A DNA stretch of 64,000 nucleotides from Yuukianura sp. NJ FZ-2021. Lineage: Eukaryota. The stretch is taken from the NCBI GenBank assembly GCA_046563655.1, contig CM102285.1, positions 11,346,001-11,410,000 on the forward strand, written 5' to 3'. Made by a program: the position numbers and the translations under genes. A model generated the notes under the pieces. That model was not told the origin of the DNA. It saw nothing but the letters and a program-made list of their open reading frames with translations, and did not search any database. Positions 1-64,000 of this stretch are shown in pieces (positions within the stretch are counted from its first letter, which is position 1; each line of letters begins with the position of its first letter).

Positions 1-3000
1 TTCTTGTTCTGAACAACTTTTTAGAAAATAGAAATTATTGTGTTTTTTATATTCCCTTTGAGAATGTTGGCTATCGAAATCCCACGTTGATATGTACAAC
101 GACAGAAGCGGATCTGTTGGCGCCGGAGTTATTTTTGAGCTTGGTTAAGCGACAACAAAAGTTTTACTTTTTAGGAATTACTTTCTCTGCTCTTTTTTCC
201 GCCGAATCTCTTACTGACAAAATATGGATTTTAGGGAGAAAACTTGTGAAATAAGTCACTCTCACAGACTCAATTACATTTTTACCGTACTGACTCATTT
301 TACGTAGAAAACGGAGTTCTTAACTTTCATTTTTCTCATTTTCAATCACTTTTCTTCTAGAAAAGTGGGAAACTTTCTATTGTAAATGTGTACCGGTCAC
401 GCGAACCCTATCCCACTGAACTGTTTTTCACCCTGTTTCCAAACAACCGTTTTTTGGTTTTGATTCTTTTTGACAAATTTTTTCCATCAAAACTTTTTCT
501 TTTATATTTGGGCCAATTTGTTTCTTCGTCAAAGTGAAAGAGTATTCTCAACCCTATGTCAGTCTCCGGCTATGTGTATCACTTTTTTACTTTTACTTTC
601 TCCAACTCCATAGCAATCGGTTTCTTTTGTGAGGGAATTGTAAAAGTTCTGAAAAAGAAGCCTTTATAGAAACTCTGGACGGATCCTTATTATTGGTATT
701 TTTTTGTTTGAGTTCAACCGTAATGCAACACTCATCTGTACTTAAAAGTAGTTGCTAAGCATAAAGCTCCAGTTACGTGACTATTTTTCCGGAAATTGTT
801 CTTTTGAATTGATATAAATCATACAATTAAGCGGAAAACTTTTCCTTTTTTAATATTATTTTATTATAGTTATACTAACGAGCAAAAGCGGCTTTTCTTT
901 CCCCTAAAACTTTTCTACGCGAAACGCACGCTGTTCCAAACGCACGGCGGAGCCTTTTACTTCTTTTTCGTTTGATCCGTTCGATTTCTGACTCACTCAA
1001 AAGATTGTTCAATTTCAAATTGAGAAAGTAAAGAGTAAAGAAAATCGGGTTCTTTCATGATACTCAATTTTCTGGATTTTTTTTTCTCTTCTGTGCTTTC
1101 TTCGCACTACCACTCTGGAATGGTTTGGAGAAAGTTGAAAGTTTCTTTCTCAATTCCCAATTTGTGTTCTGTGATACAAGAATCATTTGTAGTAATGATA
1201 TCATCATACAGTTACCAACAGAATCTTCACTCAAACTCAATTTCTCTTTTGAATATTATAGTAACTTACGCAGAAATCCTATTACGTACGGCTTTCTTTA
1301 AAGTTCCGCATCACTAACTTTTCTACACTCACCCTGTTAAACCTGTCTTTTTAGATTTGCGGTGCTCACAAGTCTCCGGCGTATGGCCAATGTTCCGTTA
1401 CTTATTTAAGCTAAGACGATAGATTGAACAGAATTGGAGTGTGTTGACAATTACTGAAACGCGAATACTAAAAGTTGGGATGTTGAGTTACGTTTTAAGG
1501 TTATTGGCTACACAAAGTTAAGCAAAAGCTTTTGAATTTAAGTTCACACGCTAATGCGTAAACTGTGCTTAATTTATTCAAGACTAAACTTAACTTACCT
1601 AGTTTCTTACGAGTCTTAACTAAGATCCCATATAAATCGAGTTGATGTTTTAAGAGGTTAGTCGCTACTTGATGTGAGTTGGTGTGGCCCATTAACTAAA
1701 ATGTGCCAGAACTTGAAAGTTTACCAAATAAAGACTATTTCATGTTACGAGTTGTTAACTAGGGGGCTGTTAATTCATTTATGAGGGAGAGAAAGCGGAA
1801 TAATGTCATCTTCTGCGACAGAGTTGAACACAGTTACTCCACTCCCATGTTATTGTCATTTCCGTAGGAGTCATGGTCTGGAGATGGGTGAAATTAATCC
1901 TTGGCACTTTGTGGGGACTTTTATTGGGTGAAAGCCATTTGTGAAGTGTGTTAGGTGAGTATCATGGGGAAAGTGCTAAATGGGTAGGCCTAATGTGGAA
2001 TAAGGTCACCTCTACCCACGTAGGCTAGGTGCAGAATCTGCTTTCTAATAAATTAGGGCCCGTTGGCCTTCGCGTGAGACATTTCGATTTGGATCTGGAA
2101 AGATATAAAGGAAGATTCAGCTTCTACTATCTATTCGGATGGTTCCATGGTGAGCACACTGTTAAAAAGAGGAAGCGGGGCCAGGAGAAAGCGGAAAGTT
2201 AAAGCGAGTGGAATGGAAAAGGAACGTCAGTTTTGTGTATCTCCATTTCTTTGTTAGGAAATGGTAGAAGAAGAATGGCGTAGGGTACGTATGATATGAC
2301 CTAACGTAAGCTCCTGCTTTCACCTTGCAGAAAGTCGGAGAAACCCTCGAGATCCATTCCGAGATCATCTAATGTTCCTTTCACCAGATAAATAAGTCCA
2401 TTATCAAACTAACTTTTGTCTTATAGTCCTCTCCTTTAGTGGTTCCCCGCTCTGCTTTGGCACTATTCCTGGCTTTCACTTCTACTAAAATTTGGAGTCG
2501 GAGGAGTTAACGGATCTTCTTTCTAAATTGATAGTTTAAAGGAATTATGACGAAATTTGATTTTTCAAGTCAGCAGATGTCGTTGCACAGATTTCGTATT
2601 TGATTTACAACTCTATTCTACTCTAGCTCAAAATTTTTTGCTAGGGATTTAGGAATTTGGCTCCGCTTTGTTAGATTAAGCTTAGGCAGCATATTAAAAA
2701 GCACAATTCTGTTCTACTTCTAACAAAAAATGTCAGGAAGTCGTTGGATAACGCCACAATTTCGACCAAAAGAGTTAAGATGTTATCCAATTTCTGAGTT
2801 CTGAATAATCCTTCCATGGAGTTCTAAAATTCAAAATTAAAGTTTTCAGATTACTTTTCAACTGTTAGAACCATCTTAAGATTCGTTGACTTCGACCTAG
2901 CACTTGGAGATTTCAGAAACCAATCTGCCTATCGTATTTTTTTAGCTTCTCATATTAATCTTAGCACGGTTAATCTATTAATCAACTTTTTAGGTAAGAC

Positions 3001-6000
3001 TAACTTTAAAATACTTATAGCGTCTGTTGCTTATGTTCGTAACAATCTGCCTTACCTGTACGTAAGTATTACGGTATAGTTAAAGGCTGTACAAGTATAT
3101 TGACCTCTTGACCTGGAATGTGGGAAATTTCCTAATGCGTCAATGTTATTGTAGTGTGTGTCACTCTCACCTTTAAAGTAACGACAAAAGAGTCAAAAAT
3201 TTTAAAGAAATTGTGACGCAAGTAGCCATTCCGGAAACCCTTAACGCTTCGCCGAACCTTTTTCTTTAAAATCCTTCCGCCTTCCTTTCCATATCTGCCT
3301 CTTAGCACTTATTCAACACAACCTGCTTTCTCCTTAGAAAAATGCTCCTCCTTTGTCCTTTGAAAAGAGTACTGTGAAAAATGAACAGTCTCCCCAATTT
3401 TGAAAACGTAAATTTCGTCACCGGAAGAGACATGCAGTTACTCAATGTCAACATTTTATTTATTTGCTTCTTGTGTGTAACGTGTTGAACATACTCCTTT
3501 TCCTCGTTTTTTTTGTAAACTCTATAAAATGGCATGGAGGACTTTGGGGAAAGCAGGACTGACCTTATGCACCCTGTGTGCCTTTGCCAAGGGAATTACA
3601 CTAAAAAAACTTTTACTACTTTTTTTTTCAGCGTTGCACCGTTCCATGGACATCAGCTGCTCTGGATGTTCTTACTTTACGGAGGAGTTCAAATCCAAAG
3701 TGCCCATAAGAGGCACTTCACCGGAAAAGTTTTACTGGGTTTTCCGGGTTTTGAAACATTGGAATACTTTTTATGCAGAGAGAAGGTTGGTCTAAGTTAC
3801 AGTTTTATGCAAAAACTCAATGGCCCTCAAAATAATTCGGCTAGCAACCGACCGCCGAATGTTGGACTACTAGTGAAAATTCAACCAGATTTAGAACGTG
3901 TCCGTCCTGCTTTCACGGACGGCACCCGTTTGTTTCGACTCATTTGCCCGCAAGCTCCGATGATCCCGTCATATACACTTTATTGCCGTTTTATTACAGG
4001 TCCACAAACCACACGTAAATCCTATTTCGGATTACCAGAGATGAAGCACATCCTAATTGGAATGAGTACAATAGGATCCATGAATGCCAGTGACCTCTAA
4101 AGCTCTTGAGGTCATGCCATGTCATCATCTTATTCACACTCTACTAACTTCGTTAAGGTCAGTACAAACTTCAAATCTTTTTTTCTAATGCAAAAAGTTT
4201 TCGCGTCTTTTTTCATTGCTTTCTCTTATGGAGAAAGCACAGTTTTCTGAAAAAGTATAGTTTTCTGACTCGAGTGACTAATTGTTAGTGGCCGCTATGG
4301 TTAAGGAGATAACTGACTGTTACTGACATATGCTTTTTACTGTTGAGGTAACGATTGCATGGTCAGAGGTCGTTCCATAATTTACAACCTCACACAGCCT
4401 ACACTGGCAGCATTTTACCAAAAGTAAATTGAATTCCTGTTTACAAGGTTTTCAACTTCACAGTGGTATCACGCAGGGTTCCGTCCAAAATTATCCGTTC
4501 AATCCACTACCCCTTCAGCTCCAGAACTGTTCAATTGTAAACTGAATTTCGAACAGTACTTTATACTGGCTGCCTCTTGCCAAAAAAAAATCTTTGATTC
4601 CTTCCTGTTGAATTATGCAAAAGGAAGCTACCCGTATATAATAATTCTCTTTCCGTTGAGCTCTTCTTACTCAATTCCTTTGATGTGCGCCCCACACCTC
4701 GATTCTTTGGCAGCGCTGGGCTTACCTTGTTCGGTGAAATCAAATCAATGTCAATTTCGTCTTCAATACGTGACACAAATTTCAATATGTGTTCAAAAGA
4801 AATTGACAGGCTTGCCAAAATGTTGCCAAAATGATAGATTGAAGTTCCCAGAAGTGTCCTTCCCTTCAACTGAGGTTAAAGTTTATTTCTAACGTCTCAA
4901 AGTTAGTATTCTACGAGGAGTTATAAAAATAGAAACTCTAATTAGGACTACAAATGGGAACTTAATTATAAACTTGTTTCGAACTTTTCGCTTTTTCAAC
5001 TCCATATTTCTTGTTTTTGTTTTTCTGAAAACTTTCTTCATTTCAAATGTTTATTTCATAAGGTGGGTTTGGTGGAGAAAGCAGAAGACGACAACAAAAG
5101 ACCAATTTGTCAATTTTAGCGTAGTTTTGTTGTTTGTATTACCTGAAATTAGATTTCTGTTCAATTAACTGGAGAATATTTGACGTCATCTTGTTCTAAA
5201 GTGTTTGCAGATATACCTAACATTCCCATCAGAGCTGGGGTTTCAAGTAGAGTTGTTATGAGGAATTTAGTATTTTCATCTGATGCATTCAGGCATCGAA
5301 GCTTGTTAAATTCTGGAACTCATTGAAACAGCCACGGACAATGGAAACCAGTTCCTCTCTCTCTCTATGTTGCTTCAAGTCCATCGATCAACACCATTTT
5401 GGCTCGTGAGACAAGAAACGGAACTTTCATGCTTCACCAACAATAGAATTTGAAGTGACAGGTAGTTGATTACATCCCATGTCAAAATCTCGGCTACGTT
5501 CGTCATCCACTTTGTTTCAGAAAAAATGGTGAGGTTCCAGAAACCACTATGTTTAGGGTAAAACTCTTTTAGAAAGTCAAATGATAATAGCAGAGGTCAG
5601 AATAACATAATGCAAAGGTAATGGACTTTCGCCGCAAGCTTACATTCCTCCTACATATATTCATTCAAATTTTCCGCTTTTCCGACTTTTCCTAAACCTA
5701 ATCCTGCGTGGTCAAGTGTCAAAGTCAATTAAGCCAATATCCTAGGGAGTGGAAAGGAAATTTCATTCGCTGTTCCTTCCGTAGCGTGTGTCATGAAAGT
5801 TAAACTTTTTGTGAGCTTTTTAGCCTAAAAAGTTTTAATCGCTGACTCGAGAAAGGTTTCTGAACTGTGAAAGTGGAACTGGAACGTAAACTCTTAAAAG
5901 CGTGATTTTTGAAAGTTTGACTTTTCTTTAAACTTTGTCTCTTCGCCGACTTCTGGGTCTTTAATAATATAGTTCCAATTCTCTCTTTGGTTTGGGCTTT

Positions 6001-9000
6001 CTAAGAGATTTTTGACTTAGGGTTCTAAGACTTTGTGTCAGATTAGTTTTTTTTCTCTCAAAAACGACCCGGACTAGTCATCTCGCTTTTTCTTAATATA
6101 GGAATTCAATTGGAAAAATTACTTCCTTTGCAAACAGAATACATGGTCGTCAGACGATGAAAAAACACTCTCGAAATACGGCTTTCTCCACAAGTTCTAG
6201 TCCAACTTTTTTTTGTCTGTGCACTCGGCTGTTCGACCCGTAAAAGTTGAATTCCTGATTTTGCTTTGATAAAAGTTTGTAGGAAAGAGTGGAATGTTTA
6301 GCCAAAAGATAAAATTTTGAATTCGGTATTACTAAAATGGAAGTGGATTTAGGGAAACTTGGTTTGGTAACAAAAATACAAACTTTCACCATTTGTCTGT
6401 CGTAATCTGTTTAAGTTAAACGAAAGCAGAATGTTGGTGATTAGAATCACCAAGGATTTGGCACCAAGCCCATTTCTCCAAAACCTACCTCTTAACTTCC
6501 AAAAATGGAAACAAATTTCAGTAATATTCGTTTTATATTATTAGAAGTACCTACTATTAAGGCATAGTGAGGCTCTGAAATTATGGACAACCAATAATTG
6601 CGTGAGCAGCAGAGAGCAAGAATTTTCTTTTTAACTAGGGCATTCACGTATTCTGAGTTCAAACTCAACACAAAATATTTGCAGAGTGAAAGTGGTAATT
6701 ATTTTAATTATGATTCCAGTGCGATTCCTCGACGGTCTACGGCGCATTCAAATTTTGCAAAATTGTTTCCATATAGTACATTCCATTCCAATTTCCATCA
6801 CAAATTCCAAATTTCGCCGCCTGTTTATTTCCTAACTTTCACTTTTAATTTTCACTTTTTGTAAATAGTATATAACATAATGGTAATCTAAAAATAGTTT
6901 TAATAAGTAAAAGTCTTAATAAGTCAGAAAAGTAACCAGGAGAGGTTTTATGCTAGAAAGAAAGGGATTTGGGGGAATCGGTGGAGGTTTCGTATAGTTT
7001 TCAATCACATTTTATACACAGACAGAAACCCTACTTTAAGCTGAACGTGACTTTGAGGTTTTTAGTAGAAATTGTTCGCTGAGGCCAATAAGTTTTGCTT
7101 AAAAGCCGGTTTTAGCCACAGGGGAAGGACGCGAAATTCAAATAAGTACGACACATTGTGTGTACATTTTCTATCACTGATACTTTGTCAGTGCTCAAAT
7201 TTTTAATCAAAGTGATGCAGTAGACCAGCAGCGTTGTAGAATGGACGTGATGGAACACAAAATCTGATTCCCTTTGGTACTAGAGTTAAATAGAGGCTTG
7301 GTGGTTTTGCTTTTAATTTTGTTCCAATTTCAAAGTATTTCGAATAGAATCTTCTAAACATCTCTCTCATTAGGTGCATGTTGGTGTTGATGTGCAGGTT
7401 AGGTAATAATTCGACCAGGCTGGTATGAAAAACCGACGGGAGCATCGACCACATCGTGTCATCTTTTACAGATGCATGTTGGAGTCTTTTGTATTCTTTA
7501 CAAGAATCCTTTTAATAATGGAAATCGAATTCAGCGACTTAGGAAGGCCATTAAGTAGGTCTTGAATTTCATCAGGGTTTATGTAAGTACTTAGGTGCTT
7601 ACAAGGGTTTCATCAGGGTTCTTGGAATTCATACATATTATGTGAATCACGTCAAAAGTTGACACAAAAGAGACATTTCTTATTCGAAAACAACGTCTTA
7701 AGAAATTAGTAGTTATTAGTTTATCATAAATTTATATGCATTGTCACGCTTCACTCCGCGTCCAATTTCGGTTTTGCAATTTAATGTTTTCCCAAACCCA
7801 CGATCAGGGAAAACTCGAATCATAAATTCTAAGAAGTTGGCATTAAAAGCCTACACGGTTCTAAAGTTGTGATGAGAATTTTGAGTAATGTGAAACAAAC
7901 TTGTTGCGCCAGAGCTCATCTTCTTGGTCACTCTATCGCATTTAATTTCTTGACATGTTATGATGTTAGTATTTTCCTAAATCGGCAAAATGTGGACCAA
8001 AACTGTTGTGCAAACATTCCAAATATTACTTTGCAGCTTAAAATCCAAGCTAACGAATACGTAAGCCTTAATAAGCCTTTTAGCCGTTGGTGAAAGCACG
8101 GCCCGAAAACTCATTTCTTGTAATAAATTTTCATTAATGCCTCCACCGCGGCAAGCCTCTCTTAGCAAAGTTGATTAATCAAAGGAGCCGCTCTATGCTT
8201 TTGGGCTGAAAAAACTTTGCCCTTTGTGTAATTAATATTGTTGTAACAGTCAAGGGAAGGTGTTCTACTGTGAATTGGACAAATTTTTAAACTGAATGTC
8301 AACTGCCAACCTTGGGATGAATTGTTTCTGACTTTTTTGCCTGAAATTTTGCCATAACTTTTGATTTCAAATGTTGTTAGTTTAATGAAGGGTAGAAATG
8401 GGAACAGTTGAATCAGAGACAATAAATTTGACCAAAAAGACGAAACCGGTTCAGTGGCTCTTTTCCAAAGGAAGGAATAGTTTTGATGCTCACTGAAACG
8501 CAAATAATTTTTATTTGTTGAAATTCCATTAATGGACAGGTTCTCCTTGTGTACCTTGGTCGTAGTTTGGAAAAAATGTATATAAACCGGATTTCACAAT
8601 TTTTTTGCTCAATTTTTTTCAAATATTTTGACATTGAGTAGTCATCGTTCTAATTAAAAAGTATTGAATAATTATTTTTCCAAATTAATACCAATCAGGG
8701 CGATCCTTAATTACGTTGATTGGGAAAACGTTGCTGTTTGCACCATCATTAGCTTGTACTGACTGAATTAAGGACGTAACCAAGGTAGTGGGCATTTGCC
8801 TCTGGAATATTAAAACTAACTAACATAGGAATTTAAAATTAGAGTACAGTTTAAATTGGTAACGTTGTTTATTAACTGAAAACCCACAAAAACAGCCGCA
8901 ACTGATTACAAGCACGAGTCTGTAAGAGTTAGTAATTAATTATTGAACTGCATTGAATGGCCGATACAATGATTTAAATTGGTCTCAAACCTCAAACGTG

Positions 9001-10173
9001 AAATAGGCTTTGAACTGGAAACCTTAAAGAAACTGGGCCAGTTTGACTTTCAAAAATTAAAATGCGCTTCACAATTTCCCCTTTTTTTTATGAACTTGCA
9101 AAATATTTAAAGCAAACTGGAACTTTTCGCTTTAGACACTTTAGAAAAGCAAGTTTTAAATTGGTTCCAGTCATTGCGTCTGGGCCTTGCAGAATGTTTC
9201 CAGTTCCTGGGTTTAGTGGCCTGGCCTTGACTCTAGATAAACCTAGCTTTATGAAACGTCTTTTGAGAAAGAATTACAGGGAAGTTAGAGGACCAGTAAA
9301 CAAAAGTTTTCAATTCCTTGGAGCACTGACTCTTATGGTATATTCTTTGTAAGTTACAATTTTCATTTTGTTTAGTGAAGATGCGAAGGAGAATCTGAAC
9401 TGTGGAATAGGAAGAACATATACGAATTTTATGCCGACAATGAAGAGAGAAGTTAGCCCTAATCCTAGTCGTTCTTCTTTTAATTAGACACAAGATTGGC
9501 GTGAGGTTTCTCCACTCTTTTGGTTCAGTTGAAGTTCTGAGAACCATGAACAAGTTTGGGTTGACGAAATAACATTTGGTTGGTGGAACAAAAAGGCTGG
9601 GCACTTCACAGACATATACACAAGCTGTTGGTGTTTTTGCCACAAGAAGAACGCATTAGTTAGAAGAAACGATGGAGTCTTACTGTAAACAAGGTTTTAG
9701 AGCGTGGAAGAACGGTTTTCCTACTTAGACTTATTCTGAGCATTACTTTTCCCTTCCACTTATCTCTCCCAGCGACTTTCTCTCTTTCTCATCTTCATTC
9801 ATCCGGATTTAACTCAAGAATAATAGAACTCGGAAAGAAATGCTTGAAGGGATCAAGAACGGCACTCACTAGCATATAGTAGACACTGACAACATCTTCT
9901 GACATTTCCTACGCCAAGTCACCGATGTTGAAACCCAGTTACAGTGGGAGTGCCATGTTTGTCTTTCCCTCCCCTTTGTTTTCACATTTACTTGAAGCCT
10001 TGATTTGTGACAACTCTTGAAAAGTGTGACACTTGAAGTGAAGTCAACGGTAGAAAGCGTCTTTGAAACCACGAGGTTTTTCTTGAGGCTCGTCAGGAGA
10101 GGTTTTTAGTGGTTTAGCACTCCTAGGACAACTTCTTTGGCATTTGGAAGCGCCAGCGCGAGTGTTCGGTTAG

Positions 10174-10190
10174 TATAAAGAGGTATAAAA
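10174..10190 (+). promoter_or_regulatory. Candidate TATA box(es) upstream of the GPCR
   Basis: TATAAAG and TATAAAA in tandem ~700 bp upstream of the ATG, preceded by a CG-rich patch. Motif match only. Confidence 0.3.
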
Positions 10191-10874
10191 AAACTTCAAA
10201 TAGCAGCACACAGAAGGGAAGCGTCGTCGTCCAAATCCAGTAGAACAGGAACTACTCTTGGTTTCATTTTCAAAGTCAGAGTCACCGCGACGGCGGCAGG
10301 AAGACAGGAATCATTTTAGCAGAGCCTACAATCTCAGCAGTAAATACTACAAAAAGAAAATATCCAAAGGTAGAGTGTACAGAATCAGTTGAAATAAGCA
10401 AAAAACCTCAGGGGAGTGTGCAGGGAAGCGGTGAAAGTGCTGGGCGGAGAAAGTAAATAAAAAGGAACATCACCCACTGACTCTTAGGCCAGGTTCTCCT
10501 TAGCCTTTCGCCATTTCACTCTGAATTCATCTTTTAAGAAGACACTTTCCCACTGCCCCCTACTAGGAAACAATTTCTGACTTCCGCTCCTGCTGTACTT
10601 TTCATGGGAGAGAAAAGAGAAAAGAAAGAAGAAAAGTTGAGACCATCCTCAAATGTGTAATCCAAAGACCAATATTCCATGAAGGTACACTCCACATCCA
10701 TTTACTTTTATCTTTGACTCTCGTCTACCGTTCCAAAATTGAATCTTTAGCTGGAAAAGTTTTGCTTCAATACGCAGCTCTCTTCAAACTTTGAAATAGA
10801 AGGTAAAATTTGGAAAACATTAAGTTTCTCTTTGGTGAAAAGTTTTCGACATCAAAAGTCAAACCACTTGAATC

Positions 10875-13800
10875 ATGGAGGATTTGTGTAACGAAACAGC
10901 AGCTATTCTGGGATCACCAGAAATTGATCTCTCGAACAGTTCTGCTTCTAGTCTCCTGCCGCATCAATTTGAAAATCATCAAGGAATGGAAGACTTTTTC
11001 AAGACGAACTGTTCTCAGTATTTTCCTTACAACGGAACTGGAGATGCAGAGCTCTATGACCCAGAGTATTACTCGTATACTTACAGAATTGTAGGAACAT
11101 TGTTCCAAGGTATCATTTTCCTTGTGGGAGTTGTGGGAAATGTTCTAGTGGTCCTTGTAGTTGCTAAAACCAAAAGTATGCACTCACCAACTAACTGCTA
11201 CCTTGTCAGCCTCGCTTGTGCTGACATTATTGCCCTCGTGGCGTCTGTTCCCAATGAAATCATATTCTACTACCTAATTGGAGATCGTTGGGTAAGTTTT
11301 GACGAAAAAAAGTGCTCTAAAATGACATGTTTGCAAAACGAAATTATTTATTGCACGGGCATTCCAAATTTCGAGGTTCTCAATTTCGATTTGATAGAAA
11401 AAGTCAAAAAGCAATACTTACAGGTTAAAGTCAAACTTTTTTTGAAGAATGAAAATTCGATTTTTTGGTAACCCGCCAACAAAATTTTTCAATATCGAGG
11501 GTTGGAGCTAACCTTTTTTTTTTGTAAAGAAGGGGATTTGTACGAAATTGTCTGGATTTTATTTTTATTACAGGTTTATTTCAGGAAATAAGTTGTCGTG
11601 TAATTGAAAAGTTCGAGTCAGACTTTATAGAAGGTTTTCTGCCTTGAAATAAATTTCTCAGTGAAAGCTATAATTTTCATAATAGTTATAATGACGCTTA
11701 TTTTTTTTCTACCTTAAACCGTACGGCGCTGAAAAACAGTCTCACGATGTTTCACCACGATTTAGCGTGTGAACAAATTTTCAATTTAGGTGTGATTTAG
11801 TTGTTTTAACATAAAATGGGTTTGGGGTTAAATGGCATGGATAATCAAGGGAAGTTAGCGCTCTAGACGTTTACTGTTAGCTTCCAGGAACTTTACGTTG
11901 TGCTAAATTGCCTTATGATGCCTAATTTTAACCTCTCATTTCTCTTTTTCAGGTTTGGGGAGCATGGGGTTGTGCCATGTTTACTTTCGCACAGTTCCTG
12001 GGCATCAATGCCTCAGCCCTTTCTCTGACGGCTTTCACCGTGGAACGGTACATTGCAATTTGTCATCCCATGAAAGCCCAGGCAATGTGCACAGTCAACC
12101 GGGCCAAGAAAATTATCATGGGAGTGTGGATCTTCTCTGTTGTCTACTCGGGCCCATGGCTTTTCCTTACCAAATTGAAGCCCATTCCATACAAAGGGTT
12201 TGACGACGTAATGAAATGCTCCTTCAAGCTGTCCAGAGAAACCTATGTCTACATCTTCCTCGTGGATCTGATCGCTTTCTATGTTCTACCCCTCATAATA
12301 TCCATGATCCTGTATGGACTCATTGCAAGGATCCTCTTTGCAAGTAATAGCATCAAATCAACAATTGGCGGAGCCAAAAATGGTCAGCTCACCATAAGCG
12401 TTGATTCTACCAAAACCAACGCTGCAAGAACCCAGGTGAGCAACGAAGTGAGTGTCCCTGCACTTTCTATTTTTACTAACCCCTGCTTCTGCCTTCTAAC
12501 TGCTTTAAGTCATGAGTTTCGACTTCTTAAAGGTAATACAAAAATGATGAGTTCGGAATAGACATGGACATGGACATAGAAATTATTTATGCAGCTTGCT
12601 GAGAGGCGTTTACTCAGTTCTTTTTTTCCAAAATTCTAAAACCTTTTTCTTTGAGCGAAATAATTCAAAAGTCCTTGGGAAACCCATATCCAGCATTACG
12701 TACGAGTTGTTAAGTCTCGAAAAAAAATTAATGATCCATCTTTAGTATTGAATTTAAATTGGTAATTCGATACACGGGAAAATGGAATCGATATTTTCTG
12801 TTTTTTGAAAAACAAGAGATAGGTGCAGGTTCCATTTTACTCGACACCTTCATTTTTTTTTTGACTAAGAAGGTTTTTGGCCTTTTCGGTGAAAATATCA
12901 CTTGTATTATAAATTGAACTTAACTAAACTGTCTTGAAATATCAGAAAATTTGGATTTATAATGGCTTGGATTTGAAATTTTGCTATTTTGACAATGGAA
13001 AGTTCTTAAAATTTTATTGACTCTCCACATGCAGCACCCGTACCAAAGATACAGAAGCTGCTTGTTAGAGGAATGACTTTTATTGCCTTTCCAAGCCGCT
13101 CCCTTATTGTCTCTTACGAAAGTGTAGTAAGTAGTCGTAGTTCATTTACACTTATTTCAGTCAGTTCTTTCTCATTCTAGAAAGGATTTAGATCTCAATA
13201 ATTGAAACTAATTTAATGTTGAAAACAGATGCGTAAGAGCTCTTTTATAGTTCCTCCTAATCACTGGGCCTGTTTTAGTAGTTTGTCAAGGACAAAGTTG
13301 ACGCTTACTTCAAATTGACGATATTTATCACGTCAACGCGACTAGAAAGGGTGAAAGTGACAGTAGTGACACTTGGAATTAGTCAACAATCCAAATGGAA
13401 TGTGTGGGTACATACGTAAAACTTCAGCTTAAGTAGCAAATCTGACACAATTAATGTAGCCACATCATTTTTGACATGCGTCAAAACATGTTAAGAAAGC
13501 AATTTGAGATCATACGTCACAACTAGTCAGCAGTTAAGCGGTTAAATCTCGTAATAGGAATAATAGGGTTCCCTGAAATGAAATTTTTAATTTGTTTTTA
13601 CACTCTGGAAGTGCCTTTTAAAAAAGTTTCTGATGCTCATATACTTGTTTTGCTATGCTATTCCAAATTCCGTGGCTCATAAAATATTTATTTATAATGA
13701 ATTTTGTTGGACTAAGTGAAAGCATGTCGTTAAAACCTTGATAGCGGGCCACCATCTTTCAGTTTTCTATTTATAGCTTTACGGATTTTGCTGTAAAAAT

Positions 13801-16800
13801 AGGTATCTGTTTTTCAAATGATTATGATTTCCCATCGACCCGCTAAACCATGCTAACTTTTAGCATATGGAACATTTAGCGGCCAACACTTGTCTTGGCT
13901 CAAGTGCTTAGAAATGTCTTATATTAACGTGTTAGTAAACAGACGCAGGGGGAAATCAACGCTAACCCGTCAATTATAGCTAATGCATCTCTCGAATTCT
14001 AACCTCCAACCCAGGAATTTCTTGATAGTCGTGTAAGAATTCGGTTAGAAATGAGCCGGAGATTTTAAAACAAGCTGTTTCCAGAAGTGCAGTGTATTCT
14101 TGATGCTTAGCCAACTGAAGTGTAAGAAAATACAAGTCAGGAACTAAACGTTGTCAGGGTTGATTCAGTTTTTGAATGCCAAGTTTCTCCTCGTGCGTCC
14201 TTAGGTGTGGTCACAACTTGTATCATCTTAAATTGGAAATGTGACTCAAGCGGAAAGTCATCATTTATAATGCATGACTTGTCTCATCCCATTAGTATTC
14301 TCCCTCATTCAAACTTTATGTTTTCTACCACATTTGACTGTTCTTATTATTTTAAAGTTGTAACCTAATATGAGTATTTCCTTTATAAACAGAAGATTCA
14401 ATTTATGAGTTGCTTTCTCCTATCCCTCCTCCGGATCTGTACATTTGGAAACTGAGGAGCGTAATTGAACCCACCAAAAAATGTCCCTGAAAGGAAGATC
14501 TGTTTCCTTAGAAAAGATCTTTTCCTAATGATCTTGGCCAGGCCCAGGTTTTGTGTGGGGAATCAACATGCGACCACAAGGAGAAAGCGATTCTGGGCAG
14601 AAAGTGAAAAGTCCTCCGGTCTTTTGATCCGACAGAGTGTGAGTATGGTCGGAACTTGACAAAAGAATATTAAATGACAACTTGACATCGTCTCGGGCTT
14701 GAGTTCGACTTCAAAATCATTTCAACATCATCTGAAAGGCAAAAGCTTTTCAAACGCCCTGGAAATCGCGTCATCTCAAACCACAAAAAGTCTGAATGTA
14801 ATAAAAGGTGACAGTTAATATCAAAATTGATTCGCAGAGAAAGCGCTTTCTCTGATCGCATGCAGCCTTTAAGCAAAAAAAAAACTTGAAAATTAAAGTG
14901 CTGCCTTTGTTGAATTCTTGCTTCTGGGTTTTCGTTAAAAGTTGAAAGTTGGTGTTTTCGAGGGGATATGATCTTTTGAAAACAGTTTCTGATTTAGAAC
15001 TGTTTGTGCGAATTCAAATTGTGACCTCAGTTTCAGGGAATAATAATTTCTGTTTACTTAAAGTCGGCCGGTGTTATTTACTCTAAAGATTCGGGATGAC
15101 GCTTCTTTCGGGGACTTTGATTAATTAGAACTTTGTTTGTAAACTACTTTTGTAAATGAAAGCCGAAAAGCTATCCAGGTTCACTTTAAATACACTTTAG
15201 TTTCTCTCTGATACGCTTTCCCTGTCATCATCGTCGTAAGGCCCACTTGTAAGCAACTTGAAAGCAAATTGTAGAAGATTGACAGAAAGGCGACATGTCT
15301 AGTCAAAAACTAGTTTCTAGGAAGAAGGTGTTGGAGTTGATTGATTAGAGAGAAAGTATATTTTATGCTATGAATCAACGCTAGAAGCTACGAAAAATTA
15401 GAATGAAAGAGTGGTTGGTACATAGGAGAGTAGAACGTTTGTTGCTTTGTTTAGAATATCCTTCAGCTCTTTTCCTAGATCAAAGCTTTTACATGATTCA
15501 TGTTTCTTATGTTTCAAACGTGTGACAGCTGCTCAGTCACTCAGTCAGCGCTGCTGGGGAGCGTTTGAAGCGCTGACGAGGTATGTAGAGTCTTCGGAGT
15601 GATGAAGACAGCTTTTCTTTCTCGGAAGAGAATGAAGCAGTATTTTTTTAGGGAGAGAATGAGTGATGGGCCAATCGTCAAGAGAATAGTTGACAAAAGA
15701 GAATACATCGTTAGCGCCCGTACTCTGCGACAACAGCAATAAGATGGATTTGTGAGATAGGAAAGGAACTTTTGGAATTTTGAAAATCCGAGTTTTCTCT
15801 ATTTTTCCTTCTAACTAAATAAGATAAATTATTGGTGGAGATTCCCCGCATTGTGGTCCAAGAACCATCTCCTTCTATAAAAGAACAATTGTTTTGAAGC
15901 ATTTTAGTTGAATCTCCAAACTATTAGTTAGCACTAGGGACGCCAACGTTTCGCAGGGCGTGGGTGAAAAAGATTAATGGAAAGCCGCTCTTTCTCAGGT
16001 TCATTAAATAGAGAAAAGGAATTAAAACTTTTGTTCCTATAAAAAGATTTTCCTTTCTAAAAAAACTTTCATTTCCACGAGCCTTTGACTCAAACTCATT
16101 TTCATTTGTTTACAATCATTCTTCCGTTTCCTTTGAAAGAAAAAAGACTTTTCGGAAAGGAAATTTTGTCATTTTCACAACGGAATTTTAATTCGGTTCT
16201 CTTCTGATCGTCATAAAATAATGGTCTGGCAAAAGCAACTTTTTACTCTTTTACTCATTTTTCTTAAAATTAATGTGACTCATATTAACTTTCTCAATGA
16301 AAATTTGGAGATTTCAACGAAAAGTTGATCTGATGCCAAAAGCCTGTATTGTAGCCAAACGCCCTTGAAAACTTTCGTTTGAATTTTCAATGACAAATAT
16401 ATGACGAATAGAAAAAATTTCAGTGTAGTATTTTTGACTAAGAGACATCGCAATTTACAACTATATAGTCTTGGTTTAAATTCGTGAGATTGCTCTTCTC
16501 GTCTTGTAAAATTTAAAATGGCTAATTACTAAAATACACGAATTTTGAAATAACGGGAGATTAGGAAATTATTTATTAATTAATTTTGGAATTATGCAAC
16601 ACAATTTAAGCAGCTTATTTCGATATAAAGTAGGCTTTTGCATAATTATACATGTTAAGAACCCCAGAAGGTTGTGCGATCATTGGAGTAACTTTTGTCA
16701 GAATTCTGTAGATTTCTGAATCAAATCTCCCGTTAATTGCCCACCGTTACTGGCTAGGCTTTACTAAAATGGCGTTTGGTTTCAAATAAAAACCAAAATC

Positions 16801-19800
16801 ATAATCTAAAATCATATGGGAAATAGGACCTGATTGGTAAAATCTAGACTTCTAGAATTCCACAGAATTTCAATATAGCAACAGAGTAATCCTGCTGAAC
16901 CGTAAATCCCTTTTCATTTGTTCTCATTCAAATCCACGCTGGAATTGGAAATTGGACACTCTCTCAGTTGAATAGTCTTTCTAGAAAGTAACTTTCACTT
17001 TCACAGATTTCTCGTTCCAATCCCACTAACGTGTCACCAGGTCTTTTCATTTGTTCCGGTTAGATTTGTTCGTAAAGTTCCATTTGTCCATGCTTCCGTA
17101 AGGCAAACTTTACAGCACAATTTTCACTCAAAGTGGAAAGTGTTTCTTCGGTTCTTTTAAGGTTTTACTCAATTTAGAAAAAAGAGATGAAAAGGAAGTC
17201 CGGCAACCTGTTCATCCTGAGAGTTTATTAAACATCAAAGGAGAAAGTTTCTTTAATAACAAAGTTTTTTTGGTTACTTCCATGTCATACTTTTGGGATA
17301 AGTTTGAAATTACTTCAGATTTGGAAAATGCTGTGGGCCTTTTTCCTTTGTACTGCCTCCTGTTTAGCAGATTTTTTTATTCAACCAAAATGAAAAGATT
17401 TTTGTCTCGAAAACGAAGGAATTCACCCTGAATAAGTTGTTTATGAATAGTTTTTCAAAGTCCATTTTAGGAACTGCGTCTTGCGTCAACGCAAAAAAGG
17501 CTTCTGCTTCTGCTCTCAAAACCAAAGACTTTATAAATCCAATTTATTTTCGAAATTGCGGTACACGAAAAATCTTTTAGTCGCAACCCCATCATTTCCC
17601 GTCAATTTCAATCTCTTTTGGACTATTTTGAACGGAAATTGTTGCGGACGGAAACGCAAAGGAACCTCCGCTTCCTCCTTTTATCAATAACTTAACTTAT
17701 TTTTTTTTCATATTTTCACATCCATTCACGGAATCAGGGTTAGTGGGATTATAATAACCAACCCCGTACGGTATAAAGTTATTTCACCCCATACTTTCAC
17801 CATAAACTCGTTGGAATTTGACGAAAAATGATTCGGCATTCTGATGACGAAAAATTGTATTTGACAAGTTGATTGAAGTTTCCCTTTTGAAGATGTTGTC
17901 AGTTTTTATGCTTCGTTGAGATAATGGATTGAACAAAATTATTCATAGCTGTCGCTCATTCGGACTCAAAGCACTTGTTGCTTCTTCTCTTTTTAAGAAA
18001 TGATCTGAAGAGTAAACATTTTTGAACATGAATTTCATTTCAACCGCAAATGGCGGAGAAAGTAAATAATACATAAATTCGTGACAGCAATATAAACTTG
18101 TGTAGTATTAAACGTCACGCTTCTAACCTATCACGGCTTGCTATTACGCCATGTTTTGCAACAGTTTGTGATACTTTAATAAATGTCACACCACTTATAC
18201 TATAAACGAAACCAGAAATAGACTTTTAAGGCGTTTTGTTTGAAAATCATTTCCGATGGAAAATCTGTAACTTGAATAGCTTGAGTAACTTACCTGATCT
18301 ATATAGTACTTTTGAATGCCGTTGTTTGATTCACAGATATCGCAACAATTTTAGCACTTAACTAAACCTGACTTTGTTTTGTGTCCGACTACGCACTTAT
18401 TTTAATTAAGTTTTCGTAATTTGGGATTTGGATACTGAATTTGCGAATTGCATTGGGAATTTGCTAGCAGAGGTTTTCAACTGCGGCACCTAATTAAATC
18501 CTTTATGTTTCAGATTGTCAAGATGCTGGTGATGGTGGTGGTGCTGTTTGCGGTTCTCTGGCTCCCTTACCGCGGAATGGTGGTGTACAACTCGTTTGCT
18601 GCGATGTTCGGGATGGAGCCTTTCATGGATTTGTGGTTCCTGATGGTCGCAAAGACTTGCGTTTACATCAATAGGTAACGAAAAGTGATTCTTTTTACAT
18701 TATCATAATGTTTAGCTTGCAAAAATTTGGGGAAAAAAATCTTTGACAATAACTTATTATGTATGCTCCTCGCATGTTACTGGTGAAATCCACTTTCGCC
18801 AGCGAAAGTGAACAACAGCTTAACAAGATTTTGGCCAGAATAGTGTACACTTTTTTTTATCGTTGGGAACAAAACCCGTATAAATTAGGGTTTTCCATTC
18901 CCGAAATAGGTTTCTGTAAAGAAACGCTTACTCTTTCTTGATGCGAAGATTTTGCCGTCTTGAATCAATAAGTGATCGCAGATGGAAAGCGGGTTTCGCA
19001 GCGGTTTCCCCATTTTCCATTCACCCATAAGATTTATGCGGAATATATTTTGTAGGCATTTAACTTTTCAGAGCAGCTCCACAATTTAATAGAACTTGTT
19101 AGCGTAGGTTTTTATTGGAAAAGGAGAAAGCAGAGAAAGTTCTCCGTTAGATATCGGAGAGTCTCTAGGGTCAAATTTACAATCCATTTGGACTCCACGG
19201 CTAGAGGTGGTAGCAATATAATTATTGGGCTTAATATAAACTAAAGGTCACATTGAAAGTGGAAGTGGACCATTGATTGTAATCATAAAAAAGTATGGGG
19301 CTTATAGTACTTTCGCTTTAGAAGTGCCTGGTGCAAATGGAAAGCAGTAAATCCAAGTTGACGAAATGTCAAAACAAGACTCAAAACTTATTATTTTTGT
19401 TTGTTTGTTTTTTGCCTCAAAGGCATTTTTAAGACAAATGTTTTTAGAGTTTTCTAGAATTGAATTTCTTTTCCTCAGTTCTAAGTTCAGACTTAAGATT
19501 CTAAGTTACTTTAGTATTAGAGCCGTTAACGGTTAGAAAATTTTCTGGAAAATTGTGGTTCCAAGTTTACCCTGCAGCTATTATGTTTTGCGTAAAGCTG
19601 ATTACTAGTCGTTGAATGCAATGAAGCATGAAATAAGGAGAAAGTCTTATGTTTATTTAGTGAAAGGCAGAATTCACACAACCTCCAGAACCAATTTCAT
19701 CATCTCTTTCAAAACTTGTAGTAAGTATATTTTCAAAAACTTTGGCCTTGAATGCTTGGATGCTTTCTATTGTGATTGATCCTTGACGGGTTCTTAATTG

Positions 19801-22800
19801 AATCCACCCGTCAGAAATGATCTGACGCTCTTGAAGGACACCATGTGCCTAGTTGCAAAAGACAATTTTAAGCGGATTTTTTTTAAAAGGAAAAAACGAA
19901 CTTTTCTTATGTTTTAGATATCAAGTTAGTAATGAGGTATGTTGTTAAAATCGAAAAGGAAACTGAGCCATAGGATTAGTACCGTTTTCTAGGTAGACTT
20001 TTAGAAAGACTAGAAAAAATATTTGTAAGGTTTTGCAAACAAAAATTAAAACAATACTAACATAAGGAACGCAGAGCTTTTTAAAAGGAAATGTTTGATT
20101 CATGTTTCGAAAAAAAAATAAGTTTGCGATGAACTTTTAAGCCACACACAATGGGTCATGGCTCATGGGTGTACCAATAGAGTGGCAATAATTTTTTGTT
20201 CTAAAAATTTTAGCAGGGAATTTGAGAAATTTTAAGGTTTCTGGAAATTCTTTGAAACTTTTCTCTCTCAAATTTTAATTCTCTGTAATGAAAGTGAACC
20301 TGTACGAAGAGCAAATTCTACCCTGTGATTTTCACAAGCTCTCTTTAATTTAAAAAGTTTTCCATACTTTTAACGCTCAAAATTCTTGGAAAATCCGGAT
20401 CGTGTTTTTGAACTTAAAATAACCAAGCTAAGCTAACTAAACAAAAAGACACTACCGCGCTTAGTCGTATTGGAAAAGCAGATGAAATTGTGTCGTTTTA
20501 AGTTCTGTCCAAACAAGTTGCCTTGTTTGTTTCTATGGTTTCTGCCAATTGAGAACTTATGTCAATCTTCTGATAATTTGATTAGGCGGTTAGAATAAAG
20601 TGGCTGGCAAACAATCTGACAGATCCCTAATTTCCTTCTGGACACAATGAATAGGATCTTCTCAATTTCCTCGTCTTTGTCTTCGTTTGTCCATTGTCTT
20701 AAAGTTCCATTAATTTTTGCCAACTCTCCACTTACCTTTCTACCGCTTTCACTCTCTGCTAGGCTCCAGTCTTTGCTAAAAGTGGAAAGGGCATGGGACC
20801 AAAACTTTTCTCCAACTTTTATTTCCGCCTCCAAGCTCCTTATTAATCATTCCCTAACATTCTCCAAGCTGAGAATAATGCGATTAATTTCATAATTTTC
20901 TCTACCCATGAAATCCCACAATGGAAAGTTTTAGCAGAAGTGAGCAGGAGAAAGGCAGTTGGACGAATCTGAAAGCATCTTTCATTTAAGTAATCCTCTT
21001 AACACTAAAACCAACCTCAAGGACTGTAACCCAAAATCATATGAAGAGAGAACATCTAAAACCTTGTTCTTGAAATGTTGCTTTTGTGACTTCTGGATCT
21101 TCCATTTTCCTTTTGTTTGAACTGGAAGAGAGAGAGAGAAAGTAACCTACCCGAAATTACTTCCTGACACTCCTAAAACTCTCTTCCAACTTCCTGTAAT
21201 TTCATGACTTTGTACAATTTTGTGAAAAGAAGAAACATAAAGCTAGAGTGATCCACAACACTAAAACTTAAAAAAAATAAAAGCCTTTTGTACTTTTGCT
21301 GGGATGTGAAAAATTACAATTTGTTGTTTTTATAGTATAAGACATATAGGCTATCAGCTGGATAACAGCAGTCTCACATTGCCTTTCTGAACAACTCCAT
21401 CAGAGAGGACAGAATTGAACTTTTTCGAAAATTTTAAAGGAAAGCAGCTTAGCTTGTTTGTAGGGAAAATTTTGTTTTTCTTTCTACAGTGAGAGCACAA
21501 AAAAACTCTGTGCTAAACTAGGCCAAACTTTAATTAAGGAGGATTAAAAGAACAGAACTATTAAAAACAAAACTTTGCATAAACTTTCCATTTGAGTCAT
21601 TACTGAACCGCTTTTGGTCCAGGAAAAAGAAAAACAGCTTTCATGATTTTTTTTTTAAATTAAACGTTTACTCACCCTTCTGTGCTTAATTACAAACTCC
21701 TTTTACCTTGATTAGTTTGACTCAACTCCACAAAATGTTATTTTTCCAGTATCGCTTAAAAAGAGTTGTGAAAGATAATTTGACTCGGAAAAAACAAAGT
21801 TTGGAAAGTTTGCAAGAATAAAAGGAGTTACTAGACATGTCCAGATTAGTTACACAGAAAACAGTTTACCACCTTCTTTGTTGACTCGAACACCGTAAGT
21901 TCCGTCACTGTCTTTCCCCACTTTCTCATTTTCAACCGAGATAACCTGACTGCTGAAAGACGGTGATTGACTGGGTGAGTGACACGTCACCTCTGTACCT
22001 AGAGACATAATCACTTAAGCGATTTTACTTTTTTCTCAAAAGGATTTTTTCATGTAGATTCATCATAAAAAATTCGCCTTACATAAGTATTTTATGGTTT
22101 TGGCTATGCTTGGAAAGAATGCCAAATCTCAAGGGACTTATCAAGCCCGAAAGAGATCACCAGCTAGTTTTCATCATTCAGGCGGTTTTTCGTCAATTTA
22201 ATGTATTAAAATTTCGAAATCATGACGCTCCACTTAAGTTTTGACACGAGTCAGCCCAGGAGAAGTACCGAAGCACACATGGGAACAATCTTAAGGTCGG
22301 AAGATTACCAGTGCAGCACGTTGGGAAATAGGAGAAAAAAATACGACAAGAAATCCCATTTAAACACATGTAAAACCTTGTCGCCTTTTTGGTTCCTTTT
22401 TCCCAATGTGTGCAGTACGGAGAGTGGTTTAGTATCCACTTTTTGTAATTAAGCAAGACACTGCATTTAACACCTCTGAGGATAAAGCTCGTTTAACTCG
22501 TTACAATAAATTCCCAAAACGGTTCAACTCTCATAACTTTACTAATGGAATGTTTTACAATGCGCAATTTTTGGCAGGCTGGATGTTATGTGTTGAAGAG
22601 GTTTATTTGATGCGCCAAACTAGTACAAAAAAACAGTAATGGTGTTTACGAGGTGTTGAATAGAATAACATCAAATCAAAAAAGTCATGAAAAATGTAAA
22701 ATGTGGACAACCAGCGATCCAACATGCCTACTCTTACAGCTTTATTCAAAAAAAGATTCGCAAGCTACTTCAAAATTTTGGAGTATCATTCAAAAGAAGA

Positions 22801-23531
22801 TTGATATGCGAAGTGGCGAAGAAGAAAGTTATTTTTTCATGATTGATGCAGCTTCAAAGGTTTCTTTATTGAAAGTTTTCAACCAAGAAAGCATTGAAAT
22901 CTTGCCTTAAATAACAATTTTTGACTCAAAGTAAACAAAACTTTTCTGGGAAAGTGGTTAGCGTGCTCCCTGCTGTGTATTGTTGGAACTGACAAGTTTT
23001 CTACTTGTTACATAAATTTCCAACTAACTTTTGCAATAACTTTTTCTTTTGATTTGTTTCAGTGCGATAAACCCGATCCTGTACAATGCCATGTCGATAA
23101 AGTTTCGCCGAGCGTTTGGAAGAATGCTGTCATGTGGTAAGCAGAAGAATGAATCCGCCTACTGGGGCTATGCCACCAGAGCCACCACGACCACCTACAC
23201 TTGTGCCAGTTCAGGACTTCCCTCTTCAAACACTTTGACCTACAATGCTAATGTAAAACGCGGTTCATCTCCTGGACGAGAGTCCACTGCTTCGTCCAGC
23301 AGTTCCAAACGACTTAAGTCCTGTCTCATCCAGCAACCCACCAATTCGGCACACTGCTCCGAACGACTTCAGCAAGCGATTCCGCTCCGGCGGAAACCTC
23401 ACCAAAACCCACAAACCTTCACTTCCATTGACATTGTCGTGGATTCCGCCGATGCCATCTTGCCTTGTCATCGCCTCGGAGAGGACGACGACACGGACCA
23501 GCTCGTCGGCCATCAAGTTACTCAACTATAA
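10875..23531 (+). CDS. TRHR: Rhodopsin-class GPCR, thyrotropin-releasing hormone receptor-like (probable arthropod EFLamide receptor); exons 10875-11291, 11953-12435, 18514-18674, 23063-23531
   Basis: Four exons join in frame at GT-AG sites. The translation contains [60 protein letters not shown] and NSAINPILYNAMSIKFRRAF. These closely resemble vertebrate TRHR motifs (recalled from memory, not from a search). Confidence 0.9.
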
Positions 23532-26500
23532 ACATTTCCTATATGCTGGTCCATCTGCATTTAAACCCATTGAATTGCTGACCCTACTATTTTCCTTCAA
23601 ATTCCAAACACTCCGTGTCCTGTCGAAAGGTATTTTTGTGTTTTTCTTTGTTTTACATTTTAAGTTGCTTGCATCTCACAACTTTGCTTATTATGCTTGA
23701 TACATTCTTTACGCCCTAGCAAGTCTTTTCTGTTGAAAGAAACCTCCGAACTACCGGAATCGTATTCCAGAATGAAAAATTTCCCTACCGGATGTCGAAT
23801 TCTTATTGCTTCCTTCCCTTTCCTTATTTTTATTCAAAATTTTTACTTTTGAGGCCATAGGATTTTACACTCCGTGGCTGAAAAGAGTGACAATTGTGTG
23901 GATTGAAGGCTCATACTCAGAATTCTCAGCATGATCTGTGGTGACTCCCATAATAGATCAAAGTCTGTATTGATTTTAACTTTATTACAGCCTGCGTGCA
24001 AAAATCTTGGAGAAAGTTTTCACAAGCCCTTGTACATGCTGGGTCTTAAAAAATACTGAGAAAAGAATTTAGATTAACTTTGTGTGTATGCGGCGGGTAT
24101 GTTTTTTCTTCTTTTTTTTGAAAAGTCAATTTTTGGACGTCACGAGAATGAATTTTCAAAACGCGTGGGAATGAGAGTTTAAGTGTCTATACCACTATTA
24201 AAATATACAAGACATTCATGTAAAATAGTGAATTGCCTCCAGCCCTTCTAAGTTTCCTTGCGTAGACGCTCTCGACAACCAAAAAATTGGAGAAAGCATG
24301 TATCATGCCTCGGCTCGAATCTACAGTCCCACAAACCGGCATTAACTTTTCCCTTAATATGGATTTAAGAATTTAAATCTTAAAATGCAAAATCTAAGAA
24401 AGGCTTGAGCAAAGAGAGTGGCTGCCTGGGAAAGCATTGCTAATGCCTACGTTGATACCACACCGAAAAAGCAAACTTCCTTTGAAAGATGATTTGAAAA
24501 ATAACATGCCTTTAAGCATTGGGAAATGGAAAGTTTGCTTTCTCCTTCACCCACTTTATTCATGAACTTTCTTGAAGTGGATTTGAACTTTCATCGTCCA
24601 CTCTACTGAATCATCACTCACTCGTGCTTAAAAGCGGCAGGACAAAAACTTAAGGTTTTTAGGGTGATGGTTTCTTCTTATGTTTGAAGTGATTCCATTT
24701 CTCAGATGAATGCGAATTTGAAACTTCTGAAGCACTTCAATTTTGAAAAAACTTATAATTCCCTTTAAAAAAATCAAATTTGAATTCCTTGCTTTTGCGT
24801 ATTCTCTGAGCAAACTTTTAAAGTTGATTCATTGTTCAATTAAACATTCATATGGAATTGTCCTAATTGAAAACGTCAGAAGAATAGATTAAAAAAATTA
24901 CGTTTGAATTGAATAGAGTTTGAAAGTAAAAGGCGAAGGTTGGGCTGGGACTTGAAATATGGACGGTTGGTTGTCCATGATGTCATGGAATCTATTAAAC
25001 AAAAAGTACCGTTTTCTTTTTCTATGAACTTTTCCCTTTGAAATAAGACAGGCAGATTTTAAAATAATATGGAAAATTGGATTTGAGTTGAAGTCTGAAG
25101 GAGAAAGCAAATGGAGAAAGTCTTTGTAGAGACAGATTCTCAATTATTTGGAGTTCTTCTGAAAAGAACAGAAGGAGTCGAACTTTTCTGCATTTTGAAA
25201 TCCTTTGAATAATATTCGAATCACTCATGATAAACTTAGAAAGCGTGAGACACGTGTGACAGCAGAGAGAAAGTTCATGGAAATGAAGCATTGGAGATAT
25301 TATTTCACACTTTTAAGGTCCCTGACTTATAATCTTGTTATGCTTTTTATTTTTCATTTTTTTCTCCTTTCTTCTGTTATAACGTTTAAGCCTAGATTCG
25401 AGATAACAACTACATATCACAGATAACCTTTTGAAATTGAGCAGAATTTTCGTGTCAAAAGGCTCCATTTTTTCAATTTCAAAAAATGACAAAATCACTC
25501 TTGCTTTTAGGATTGATGATAGTGGATCTTTTGTAGAATACTGACAGAAACCGTGAGGAAACAAATATCCTATCAACAATTTCCTCGATTCCAAAAGATC
25601 TGTTTGATTTTTGATACAAAACTTTGTCTTTAACTCTGTTGGTCACACTATTCAGTCGCCGAGCAACGTGACATTTGAGTCTTATTTCGTCCAACCGAAC
25701 AAAGAACTAACGATTTCCTGAAACTGATTGAGTACTCTGAGCACGTCTTTCATTCGCATGACCCATTGATTCTTTGTGGTTAAGCCCAAGGTCTCTGTAC
25801 ATCACAAAACCTTAGAATAATGGGCCATCATAAGGAATTCCTTGAGAGATGAAAGAGAAAGTTGCTTCGGAAAGAAAGTGAAGAAGCAAAGTGGTTTGGT
25901 TAGAAAAGTCTTTTCTAAACGAGGACAAATGAGGATCGTTGGATTCGAGATGAAGGAGAAATGCTTGTAGGCTAGCAGGTACCCGAGGTCACGGGGTAGA
26001 GCTCAATATCGTTTCCCTAAAAAAAAAGAAAAGATTAAGTCCACTCACTGTGGTTTTTTTCGTGCTTTCTCCAGAGGAAAGGCCTCGAAGGTTTACAGTG
26101 AAATCTGTTCGCGATGATATGATGTGAAATATCTCCCAGATAATTGAATTCTTTACAATGAACTGTCTATCTATGTCTATGCAATTTTCCTTCATTTTTC
26201 ATGATGTGAGTATCATCTGGGACCTCGTTCTCTCATTTCATCTTCTTCCTAGAAATAACTGAAGAAAGATGAAAATGGGGAAACTCAGATAGTGTAGAAC
26301 GTGCAAAGGAAATTCGCGGCCAAAAACCGACAGCATAGCACTAGAAAATGAAAGATATGACAATACCTGTGGTGGTCCCCTTCGACCCAGCTTTCACTAA
26401 CTTTCTTCATTATTTCATGATTTGTCTTTTTCCTAGTAAGTTATTCTCACAAGAAGATCACACAACAAGTTGAAAGCCTTTGTGTTTGCATCGCCTACAC

Positions 26501-28179
26501 CTTTTGAAAGAATGAACAAAGTGAGCAGCCAAATACGCAAAGGTTTGAAAACTTTCTCCATGATCTACTTGTCAGTAACATGCATCATCCCTTGTTTGGC
26601 AATTTTATCCTGTGATCATGATCCTTACACACACAAAAACACGCGCTGGAAGCCTTCAACTGGCACATTTCGGTGTTTGGTGTGAAAAGTGAAAGCAAAT
26701 AATACGCTTTTTAACCTCTGTGGCTCATGTAAACTCAATCTTCTTTCTCGTATGTGTTTAACTAACTTTTGTTTTATGGCTAAATTGCAGGTGAAAGTCA
26801 AATTCCATTTCCGCGGAGAGCCGACTACGTCTAAACCAAACGTTAATTTATTGATGTTTAGCAAAAGTAGACCAACAATTTTAATTGCTGAATGTTAGGA
26901 TTCAGACAGACTTTAATGTGGATTGTAATAATTCAATTTACCTTTAACCTTAATTTAGAGGCAACGGTTTAGGTTTAACTTAAAAGAGGTTAATTTTCTG
27001 AATTGTACAATGTAAACGCATCTCAACTGCTTAAAACGGGAGTGTTTTTAAGTTAAGTAGTTGGAGAAAGTTCCAGCAATGGAAACGAAGAAAAAACCAA
27101 AAATTCTGTATATAAATCTTAGCTCGTGTGTATTTCAAGTAGGACAAATCGCGTTGTATTTAATTTAATTAATAGAAGAAGTTGTTATTTCAAATTAGCC
27201 AACTAAGTTAACTGCTGTTATCATTTCGGAGGAGTCGTTGATGGATTTTATGTCTTTACGAACTAATGTTCACTTTTATTTGCTGTTTTCCATTGAATTG
27301 CTTGAAGTTTTTGGTTTCGGAATATTTTAAGTAGTTGTATTTTGATGTGAATAGGACTTTCTCCATTGAAATTTATGTACATATTAACTCGCTCCTCTTA
27401 TTAATGTTATTTTTCTATAGTCGAAATGGTAAAAGCCATACAACTAGTGTGTACCACCTTATTTTCAAAAGTGTCGTTTTTAAAAATTATGCATCATGCA
27501 TGAGCGCTTGTAATTATTATTTTCGATTCAAGTCACTAATAATAATAAAATGATCACCTTGTCACGCTGTGGTTTTAATAAAATTTATAAAAGGATATGA
27601 AAAACTAGGCAAACGTTTATGTTTTTAGTTGTTTTTAATTTTCGTGGGCAACCACGAATACTATTTTATTTGTTTATTCGCTTGCTATTTCCTTACGCCG
27701 CATTAACATTTTTATATTTTCTTGCTGTGAAGTCTTGCTTAAAACCAAGCAGGAAAATAATTATTAATTTTCACGTGGAGTTTGCTTTAGAAATGAAACA
27801 TTCTCCTCCATTTTATGTAAAATTTTTAAAGAAAAGGAGAATTTGAGTTTTTTAACGTCATGTGTTGAAGCAAGGATCAAAATTCAAAAACGTCTTCATT
27901 TAAAAAAGTTTTTCTTCTCGCCCGTATTTTGCTTTCAGACAAAAATTTAAAATTTGTAGCCTTGATTTCTGATTCAAAATATCAAGAAAGGAATTAGTTA
28001 ATTTTCATGTGGCGTCTGGTTGTAGCAATGATACAAATAACATTTTAAAGTTTCAAAATTTTGAAAGAAATAAATTCACTTTTGAAAAGAATAACACTAG
28101 TTTCTTCATAGTTCATTGTTCACTTCACGTTGCAAAACAATATTTCGCGTTATTTGGTGCAAAAATTCAAAGTTTGAAA

Positions 28180-29990
28180 ACAAAATCCATGGACTATGGT
28201 ACAAGAATATTGCTAAAAATTCGCAAATTTTAGATTTTCGTTTTAAGGGTTTAAAAGATTCGATGTATCATTGTGAGAACAATCGTGAAGGAGTTAGCAA
28301 TTTAGTGCATTGCGTTTCAGAGATATGAATTTTTAAAGTTTGTGAATTTTTGGAAAAAGATTTTCCGTTTTGATGCAGAGGAACCTGCTTGAAAAGTGTC
28401 CGGAGCTATGCGGAGATTAGGCGACTCAAAAAGGCTCCACACCTTCCTCAACTTTTTTCCCGCTGGCGGCCTCCCCATACAAAAATCCAAAAAGCAGAGA
28501 GAGGCTACCTGCCTCTTTGGGCCGTACGATCCCCTGTCTACTTTTCTGCTCTGTCAAAGGCCTCCCATGTTAAAAACTCTTTCGAAACTTGAACTTGGAG
28601 CTCACGCTCATTTCCACAGCTAGTACTTTTCTACGACTGAAGTCCACAGGTAGTACATCGTACACATTTCCTTTGCAAATATCTTTTTCGCATAAAAATT
28701 TGCAAAAAGTCTTACCTTCAAAATGTTCTGAAATTTCACTATAAAAAACGTTTACACAGTATATCTTTTCAGCTCTCTCATCCCACCCATGCTATGCAAA
28801 AGACATTAGAAACTTGCAAAGCACAAGCACAGTTCATCATTTGTTTCCCTTTTAGAAAATTTCAAAAAATCAAAAACTTTGACAATTCATAACTTTCGAA
28901 TGGAAAACGATAGAAAGCTAAACTCTTCGAGCCAGAACTCAGAAAAACATTTTCTAAAAAGTATTTTATAAAACTTAAAAAAAATTTTTTTGAAAACTAA
29001 AATTGGAATTCTGAAAACTTTGAAAATTCATAACTCAGGAACGGAGATGGATAGCGAAGTAAACTCTTCGGCCCTGAACTCATAGCAGGAAGTAGTATTT
29101 TATAAAATTTTAAAAAAGTACCCTAAAATTTTGACTAAATTTTGAAAAAAACCATGGACTATAGTCCAGGGATTTTTTTTGGCGAAAATTTTTTTGTTTC
29201 ATTTTTAAGCGTTTAATAATTTTAAAAGATGCTGCATGTCTATAGATGTTCTAGATGTGAGAGATGAGTGCTGCAGCGCTATCCGTCCCAAAGTTATGAA
29301 TTTTCAAAGTTTTCAAATTTTAAATTTTGAAAATTCATATCTCTGGAACGAAAAAAGATACAAGGTGAAACTCTTCGCGTCTGAACATCTATTTATATGA
29401 TGAATCTTTTCAACTTTAAAAAAATCCGAAATCTAACAAAAAAGGTTTTTGTAAAAAAAAATCCCTGAACTATAGTCCATGATTTTTTTCAAAATTTAGT
29501 CAAAATTTTAGGGTACTTTTTTAAAATTTTATAAAATACTACCTCCTGCTATGAGTTCAGGGCCGAAGAGTTTACTTCGCTATCCATCTCCGTTCCTGAG
29601 TTATGAATTTTCAAAGTTTTCAAAATTCCAATTTTAGTTTTCAAATTTTTTTTTTAAGTTTTAGAAAATACTTTTTAGAAAATGTTTTTCTGAGTTCTGG
29701 CTCGAAGAGTTTAGCTTTCTATCGTTTTCCATTCGAAAGTTATGAATTTTCAAAGTTTTTGATTTTTTGAAATTTTCTGAAAGAGATTTAACAAGGGGAA
29801 GTAGGGGAGTCAGTTTCGAAAGTGTCCGGAGCTGGAAGGGGATCGTACGGCCCAGAAAGGCTCCTCACCTTTCTCAACTTTTTTCCCGCAACTGGCTTTG
29901 GCCGCGAAGCAGAAGAGGGGTGTCGCTCTTCGTTCTGTATAAGACCCTATCTCAATGCTTCCAAATTCCCACTCGCACTTTCCAATTCCA
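28180..29990. mobile_element. Probable non-autonomous DNA element (foldback/MITE- or Helitron-derivative-like) built from repeated modules; boundaries approximate
   Basis: The module tgaaaattcataact...gaacg...aaactcttcg recurs in both orientations. ccatggactat occurs at ~28187 and ~29152. Paired GC-richer flanking blocks lie at ~28391-28550 and ~29818-29960. No transposase ORF and no clear TSD were identified. Confidence 0.55.
28854..29778. repeat. Long inverted repeat: ~325 bp arms (28854-29180 and 29453-29778), ~270 bp spacer
   Basis: Arm 1 (agaaaatttcaaaaaatc...catggactatagtccagggattttt) is the reverse complement of arm 2, with only a handful of substitutions and homopolymer-length differences visible by eye. 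Confidence 0.95.
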
Positions 29991-30553
29991 CTGATCACAA
30001 AGTTTTAAAAATTGCAACTTTTTCGCGATTTCTTTGAGTACATTGTTCGGGTCAAGCTGTAGAACATCAATTTATGTAATTTGGGACAAAAATTTCAAAA
30101 GAAAACGCAACTTCACAAAATCTTTAATGTATAACTATAACGCATTTTTTTCAAAGCAAAAAAATGGCGTAAGTCCTTATGTTTTTTGACGTTTTATTTT
30201 ATTAAAATTTTTTTGATGTAATCTAATTTTATGAAATGAAATGGAAAAGTCTCCCAGAGAAAATAACCAACAATAACATTTTATTTAATTCTCTTGCTAT
30301 TTTCTGACGCCGTATGAACAATTTTATATTTTCTTCCCCTTAAGTCCTACCTTAAATATCAAACCGGAAAATAATTAATTTTTATGTGGCATTTGGTTTT
30401 ACAATAAAAACCGTTTCTAAATGTCAAATGTCCTGTGTTATAAATTTCGAAAAACCGAACTATAAAAAACGTCCCACTAGTTGGTAAGTGTTTTACAAAC
30501 TAAAAACGCGTTTGCATTTGTACAAAATTAGCAAATTAATAGCCGACATGGCG

Positions 30554-31364
30554 TTACTCATCGAAATCAAAATCTCCATCGCTTGAATCTCCATTGTCGA
30601 AGTCCTCTTCGTCGGGATAGTCGTTGCGCCAGTTATCTTCCGCATTTGAATCTTCATCATCGCGATTAGAGTGATCAGAGACAGAGTCGTCGTCCGTATT
30701 AACATCATCGTCATTCTCTTCGGCGTCAATGATGAGTTTAGGATCCGATAGATCAATCGGTCTGGACGTATCAACTGTGAAATTCCCGGCATTCACAAAC
30801 GTCTTCCTGTAAATACGAAACAATAAAAACGTAAAATATATGGTCCATTTTACAGTCACTGTATTTATCAAAAGTGAATCTCAATTTACCCGTATATGTT
30901 TAACGCCTCACATCCTTGAGATAAAGTGTCCAAGTATTCCTTGCTAAAGTAAAAATATTAAAGGATGTTTGTTCTAAATTAAATTGCACATGTAAAAAGT
31001 CAAGTGTACCTTCAAAATTCACTTACAATTTATTTCTGGTATTGTCATTATGATTCCCGGCATCAGGATTAGAACTAGAGAGAAGTAGTGGGGTCGTGTG
31101 ACCTTCACCTTCATTGTCTGAGGAATCGGACGGCGAGCTAGATGAAGTTGTATTTGGAGAAACAGATCGTTTTCTCTTCCTCGTTTGCCGTGTCTCGGCA
31201 GTATCTGGAACCTTTCCAGGTAGTAACTCCGGAAGATAATACGTAGACCGAGTGGAGTCTGGAAATAATTCTGAAATCTTCATCTTCTTGGCTAAGGGCG
31301 ACTCAGGAACAACAATACCGGTCACATCCTCTGCTTTTTCCGGTGATGGTTCTCTCTTCGACAT
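30554..31364 (-). CDS. SLC7A6OS: Iwr1/SLC7A6OS-like RNA polymerase II nuclear import factor; exons 31364-31027, 30943-30890, 30806-30554 (~214 aa)
   Basis: Three exons join in frame. The C-terminus has DEDSNAEDNWRNDYPDEE, the Iwr1-family signature, and there is a basic RKRKR stretch in exon 1. Confidence 0.7.
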
Positions 31365-32429
31365 CTTGAAACTCTAAATTTCAAATTCAGAAGTTAGTTG
31401 GGTCAAGGTGAACCTCACAACACGACAGACACAGAGTATTTGTGTACATCAGTTTCGTGGTACAACTCCGTTGCGAAACATTTTTTTTAACGAACTCAAG
31501 ATTTAAAGTAATTGAATTCTAGTAAAGTAATTTAGTAATTGTTCAAGTAGGGGTTACTTTGTCACGATTAAAGTTTAGCTTAAGTTGTCGCAACAAAACA
31601 TGTGCTTGAATAAACCAAAATCGTTATTTCACGAAAAACCAAATGAAATAATATCACAATGGAAGTTCTACCACAATACTGCAGTTTTTCCTTAGTATAG
31701 TTTAAACTTTAAAGCAATGCCTCACAAATGCTACTCACAAATTTCGCCTGAATTGAGAGCAATTACTAGTAGTAGATCAGCGATTCCCTTATTCGGACCT
31801 CGGACCCGGACGAGATGCCGACGACGGAAAAAAGTGAACAGGTGAGTTGCGTCAAGAACAAGCTAAGCTAAGGAGTCCAGTCAGTCCAGTGCCAGTGCCG
31901 GGTCCTGAAACTATAAAAGTATGTAATTTGTATGTGAGGAAATAAAATTTAATTAAGTGACTAGCCAATCACTATTCTAGTAATTTAACATTTATACTTT
32001 TACTCACTTGAAGACTGAATGAAGCAATGACGAACGACGAAGGCACGAATGATGAAGGAACACAACAAACTGATGATGATGATTCGATGATGATGAACAA
32101 TGAACTGAAAAAAGAAACAAAATTAAATACAATAAAGACTAAAGAATAACAAATCGAATTTCTGTGAGTTTGAATTTTTCCCGCGTGTGACATTGTTCGA
32201 ATCTCACACGTTGTGTTATGTCGAGACTTTTTTTTTAGCGAACCCAACAAAGCACATGTGAAAAAGGCGGGATCGAAATCAAAAATCTTAATTTGTAAGT
32301 TCTTGGCTGATGGCTGGCTTCTGCAAATCCAATTTCACCTTACGAAATTTTAATTTAACCACTTTCCCATTATAATTCAGTAATTTAATATAATTTTAAT
32401 TGAGAACTAATTTTTGGAAGTTGACAGTT

Positions 32430-34604
32430 ATGAAGTACCCACCCATTTTACGTCGATCAGTGCAGTTGTCACACTCCTTTCCTCAGCAGTTTGCCATCTC
32501 CAGAAATTATTCAAGTAGTACTGCTATTCTTACGAGTCACACATCACTACCGGTATATTCGGGTCAACGAAGGTCACTATTAAGATATCAACCCCAATAC
32601 GGATACTCATCACCTTTTGCGTTACTAACCTTGGCAAGATTCGAGTCCACGTCGGTTCCAGAAGTCAAAATAGAAGACTCGGTTCTAGGAGCGCTTGACG
32701 GAGCCTTCGGAGCACCCCATGTACATTCGACGCTTGGAGATGATGTCAGTAGAGCTACAACAGGCAGTAACGTTGATGCCCCTGTTGCGGAGGTCAAAGT
32801 TGAAGATGGAGTTCTAGGAGCCCTTGATGGTGCGTTCGGGGCGCCACACGTCCATTCGTCGATTGGAGATTTTCGGGCAGCAGCTGACTCCACGGGTAAG
32901 GATTTGTAGTTTTATAAGCGTAATAACTGAATAATTGGGTAATAGTAGCCTAACATTACTAATAATAAATTATAACATTACTAAATTCTGTTCTATATTT
33001 CAGCTGGAGTATTTGGACCGAAACTATCACTTAATATCCCTGAACCACCCGAAGTTTCTCCTACAATTGTAGAATCGGTTAACAAATTGGTGTTAAATTC
33101 AGCCGGAGAACCTACATTCGAGAGCCTTGGAATTGGAGGATGGACACCATCCGGAATGGTTCAACAATGTATGGAGTTCTTACACATTACGGTAGGGCTG
33201 CCGTGGTGGGGTGCCATTCTTGCAGGTTACCATAAATCTAAACTTTTATATTTCACTGGCGATTTGGACATCGTTACTTAGTAATCAAATCTTCAAATCA
33301 TAAGACCAATCTCTCTCTTTTACAGGTACGATTGTTGTCAGAACTTTAGTGTTCCCTCTTGTACTCAAAAGCCAACGGAACGCTGCGAAAATGCGGAACA
33401 ATTTGCCGGAAATGCAAGGCATTCAGCTAAAGTTGACCCAAGCCAAACAGAGTGGTGATCAGCTAATGGGTGAGTACAATTTAGCACATCTCATTTGAAT
33501 CTCCCAACCGTTGTTGGCAAGTTCTTTTAAAAAGCATTCCTCTCCTTCTAGTCGCAAAATATACCCATGACTTGATGGCGTTTATGAAAGAAAAGGACAT
33601 CAACCCACTGAAAAGTATGGTCGTACCATTGGCCATGGTAACTTTCTATACACCAATGACTTCTTAGGCAACTTCATTAAATCTTATTACATATTTAGAG
33701 GTACATTCTTCCTGCTATTTCAGGCTCCCGTATTCATCAGCTTTTTCTTTGGACTGAGAAAGATGGCAAATCTTCCGGTGGAAAGTATGCGCGAGGGTGG
33801 ATTGTTTTGGTTCACAGATCTTACGGTTATGGATCCCTATTATATTTTGCCGCTAATCACAAGTACGACGCTCCTAATTACTCTGGAGGTGAGAACAATT
33901 TTGAGAAGATCCATTACATCGTAACTGCTAAACTTGTGAAAGTAGTTTGAAGTTAAACTAATTCCTACAGGTTGGAGCTGATGGTGTCAGAGTGGATTCG
34001 GGTCCGCATAGTCAATTGATCAAGTATTTTACCAGAGCTATCCCTGTCATTATCTTCCCACTGACCATGAACTTTCCAGCGGTAAGTTTATAATTATCCT
34101 AGTGTTAGTAGTTATTCGGCGAACCGGAAATCCTGTCACCAGACACTATGACCTCAACTTTTTTGAATTTCCTTTAGATGTTCTAGTAATCTAGTACAAC
34201 TTTTTTTTCAGGCACTCCTTTGTTACTGGGTATCTACAAACGGAATCTCACTGATTCAAGTTAGTCTTCTCAAAATCCCAGCGATACGTGCAAAATTTGG
34301 AATCGATGCCGTCAAACATTATAACACCGAGGATTTGCCCATCAAGAAGAAAGGATTTATGGAGAGCGCAAAGGAGTGTAAGCCAAGCCTACCTAAAATT
34401 CATTCCAGTCTCTAATAAGACGAGCTCATACCTACCCAACTAATTTTTGTTTGCAATATTACAGCATGGAACAATGTTAAAACTTCTAAACAATTGGAAG
34501 AACGGGAGAGATACGACGAAATGACTTTTAAAAGAGCCGGACGAGGCCCGATTCCCAAAACTTTCAAGTATGACCCCACAAAGGTTCAGGCCAAGTCGAA
34601 GTAG
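32430..34604 (+). CDS. OXA1L: Mitochondrial inner membrane insertase OXA1L (YidC/Oxa1 family), 8 exons
   Basis: Arg/Ser-rich presequence-like N-terminus. Motifs [90 protein letters not shown], and C-terminal [19 protein letters not shown]. Confidence 0.93.
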
Positions 34605-35080
34605 AGTAGACTACAGAATTATGCTACGTTAGATTCGGATCTCTAGTAATTAATAAATGGAACATATTATTAATTGGCGAGGTAAGACGCATCAACGATA
34701 ATGTGAATTCAAACAAATGTGACAATCCATTGTTACATCGGCTATAGGTCTCTTTCCGTTAATTTGTCAATGCTGAAAAGCAACCTACGTAGCCATCAAT
34801 CAATCAGCTTCAGGTTTAACTCGAATTTCATTGACCTAGTCACAGTCCCTGTTTTCTCTGTCACCTACATCTTGACCAGTGTTATGGAAGAATGTCACCT
34901 CAGCATCAGTTTTACTCCTCCAAGCGTCCTTTGATCTCAATTTCATTTTTAATTAACCTTTGAGGCAGGTTTTCTTGTAAGTTTCTCCACTTTTAACTTT
35001 CAGTTGACACCATAACTTCAAAGGAATCAAACATACTGAAGCCGTAACAGAATAAGAATTGAACTTTTCAAACAGGAGAA

Positions 35081-37251
35081 ATGGGATTGCCTTTCTTACT
35101 TTTTGTGCTAATTTCCAGCACTTTTGGATCTCCAGCCCAACGAGGTTTGTGTGAAAATCATTATCTCCAGCTTAAAATCGTATTTTGGTTCAAAAATTAT
35201 AATTTGCCTATCTGCAGCTCCAGCGTGCGGTGAGACGCGACTGAATTTGAAAGATGGCGACCATGGATACTTCTCATCGCCTGGTTATCCCAGAAATTAC
35301 AGAGGCGGCGTAGAGTGTGAATATCGTTATGAGGTTAAGAAAGCAGCAGTAATGTAGTACCTTGCGCCTTGTGGTGAAAGTTAAGCAACTTTTGTTAATG
35401 CTTATGCGATTTTTTTCTCATAGGGAGCCCCTGGCACGGTCGTCCAAGCCACTGTATTTGACCTCAAAACACAAAATGCTCTGCTGACCGACATCTCTGA
35501 TTCTCTTTACGTTTCACTAAGTGGAAATTGGAACGACAGCCAACGGTAAGCCAATGAAAAAGTCTGAATTTGATCAAAACACAACAGAAGTGAATTTTGT
35601 GAACAGGTATTCTGGAGATTTGGCTCCAGTGACCCCGATGGTCTTGGTTTCAGACGGAAATACATTGGCGTTTAGATTCAGATCATCTAGATTTAGCGAA
35701 GGCAGCAAAGGATTTCGAATAGGCTACTTCGTTAGGGTAAGACGCTTGCACAATTTCAACTTGCAGTTAACCAGATCGGATCCAAAGAAAAGTGCTGAAT
35801 CTTTCAGGCAAGTACTTCTGGAAAACCTGCTTTGTCCGAACCTGCTCACGATATTTACGTCGGTAAGTTCAGTAATGATTAATCATAAAAGCAATTCTTG
35901 TAGCTTTCCCTAATCTGGTTGCTTTTGCTAACAGTGACTGTGTGCAACTACGTTCCTGTGGACACTCCGCAAACATTTCCGGAACAAGGCATCAGTCGTG
36001 TTACCGTGGAAGGAATTAACAGGACAAATCCAAATCCATTCTTAGTAGCTTTAGTTTTGGATGACAATCAGTTTTGCTCCGGAACCCTGATTAGTGATCG
36101 CCATGTCCTTACCAGTTCACACTGTACGCGCGGGTATGTACCAATATTTCTTTGAATTTAGCCAAGATCGTTTACATGCCACCATGTTCAAAAATAATTC
36201 CGGAGCTATAAACTTTCTTTGCAATTTCTAGGGTGAAGAAAGTGGACATGATTTTTGGAACTGACAATTTGATGTCCGAGGATGACGGAGTTCAGAAAAG
36301 AAGTGCCCCGGCTTCATCAATCACCCAGCATCCAAATTTTGACCCCTACACTGGTGAAAATGACATGAGCGTGATCACACTAGATAAACCTGTCGACGTA
36401 ACAGGTAACTCAGAGCTAACAAACAGAAAACGGTAGAAGTTCTTACGGATTGAACTGAACGAACTGAAAGAAAATTCTTACCTTCAACCTTTTCAATTTA
36501 GCTTTCGTTATTCCTGCAACTGTTCCAACCTGGTCATTGATGGGAACCACTTTCACTGGTTTCAAAGGCGACATTGTGGGCTGGGGAGACTCCAAAAGTA
36601 AGCCACACAGAGAAATAAACTGAAAACAAATACTAGACCAAGCAATAAAACTTGATACTTTGAATTTCGAAATTTAGGTGGAACAGTTTATAGTCAAGCC
36701 GGAAGAAAGTCACTGAACGTGTCCCCAAATGCTGCTTGTAGTGTGGGCAATCGAGGTCATACAGGACTTTCAATGTGTAGTCGAATGTCACCAGGTCTAA
36801 CTTGTCAGGTAACAACTCCAACGACTTTTACGTTATAACTTCAATTTGACAAATGAAAACTACTAAATTCCTTTTTCAGGCCGACTCAGGGAGCCCTATC
36901 GTCGCAAGTCGTGCTTACTGTAATGGACCAGTCAACCAAAACAACAATGGCGACAACGGAATCAACAACTCAGCTCAACATCCCTCAAGACCTCAGAAAC
37001 CAGTCAAACCAGGAGCAAAGCCAAACAGGCCAACCAAACCAAACAGACCAAACAGGCCTGACGATGATCTGAGGGATGACACTGAACCATTTTTAGCCGC
37101 ACCAGCCTTAACAAAGTACAAAGCCAATATTCTACTCGGATTGGTTTCTCACGGGTCTTGCGAGAAAGGATTTACATTCACACGAGTGACCTCTCAACTT
37201 GACTTTCTTTCACAATTCATAACGCTCCACAGTGACACGCCATACATTTGA
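35081..37251 (+). CDS. Secreted CUB-domain + trypsin-fold serine protease, copy 1 (His/Asp/Ser triad retained), ~10 exons
   Basis: Signal-like MGLPFLLFVLISSTFG. CUB motifs CGE..GYFSSPGYPRNY..ECEY and FRFRS..KGFRIGY. Protease motifs FCSGTLISDRHVLTSSHC, HPNFDPYTGENDMSVITL, VGWG, CQADSGSPIV and LLGLVSHGSC..FTRV..LDF. Confidence 0.85.
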
Positions 37252-37395
37252 CCTTATACAATTCCACTTTCCCAAGTAGCCAATTCATCATGTCTTATTT
37301 AAATTATTACACAAACTGTCTTCAATTTTGAAGAATAACAATTTGCGCAATGTCCAGTGCATAGAAAAAACCGATTCGATTTTTGCGAAACTCAG

Positions 37396-37510
37396 CATCT
37401 CAAAAACTCCAAGTTCGAAAAACTAACGAAAAGAAAGTTGTACCAAAAATTCCCATCTGAAAACTACAAGTTCGAAAAGAACGAAACGAAAGTACAAAAA
37501 AATTTCACGC
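37396..37510. repeat. Degenerate ~56 bp tandem duplication between the two protease genes
   Basis: catctcaaaaactccaagttcgaaaaactaacgaaaagaaagt versus catctgaaaactacaagttcgaaaagaacgaaacgaaagt. Confidence 0.55.
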
Positions 37511-37893
37511 GATTTCGTTTTATACAACTCTTTTCAACTGCAACAAATGGAAATCATGATACTATAAAGTACTTGGACTGTTAATTGCTAATATCTGCGA
37601 ATTAACTGAGAGTAACGATTGGCGGACGAAACAATAATTCTTTTCCTGTAAAAAATAAATTCTCGTGTCTATGACCCTGCGACTCTACTGCAAACAGGTA
37701 TCGAAGCGGCAGTTCTTTGTTGAATCCTAATACTGTGTTTCTCAATTAGCTAAAACCCTAATTTTATTCAACCAGACACAATTGAAATGCTACGGAGATT
37801 GATCAAGGTTATAAATATACCCTGGAGTTGGACATGCCACGTAGTTTTTAGGGACTTTGCTACTCAGTGAATTAGTTGAACACTAACCAAATC

Positions 37894-40800
37894 ATGCTGA
37901 GACCATCACTAATTTTGGCAATTTCCTTAGGGATCTACTTTCACTATTTCGTTTTAGAAAGTGACGCTGTTTCCTTGCGTGCGAAACTGTGGAGTTCAAC
38001 AGAAGATGGGACGGATGCAACTCTTCCGGCTGCTTCTGATGCAAAAGGTAGGACATAACTTTCTCCATGGATAACTTTTAGCCGAAGAAAGTCAATCATA
38101 ACAGTCATGATTAGAAGTTAAGTCATTAACGTGTAAATTTCGAATTGACCTTAGTCACTCCACCTGTATGCGGTGGAACGCTTACTGGACTGAAGGCTGG
38201 CTCGAATGGTATCATTGAAAGCCCAAACTATCCTAACAAATATCCACGTGGAACAGAATGCGTTTGGACCCTAAAGGTATTTACAAACTGAAGCTTTCAC
38301 TTTCGTTAAAAATGCTCAGTTTTAACAAAACAAAACTAAAATACGAGCAAAAATATAACACAGACTTTGGATTTACTCAGGCTGAGCCCGGTGTTGCTAT
38401 CCATGCAACAGTATTTGATCTTAAGACTTACAGTGATCCCTTAACAGAAGTTTCCGATTCGCTCTACGTTTCACTTGTTGGACAATGGAACAATACTCAA
38501 CGGTCAGAAAAAAATTATTCCTTCATTGAATATCATAAAGAGAAAGCGATTTTTTTTTGAAAATCCGCATTTTAACCACCAAAGATTTTGAATTTAGCTT
38601 AGAATCAGTTTAAACTTTCACCAATTTTCTGAGAAAGAAAGAAAAGGAAAGCTAAATTTTCAAACAACCCTCCCAAGTAATAAGTAGCAACCTTTTAAAA
38701 AAACTTTGCAGATTTGCTGGAGACTTGACAGGGGTGACTCCATTTCCTTTGATTTCTGAAGCAAACGAATTTTTGATCAAGTTCAAGTCAAATGCAAAGG
38801 ACGGCAATGCTCGTGGCTTTCGTATGGGATACTACGTAAGGGCCCACTAATACTCTCCCTTGAACTTTCTCTTAAAATGTTCAACTTTCTCTAGAAATTT
38901 TGAAGTTTCTCTTGGAATTTTCAATCTTCTCCACTTTTGTCGTTTTAGGTTACGAGAAAAAAACCGGCCCTTACGGAACCAGCCAATCAAGTTATTGCAG
39001 GTTCATAGCAAACCAAACTCACTTTCCGTTAAATCAGAAAAATGTGAATCTTTTATGTCAAGAAATGTGAATTAAAAGTAAAACACTTTCTCTTTTAGTT
39101 TCTTGCAACTATCACTATGCTCCAGTACCAGCCATATTCCCAGAATCTGGCGGAGCCCTACGACTATATAAAGAAAGCCTAAAAAATCTACGCCAAATTC
39201 GTCGAGACAATCCAAATCCATTCCTCGTCGGTTTAGTGTTGGACGATAGTCAATTTTGCTCTGGAACACTTGTCAGTCATTACCATATTGTCACATCAGG
39301 CCATTGTCTCTACCAGTAAGTCCCCACTCATCATTCTTCCAATGGTAAAATTATGACCAAAAAATTGAATTCTAACAAAGAAGCTAAGTTTCCCATATTA
39401 CTGGAAACCAAAGAGCTTCCAAGAGAGCTAAATCCGGCTACAGCCAACGTATTAATGAGTACTCCAATCGATGACGAAATTTCCCCGTGACGCAACGACC
39501 AAAATCCTGTCACTAAAGATTTCTAAACAGTGATTTTTTTTTTGGCAGAGTCCAGAAAATAGACCTGGTGTTTGGAACAAGCGATTTAAACGTAGATGAT
39601 GCTGGAGTACAAAGACGCTCGGTTAATGCCTCATCAGTAATAATTCATCCAAAGTTTAATGCCAAAACAGGCGCAAATGACATCAGTATTATCACACTTA
39701 GCACTCCGGTGGAATACACAAGTAAAATTATAATTCGGAATTTCAAAAATTAAGAAAAACCACCCTAACCCAAATTTGTTTCCGCTGCAGGATTCGTCAG
39801 AGCAGCTCGACTTCCAACATGGAACTTACTAACTGCTCCCTTGGTGGGGCTAAATGTGGAGCTCAGTGGATGGGGCGAACATGGTCAGCATCTTTCGCTA
39901 CTTTGAATCCAACCCTTTTCATAACTAAAACTAAACTGCTAGTTTTGTGTATCAAACTTTCAGATGGAAATATTATTTCCCAAGCAAGTAGAAGCAAGCT
40001 GACATTGGCACCACAGTTGACCTGCAGGTCAACTCTACAAAAAGGGCTGAATGGAATGACAATGTGTGCGGCACCGAATGAGCAACTATGCACGGTATAT
40101 GTTGACCGACTTTAACTGACCTAAACTGGCTCAAAATTAGTTTTTAACCTTTACATACGAATTTAGTCGGATACTGGAAGTCCAGTGACAACAAGATGTC
40201 ACGACAACACTGGGGGCGGAAACGTACGTGCCTACCTACACGTTAACTTTAATATTACGTTAGTAATTAATATCAGTTTCTACTTTACTATTTCTAGGTG
40301 CAGGAGGTAAACACTGGCGAATTCATTATTACCAGACTGGTGAAAGTGAACTTTCACCACAGGTATGTCATTTAAGCGTGAATGTTTAAAATCTGTTTCA
40401 ATTATGATTCCAGGGACAAGGATCGCCAACGGTAAGGAAGCGTTTTTCTTTTTTCGAAAGTTCCTTAAAAAAAAAGATCGATTTGATGCTGGTTTTTAAC
40501 GGATATCTTTGACTGATTGTTGTCACTCTACCAATTCTACCATCATCACAGGTTGTAGAGGTGAGATTTTAGACTTTTGCAATTTCATTAATTTCACTCT
40601 ATAATTTTAAACTGAAATTCTACATTTACGTTCTAGCCCGATGGGAACGAACAAGTAAGAAATATATTTTTCGAGCACCCTCTGTATGTTAAACAGTGCA
40701 AATCTTGTCAAAAACTATGTTTTTTTAACTTTCAGGAATACGAGGTAAGAAATCTGACCAGAATGCTGAATAATAAGAATGACCAAATCGTGATGAATTT

Positions 40801-43020
40801 GAGTCTCCAACAAAATTAGTCTTTTTGTGAAGTAATTTTTCTAAACACATAATCGAAATTAGCGAAATTTTTAGCTACAAATTCTTGTACCTGAAGCAGA
40901 CTCAGCCTGTTTTGAGAGTGATAAATGATTTTCAGCCATTGGGGACAATAATTTCTTGGAAATAGGACATTGGAGAAACTATTTAGAGATAATTTGTTAA
41001 AATTCTTCCTTAAATTCTTAGGAAGAGTACGAGTATGAAGACGAAAATGAGGTAACCCAATACTTTCACTTTATCACATCAAAATGTAAATGGAAGCTGG
41101 TTCCCTTTTTCTTTAAATATATAATGTTGCTTGCTAAATGATGTGCAGGTTTTTAAAATTCGTCTGGCTAGAATTAAGTGTAACTGCGTTAACATAAGAA
41201 CCACTTTTTTCTCTCGAATATCTAGGGTGAAGATGAGTATGAAGATGAAGAGGAGGATGAGGAGGAAGATGAAGAAGAAGATGAGGAGGAAGATGAAGAG
41301 GAAGACGAAGAAGAAGATGAAGAAGAAGATGAGGAGGAAGATGAAGAAGAGGATGAGGAGGAAGATGAAGAGGAGGATGAGGAGGAAGATGAAGAAGAGG
41401 ACGAGGAAGAAGATGAGGAGGAGGACGAAGAAGAAGATGAGGAGGAAGATGAAGAAGAAGATGAGGAGGAGGACGAAGAAGAAGATGAGGAGGAAGATGA
41501 AGAAGAAGATGAGGAGGAGGACGAAGAAGAAGATGAGGAGGAAGATGAAGAAGAAGATGAGGAGGAGGACGAAGAAGAAGATGAGGAGGAAGATGAAGAA
41601 GAAGATGAGGAGGAAGACGAAGACGAAGGTGTAGATGAAGATGAGGATGAAGACGAAAGTGTAGATGAGGATGAGGATGAAGACGAAGGCGTGGATGAGG
41701 ATGAGGATGAAGACGAAGGTGTAGATGAGGATGAAGAAATTGATGAGGAGGAAATTCTCGAGGAAGAAGTTGTTGAACCAACTGAAGATGAAGAAGAAGA
41801 TGCTATTGAACAGGAAGATGAAAATGAGGTAAGGATGTTTCAAAATATGGGAACTAATTCAAAGTTGCGTCGCTTGTAGCAAAAGCTAGAATTCGCTCGT
41901 CCGAATAAGTAATTTTTAGCAAATTACAACACCGATCAGTTAGACCTAGTGAACACATTACACATTTAGTCTACAGTTTAATAGTCTACATTTACAAAAA
42001 TAACAGCAATCTTTCAGGCAGAAGATGTAAGCCAAGACGCAGATGAGGTAAGGAAAATCGTTCGAAATGCAGTGTCTGTAGGAAACTGAAAATAGGAAAT
42101 GTTGATGCGTATTTCTCACATCTTTAACGCATTTCCGTCTAATAATTTAATATTTCAATTTTACAAGGACGAAGACCTGAACGAAGATGAAGATGAAGAT
42201 GCGGTAAGAAAAAACGCAAAAATTCCCAATAAATTATATCTCTCTCCATGATCTAAGATTGAGTAAATGATACTCCAATTTTATAATTGCAATTTTTAAT
42301 CGACAGGATGAGGATGTGGACGAACAGGTAAACCCAGATACGAACACACGCACCCTAAACTTTACGTTTCCAAAAGAAAAGAACTTAAAAACCAGAAAAC
42401 CAATCATTTTGAAATCTAAGCCAATTATCTCATCAAAAATTTTTGTACAATCCTTCATGTCTTTCACTAGGCGGATGCCGATGAAGAAGAAGACGGCCTA
42501 ACCAACGTAAGTTTCTGTTTTGTCACTGCGTGTGAGACATACCTAAGCATTCATCTAACACAAAAACAAAGAATCAAAAGGAATTTCCCCACTTGATTTG
42601 TCATGTACTTTTTCTAAATATGGCCAAAAACAGCCTGTGACCGGAACGAAAGTTCCCAACGAAGCTGGACAAGGATCTAACCTAGCGTCGTCGGAGAAAG
42701 CAACTAAACCTACAAGCCAAACTTCACCCTCTTCTAGTCGACTCCATGTGCGCAAACTGTCTATAAGAACTTTCACCGCTAAGTCAATTAATTACAAGCA
42801 ACTTTAAAAAATCTATTTGGTGTGTCAATTTTAGGACCGTCGCGACAAGCACCAAAAAGCGTTGGATTACACAACCCGTCCAACAGGAAACGTTCTGTTG
42901 GGTATAATGTCTTTCGGCAATTGTAACCAAGGAATTGCTTTCACCAGGCTCATTGCACATCTCGACTTCATCAGAAGTACTATTGGGGAATGGTATAAAG
43001 AAACTGAGGAAACACACTAA
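37894..43020 (+). CDS. Secreted CUB + serine protease homologue, copy 2 (catalytic Ser->Thr), with a ~340 aa polyacidic insertion inside the protease domain; ~23 exons, ~790 aa
   Basis: Signal-like N-terminus. CUB motif CGG..GIIESPNYPNKYPRGTECVW. Protease motifs FCSGTLVSHYHIVTSGHC, HPKFNAKTGANDISIITL, SGWG and CTSDTGSPV. A run of phase-0 acidic exons follows (40298-42747). The last exon, 42835-43020, encodes NVLLGIMSFGNCNQGIAFTRLIAHLDFI, which aligns with the C-terminus of copy 1. Confidence 0.8.
41226..41828 (+). repeat. Coding minisatellite: (DEEE)n 12-nt units with a 48-nt higher-order repeat, then ~30-nt DEDEDEDE(G/S)V units; one 201-codon exon
   Basis: Purine-rich gatgaggaggaa/gatgaagaagaa/gacgaagaagaa array, bounded by a tctag acceptor (41225) and a gtaag donor (41829); 603 nt and open in the acidic frame. 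Confidence 0.92.
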
Positions 43021-43496
43021 AAATCATCTACCTATGGAGATTTAAAATCTAGCTTCGTCAATAACTTTAAGTGAAATTGTTTGGGAAATTTTAGGGCCAA
43101 ATATCATGTAATGGTTTATTACCTAGAAATTAGTGTGGATAAGGTGAAATGTATGTTTTTTGTTTTGTTTTGTATTTTTTCCGCTAAAGTAAAAGCAAAA
43201 GTTATGGTACTTAAGGTACTCTAATTACTGTAAAAAGCTAAGGTCCTAAATGCTTACTAACACTTTTCAGTCTGTAATGAATCCCCCTAATAAATGTATA
43301 AATTCCGAAGATGTTGTGAACTAACAAATTGTTCACCTTATTATCCTATCCAAAAAATTAGGAGACAGCGCTACTATTTAATAGGAATGAGAATGAAAAA
43401 GAAAAATTTTGCCTGTTTCTCCGATTAAAAGGCCGCCTAACTTGACGTCAGAACACGACTTCGTAACCTCTGCTGCACTGCTGCAAATCGACATAT

Positions 43497-46400
43497 TCAG
43501 TATGCGGATTCCTTAATTTCAACCGCCAACTTCTTTGCATACTCAGAGAAGTTCAGGGGATGAAGCTCGATGACGTTAGCCTTTCGCCTAGTCTCGTTCT
43601 GTTGTACAACAGATGGAAAATAACAATTCCCGTACAAATAGCGCAAGCAGTGTCCTACAATTACTAGCAAAGCAAAGTAGTAAGTGAAAATTCGACTTAC
43701 GTTGAATGTTTCCACCTTGGATTTGAACTTGGCAATATAGCTCCGGAATAGTGCGTTCTTGATAATTGCATCGAACTCATCTGGATGCTCTTTGTGCATG
43801 GGTCCAATCACATCAGACGGTTTTCCAAGCAACGTTTCCGCAGTGTCCTGGAAGCAAGTTGCCCAAACATTCCCAGAAAAGTCGGCAAAACTAACCTGCA
43901 GAAATGATAAATTAAGTCCAATTATTAGACAAGCAAGCATTCAATTGTTATCGTCGTGTTCTCCCACTATAGCCGGTTTGCCTTTTTATACTTACGGAAA
44001 GCATCATTCTCCAGTTGAAACTTTGATGGGCCATGTTACACTTCTCGCACTTGTATGATCCGTCGCCCAAGTCAATCACCTGTCAATGTCAATCATCCAC
44101 GTTTATAGGCGTTTTAGTGGATGTGTAATCCAACTCGGTTCCACTCCATTTCATCGAATGAAGAACTGTGAAGCGAATTACTGCGAAAGGTACTTTACTT
44201 CGGACGCTAATACGAATCGAATTAAATGCAAAGTAAGTTTCGCAGTAATTCGGTTCGGTTCGATAAAATGGCGTGCCATCATGAAACTCTGATGAGTTGT
44301 AATTTTTAATATAACATGTATCGATGTTTATCTGTTCACCTTTTTGTTGCAATTTTGTATGGGACAAGCCATGTAAGCAGGATTCTCTCTTCGGATGGAC
44401 ATAACAGTGACTTTTGACATGAAGAAGTCACCCTTCTCAGAGTCAGCTACATCTGAAATTATTGATTCCTGCAACACTTTCCATGGAGTCAGCACTGCAG
44501 AAGCAAAGGAAAGTATTAGTATTACGCATCAAAGAAGATTCGGATTCGAAATATTTTGGAAGAGTTAGTTCAGTGGTACCGTTTCCAGCTCCTGAAGAAA
44601 GGCTTTTGCTTTCAGCATACCTTCCTTCGTTATCGAACCATCCTCGTAAGATGTGGGCTTCAGAAATGTCAGGGTTCACCTACTCAGTAAGGATATTTCA
44701 TTAAATTCACTAACTTACTCGACTTAAAACGAATAAAAACTGTAACGAATTACATGAAAACCAGAGGACGAAGATGAGAGATTTTTTCCATTGTAGTCTC
44801 CCACCTTTGCACCCTTGACGGCGATCACAGGCTGGGAGTCATCACAAAATTCCTCTGCTTGTTTGCCCCACAATGTAAGAGCAATCTAAGTAATTAAAAA
44901 AAAGCTTTGGTTAAATAAAGTACACATTTCCATTTCGGATTCATGCATACCTCTCTATTCGATCTGTCAACAAGGATCAGTTCCCTTTTCGTCATTTCTT
45001 TGCCCGCACGCGACGTAAACGTGGATAGTTCGCCTTTCACTTTGCAAATTCCAATGACATCTAAAAACAAAACCAAAGAGAACTTCCTCAGAAAAGTGGC
45101 TATGAAATGCCTTTGCCAACAAACATGTGAATCAACTGGGATAATTGCAAACTTACCAATAATCGAATCCTTTTCAAGCTGCTCAATCCTTGCGATTTCC
45201 ACGAAATTGTATGTAGCGGTGGGAATTTCTGAAGCTCCATCGTTGCAAGGAATTACTTGTGTTTCGTTCCCCATACTTAGTTCGTAGTCATGTGACAGTT
45301 TATTGAATTGCCGGTTTGCAGGTTTGATTTGAAAATTCTTGATGATGTAAATGCTCCCAACCTGATGTACGACAGGAATCGAATAAATATTATAAATTAC
45401 ATTCCATTTCTCCGGCAATGGTACAACACAGGAGAGGTCATGTTAGGAATTGGGGGAAAAATGAAATTCATATCGCTTACCTCGAGCAATTCGTAATACT
45501 GGTCCACCGCAGTATTGAAGCCAGTCATTCGAACTTCGCCGCTTTCGTCTAGCAGTTCGAAACTAAAAAGCTTTCCCTCGCCTTTGGCATTGGACCAAGT
45601 GCGGATGTCTCCCTTGTTAGTAACACGAGCACGAATAGTACAGCGGCTAAAGACAAACAAAGTGGTGATACTCGTTCCCGTAAGATAAAACATCAATGGG
45701 TTTAGAAAAGTAACCTAAACTAACCTGGTGTAAGGATTCAAATCACGAATTGGTACAATTGGTCCAGAAGAGATGTCGGGTAAAGCCGCGGGTGGGTTTG
45801 ATGGTTTATCACCATAGAATCCACCACCACCACCACCACGATTCCCCGGTTGGGCTACAAACGGAATTCAGACCGTAGATTTGATTTCCGTGCTTTAATA
45901 ATGGCCTACGGTTTATAGGAACCGGATTATCATCGGTAACTCACCTTGTGCAGTTCCAGAAGGAGTCGGGTTGCTGGGATAGTTACCAGCTCCATTACTA
46001 GCGGGACGTGGCGCAGCCGACCTAATGCTGGTTGCTACCCCTACTCCCGCTGAAGCTTCAGTCCATTGAGCAGGATTCCCAATTTTATTCGGACCTCCTT
46101 TTGCCAAAATTGTCAATTCCAAGATGATCAACACACGCCTGAAAGTTCGAAAACATTAATTTAAGCGATGATTTTTAATTGGTTTGACAAACTTGAATCA
46201 AAATTTCAAAATTATCACTTGTTGGTGACGAAGTTTGAAACAACTTTGTCAGCCCGTATGATACAGTTGTTGTCAATCTTTCCTTCGGGGATCATGTAGT
46301 TCAACTGAGTTGCCAACATGGCGTAATTGTGTGAATGTACTCCATCGGATATGTTCACGCGGTATCTATCAGCTCCACCTTGACCGGGAATCTTCTTGTA

Positions 46401-46931
46401 GCCCTACAAATAAAAAAACGTGATATCAAACTAACCCCACCATGATGTTTTCAATGTCAGCAATCCAGTATTTAGAAATTGTTAAATTACCAAAACTTGC
46501 AACGTTGGGCTGGTTACTTCGATGCCTTGCAATAACTTCTACAAGAAAAATACGAAAATACGATTTAGTACTCACTCGTCCGCCTTTCCATCGTATATTG
46601 ACAATATAATATTGTCGTCGGACAGTCACTATACGGCATCAACAGTTCGGTTTCAGTAGAACCGGTAGGCATTACTAATTGATTCAACAAAACTACGAAG
46701 GGAAAAACTGAGACCTATACGTCAGGCATAGTGACAAACACGAACTACCGGTTCGGCATCGGCTAGTGGCAAATGGGGCTTAGTTAGTATGAGTTCTTGA
46801 AAACATGTTCCAGTTTTACGAACCAAACGAACCGAACCAATGACTAGACTATGCCAAAGTTAAATAGTTTTATTAATCGACCGGAAGGAAGTACTTACCC
46901 CAACAGCACCAGGCGTCAAAGTGAACGACAT
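43497..46931 (-). CDS. RPA1: Replication protein A 70 kDa subunit, multi-exon
   Basis: [10 protein letters not shown] start; [78 protein letters not shown]; zinc finger [40 protein letters not shown]. Confidence 0.96.
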
Positions 46932-47461
46932 TCCGACACACTAACGTATCGTATTCCAATCTGACTTATTCCAATAAGCGGACGTTGATGAATGATGAAG
47001 ATAATAATGTTGAGAATTAGACCCTGCAAACTGAAAAAGGAAACCGAGTTAACATTAGCGGTGTGCGTGTGGTGTGGATTGTTACGGAATGGCTACAGAC
47101 AAATGATGATAGGTGATAGGTTTTTATAAACTACCAAAATTAAAATAACAAAACGAGGAATGGTTCGATGGACTGGAAACTGGAAATGGATAGAAACTTA
47201 CCGGAGTCCAACGTTTAGTGTCAACGTCGCGTTTGAACTTGTAACAGCAAGGTCAAGATGACGACGATACGACGACGATGAAGAAAAACCAAGAGACACA
47301 CACAAACGAATAGTAAACTGTCACAACACAAAACAAAAATCACAAACGTCACGTCACGGTCACATCAAAAGAAAGAGACACAGAACACAGAGGGAAGAAG
47401 CGGCAGGCAGAGGAGCAGGCGAGAGGCGACGAAAAGTATTTTGCGCGCTTTTCCATTTCGT

Positions 47462-47469
47462 TTTCGCGC
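47462..47469. promoter_or_regulatory. E2F consensus site (TTTCGCGC) near the probable RPA1 transcription start
   Basis: Exact TTTSSCGC match, with a second CG-rich near-match (tttgcgcgc) ~20 bp away, upstream of apparent RPA1 5'-UTR exons. Replication genes are typical E2F targets. Confidence 0.45.
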
Positions 47470-47868
47470 TATCGCCTATTTTAAGAGATCAAATCCAAAA
47501 GCAGCATCTCCGAAATACTTACCGGGGTAGGTAATTACCTGAAACAATAACAAATAGTTTTTTAGTAAAAAAAATATTATTATTAGTAATTGATTTAACT
47601 ATAGTTAAACTACTAAATGCTTCTAAACAATATCTACTTAATTTTTCGCCGAATAGATTTAACGTCGAAATCCAAACTCTACAACATAAAATAAATAACA
47701 TGTAAAACGTGATTTAACACCACAATAATATGAAATCCACAAATCTTATGCTAAATCCCAAACAAAATCGCTTTCACGTATAACTTTTATCAACTTGAGT
47801 CGCAACGTTGCTAAAAAGTAAGCATTGCTTACTTTGTAGTAAGCACTTCAGCGAAAGTCTCCGCTTTG

Positions 47869-50800
47869 TCAAGTGTCAATGCCTATTAGTAGCTGGGCCT
47901 TGATATTTTCCACACACTCCATAACTGGAGAGGGGCATATAGGAAGGTCATGCTCCATTCTGTCTAAAATCAACACTAGATTTTCCCGGTCCTGATGTGC
48001 CTCTGAACGTATCAAAAATAGTAATTACAGGAGGGCTTCATCTTTGGCTTCAATGATAGTACTAGAAAGACTTACGGCATGACTGCAGTGCTATCAAGTA
48101 TAAACCAGAAGTGTCAATACTTTTCTTTGTATTGGAAACTACTTGTGCCAGGTTCAGGATTTTGGTCACTTCTCTCCGCTCTGCCAAATATTCGCAATAC
48201 TTACGAACCTTAGTGAGATCAAACTTCGAACCAAGTTCCTAAAACAAACAAATTAAAATAAGGCAACAAGTTCAGCGATTTAACTTCAGATTTCTAAAGC
48301 TTACTGTAAATATTTGCTCTGCTTCACGCAAATGGCCCGTATCCGAGAAAGAGCACGCCAACTGATGTGTCGCATTGGCAGTCCCGTGAACGCTGGCGTT
48401 GGCCTTCATGTACCTTTCCAGTAAAAGTTTGTCCTTAAGAACGGCATATGCCATCAATTGATTTCCAGGAGTCAATTTATATGCTTTCGCATAGCCTTCA
48501 AACAGTTCCAGAGCTTGCAGAACTTCATTCCTTCATTCAATAACGACACTTAATTGAATACTTAGCAATAAATAGAATTAAAAAACGATAATGAGTACGA
48601 ATCGTTAAACTTACTGTTGTAGAAGAAACTTGATCAAAACGCTTAAAACTGGCGAAGATGCCGAAATAACTCGCTTTTCGAAAACGAAGTCAAGGATCTC
48701 CTTTAGTTGTATGCCTCCTGCATCTCGATTCTTGCTAAATGCCTCTAGCATTTTGACCACATTCCGGGTTAGTAAGTTTCCGCTTTCTGGAGCCGGGTAC
48801 TTACATGTCTCGTTAAATAGCAGATCCTTTGCATCTATAAATTAAGAAAAGTTGGAGATATTCCTGTTTTTTCTTTGTAATGCTCTTTACAGTAAGATGG
48901 TTACCTTTCACACGTCCTCGGTCAGCTAACAACGTAACAAGGTCTACGAGCTTGTAGAGATCTAAATTCCAGTCTTTTCCCGATCTCTTTTTAGACGACA
49001 ATTCTGTGTAAAATTGGCAAGCTTCCTCTAAATTTCCAGTCCGAATGTGAAGTGCTAGCAGAGCCCCCTTCATGCCGTCTGTGATTTCTCCAACCTTTTT
49101 GAATTGTCTCTGAATTTCGACGGCCTTGTCTAAGTCACCATCTTGACAATGTTTGATAAACAATCGACGCAAAGTCCCTCGTGTATTCATGCCTTTAGAT
49201 TTGAGTTCCTGGACGTGGCACTCCAGGGATTGGACATCCATCTCTTTCTGATAAGCACAAAACCGTTACAATTGATCCCGCAATGTTTTTGAGATTATAT
49301 TGCATTTCAAACTTACCGAGTTGTTAAAACCTTTGTTGGAATTAAGGTTTTCTGACAGCTGAAGTTGCTGATCGATCTTGAAATTACAATCCCTCCCAAT
49401 TCTGCTCTGTATGATTTTAGCAGAACTTTCAGAAATTGCTATTTGTTCCTTCTCCACACTCTGAAAAGAAAACAGCCATAAGTAGCACATACAGTCACGA
49501 TTTCACAAATCACCAATGCAATGAGCCTATCACGAACACAACTTAATGCCTACAGTCAAAATACTAACCTGAATTAAAAATTCTGTAGGATCCGACTTTG
49601 CTGATCCGACTGAGTCCAGAAATCGTAAAATGAATTTCCCAACATAGTCTGACTTGTCTTCAGAAGGTTTTCCAGCAGAAACATTGTCCAAAATGGGAAT
49701 CGCATGTTTGATATTCGTCGTAATATTGTCGCGAGAATCCACGTGAAGTAAACATCGAAACAGAGGTTCCAGAAATAGGTTTGGCTGAGGGAGATTGCTC
49801 TTGAATCGCTTTGCTAGCAAAAGAGAGTATGTTTAGGTCATGCGTTATTTAGTTAAACGTTTACATTCAGCTTAAATCTTATAAAACAATACTAGTAAAA
49901 TTCATGGAGTAAAATCCTTACCTAGGGTAGCGGCATCGCCAAGTCTTTTTTGTTGTAATAAGTAGTACATTTCCGGAGCAAAAATATCCGACGAATATGA
50001 AATATCCAGAATCTCCTTAAGAATCTTCGCAACTTGGACTGGATTTGATTCGACAGAAAACAGTTTTGGAATTATGTGCTCAACGTAAGTTTCCCAATCA
50101 GGCAACACATTCAACGACACCATTGACTGTAATGTCTTCGTAATTCCTAAACAAAATTACACCATGTTAATGTTGGTGCACATGTTATTTCATAAACAGA
50201 AGTTGTAATAAGTTTTTACCTGCCAATCCTTCGGCATCAAAGTTGTAAATAATCATTGGCCAAAAGTAGTGAGGTCGCAATGGAAGGCCTTGTTCCTTCA
50301 TAACTTTGAACAAAGTCAATGCCTCTTGAAATTGCTTCTTCCTCAATCGAAATTCTGCTGCTGTATTGAAAGCAAACTTGTTGTGTTCCTTCGTCACGAG
50401 CTCTTGGCATAATGCAATTAAAGATCCCGTGTCCTTGAAAAATGAAAAACATTGTAAGTCCTGCAGGAAACAGATTATTCACTCCTCTTCTTACGTGATG
50501 CACTTACGACATTGGCGTAGACTAATTCTTTGATAAATGAAACCCCAAACCCTTGACGACTAAGGTGAAGTCCGCGTTGCCAGTTTGACAAAATTTGCAT
50601 TGCCGCTTGGGTATGTCCAGCGTGTATGAGAGCCACGATTAAGTTGAATGTCTTGACACTGTCTACCGCGGCGGAGGCACTGGGAAGCCAACTCAAAATC
50701 TGGTATAACAACAAACGAAAAGAGACTGACCGAGTGCGTAATTCAGAGCCCAATTTAGCCAAAAAAAAAAGTGAATGATTTTACCTTTTCGAAGGCGGTC

Positions 50801-52204
50801 TTGTTGCCATTTAAAATGGACATCGACGCGAGTTCTATTATATCATGCTCGGTTAAACTGACGTCCCGACGGCTCACAGAATAGACATTGGTTAGGCCTC
50901 CAAGATCATTCTGGAAATTACAATAAGTATAAGTAACTTTGTTTCATCGCTGCTGCTATTAATTATCAATTAAGAATGGTAACATCTCTTACATGTTCAA
51001 TACACGCTCTCATTAGCGCAGTATAAGTGGTAGTTGTAGGATTCACGTGAGAAGACTTCATCAGGGTTAGAACCGCCTTTGCACCGGCCAGGTCCCTAAA
51101 TTAAAGAAATTAAAGAGAAGACAGGTAAATTGACTTGCTATTTATCTTCCAATATTCCCCGAAGGTTAATCCAAAAACTATTGGTTTGTGACTTACCCAG
51201 ACCGAGAATTCCCGACGATGAGTGCATTGAAATATGTTTCATCTACTAAAAATCCCGCTGTTTTGACTAGTTGAAGTACTTTGGCAGCATTCGGCAAGTC
51301 CCCTCTTTGACAGTATGACAAGAGAGTCAGGTAGTATATTCTATTTAGGTACGTTGTATCCAAGCTTTCTATGCTTGATTTTGATGGTGTAGCACGAATC
51401 GCTACTAGTATCTGCCAAGGGTCAAATTCCTTGAAATCCATATCTGTATAGCATTTCAAGAGAATCTCCAAATACTTATGAGATTTCCTGTCTTCTTCTT
51501 CGATGAACCCCCAAAACTTTTGAAATAATTGAATAATTTCGAAGCGCTGCAAATCCGGAAGGTGATCTTTGGAACAATACTTTAGCACTTCCGCTCCATC
51601 GTCGCCTAGCACAGCTCCTAAAATAAAAGAGCGAGGCGTCAGACTTTACTTTTACGACACTGACGTGAGTCTACCACCTCTAAATTGTACGCTAATAGTG
51701 GGCGGACATTACCTCTCTCTATTAAGTCAGCAATCCCCTCCAAATTCTGACGGTTAATCCGTCCTTTACGTCGCACATCTAAGCCAATACGTTCCAGATG
51801 ACTTTTTATCGTTTCAGCTTCAACGAGGTTGCTACGTAAAACTTCCTTTTGTCTCTGCTGCTCATATTTTAGTGTTCTACCTGGTCGTAGTTCTTGTAAA
51901 TATTTATTGCATAGAGCAATGTCGCTGACGGAGGTGGAGCTCCATCGTTCGGAACAGGTAACCCAACGACAGCCTTGTTCCGGTCTTATGAGTCCTATTG
52001 GGCTAGAATACATAGAATAACAACATCGGTGAAGAGAACTTATGTAATAAACTGCCAAAGCGTTTAAAATTCAACTTACTTTGTAAGCAATCCGTTACGC
52101 AACGCAGAGATTCCCTGAGCTACGGCGACCGTCCTGAAGCTACCATTGCTACTGCAGATGATCTTCCGATATGCCTGCTTAGCACTGTGAATTAGGTATA
52201 CCAT
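47869..52204 (-). CDS. LRPPRC: Leucine-rich PPR-motif mitochondrial protein (LRPPRC/Bsf-like), ~15 exons, roughly 1,070 aa
   Basis: LDVRRKGRI; PPR-like YYLTLLSYCQRGDLPNAAKVLQLVKTAGFLVDETYFNALIVGNSRSG; GLPLRPHYFWP; LECHVQELKSKGMNTRGTLRRL. These motifs are recalled from LRPPRC/Bsf. Terminal exons were assigned by splice phase. Confidence 0.82.
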
Positions 52205-53067
52205 ATTCCATCCGATCCAGGACGCTTAATTAAGAAAGAAGACGCAGATTCGTAAGGTTACGGTACAGTGATTGATGTGAACTTAATATGTACTTAGTAA
52301 GTACTAAAGAATTGAATTACCAGCAGTGAAATGGGAGTATACAAGGAAAATAACCAGTGTGACTTGACAACCGGTACCAGCGCATATGTAACCGACACTG
52401 ACTTACTGACTTGACAACTTAACTGAAATGTCACCACAGAACAAACCAATTACTAATTAAAATCAATCTTACTTAAGGTAACCGGGAAGATGATGAATGA
52501 GGTTGAGGAACAAATCGACTTCACTGTCCAATGTTTACAAAAACTGTGTGACTATAAATCCGCAGAATCCCGCTTTAAAACTTTTGAAAGAAAAGATAGT
52601 CGTCAGCATCTCAACACGAAAGAACTGACATTTCGTTTAGCAAATAACTTCCGAAGATTTCTTTAATACTTGTTAAATAAACGTTAAAAGCACTGGAGAA
52701 AAACGTTGACATCATAAAAGTAATGAAAAAAGACAACTTGTTCTTATAACTACTAACCCAATTCAAATTCAATCATTCACTACATTGCCAACGTTAAAAT
52801 CGCCCGTTCAATTCTAGAGATGGCTACTAGATGTGAATTGGTGGTGGAATTGGAAACCGTAAACGATTTTTCGATAATAAAATCGATTTGTGCTGCGATA
52901 CTAACCTATAGGATTCAATTCAGGACAAGAAAGTATTTAATTCATATAATTAGTAGAACTTAAATGAGGGATAATTTCCCAAAGAACCTTTGATGAATGT
53001 TTTGACATTTGACCTTCTTATAAAATGAAATTTAGAAATAAATTCTGTCCTTCGCAAGCCCTTCGAT

Positions 53068-54319
53068 CTACATGTCCATGTCCATACTACTAGTACGAGG
53101 CTCTGGATCAGCTAAAGTAACTCGAGGGTCCGGTAGAGGGGCAGGCTCTTCTTCTTCTGGCGGTGGTGCAGCATCATCGTCAAGAACTGAAGGGCCTGGT
53201 CCGCCTTTTCCTTTCCTTTCGGCTGGATCCAACAAGTTCAAAAACTCATCTGCGCTTTCATCGTCGTAAACAGTCAGCTCTTGCTTTTCTCCAACAATGC
53301 CAATGCTCACGTTCTGTACAAATCCGAGCACATTTAATATAATCAATCTTTCTCACAGCGTATGTCGTTTGATACTTTTTACCTTATTTGTGAGCTCCAT
53401 TTCCGCTGGAAGAGTATCTCTCAAAGCCCTCAGAGCATGTGCTACCAACTCATTCAGAGTAGAATTAGAAAGCTCGCCCAAATGCTTTTCCAAGTACGTT
53501 CGAGCAGCCTGGGAGCGAGCACCAATGGCCATTCCCTTGCAGTCGTAGTAGTTGGCGGACGGACAAGTTTGGTAAAGATGAGGCCCGAGAGTATCGTATC
53601 CGATGACAAGCAGGCCTACCCCATAGGGCCGACGGTCATAACCTTGGGTTGACATTTGCATCTTATTTCCCATCATCGTCATGATCCGGCTCAGGGGTAG
53701 CGGGACGTCATGAGCGAAACGATAATTCAAGCATTCCGTTCGCAGATACCGAACCAGGCGTCGCGCATCCGCAGTCAGACCTAGTATAAGGTTGAAAAAT
53801 AAGAGAAACGGGAGAATTTTACTATTTGAAACCAACATTAACATTTAGCTTAGTAGTACCTGAAATCGATACTCCCATGTGCTCATCCACTGGAATAATT
53901 TTCTTCTGATGGGCAGCCAAATCCGAAGATGCTCGTTTAAGTGCAACGACCACAGCGTGCGTTTTAGACTTTACTCCAACAGTAGCAGAGCCTTGCTTCA
54001 CTGCCTCCATTGCGTATTCCACTTGATGCAGTCTCCCTGCTGGGCTCCATACTGTTACATCGCTGTCGTACTGATTTCGAAACTGATAGAAAAAGAAGAG
54101 GGATCAGAATCATTATCAACCAGAGTACCTTTCCTTTCATAAATTCACCATAATCTGCTACGGTTTTTAACGGCCCAAGTATTATGTATACGTGTATGTA
54201 ATTAACGAAAAGAATCAATCGTCAACCTTAGTATTTTGCTATTTATCAAAATCTTAACACTACTTTAAAAAGAAAACAAGAGTAAAAGTATTAGAACGAG
54301 AAAAAGTAACCTATACCAT
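53068..54319 (-). CDS. PSMA1: 20S proteasome subunit alpha type-1 (alpha6); first coding exon is ATG only (54319-54317)
   Basis: [77 protein letters not shown], and an acidic/Pro C-terminal tail. Confidence 0.96.
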
Positions 54320-55025
54320 CTTTGATTCGACAATTAGCCAAGCAAAGCGGGTGTTGAAATGTGTGCCAAGGAAATCCGCAGTCCAACAATGGCGTAATAC
54401 TCGAACTCTATCACCTATTTAATTGTTAATTTATTAATTAATCGTATTGATGAGTGATGACACTTCTGCAATAGAAAACAAAAGTGAGTTTACCAAAAAG
54501 AAAAAATATGCAAACTCACCATTCCTTGTCTCGTCTCAAGCGGAATCTTCTTCGGTTTGACTCCAAGACACGCACAACCACCAGGAACCCCTTCCAGATT
54601 TTGGAGATTTTCAGGATTTCGATTTTACACAAACAACAAAATGTTATATTTCATACAACAAATTTATACCTAAAACTTAAATAAATTCACTTTGTTGTTG
54701 TATAATAATTTCTTCCGTTGAAATAATCAAACTTTGCAAAACGGTCTTGTATACTTGTCATAAACATCTTAATTTATAAGCGGATAATCCGATTAGCTTT
54801 GCTGTGGTAAACCCGCTCCATTTTATTAAACTGCAACAGTTCTCATGTAATAAAAGCAGAACAACTTTACAAAAACAAGTTTACTTATTAATTAACATTA
54901 AGTAACAAAAACAATGGAATTGCTAGTTTGCACTTTAATTAATTCCTTTAGTGTTAAGCGTGTGAGCCTTTTTGTCGCGTATAATTTTGTCCAGCTGTAG
55001 TTGATGTAGTCAATTGGATGTTGTG

Positions 55026-55036
55026 TGCAGGGTCAT
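55026..55036 (-). promoter_or_regulatory. ARE / CNC-sMaf (Nrf1/CncC) consensus ATGACCCTGCA between PSMA1 and PSMD6
   Basis: Plus-strand tgcagggtcat is the reverse complement of RTGACnnnGCA, and lies in the divergent promoter region of two proteasome genes. Confidence 0.45.
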
Positions 55037-55535
55037 TTTTGATATCCACAAAATATGAGAAACCGGAATTTTTGGTTTTTGAATTTTGAATTTGCGAATG
55101 ACTTGTCATTTTCAATTCATTCGTGCACCGTACTCGTAAATAATCATTGAAACAAGTTAAATTGCATATTATTTACCTACCCTCAGTATTTAGAGAATTA
55201 AATTAAATTTGATCCTTACCGACCGATATCACCTGTCTGTATTGTTAGCAGAAGATTTGAGAAGCGTAAGTCAGTATTTTACGTCATTCAATTGTCCTTT
55301 GTAGTTAGTTTAGTAGGTATCCGGATTCCTATCCTGAGTTTAGTCAGTTTTATAGAGGTTTTCTTTTACCTACGACCTAACGAGAAAGCGAGAAATCGGA
55401 TATGCCATGCCTGTGACTTGATTGTACTAACTATAAGATTGTTGTGTTAGTAGCTACTAATCGTATTTGATATATTCTTCGTTCGTTTTACAGGGAACCG
55501 TATAACAATACAAGCGAAATAAAAACTTATTCAAG

Positions 55536-57039
55536 ATGCCGCTAGAAGTAGACCAAGAATTGCTGGAGAAAAATCCGGATCTTATGTTGGCCCAGTACAA
55601 ATTTCTGCTTGAAAATGCGGAGTCTCTTCCGCAATTTAGCGCTGCAGACAAGAAACGCTTGGAAGGTCAACTCCTGGCGGCCATAAAGAAGGACAACATG
55701 GCTCCTTTCTTTGAAAAACTTTGCAGCGATTTTAAGAATATGGATTCTATCAAAATGGATCAAAGACTCTACGATGAAATGAAGGAGCGGAATACATTGA
55801 AAATTCAAGAGTTTGACGCCTACATTGAAGATGCTGAGAAGAATTTAACCGAAATGGAAGTTCGGGAAAAGAATCTTGTCAAATCCGAGTATCTTTGCCG
55901 AATTGGAGATTTCGATGGAGCACTGACGGCTTTTCGTAAAACGTTTGAGAAAACAGTGTCCTTGGGACAACGCCTTGATATCATTTTTCATCTCATACGC
56001 ATCGGGCTATTCAATATGGATCACGACGTTATTTCTCGAAACATCGAGAAGGCTAAGATGCTGATTGATGAAGGAGGCGATTGGGACAGGCGTAATCGTC
56101 TTAAAGTGTATCAGGTATTCAATAAAACGAAAGGCTTTTTGGATTTGTCATCTGGATCTGAGTAGAGATCTCAGCATTATGTGAAATAGAATCATTGATA
56201 TTGAACCTAGGGTGCTCGCTCACAGTTCTTCTACTTTACTATTTCTAGGGTACTTATTCCATGGCAATTCGGGATTTCAAGACCTCGGCGTCCCAATTTC
56301 TCGAAACAATTTCAACATTCACTTCTTATGAACTCATGGATTACAACGATTTCGTCCGATATACTGTTATCGTTTCAATGATTGCTTTACCCCGGAATGA
56401 ACTCTACGACAAGATCATCAAAGGAGCTGAAATCCAAGAAGTGCTTCATTCTCCTCGCCAGAAGCTTCTCCGCTCGTATGTCATGTCCTTATACGACTGC
56501 AAGTATGCCCAGTTCTTTTTGGATCTGGCAGAAATCGAAGGGGTAAGCATAAGCAAAGAGACACGAATGCCGCACTAGTCACTACAGCATGAACTATCAA
56601 TTAACTTTGTGAATCGAATCTATCAGGTTTTGAAGGAAGATCGCTTGCTGAATCCGCATTACCGGTTCTACGTTCGTGAAATGAGAGTGAAGGCTTACAG
56701 CCAACTTTTGGAGTCGTACAGCAGCTTGACCCTAAAATACATGGCAGATTCGTTCGGCGTTACTCAGGACTTCATCGACAAGGAGCTTCATCGCTTTATT
56801 GCCGCTGGCAGACTTCACTGTAAAATCGACAAGGTTGCTGGTAAGTACCAACCAAGGTTGACTCAAATAACAGAGGTTTCTGTAAAACGAAATTTAACAA
56901 TATGGAATCTGATGTTCTCATAGGGGTGGTTGAAACGAATCGTCCAGACAGCAAAAACGCACAGTACCAAGCCACCATCAAGCAAGGCGACGTTCTACTC
57001 AATCGAATTCAAAAGCTTTCTCGCGTCATCAACATTTAA
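55536..57039 (+). CDS. PSMD6: 26S proteasome lid subunit Rpn7; exons 55536-56114, 56249-56542, 56627-56840, 56924-57039
   Basis: [96 protein letters not shown]. Confidence 0.97.
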
Positions 57040-57324
57040 AACAAAATTACTTTGTACACCAGGTTCCAGTTTCAATTATCAATTAAAATATTATTGTAAA
57101 CAGTCCTATACTGTCGATTCTTTATTCGGGCGTTCTGGAATCATTTCATACCAATTCTATAGGCGCGAAAATTATGTTAAGCCGACTGACCTTGTACGAG
57201 GCGGTTATTGATTTTTATTTTGAGAATCCCAGTGGATTTCCTGTTCCAGTTCTAGTACGTACGGCTTCGCAGATCGGCGGTGGTTTAGGGTTGCAAATTA
57301 ATTAGTAATCGAATTCGGAAAACG

Positions 57325-60315
57325 ATGTCAACTGCCGAGATTGCTGGTTGTCTGAGTCCAGTCGAATCCGCAAAACTAATTGTTCAGAAAGCAAAAGATG
57401 TCGAGGTTGTGGAAGAAGGCATCAAGAAGACTGCTGACATTGTAAGAATTTGGAATTTAAAACTCACCTAAATAGTATACCATTTTTACGAGTTTATTGA
57501 ATCTTTATTAAAAACTTTAATAACATTGAAAAATGCGTATTGATTATGTGCGAAAAAAATTATATGTATAATTATAATTACGTTTTCAATGTGTTTTAGG
57601 TTTTCGATGCTGTTCTTTCGGGTAGAATTTCATCAACACGCTTCACCGAAACCGAACTGCATCCGAAGCAAGCGAACGAAAAAAGTATTGACTGGATCTT
57701 TCTTATCGATACTCTGAACTTTTCGTTTTGGTCAGAACCGAATAAACCAAAATGGGAAGTGGCATACCAAGGGAAGGTCTACACTGGGTACTTTGCCCTC
57801 TGTGCTGGGGTCAACAGAGCCATTGACGTAAGTTATGCAGTTTATTCTTCTGCTACTGTTCGTTTTTATGTTGTGGAAATCCTGGCTTTTTAGTGCCGAG
57901 GAATCCAAGAAGAAAGTCTTGCTTTCACTGTCACTCTAATCTTAAATCATTTCAAAAGTACATAGTAGAAATCGAGTTGATCTAACGAAAGCAAAAGTTT
58001 TTATTCCCTTGTTTACCCAACTAATTAAGATGATGTTTGTTCATGTAAGCAGTAAACTTAATCTTGGTTTGACATTAAGAAGCAGTCGCGATCAAAACAT
58101 CCTTTGAATTCAAAGCATTTCTAAGTCGCAGATGTAAGAAACTTTCCGAGAAAGTCACAAATTTAATCTTGGGATTGCGGAGGAGAAAGTTTGTGCGCTT
58201 TTGGTCTTTCTTCCTTGGTTCTTTTGAATAAAAGTTTTTGTTTGCTGTGTCATTTAACTGTGCGTCCCGCTTTCACCATTACCTCGTTCATTATCTTCCC
58301 TTAAATCATTGTCGTGCAGAAAGCACAGACAGAAACTGTAAATGCTATTTGATAAAATCCCTTCAATAAATCAGCACACCAGGCTAAACTGATTTAGTAT
58401 GACATTTGAGCATTTTACAGACTTGATGCCTCAAATGTGAATTTTGGTGTCGCAAACTTTTGCACTACCTTGTGGCACGAAGCGTTTTTCTGAGCGTCTA
58501 CACATGTAAAGATGTAACGCTGAGTTTCCGAAATGCCTGGAGACTTTAACCGAGTTTTCGAACCCAATATTCCCACAACGCGTCTTTCTGGAGAAATAAG
58601 TTTTCGTAAGATAAGATCAGCTCTCGGTTTTTGCAGCCAAGGGCCACTACTGACTTTTCCCCTTGACATAACCCGATTTACAGCGTATACAAAATGTCAT
58701 AGATGATTTTTTAAGTTCCTGGGAGTCTAGACTCCAAGCATTTCTGAGCAAAGTTGAGAATTTAGTTTGATTTAATTTTAGGAAGGGATGGATTTAACTG
58801 ACCCCAGGGTTTTCGGCTCACTGACTCGAGAAGATATATTACGGATTTTCCGCTCCGAAACTTCTACATCCATTCCACTGATTGAGCAGAGAATTGAAAA
58901 TTTGAAGGAGGCCAGTCGTGTTCTTCTGGAAAAGTACCAAGGGTCATTTGTCAACTGTGTCAACGCGGCGGGTCAAAGTAGTTACAAGCTTTTACAACTA
59001 ATCGTTTCCGATTTTCCATCGTATCGAGACGAAGGGATATTCGACGGTGTTAAAGGTAACTTAAATTCCTCACATTCAGTGACATAGTTCGAGACTTCTT
59101 TGAGTTTATTCATACTTTCATATTTTTTGTTTGTGATTTTAGTTTCCTTTTGGAAGAGAGCTCAAATTCTGGTTGGAGACGTCTGGGCCTGTTTTGAAGG
59201 GAAAGGATTGGGCTTCTTTGACGATATTGATTCTCTGTCCATGTTTCCAGATTATCGGTACGTGTTCATAAAAGTCCTGTGTGTCCAAGGATACAGTAGA
59301 TACAACTTTCTCTTTCGGGAGACCTGTTACACTAAACTGATTTTGGATCAAGTGAAATTGGTTGAAAAGAGGCTTTCTTGATAAACAACTTCGTCTTTGG
59401 CAGAGAGCAAGTGGTTGACCTTTGGATACATTTTTTTCTGAAACGAGATTTGGAGAAAGGCATAAAGTATGGCCAACAGCCAAGATTGTCTTTTTCCATT
59501 TCCATGTTGTTTTCTTTAGACAGGAATTCAATTTTGTGCTTACACAAGAAACTGAATTCAATCGCATAACTTTTCCCTTGTAGTTTTCCTCTTCATAAAC
59601 CATCGCTGTTGTTGAAATTCTCTCCAAGTTCACGTTTAGAAGCAGATGCCTGTGTCCTCTTCAAATGTCAATTTCGTAATTTGTTTGTTTCAGGATTCCT
59701 CAGGTTCTGCTTCACTTTGGAGCTATCAAGTACTCTCCAGAACTCTACGCTGCTTTGGAGAAAGGTACGCATTTCTAAGCCTCTTTAGTTTTGACTTTCT
59801 CCGGTTCTCGTTAAACTAAAAGTTCGAATTACCACAACAACTAAAGGTCTACTCGACCTCAATCGTACTCTGTAGCGAAGTAGGCACTTGATTCTCAGTC
59901 AAGTTGGTTGATCTCTTAATTGAATTAATTTCATAGTTTTTAATTCCTGAAAGTGAAGTGTCCTTCATTTTTACATAATTTTTCTTCAGCTTTACTGATT
60001 TTTACGATACTCTAACTTTTGAATTTTGTTACAGATGAATTATTGGAAAGTGGGAGTATTCGCGAAATGGAGATTCGCGGTGCTTCAATACATGCGGTGG
60101 AGCTGATTAAAGAGAAAGTGCGAGCTCTCCTGAGAGATGTGTCTTCGGCAGCTGAAGGTTCCAAAGAAGAAAATTCAGCAGTTCAAAGGAAGATTCTGCA
60201 TCCAGATTACGTCAATTCTATCACGATTGACCATTTCCTTTGGGACTACCGTCGGGAACATGTTGAAGAATCGGACAAATTTCCTTTTCATAAAGTACGC
60301 TGTATCTACTATTAA
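57325..60315 (+). CDS. QNG1: Queuosine salvage protein / queuosine-5'-phosphate N-glycosylase (DUF2419, C9orf64), 6 exons
   Basis: LSPVESAKLI; IDWIFLIDTLNFSFW; YTGYFALCAGVNRA; FPSYRDE; FWKRAQILVGDVW; MFPDYRIPQVL; EMEIRGASI; IDHFLWDY; PFHKVRCIYY stop. Confidence 0.92.
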
Positions 60316-63300
60316 AGTACTCACAAAGTATAAGGAAAGATGCAAACATTAAAAATCTCACCAGTGTTTCTCATGTTATAAATTCGACCACCGCTTGAGG
60401 CCTCAATCACGGAGCAGATATGTCATGTGTTTTATTTATTTTTAGACTTCATCTCTCGAAATAAGTGTAAATCATTGATTCCTAGATTAAAACCTGGAAG
60501 CAAAGTTATAAATCCGGAACGAGCAGATTTGCCTCCCAGGGAAGCGATTTGTGTTTTCTGAATATGGACGTGGCTACTTCCTGTGTTGTCTCGGACACCG
60601 TTGATGCGCATGGCCAATTCCAAAACATAATTCTAATTTGGATTCTAGAAACGGAACCGGATTACCGGTGCTTGATGCATCACGCAATAATTATGTAATT
60701 TCCAACAGAAGTGATATTTGCTAGTTTCAACTCATTCGTGCCAAGATAGTCTCAGGAAATTGGGTACGTGACAATCACTGCAGCCAAGTTTTCGAATGTT
60801 CGAAACCACGACTAGCAACAACATCATATGCCTTCACTTAAAAGGTATGAGGTTGTTATGTGGAAGTGTTGCTTGTTAAAACGGAAGTTAGTTAACCGAT
60901 TTTTTTTTTTGCAGCTATGCTTGCCAACTAGTCACGAGTCACCTTTTGACCTCGTCAGTGACAACGGCTTGATGGAGTAACTTCTGCAACCAAAAATTTA
61001 GTGTGGACATAACCAAAATGATGTTCCCAAAGACCAGCCTCTAACATCAGCTTTCACTGTGTTATCTACATCATGTGTTACCGTAGAAAAGTTCTATCAA
61101 TCATCTTCTGAGGAATGGCATCCTGTCGTCACTCCTCTTCCAGAAAATTAAGCATGTGGAGGGGAAAGTTTGTGAAAGTTTTCCTTTGAAAGGTTCCAGT
61201 AAGTCCTTCCATTTAGGACTTTTTCCCTATAACTTTCCGCTTGAAATCGTCAGTAAATGACGATTTTTCCAAGTGTGAAAATGAGGATATCCTCTCAACC
61301 ATTTTCCTCCAAAAAGTGGTGGGTGTTGAATTTTTTTTAAAGGTGAAAGTGACTGACGACAGCAAGATGCGAAGCCTTACGGAAGTTGTGAGCTAACAAA
61401 ACCCAAGATACGGAAAAAACCCTTAACATTTTGATTCATTTTGGAACGTGTGGTTGCGGTAACAGTAGTAGTGGCAACGGTGAAAGTGTGTCTTGACTTT
61501 CTCTTTTTTATTATTAAGGACCAAGCGAAGATAGGGAATTGTTGGACGTTTTCCTGGGCCTTTATTTTTCTTGACTGCCACAAGAACTTTCCCTCTTCTC
61601 TAGGAAATGGATTGACAGACGACAGAATGACAATGACATTAACTTTGGGAGTTTTACGTTTTCTCAGTTATGTTAGACTTTTGCTGAGGACTGGGAACTT
61701 ATAAGTTAGTAAGAGTAGTCGGAAGGACGACAGTAGGCAAACCTAACACTGAGAAGCACTTTATGGCTCTTCTGCTTTTTATGACTCCATCCCAAGTGGC
61801 TTAGAGAAAGCACAGCCTTTTTCCTTTCACCAAATGACTTACGTTTGGTTAGGTTCGGTTATCCCTAGACTTAAGGTTAGGTTAGGCTCAGTGGGCCTTA
61901 AGGCCAAGGATTGGAATCTCTTTGGTGAAAGAAGAGAAAAAAGGAAATGGGAAGTGTTTTTCATAGTTTCCTCAACGAAAAACTTTATGGTCAAAACACG
62001 AAATGGGTTCCCATTGTTGTCAAATTAGAAAAAGCAGCTACTAGTACTTTCTCCCTGTTACTAAAACATGCTCTGTTTGACATTTCAGGGGAACTATGAG
62101 ACACGTTTTGAGTTGATTGCTTCAGGACTTATCGAGAAAGTTTTCTTTGAATTGAAGCATTCACGGGTCGTAAATAACTTGGAAATTAAAAGTAAGATTG
62201 AGACTCAGGATCTTATTAACGATAGCAGCATACACAGCCAGAAAATAATCTAAACGCAACCTTAAGGACTTTGACTTTTTCTTTTTTACGGACTAGAGCG
62301 TAAAACTGGATGATGAAAATTCCTAGAAACGTGCCGGAAGGGTTGGAATTGGGAAGCGTTCCTAACAAACAATGGCCAAAACAGAGTTGTGAATTCTTTT
62401 CACATTTTCGAATTACCGATCTCATCATCATGGATCCGAGTGAGTCTCTGTAAGTTTTTTTGGAATTCAAAATTGGATTTTAAAAAAGTATTTAACTCTT
62501 GCCTTTGCAATGTTTTTTATTCACATTTTCTATTTTATTTTAAACAAAAGTCATCGCTTGTCCCTGCCACAAGAAACTGGAATTTCCACCTATTAGAAGG
62601 CTTGGAAAACTAGTAGAAGTTAAATCACAGGTCTGTTTGACTACAACATTTGTTTCGGTAAAAGTTAGGAAAATATTAATTAGTTTAAATTTTAAATGGA
62701 GCTCTAATTACTTTCCGTACAACGTTCCATTTCTTACATAACAGTTAACACGTTTTTCAATTTGGTTACATCTTGCCAAATTCTAAGTAGCACCGGTAGC
62801 ACCTTTATAACAATGATTTGCTAGACATGTAACTCTGTTCACTGACTCTTTACTTCTAGTGACTTTCCGTTTAATTTTTAGCACAAAAAGTTATACCTAA
62901 TTAACAAAAATTTCATTTCGTTGCTCAAAATTAAAAGTCGCGAATATTTGTCTTACTACAGGGAAGTCTGGATACTTTGTCAATGCCAACCGTGGAAGAA
63001 GGTTCATAAATCCTGAAGCTGTATCTTTTTAATAACTCTGTGCTATTAATTATGGAGTGAACTGAGGACGCTGAGACGTGACGGCAAGTCGCATTTCCGT
63101 CGCATCAAGTTATGAATTTAGGGAAGGAGAAAGTTGTACTTGTGCCTCCCAAAAACACAGTTCGACATCAAACATAACTTTAATAAGCTCTCCTTTCAAA
63201 GTGAGCTGTTTTGGCAAACGCTGTAGTTGTGACTGTAATATTATTTGTTTTTATAAACTTCTGTCCAGGGAGACTTAAAGTCCCCCAGTTCGCTCCTGTT

Positions 63301-63653
63301 TCTATGTTAAGCATCAATTCCTTACTTTTGAGTTTTTAGAACACAGCTTTTGTTTTTTAATTAATCTCCTAGTCGTGCTCGTCCGCCGTCTGTCAAAGCC
63401 ATCTCAAGTCTCAGTCCTTATTAACCTCGTCTCTGTGTTCCCTTTGAGCAGTTTAGCAAGTATTAAATTTTTGGGACCTGCATCACTTATTGCAAAATAT
63501 AATTTTAACCGAAGAAAAAACAACAAAGTTCGCCAAAAATTAACTTTGAAGTTAACCTTTGACCTGATTCAGAATCAAGCCAATTGTAGCTTGTACTGCG
63601 AAATTTGAACTGACCAAATTTCGGACAAATTTCCAAAGAGAAACTGAGAAAGT

Positions 63654-64000
63654 TCAAACGGTTATTTCTTCTGTAAAACGAGATTTGTCATCTAAATCGA
63701 GAATAATTTTGACTGAACCTCTGTTGCTGGAGGAAGTAGTTGGAGCAGATGCTGGGGAGCCAACGGTGTCCGCCTGACTTTGATTTCCTGTCGTTCCTGA
63801 AAGTGATTGTGGTGGTTCCAGAATTTGAACTTTCTCCTCAGTACAAACCCCGGGTTCTTGAGACGGTGGGGCACTTGCAGTTATGATGCTCCCGGGAATT
63901 GTTTCACTTGCTTCAGCCGCAGCTCCATTTTGAATATTCCCTTCTTCAAGTGGGATGAGCAACGTTTTCCGAATGCTATTCCCAACTTCATCCTCTTCTT
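63654..64000 (-). CDS. Terminal coding exon (partial) of an unidentified gene continuing beyond the window
   Basis: The frame is open from the window edge to a TGA at 63654. It encodes a Ser/Pro/Glu-rich, disorder-like sequence ending KIILDLDDKSRFTEEITV, and is GC-richer than the flanking DNA. No family recognised. Confidence 0.6.
   Translation of the reverse strand, partial: EEDEVGNSIRKTLLIPLEEGNIQNGAAAEASETIPGSIITASAPPSQEPGVCTEEKVQILEPPQSLSGTTGNQSQADTVGSPASAPTTSSSNRGSVKIILDLDDKSRFTEEITV

Follow-up and report, generated by a model that had tools for sequence, protein, structure and literature searches.

Two tandem genes for CUB-protease proteins

The window analysed here, a 64-kb stretch of the Yuukianura sp. 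NJ FZ-2021 genome, carries on its plus strand two neighboring paralogous genes arranged in tandem. The first, gene 1 (35081-37251), encodes a protein of 485 aa, and the second, the target gene (37894-43020), is on balance best read as a single gene for a secreted CUB and chymotrypsin-fold protein in which one hairpin loop has been hugely enlarged. Exon 1 of the target (37894-38047), recognized from its open frame and donor, supplies the ATG and what appears by eye to be a hydrophobic, signal-like N-terminus. Three exons with readable borders (38155-38276, 38381-38502 and 38712-38835) encode the CUB portion; the Pfam CUB model (PF00431) matches at 38130-38288 with 31.0 bits (cut-off 21.4) and weakly, with 12.7 bits, at 38713-38841. 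A linker exon with canonical borders (38949-39000), to which a similar exon exists in the paralogue, leads from the CUB part to the protease domain. The latter begins with exon A (39099-39315), which bears the His57-type motif TSGHC and is matched by Pfam Trypsin (PF00089) at 39185-39316 with 25.9 bits (cut-off 20.6), and continues in exon B (39549-39721), where the Asp102-type motif NDIS falls in a further Trypsin match (25.5 bits at 39550-39720). Exon B shows 24 invariant columns among five relatives, with NDIS being invariant in all five. The signal-like N-terminus together with these Pfam matches supports the original prediction of a probably secreted protein combining CUB and trypsin-type domains.

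Exons C and D (39791-39883 and 39964-40094) are conserved in the metagenome relative L004, with 87% and 81% identity, respectively. They are followed by exon E (40167-40223), which is of phase 0 at both ends, bordered by ag upstream and gtacgt downstream, and contains the motif SDTGSP followed by a Cys. The last exon (42835-43020), entered in phase 0 through a ttttag acceptor and ending in TAA, would provide the return strand, a Cys220-type cysteine and the C-terminal helix. Its alignment to the paralogue, P0001 and P0026 (an uncharacterised protein of the springtail Allacma fusca) reveals 16 invariant columns, including the Cys; neither exons C and D nor the last exon gave a match when scanned singly with Pfam.

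The His and Asp of the catalytic apparatus are present in the target, and a Thr replaces Ser195: the serine of the GDSGGP-type motif, as this consensus is generally known, is absent from its SDTGSP, whereas the motif reads ADSGSP in both the paralogue and the orthologue from L004. Alignment to P0026 placed unrelated residues at the position of the well-known IVGG-type activation N-terminus in the products of both window genes, and L004 is alike in this respect. The description of the protein as a pseudo-protease is consistent with the Thr at the Ser195 site and the lack of a canonical activation N-terminus, but is weakened by the retention of Ser in the L004 orthologue. Given this retention, loss of the nucleophile is likely to be recent and specific to this species, and for the same reason a reading of the entire family as non-catalytic scaffolds becomes weaker. 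With an S1 fold and a replaced catalytic residue the target is, to judge from its sequence, a serine protease homologue (SPH); that the protein is actually non-catalytic is an even call.

Candidate exons between the two protease halves

Exon E and the last exon are separated by a gap of 2611 nt, which is bridged by 11, possibly 12, candidate exons of phase 0 whose AG/GT borders are canonical. These comprise six mini-exon candidates (40298-40306, 40414-40431, 40552-40560, 40637-40654, 40736-40744 and 41022-41051), a large acidic exon with strong borders, ag and gtaagg (41226-41828), four acidic mini-exon candidates (42018-42047, 42168-42203, 42307-42327 and 42471-42506) and an optional Pro/Ser/Thr-rich exon with a weak GTGCGC donor (42634-42747). 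If the donor of this last candidate is unused, the frame continues to a stop at 42805-42807. Every exon border in the target model is AG/GT and its translation is uninterrupted by stops; calculated from coordinates, the implied introns in the gap measure 74-277 nt, as against 69-233 nt for the nine certain introns of the gene. The acidic exons are placed exactly between the strand with the Ser195 motif and the return strand, and the motif exon, the 201-codon exon and the closing exon have the positions and content originally reported for them. In place of 2.6 kb of acidic exons, candidate exons occupy only 819 nt (11 exons) or 933 nt (12 exons) of the gap, and the first five mini-exons (40298-40744), as opposed to the later ones, are not strongly acidic. 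The insertion, earlier put at ~340 residues, adds ~311 residues relative to a direct splice in our model, with a motif-to-motif spacing of about 350. Of the 359 residues that lie between the motifs in the predicted model, 225 are D or E. The whole predicted spliced product has ~787 aa with a net charge near -213; the mature protein would be about 750-790 aa in length and carry a comparable charge, again near -213.

The direct junction from 40223 to 42835 is itself in frame and would specify a 476-aa protein; that this splice keeps the frame had been overlooked in the original prediction. A 9-nt exon is difficult to recognise, and the peptides that such exons encode are not conserved between the window and L004. 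An origin of the mini-exon array through recent tandem duplication of intron-plus-exon units was considered and rejected, since 40224-41225 is free of direct repeat families and 41829-42834 holds only one 19-nt repeat pair. A scan of the whole window with Rfam returned 0 matches.

Candidate exons were collected from both strands of the window as phase-0 segments of the form AG...GTRA, and those of at least 7 aa with at least 50% D/E were classed as acidic. Six of the 573 phase-0 candidates were acidic, and all of them lie at 41022-42506 on the plus strand. The largest, 41226-41828, spans 603 nt (201 codons) and encodes 128 E and 52 D; with 180 of 201 residues acidic, the earlier characterization of these codons as nearly pure D/E holds. 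The entropies of its three codon positions are 0.35, 0.56 and 1.80 bits. It includes (DEEE) x 31, a run of 124 codons in which the first position is G in 124/124 and the second A in 124/124, while the third is restricted to T or C in the D codons (25 and 6, respectively) and to A or G in the E codons (53 and 40, respectively). This implies that all differences between the repeat units, of which there are eight variants, are synonymous. Since each unit is a copy of another within a tandem repeat whose period is 24 or 48, this pattern reflects few independent mutation events. Furthermore, the repeat is also open in minus-strand frames, including a poly-Ser frame, and hence open frames and three-base periodicity alone do not prove that it is read on the plus strand.

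Conservation of the layout and alternative readings

Acidic exon-like blocks occur at the same place in four relatives, L004, L001, L002 and L003, and in the three of these that are syntenic metagenome relatives (L004, L001 and L003) the location of acidic exons between the same two protease halves is retained, as had been claimed for the target. L004 carries the same gene pair as the window, and its ADSGSP exon is followed by a run of tiny phase-0 exons, situated where the window has its six mini-exon candidates, and then by a large acidic exon that reaches the contig end. L001 begins within an acidic exon, from where it proceeds through mini-exons, a 204-codon Asn/Glu/Pro exon, a Pro/Gly-rich exon in the same relative place as the optional exon 42634-42747, and a last exon. 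Positional orthologues of the last exon of the target are present in both L001 and L003, where RPA1 lies downstream as it does in the window. In L003 an acidic stretch and the C-terminal trypsin piece are both covered by a single open frame that extends from an acceptor between positions 145 and 146, with the GC content rising from 0.26 upstream of this acceptor to 0.50 downstream; a Pfam scan of this ORF gave no match. The continuity of the acidic region in a relative is something we infer, as L004 and L001 are two different contigs, each of them broken off inside the repeat. In nucleotide alignments the introns of the window are unalignable with those of L004 and L001 except for short islands, the best of which are at mini-exon donors: window 42318-42331 is identical to L001 1216-1229 at such a donor (14/14 nt, E 0.006), and a 10-nt island links window 40300-40309 with L004 6911-6920.

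Loop expansion is a trait of a whole small clade rather than of this gene alone, a point missed in the original prediction. The last exon of gene 1 (36880-37251) combines, in one exon, ADSGSP, a 77-residue basic loop rich in Pro, Asn, Lys and Arg, and the C-terminal piece; this basic, proline-rich single-exon loop of the adjacent paralogue, at the same site, had likewise escaped notice. The D-to-S motif spacing is 48 residues in P0026 and 65 in the metagenome protein P0143, and the sequences of gene 1, P0026 and P0143 indicate that insertions at the hairpin site can be accommodated inside one exon. In ordinary family members the loop is short, as had been assumed, with a spacing of 10-24 residues in 222 of 228 motif pairs from 261 proteins. 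An AlphaFold2 model of P0026 has pLDDT values of ~85-97 in the protease domain, and between strands 341-347 and 379-389 lies a loop in which 10-residue blocks drop to pLDDT ~50-66. No close full-length relative of the target was found in the protein collections searched. A word-based search with the last exon gave one match among three candidates and a profile search with exon B one among 1696, in each case a metagenome ORF fragment. A HMMER search of representatives gave 139 matches, of which the close ones are fragmentary (61-114 aa) and the long ones at the top are multi-domain polyserase-like proteins; a motif scan of these 139 detected no true long loop, as each of the five spacings greater than 40 reached into a second domain.

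In light of these observations we consider it probable that the polyacidic-loop architecture is real, in some transcripts at least. The acidic exons could instead be cassette exons, with the 476-aa direct splice or a form with few mini-exons as the main product and the polyacidic isoform being minor or tissue-specific. Very small exons are often alternatively spliced. Exon-phase symmetry has been treated in connection with disorder (PMC3632108). As every inserted exon is of phase 0 at both ends, any subset could be skipped without a frameshift, making shorter isoforms possible, and even the direct junction preserves the frame; however, the strong borders of the large acidic exon and the retention of acidic exons in three relatives argue for their use, and we regard a mainly skipped array as unlikely. 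The in-frame direct splice is also compatible with 40224-42834 being one 2.6-kb intron, in which an expanded non-coding GAR/GAY repeat, tandem with period 24 or 48 and open on both strands, is flanked by fortuitous splice-like sites. The length of such an intron would exceed that of every other intron in the two paralogues more than 10-fold. The intron would also have to contain all six of the acidic candidates among 573 in the window, repeat units differing solely by synonymous changes, and acidic blocks that recur in four relatives while introns do not align; moreover, L003 joins its acidic stretch and C-terminal piece in one open frame. This makes the intron reading improbable.

That same frame of L003 speaks against placing the acidic exons on a separate transcript, either as a nested same-strand gene or as a truncated form devoid of the C-terminal barrel strands. 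The extension of the 42634 exon to the stop at 42805-42807, should its weak donor be unused, would suit the truncated form. On the other hand, the first acidic exons have acceptors and no ATG, neither a start-codon exon nor a poly(A) signal for a nested gene could be identified by reading the sequence, and the clade has in-exon loop expansion at exactly this site, leaving a separate transcript very unlikely. Finally, a minus-strand poly-serine exon is highly improbable: a minus frame (41839-41225) is open for 205 codons, mostly Ser, with the variable base falling at the third codon position, but its borders lack AG or GT where those of the plus strand are canonical, the flanking acidic mini-exons are spliceable on the plus strand only with 0 acidic candidates on the minus strand, and the strict GAY-GAR-GAR-GAR order is unexpected for poly-Ser.

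Proposed structure, significance and known systems

Under the single-gene model, the hairpin turn of the C-terminal barrel between the post-195 strand and the 214-216 strand would have grown to about 350 residues, encoded by 11-12 symmetric phase-0 exons, of which one has 201 codons including (DEEE) x 31. As Cys191-type and Cys220-type cysteines bracket its base, the polyanion would hang as a closed, disordered lariat from an intact fold. Given that the body is devoid of a canonical activation N-terminus and has Thr for Ser195, we infer that it would serve mainly as a binding scaffold, which would display a hydrated polyanion outside the cell. The latter would bind Ca2+, other cations or polycationic partners with high capacity and low affinity, though we suggest such binding to cations or polycations only tentatively. 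The roles originally put forward, namely Ca2+ or mineral binding, a part in a glue or coacervate, or a decoy, are likewise conjectural. In a still more speculative scenario, which we consider a long shot, the tandem paralogues would present oppositely charged disordered loops on the same hairpin and act as an extracellular electrostatic pair: gene 1 would provide a proline-rich polycation and the target a ~300-residue polyanion from symmetric mini-exons, together forming a complex coacervate, a glue or a cation-loaded matrix, with exon skipping tuning the charge dose. If true, this would be a new route from an enzyme fold to a display platform for low-complexity polymers.

Should transcripts confirm the architecture, it would be an extreme example of how a globular enzyme fold can tolerate and display a disordered polymer whose length exceeds its own, here seated in a hairpin turn that a conserved disulfide closes. 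The two neighboring paralogues and their relatives would then constitute a compact natural system for studying how low-complexity loops originate and diversify, by symmetric mini-exons and by repeat turnover in which (DEEE)n gives way to Asn/Glu/Pro repeats, how proteases become non-catalytic scaffolds, and what role secreted polyanions play in small soil arthropods. The family is probably under-annotated, because automated prediction is likely to break such genes up or cut them short.

The nearest annotated relative of the target is P0026 (CAG7819783.1 / A0A8J2LCG9), which is 32% identical to it over 250 aa and shares the C-terminal FTRL...DFI-type motif. Both P0026 and P0143 have the CUB and Trypsin Pfam domains of the target and a loop expanded at the same hairpin, but one that is 5-8 times shorter and not polyacidic, and unlike the target they retain an IVGG site for activation and a motif with Ser195. 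The secreted CUB plus S1 architecture is also that of decapod CUB-serine proteases, such as Csp of Panulirus argus and P0225 of Penaeus vannamei. Csp is reported in secretory cells of the aesthetasc tegumental glands, which are epidermal, and is presumed to be discharged onto the cuticle (PMC4013018). Orthology or close similarity of the target to Csp was not found: identity to P0225 is only 24% over the protease part and 28% over the CUB, and P0225 has IVGG, GDSGGP and a short loop, while the triad and activation site of the target are not intact. Arthropod SPHs such as scarface and spheroide are reported to have a trypsin fold in which a catalytic residue is replaced, as in the sequence of the target, and to act non-proteolytically; they are usually CLIP-domain proteins, unlike the target, whose L004 orthologue moreover still has the Ser. 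Among the open-access papers that our searches listed we found no long insertion inside an SPH fold; in the same open-access collection no paper combined Collembola with the CUB domain and serine proteases, and none was found on acidic or disordered insertions in trypsin-like proteins. The best structural match to the P0026 model is brachyurin, the fiddler-crab collagenase (1azz_A; TM 0.92 on the target structure, 32% identity), an active digestive enzyme of 226 residues with neither a CUB domain nor a loop insertion. Asp-rich shell-matrix proteins and calsequestrin carry long D/E tracts, whose Ca2+ binding is of high capacity and low affinity. Although these bear no sequence or fold relation to the target, and their acidic tract forms the whole protein or a tail, the target loop might, by analogy, work like such secreted polyacidic proteins.

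Predicted exon structure of the gene and its acidic insertion

The window is eukaryotic, with short introns and a GC content of ~38%, and its segment 37894-43020 (+) reads as one gene. The predicted first exon provides an ATG and a hydrophobic N-terminus, and is followed on the same strand by three exons coding for a CUB part (Pfam CUB, 31.0 bits on 38130-38288), a linker exon and five protease exons, among which Pfam Trypsin matches the exon with the His57-type motif at 25.9 bits and that with the Asp102-type motif at 25.5 bits. The fifth protease exon, 40167-40223 (+), indeed encodes the SDTGSP motif named in the original prediction, and the last exon, 42835-43020 (+), supplies the return strand, the Cys220-type Cys, the C-terminal helix and the stop codon. 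Between these two exons lie 11 candidate segments, bordered throughout by AG and GT(A/G)A, all of a length divisible by three and open in the reading frame that 40223 defines. Ten of them are mini-exons of 9-36 nt, and the remaining one is an exon of 603 nt (41226-41828; 201 codons, including 128 Glu and 52 Asp) composed of a tandem repeat with a period of 24 or 48 nt. A twelfth candidate segment, rich in Pro, Ser and Thr (42634-42747, +), has a weak donor, with the GT placing its end at 42747, one codon short of an end at 42750. The predicted product with all twelve segments has ~787-788 aa, a pI of 4.05 and a charge of -213, and omission of the twelfth reduces it to 749 aa. Splicing 40223 directly to 42835 would also maintain the frame and yield a protein of 476 aa with a pI of 8.0. 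A single intron of 2611 nt would be an outlier against the other introns of this gene: its nine secure introns span 69-233 nt, as against 74-277 nt for those implied by the insertion model (both from coordinates).

To gauge chance, we counted phase-0 candidate exons of the same AG/GT form across the 64 kb window, which gave 304 on the plus and 269 on the minus strand. When a minimum of 7 residues and a D/E share of 50% or more are required, only 6 candidates in the window are left, and all 6 fall at 41022-42506 on the plus strand. The acidic repeat includes a run of (DEEE) x 31, or 124 codons, in which codon positions 1 and 2 are invariant and position 3 is confined to T or C in the D codons and to A or G in the E codons, so that all differences between units are synonymous. 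As the units, of which there are 8 distinct 12-nt versions, are copies of each other, few independent changes underlie this pattern. The poly-Ser frame on the minus strand is likewise open over the repeat, and the same periodicity would suit it; but no splice signals were found on that strand at the repeat borders, nor any flanking acidic mini-exons in the candidate listing for the 64 kb.

The tandem paralogue and related metagenome loci

Directly upstream of the acidic gene lies a tandem paralogue, gene 1 (35081-37251, +; 485 aa). It has a signal as well as CUB and trypsin-type domains, and shares 40% identity with the direct-splice model of its neighbor. Its last exon (36880-37251) comprises ADSGSP, a 77-residue loop in which Pro, Asn, Lys and Arg abound (net charge +5), and the C-terminal piece. 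Since all of this is encoded in a single exon, it takes no assumption about splicing to place a long, low-complexity loop at this very hairpin in the genome. Further upstream, an ORF at 33571-33921 (+) has a weak match to 60KD_IMP (Oxa1/YidC-type; 20.5 bits against a cut-off of 35).

Scanning metagenomes with a last-exon profile recovered 5 loci. The most direct evidence that the acidic sequence and the C-terminal piece form one coding unit is the single open frame of locus L003, which extends from an acceptor (145|146) across an acidic stretch and on into the C-terminal trypsin piece, with a GC of 0.50 inside the frame versus 0.26 upstream of it. Locus L001 opens within an acidic exon, followed by mini-exons, a second large exon (522-1133), an exon of three codons, one rich in Pro and Gly, and the last exon. 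In L002, the last exon is preceded at a distance of 310 nt by an acidic exon of 17 codons. The window, L001 and L003 share, in the same order, a downstream minus-strand gene, which in the window (43497-46940) encodes the replication protein A large subunit, RPA1 (Pfam Rep-A_N, REPA_OB_2, Rep_fac-A_C); hence, the last exons of these two loci are positional orthologues of 42835-43020. Locus L004 retains both genes of the pair in the order seen in the window. Its ADSGSP exon is followed by a series of very small exon-like blocks in phase 0 whose splice sites are good, and beyond these by a large acidic exon reaching past the contig end; that L004 and L001 are separate contigs is a weak point of the comparison with relatives. 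Between its two genes L004 also has a degenerate partial copy (2714-3760), with a first-exon-like ORF (2714-2899) and a last-exon-like stretch (3465-3759) broken over three frames; the matching place in the window spans only 640 bp.

Further weak points are that the mini-exon peptides are unconserved between the window and the relatives, and that the acidic repeats vary by species, being (DEEE)n in the window as against Glu/Asn-rich and Asn/Glu/Pro-rich in the relatives. The 204-codon repeat in the second large exon of L001, in which Asn, Glu, Pro and Ser predominate, differs from that of the window and points to fast turnover of the repeat sequence with retention of its acidic character. No alignment of introns between the window and these loci was found beyond short islands. 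The best of these (window 42318-42331, L001 1216-1229; 14 identical nt, E 0.006) is situated at a mini-exon donor. Another, of 10 identical nt (GCAGGAGGTA; window 40300-40309, L004 6911-6920), lies within otherwise unalignable introns. As L004 lacks an AG nine bases upstream of it, the first mini-exon could be as short as 3 nt (GAG) in the two species alike, or the island may have another role.

Loop expansion, topology and catalytic residues

Searches of protein collections found no close full-length relatives: word-based searches gave ORF fragments only, and the close ones among 139 HMMER matches were fragments of 61-114 aa. The nearest annotated protein, with 32% identity over 250 aa, is an uncharacterised CUB + Trypsin protein from the springtail Allacma fusca (P0026; CAG7819783.1). 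The spacing from the Ser195 motif to the return-strand motif could be measured in 228 cases from 261 fetched proteins, and 222 of these fall at 10-24 residues. Among the 6 of at least 28, truly expanded loops occur only in P0026 (48) and the metagenome protein P0143 (65); the remaining 4, to judge from their motif strings, seem to come from mispairing of motifs in proteins with several domains. An expanded loop at this turn thus characterises a small, unstudied clade, and the acidic protein, as modelled here, is its extreme member. The split Trypsin match that had been anticipated for such an architecture is of the kind seen in P0143, where the Pfam match ends at profile position 186/220, at the loop. 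All clade members have a Cys near the loop start (window 40192-40200; gene 1 near 36920; the loops of P0026 and P0143), and a second conserved Cys occurs in the linker that precedes the protease domain, where the window genes and a further sequence, P0002, show a CNY-type motif. The two Cys may pair in a disulfide specific to the clade.

An AlphaFold2 model of P0026 (45-sequence alignment, mean pLDDT 75.6) has a confident protease domain, with crab collagenase (1azz_A) as top structural match at TM 0.92. Strands 341-347 and 379-389 stand on either side of the loop, for which pLDDT is ~50-66 in 10-residue blocks. Going by this model and chymotrypsin topology, the insertion would occupy the turn of the hairpin that departs from the active site behind residue 195 and comes back as the 214-216 strand. 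Cys191-type and Cys220-type residues would bracket it, so that the fold could close below the insertion. The composition of the loop, with ~225 acidic residues, suggests that it would be disordered and strongly hydrated, and would have a high binding capacity for Ca2+ or polycations; more speculatively, the basic, proline-rich loop of gene 1 could be its electrostatic partner.

The His and Asp motifs are present in the acidic protein, with Thr at the position of Ser195, for which it is generally regarded as a poor replacement (preprint 10.64898/2026.10.13.758922). The L004 orthologue and gene 1 keep the Ser. Hence, the proposed description as a pseudo-protease is plausible for this species, but does not extend to the family as a whole. 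An IVGG-type activation N-terminus was not found at the aligned place in either window gene or the L004 orthologue; P0026 and P0143 possess one.

Comparison with known systems

The closest named family is that of the decapod CUB-serine proteases, exemplified by a Penaeus vannamei entry, which are described as secreted by epidermal glands (PMC4013018). Identity to them is only 24-28%, and they have a short loop. Searches within an open-access library of papers turned up no account of an S1 domain with a long acidic insertion. That globular domains can have low-complexity insertions in their loops is generally known; the points of interest in the present case are the size and charge of the predicted insertion, its construction from mini-exons and the presence of a paralogue of opposite charge.

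What the first reader, a model, noticed from the sequence alone, without database searches (positions are those of the whole stretch)
40298..42747. Array of symmetric phase-0 micro-exons (9-36 nt) building the insertion
Seen: AG...GT-bounded units, all multiples of 3. They are 40298-40306 VQE, 40336-40362 TGESELSPQ, 40414-40431 GQGSPT, 40552-40560 VVE, 40637-40654 PDGNEQ, 40736-40744 EYE, 41022-41051 EEYEYEDENE, 42018-42047 AEDVSQDADE, 42168-42203 DEDLNEDEDEDA, 42307-42327 DEDVDEQ and 42471-42506 ADADEEEDGLTN, plus a longer unit at 42634-42747. Eleven consecutive frame-preserving units are unlikely by chance. Inference: any subset, including the 603-nt exon, can be skipped without frameshift, giving a splice-tunable loop length and charge. 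This resembles schistosome micro-exon genes, but here it lies inside a protease fold.
Basis: partly seen in the sequence, partly recalled or inferred. Interest (0 to 1): 0.75.

Follow-up and report, generated by a model that had tools for sequence, protein, structure and literature searches.

The report
Micro-exon chain encoding an acidic protease loop
A gene for a secreted trypsin-like protein in a small arthropod appears to carry a 320-residue, extremely acidic loop built from thirteen frame-preserving exons, eleven of them only 9-36 bases long, but no RNA data could be found to prove that they are spliced in.

Summary
All listed units are at the stated coordinates, AG/GT-bounded, multiples of 3, and translate as written. 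The large exon is 41226-41828. They exceed chance: six 9-27-nt units lie in 798 nt against 0.35 expected, and 10 acidic units in 2.6 kb against about 0.1 per kb elsewhere.

The array sits in gene B of a tandem pair of CUB + trypsin-fold genes. It lies between the nucleophile motif (here SDTGSP, Thr not Ser) and the last strands of the fold. Joined, the units give 320 aa with 222 D/E and no stop.

Environmental contigs from a related species show a syntenic ortholog. It has the same layout, namely tiny in-frame units, long acidic repeat exons and a G/P-rich exon, but different sequences.

No RNA run was listed and no spliced relative was found, so splicing is inferred, least securely for the three 9-nt units. 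One intron is only 29 nt.

Splice-tunability is untested. Uniform phase 0 also has a neutral explanation, because AG|G falls on codon boundaries in 50 of 53 cases in the acidic tract.

The array resembles schistosome micro-exon genes in architecture only and is not a member of that family.

The parts
38130..38850 (+). Gene B, CUB-domain exons (approximate span; exact exon edges not determined).
   Evidence: Pfam CUB at 31 bits against a 21.4 cut-off for 38130-38291. tblastn matches to L004 4953-5504 at 63-89% identity.
39071..39319 (+). Gene B, trypsin-fold exon with the catalytic His (codon 39302-39304). The open frame is given; the exon edges lie inside it.
   Evidence: Pfam Trypsin at 23.7 bits against a 20.6 cut-off. 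His codon located.
39517..39753 (+). Gene B, trypsin-fold exon with the catalytic Asp (codon 39679-39681). The open frame is given.
   Evidence: Pfam Trypsin at 27.7 bits.
39966..40094 (+). Gene B exon before the nucleophile exon, ending ...NEQLCT on a codon boundary.
   Evidence: It is 81% identical to L004 6402-6530.
40167..40223 (+). Nucleophile exon SDTGSPVTTRCHDNTGGGN (57 nt, phase 0-0). Thr codon ACT at 40173-40175 stands where Ser is expected.
   Evidence: The relative has ADSGSP at L004 6617-6676.
40298..40306 (+). Micro-exon 1, 9 nt, VQE. It is probably not used together with micro-exon 2, because the intron between them is 29 nt.
   Evidence: Its 21-nt acceptor context is identical to the homology-supported RPN7 acceptor at 56229-56249.
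40336..40362 (+). Micro-exon 2, 27 nt, TGESELSPQ.
   Evidence: donor score 6.
40414..40431 (+). Micro-exon 3, 18 nt, GQGSPT.
40552..40560 (+). Micro-exon 4, 9 nt, VVE.
40637..40654 (+). Micro-exon 5, 18 nt, PDGNEQ.
40736..40744 (+). Micro-exon 6, 9 nt, EYE.
41022..41051 (+). Micro-exon 7, 30 nt, EEYEYEDENE.
   Evidence: All 7 GA dinucleotides lie in frame 0.
41226..41828 (+). Large acidic repeat exon, 603 nt (201 aa), a tandem repeat of period 24/48 nt with no in-frame Met.
   Evidence: Codon position 1 is G in 191 of 201 codons, position 2 is A in 183 of 201, and position 3 is mixed.
42018..42047 (+). Micro-exon 8, 30 nt, AEDVSQDADE, with an internal in-frame alternative donor at 42027.
42168..42203 (+). 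Micro-exon 9, 36 nt, DEDLNEDEDEDA (AAG acceptor).
42307..42327 (+). Micro-exon 10, 21 nt, DEDVDEQ. Its last 9 nt are identical to the 9-nt unit at L001 1217-1225.
42471..42506 (+). Micro-exon 11, 36 nt, ADADEEEDGLTN.
   Evidence: donor score 6.
42634..42747 (+). 114-nt S/T/P-rich exon with weak splice signals on both sides.
   Evidence: Its counterpart is the 213-nt G/P-rich unit at L001 1305-1517.
42835..43020 (+). Last exon of gene B, holding the C-terminal strands of the fold (LLGIMSFGNC...FTRL...LDFI) and the stop codon. AATAAA lies 269 nt after the stop.
   Evidence: It is 65-69% identical to L001, L002 and L003.
36850..37248 (+). Last exon of paralog A. In one exon it holds ADSGSP, a 77-aa Pro/Lys/Asn-rich loop and the C-terminal strands.
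   Evidence: The loop type is conserved in P0002-P0004 and in L004 1984-2310.

Best explanation
Gene B (about 37.9-43.0 kb, + strand) encodes a probably secreted protein with a CUB domain and a trypsin-fold domain. In it, the tight turn between the strand that carries the nucleophile and the last strands of the C-terminal barrel has grown into a polyanionic insertion of about 320 residues, presumably disordered, with 222 D/E and 4 K/R.

The insertion is encoded by a chain of 13 phase-0 symmetric exons: eleven micro-exons of 9-36 nt, a 603-nt D/E repeat exon and a 114-nt S/T/P exon. They are separated by short introns of 51-277 nt, the normal size in this compact arthropod genome.

Inferred mechanism:
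- Each short intron is recognised as a unit (intron definition), so exon size hardly matters.
- Strong GTRAG donors and purine-rich GAR codons, which double as splicing enhancers, help inclusion.
- Uniform phase 0 is a by-product of how such an insertion can grow. AG|G proto-splice sites in GAN-codon tracts lie on codon boundaries, and only frame-neutral additions survive inside a fold.
- The symmetry permits in-frame exon-skipped isoforms but does not prove them.
- Units 1 and 2, 29 nt apart, are probably alternatives to each other.

Shown: the sequence anatomy, the enrichment over chance, the place in the fold, and a similar architecture in a relative. Inferred: transcription, splicing, disorder and secretion.
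For: - Anatomy and frame.
- Enrichment of strong, in-frame, open units.
- Coding signal in the frame set by the splice sites. In the 11 short units, 40 of 44 GA dinucleotides are in frame 0. In the 603-nt exon, variation is confined to codon position 3.
- All tandem-repeat periods found are multiples of 3, in the window (24, 48) and in the relatives (6-129).
- T content is 14% in the 12 shorter units against 34% in the 1,651 nt of introns.
- The 603-nt frame has no Met, so it cannot be a stand-alone gene.
- L004 carries the same A-then-B gene order. After its ADSGSP exon come units of 12, 9, 12, 6, 18, 9 and 12 nt and then a long acidic exon. L001 has units of 9, 6, 21, 612, 9 and 213 nt before the last exon. 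All are divisible by 3 and AG/GT-bounded.
- Intron sizes are 64-568 nt in the relatives (from coordinates) and 51-277 nt in the window apart from one of 29 nt. Homology-defined RPN7 introns are about 134, 85 and 70 nt.
- The acceptor of unit 1 is identical over 21 nt to a homology-supported acceptor.
- Place in the fold.
Against: - There is no transcript evidence of any kind. No RNA run was listed. No spliced relative turned up in the protein collections.
- The three 9-nt units carry no coding signal beyond what the splice consensus itself imposes.
- A 29-nt intron is shorter than any confident intron seen here.
- Unit 42634-42747 has weak sites.
- The units in the relatives were picked by eye. 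An unselected loose scan gave only 11 of 20 candidates divisible by 3 in L004 and 5 of 15 in L001, against 176 of 491 over all loci on both strands.
- Individual micro-exons are not alignable between species, apart from one 9-nt identity.
- All six frames of the GA-rich repeat are open, so openness alone means little.
- L004 and L001 may or may not be one gene.
- The Thr at the nucleophile position could mean the gene is decaying.
Confidence: 0.62

Rival explanations
1. The array is a cassette system, and regulated skipping of units, including the 603-nt exon, tunes the length and charge of the loop between tissues or moult stages.
For: - All 15 exon edges from 40167 to 42835 are phase 0, so every subset is in frame.
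- A 29-nt intron makes units 1 and 2 hard to include together.
- There is an in-frame alternative donor at 42027.
- Unit number and content differ between species, as expected for dispensable cassettes.
Against: - No isoform data exist.
- Strong donors are, from recall and from the passage in PMC8831610 seen, more typical of constitutive micro-exons.
- Phase 0 has a compositional explanation.
- Only 1 of 13 acceptors has the upstream TGC motif that I recall for regulated neuronal micro-exons.
Confidence: 0.2
2. Only the larger units (603 nt, 114 nt and the 21-36-nt acidic units) are true exons. Some or all of the 9-18-nt units in 40298-40744 are decoy site pairs within one 798-nt intron.
For: - The 9-nt units have no independent coding signal.
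- The 29-nt intron is too short.
- About 0.35-0.5 such units are expected by chance in this stretch.
- Some tiny candidates in the relatives are ambiguous.
Against: - Six units are seen where 0.35 are expected.
- Five of the six have donors in the top 4% of GT sites.
- Their spacing matches normal intron size.
- The relative has a comparable run of 6-18-nt units at the same place.
- A 798-nt intron would be larger than the other introns seen in these genes.
Confidence: 0.2
3. The whole stretch 40224-42834 is one intron holding a GA-rich microsatellite and chance site pairs. The mRNA joins 40223 directly to 42835 and gives an ordinary compact protease domain.
For: - The direct junction is in frame.
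- It would give a loop no longer than that of paralog A.
- All six frames of the repeat are open.
- No transcript evidence contradicts it.
Against: - Repeat periods are all multiples of 3 in three arrays from two species.
- There is third-position-only variation.
- There is strand-specific enrichment of strong donors.
- Acidic units lie in frame with their splice sites.
- The architecture is conserved despite sequence turnover.
Confidence: 0.08
4. Gene B in this species is a decaying duplicate, and the array is a relic without present function.
For: - The nucleophile Ser is replaced by Thr (ACT against AGT in the relative).
- A degenerate B-type 3' fragment exists in the relative at L004 about 3560-3760, so copies of this family do decay.
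Against: - There is no stop or frameshift in any of the 15 exons from 40167 to 43020.
- His and Asp are retained.
- Splice sites are intact.
- AATAAA lies downstream of the stop.
Confidence: 0.07

Closest known systems
Schistosome micro-exon genes (MEGs)
   Same: Both have runs of very short exons, mostly multiples of 3, so that skipping keeps the frame. Both have secreted products that turn over rapidly in sequence. (MEG description: passages of PMC10526429 seen: 10-20 exons of 6-81 bp, mostly divisible by 3, signal peptide, alternative splicing.)
   Different: - MEG proteins are small (longest 189 aa) and made almost wholly of micro-exons. Here the micro-exons supply 243 of 960 nt of an insertion inside a large CUB-protease gene.
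- MEG introns are 100-5000 bp. Here they are 29-277 nt.
- The phylum differs (an arthropod).
- No sequence relationship was tested.
- Alternative splicing is not shown here.
Frame-preserving neuronal micro-exons of bilaterians (3-27 nt, SRRM3/4-regulated). Abstracts seen only in the listing; details recalled.
   Same: Both are tiny exons divisible by 3 that add a few residues to surface loops of folded domains.
   Different: Those occur singly or in pairs, are deeply conserved in sequence, and depend on an upstream UGC element (recalled). Here there are eleven in a row with fast-evolving sequence, and only 1 of 13 acceptors has TGC upstream.
Paralog A and its relatives (window 35.1-37.25 kb; P0002-P0004; L004 302-2310; L005)
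   Same: They have the same CUB + trypsin-fold architecture, a tandem neighbour, and an insertion at the same turn after the xDSGSP motif.
   Different: The A-type loop is 77 aa, Pro/Lys/Asn-rich (12 K/R, 7 D/E) and lies within one exon. The B-type loop is 320 aa, polyacidic and split over 13 exons.
Arrays of symmetric exons that encode disordered repeats, such as titin PEVK or fibrillar collagen exons (recalled, not looked up)
   Same: Both have many consecutive phase-0 exons that encode low-complexity sequence, grow by repeat expansion, and allow in-frame skipping.
   Different: Those exons are mostly 45-100 nt and form stand-alone regions between domains. They do not form an insertion inside a globular enzyme fold.
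S1 (chymotrypsin-fold) serine proteases and arthropod serine-protease homologs
   Same: Pfam Trypsin hits on the His and Asp exons. A xDxGxP motif and a C-terminal GxxSxGxxC...TR...Y/LDF/WI motif.
   Different: - Thr stands at the nucleophile position in this species.
- No canonical IVGG N-terminus is seen in the His exon (read).
- An insertion of 77-320 aa replaces a turn of about 2 residues.

Membership tests
Schistosome micro-exon gene (MEG) family | Most of the coding sequence is made of 10-20 very short symmetric exons (6-81 bp). | tested here: not met
   Eleven micro-exons give 243 nt. The insertion alone is 960 nt, and the gene also has ordinary CUB and protease exons. The definition comes from PMC10526429 passages.
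Schistosome micro-exon gene (MEG) family | A small secreted protein (up to about 189 aa) with an N-terminal signal peptide. | tested here: not met
   A hydrophobic N-terminus MLRPSLILAISLGIYFHYFVL is present in the open frame 37876-38058 (judged by eye, no predictor was run). The protein is far larger than 189 aa, since the insertion alone is 320 aa.
Schistosome micro-exon gene (MEG) family | Long introns (100-5000 bp) between micro-exons. | tested here: not met
   Introns are 74, 29, 51, 120, 76, 81, 277, 174, 189, 120, 103, 143, 127 and 87 nt.
Schistosome micro-exon gene (MEG) family | Isoform variety through exon skipping. | not testable with these tools
   No RNA run was listed, so read laying could not be used.
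Peptidase S1 / Pfam Trypsin fold | Sequence match to the family model. | tested here: met
   PF00089 scores 23.7 and 27.7 bits on two gene B exons, and 26.3 bits on paralog A, against a 20.6 cut-off. The last two exons alone gave no Pfam hit and only weak PDB profile matches at E 0.08-0.4.
Peptidase S1 / Pfam Trypsin fold | Catalytic triad His-Asp-Ser. | tested here: not met
   His is at 39302-39304 and Asp at 39679-39681, but Thr (ACT) stands at 40173-40175 where Ser is expected. Paralog A and the relative's B gene have Ser. The residues were assigned by motif, not by structure.
CUB domain proteins | Match to the Pfam CUB model. | tested here: met
   PF00431 scores 31 bits against a 21.4 cut-off on 38130-38291, and 21.7 bits on paralog A.
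SRRM3/4-dependent neuronal micro-exons | A UGC element just upstream of the acceptor (recalled feature). | tested here: not met
   One of 13 acceptors has TGC at -22 to -3.

The most novel reading that the evidence does not exclude
A hexapod lineage has independently evolved a micro-exon cassette system like that of schistosome MEGs, but embedded in the surface hairpin of a CUB-protease scaffold. Combinatorial skipping of up to 13 symmetric exons would produce a population of secreted proteins with graded polyanionic loops. These might act together with the neighbouring paralog, whose loop at the same position is basic. The family diversifies by rapid gain, loss and expansion of cassettes.
Probability: 0.12. 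Interest if true: 0.8.

Novelty: new variant of a known kind. Interest (0 to 1): 0.55.

Why it matters
If the exons are real, this is a run of eleven micro-exons in a row, some only 9 nt, in an arthropod gene. In my four literature searches such arrays appeared only for flatworm MEGs. No listed title or abstract described one inside a protease domain.

It would be a clear case of a globular enzyme fold tolerating a 320-residue disordered insertion at a two-residue turn. It would also be a test bed for how very short exons are recognised between short introns.

Standard gene finders and RNA-seq aligners would almost certainly mis-annotate it. The paired basic (A) and acidic (B) loops in tandem paralogs suggest a charge-based function worth testing.

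If the exons are not used, the locus is simply a protease gene with a repeat-bearing intron.

Tried and rejected
- Whole genome: none is held.
- RNA evidence: for 38100-43320 no RNA holder was listed.
- Rfam on the whole window: 0 matches at gathering score.
- Protein collections:
  - The gene B last exon against longer proteins gave one hit among 3 candidates, P0001, an unspliced ORF on L003.
  - Gene B exon 39966-40094 against longer proteins gave no candidate.
  - Paralog A's last exon against 1.84 billion representatives gave 5 hits. Three are A-type fragments and two (P0005, P0006) look unrelated.
  - No spliced relative of gene B was found.
- Genome-contig scan: 32 pattern matches, none confirmed.
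- Atlas look-up of the RPA1 fragment, tried for taxonomy: uninformative.
- Earlier findings of this scan: nothing.
- Origin by recent tandem duplication of exon-plus-intron units: rejected. Only 14-19-nt chance-level repeats occur among the introns.
- Reading 40298-40362 as one 65-nt exon: rejected by reading the sequence. It shifts the frame and runs into TAG within unit 4.
- Stand-alone acidic gene: rejected, because the 603-nt frame has no in-frame Met.
- The loose splice-pair scan on the relatives was too noisy to be decisive.

Full report
**What the window is.**
- The window is animal DNA with compact genes. ORF fragments match a rhodopsin-type GPCR, Iwr1, RPA1, a proteasome alpha subunit, RPN7 and a queuosine-salvage protein.
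- The RPN7 fragment is 73% identical to an unnamed environmental protein. Its best named match is a springtail (Isotomurus palustris, 64%), followed by many insects. I therefore treat the source as a hexapod or other small arthropod, probably springtail-like. This is an inference from one gene.
- No whole genome is held, and Rfam found nothing.

**The locus.** Two paralogous genes lie head to tail on the + strand.
- Gene A spans about 35.1-37.25 kb and gene B about 37.9-43.0 kb.
- Both have CUB exons and trypsin-fold exons with Pfam scores above the curated cut-offs.
- In gene A the last exon (36850-37248) holds three things in one piece: the nucleophile motif ADSGSP, a 77-residue Pro/Lys/Asn-rich loop (12 K/R, 7 D/E, 12 P), and the C-terminal strands.
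- In gene B the corresponding parts are far apart. SDTGSPVTTRCHDNTGGGN is a 57-nt exon at 40167-40223. The C-terminal strands (…LLGIMSFGNCNQGIAFTRLIAHLDFI…) are the last exon at 42835-43020.
- The finding covers the 2.6 kb between these two exons.
- A profile of A-type last exons aligns to solved S1 proteases, weakly (E 0.08-0.4). The xDSGxP strand and the GxVSxG…C strand are separated by about two residues in the solved chains. The insertion therefore sits at a tight turn of the C-terminal barrel.

**Checking the observation.**
The large exon is 41226-41828.
- Joined in order, the 13 units give 960 nt and 320 residues, with 222 D/E, 4 K/R and no stop. Both flanking exons begin and end on codon boundaries. 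The arithmetic claim that any subset keeps the frame is therefore correct.

- With loose criteria, acidic, open, mod-3 units number 10 in the 2,611-nt region on +, none on -, and 5 and 8 in the remaining 61,389 nt of each strand.
- GTRAG occurs 10 times on + and once on - in the region. Five of those 10 have a nearest YAG acceptor within 40 nt that gives an open, mod-3 unit, against 19 of 218 GTRAG sites in 122,778 nt of background.
- In the first 798 nt, which hold the smallest and most doubtful units, six units pass the filter where 0.35 are expected (P 2e-6). With a stricter donor threshold, five pass where 0.07 are expected.
- Nine of 13 donors reach a score that only 3.95% of the window's 6,986 GT sites reach.
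- The thresholds were chosen after seeing the data, but several settings agree.

**Coding signal.**
- In the frame fixed only by the splice sites, 40 of 44 GA dinucleotides of the 11 short units fall at codon positions 1-2.
- For the 21-36-nt units this signal is internal and strong (5-9 GA in frame 0, 0-1 elsewhere). For the three 9-nt units it is no more than the consensus AG|G…GAG|GT imposes.
- In the 603-nt exon, position 1 is G in 191 of 201 codons and position 2 is A in 183 of 201, while position 3 is mixed.
- All tandem-repeat periods are multiples of 3.
- The 12 shorter units have 14% T against 34% in the introns.
- The 603-nt frame has no Met, so it is not a separate gene. All six frames are open through the repeat, so openness is not evidence.

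**Relatives.**
- One scan of environmental contigs gave five loci.
- L004 has an A-type gene, a degenerate B-type 3' fragment, and a B-type gene in the same order and orientation as the window.
- After its ADSGSP exon (L004 6617-6676) come AG/GT-bounded units of 12, 9, 12, 6, 18, 9 and 12 nt. A long acidic repeat exon follows and runs off the contig.
- L001, from the same sample and possibly the continuation of that gene, begins in an acidic repeat exon. It then has units of 9, 6 and 21 nt, a 612-nt E/N/P repeat exon, a 9-nt unit, a 213-nt G/P-rich exon and the last exon.
- All are divisible by 3, the introns are 64-568 nt, and the repeat periods are multiples of 3.
- The sequences of the small units are not alignable with the window's, with one exception: GACGAACAG|GTAA, shared by 42307-42327 and L001 1217-1225.
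- So the architecture, not the sequence, is conserved. This is what one expects of real exons that encode a fast-evolving disordered segment.
- Weaknesses remain. I picked these units by eye. An unselected loose scan gave only 11 of 20 (L004) and 5 of 15 (L001) candidates divisible by 3, against 176 of 491 overall.

**What is missing.**
- There is no transcript evidence. No RNA run was listed.
- The protein collections hold no spliced B-type relative. They hold only three A-type fragments, all with a basic KP-rich loop.
- Splicing is therefore inferred.

**Problems within the model.**
- The intron between units 1 and 2 is 29 nt. The homology-defined RPN7 introns are about 134, 85 and 70 nt, and all other introns of the array are at least 51 nt. 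These two units are probably alternatives, or one of them is unused.
- Read from the sequence, fusing them into a 65-nt exon shifts the frame into a TAG in unit 4.
- Unit 42634-42747 has weak sites.
- Unit 42018-42047 has an internal in-frame donor at 42027.

**How it most likely works.**
- From recalled knowledge, short introns in arthropods are spliced by intron definition, so a 9-nt exon between 50-120-nt introns poses no steric problem. Purine-rich GAR runs are classical exonic enhancers. Here the D/E codons would serve both roles.
- A passage in PMC8831610 states that constitutively spliced micro-exons tend to have stronger splice sites, as these units do.
- Uniform phase 0 does not require a tunable design. 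In the acidic exon, AG|G lies on a codon boundary in 50 of 53 cases. Introns arising at proto-splice sites in such a tract are therefore phase 0 by composition. Any piece added in the middle of a fold must also be frame-neutral to survive.
- No repeats link the introns, so the units are not recent copies of one another.

**Comparison with known systems.**
- Schistosome MEGs share the short symmetric exons (passages of PMC10526429). They differ in protein size, in the share of the CDS made of micro-exons, in intron length and in phylum. This is an analogue, not a member.
- Neuronal micro-exons share size, symmetry and a location in surface loops, but occur singly. Only 1 of 13 acceptors here has the recalled upstream TGC element.
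- Four literature searches (listings and abstracts only) showed no micro-exon array in an arthropod or in a protease domain.

**Verdict.**
- The units are probably real exons that build a polyacidic loop (confidence about 0.6 for the array as a whole, lower for each 9-nt unit).
- Tunable splicing is possible but untested.

Noticed in passing
window 40278-40298 and 56229-56249: An exact 21-nt match (TTCTACTTTACTATTTCTAGG) joins the acceptor of micro-exon 1 to the acceptor of a homology-supported RPN7 intron. There is no similarity outside the 21 nt. Shuffles expect 0.01 matches, even allowing up to 3 mismatches. Its origin is unexplained.
   Followed up: partly
window 40173-40175: Gene B has Thr (ACT) where the catalytic Ser is expected. 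The relative's B gene has AGT (Ser) and paralog A has TCA (Ser). The protein may be a weak or inactive protease in this species.
   Followed up: partly
window 36889-37119 (paralog A loop): The tandem paralog carries a basic Pro/Lys-rich insertion of 77 aa at the same turn, within one exon. The same loop type is conserved in three environmental relatives. The neighbouring genes thus have loops of opposite charge.
   Followed up: partly
L004 3240-3760: A degenerate copy of a B-type last exon, with deletions relative to L001 and L002, lies between the A-type and B-type genes of the relative. Two 21-nt G/P-coding AG/GT-bounded units precede it. It is probably a pseudogene fragment.
   Followed up: no
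window 42027: An in-frame alternative donor (GAT|GTAAGC) inside micro-exon 42018-42047 would give a 9-nt version, AED.
   Followed up: no
L003 1-460: In this relative the acidic stretch EEEPEEEEAEDD runs on without an intron into a longer last exon. The upstream acceptor would put that exon in phase 1, unlike the phase-0 pattern seen elsewhere.
   Followed up: no
window 10.8-18.7 kb (+), 43.5-46.2 kb (-), 53.3-54.1 kb (-), 55.5-57.2 kb (+), 57.6-60.3 kb (+): The neighbouring genes, by Pfam on ORF fragments, are a rhodopsin-type GPCR, RPA1, a proteasome alpha subunit, RPN7 and a queuosine-salvage protein.
   Followed up: no
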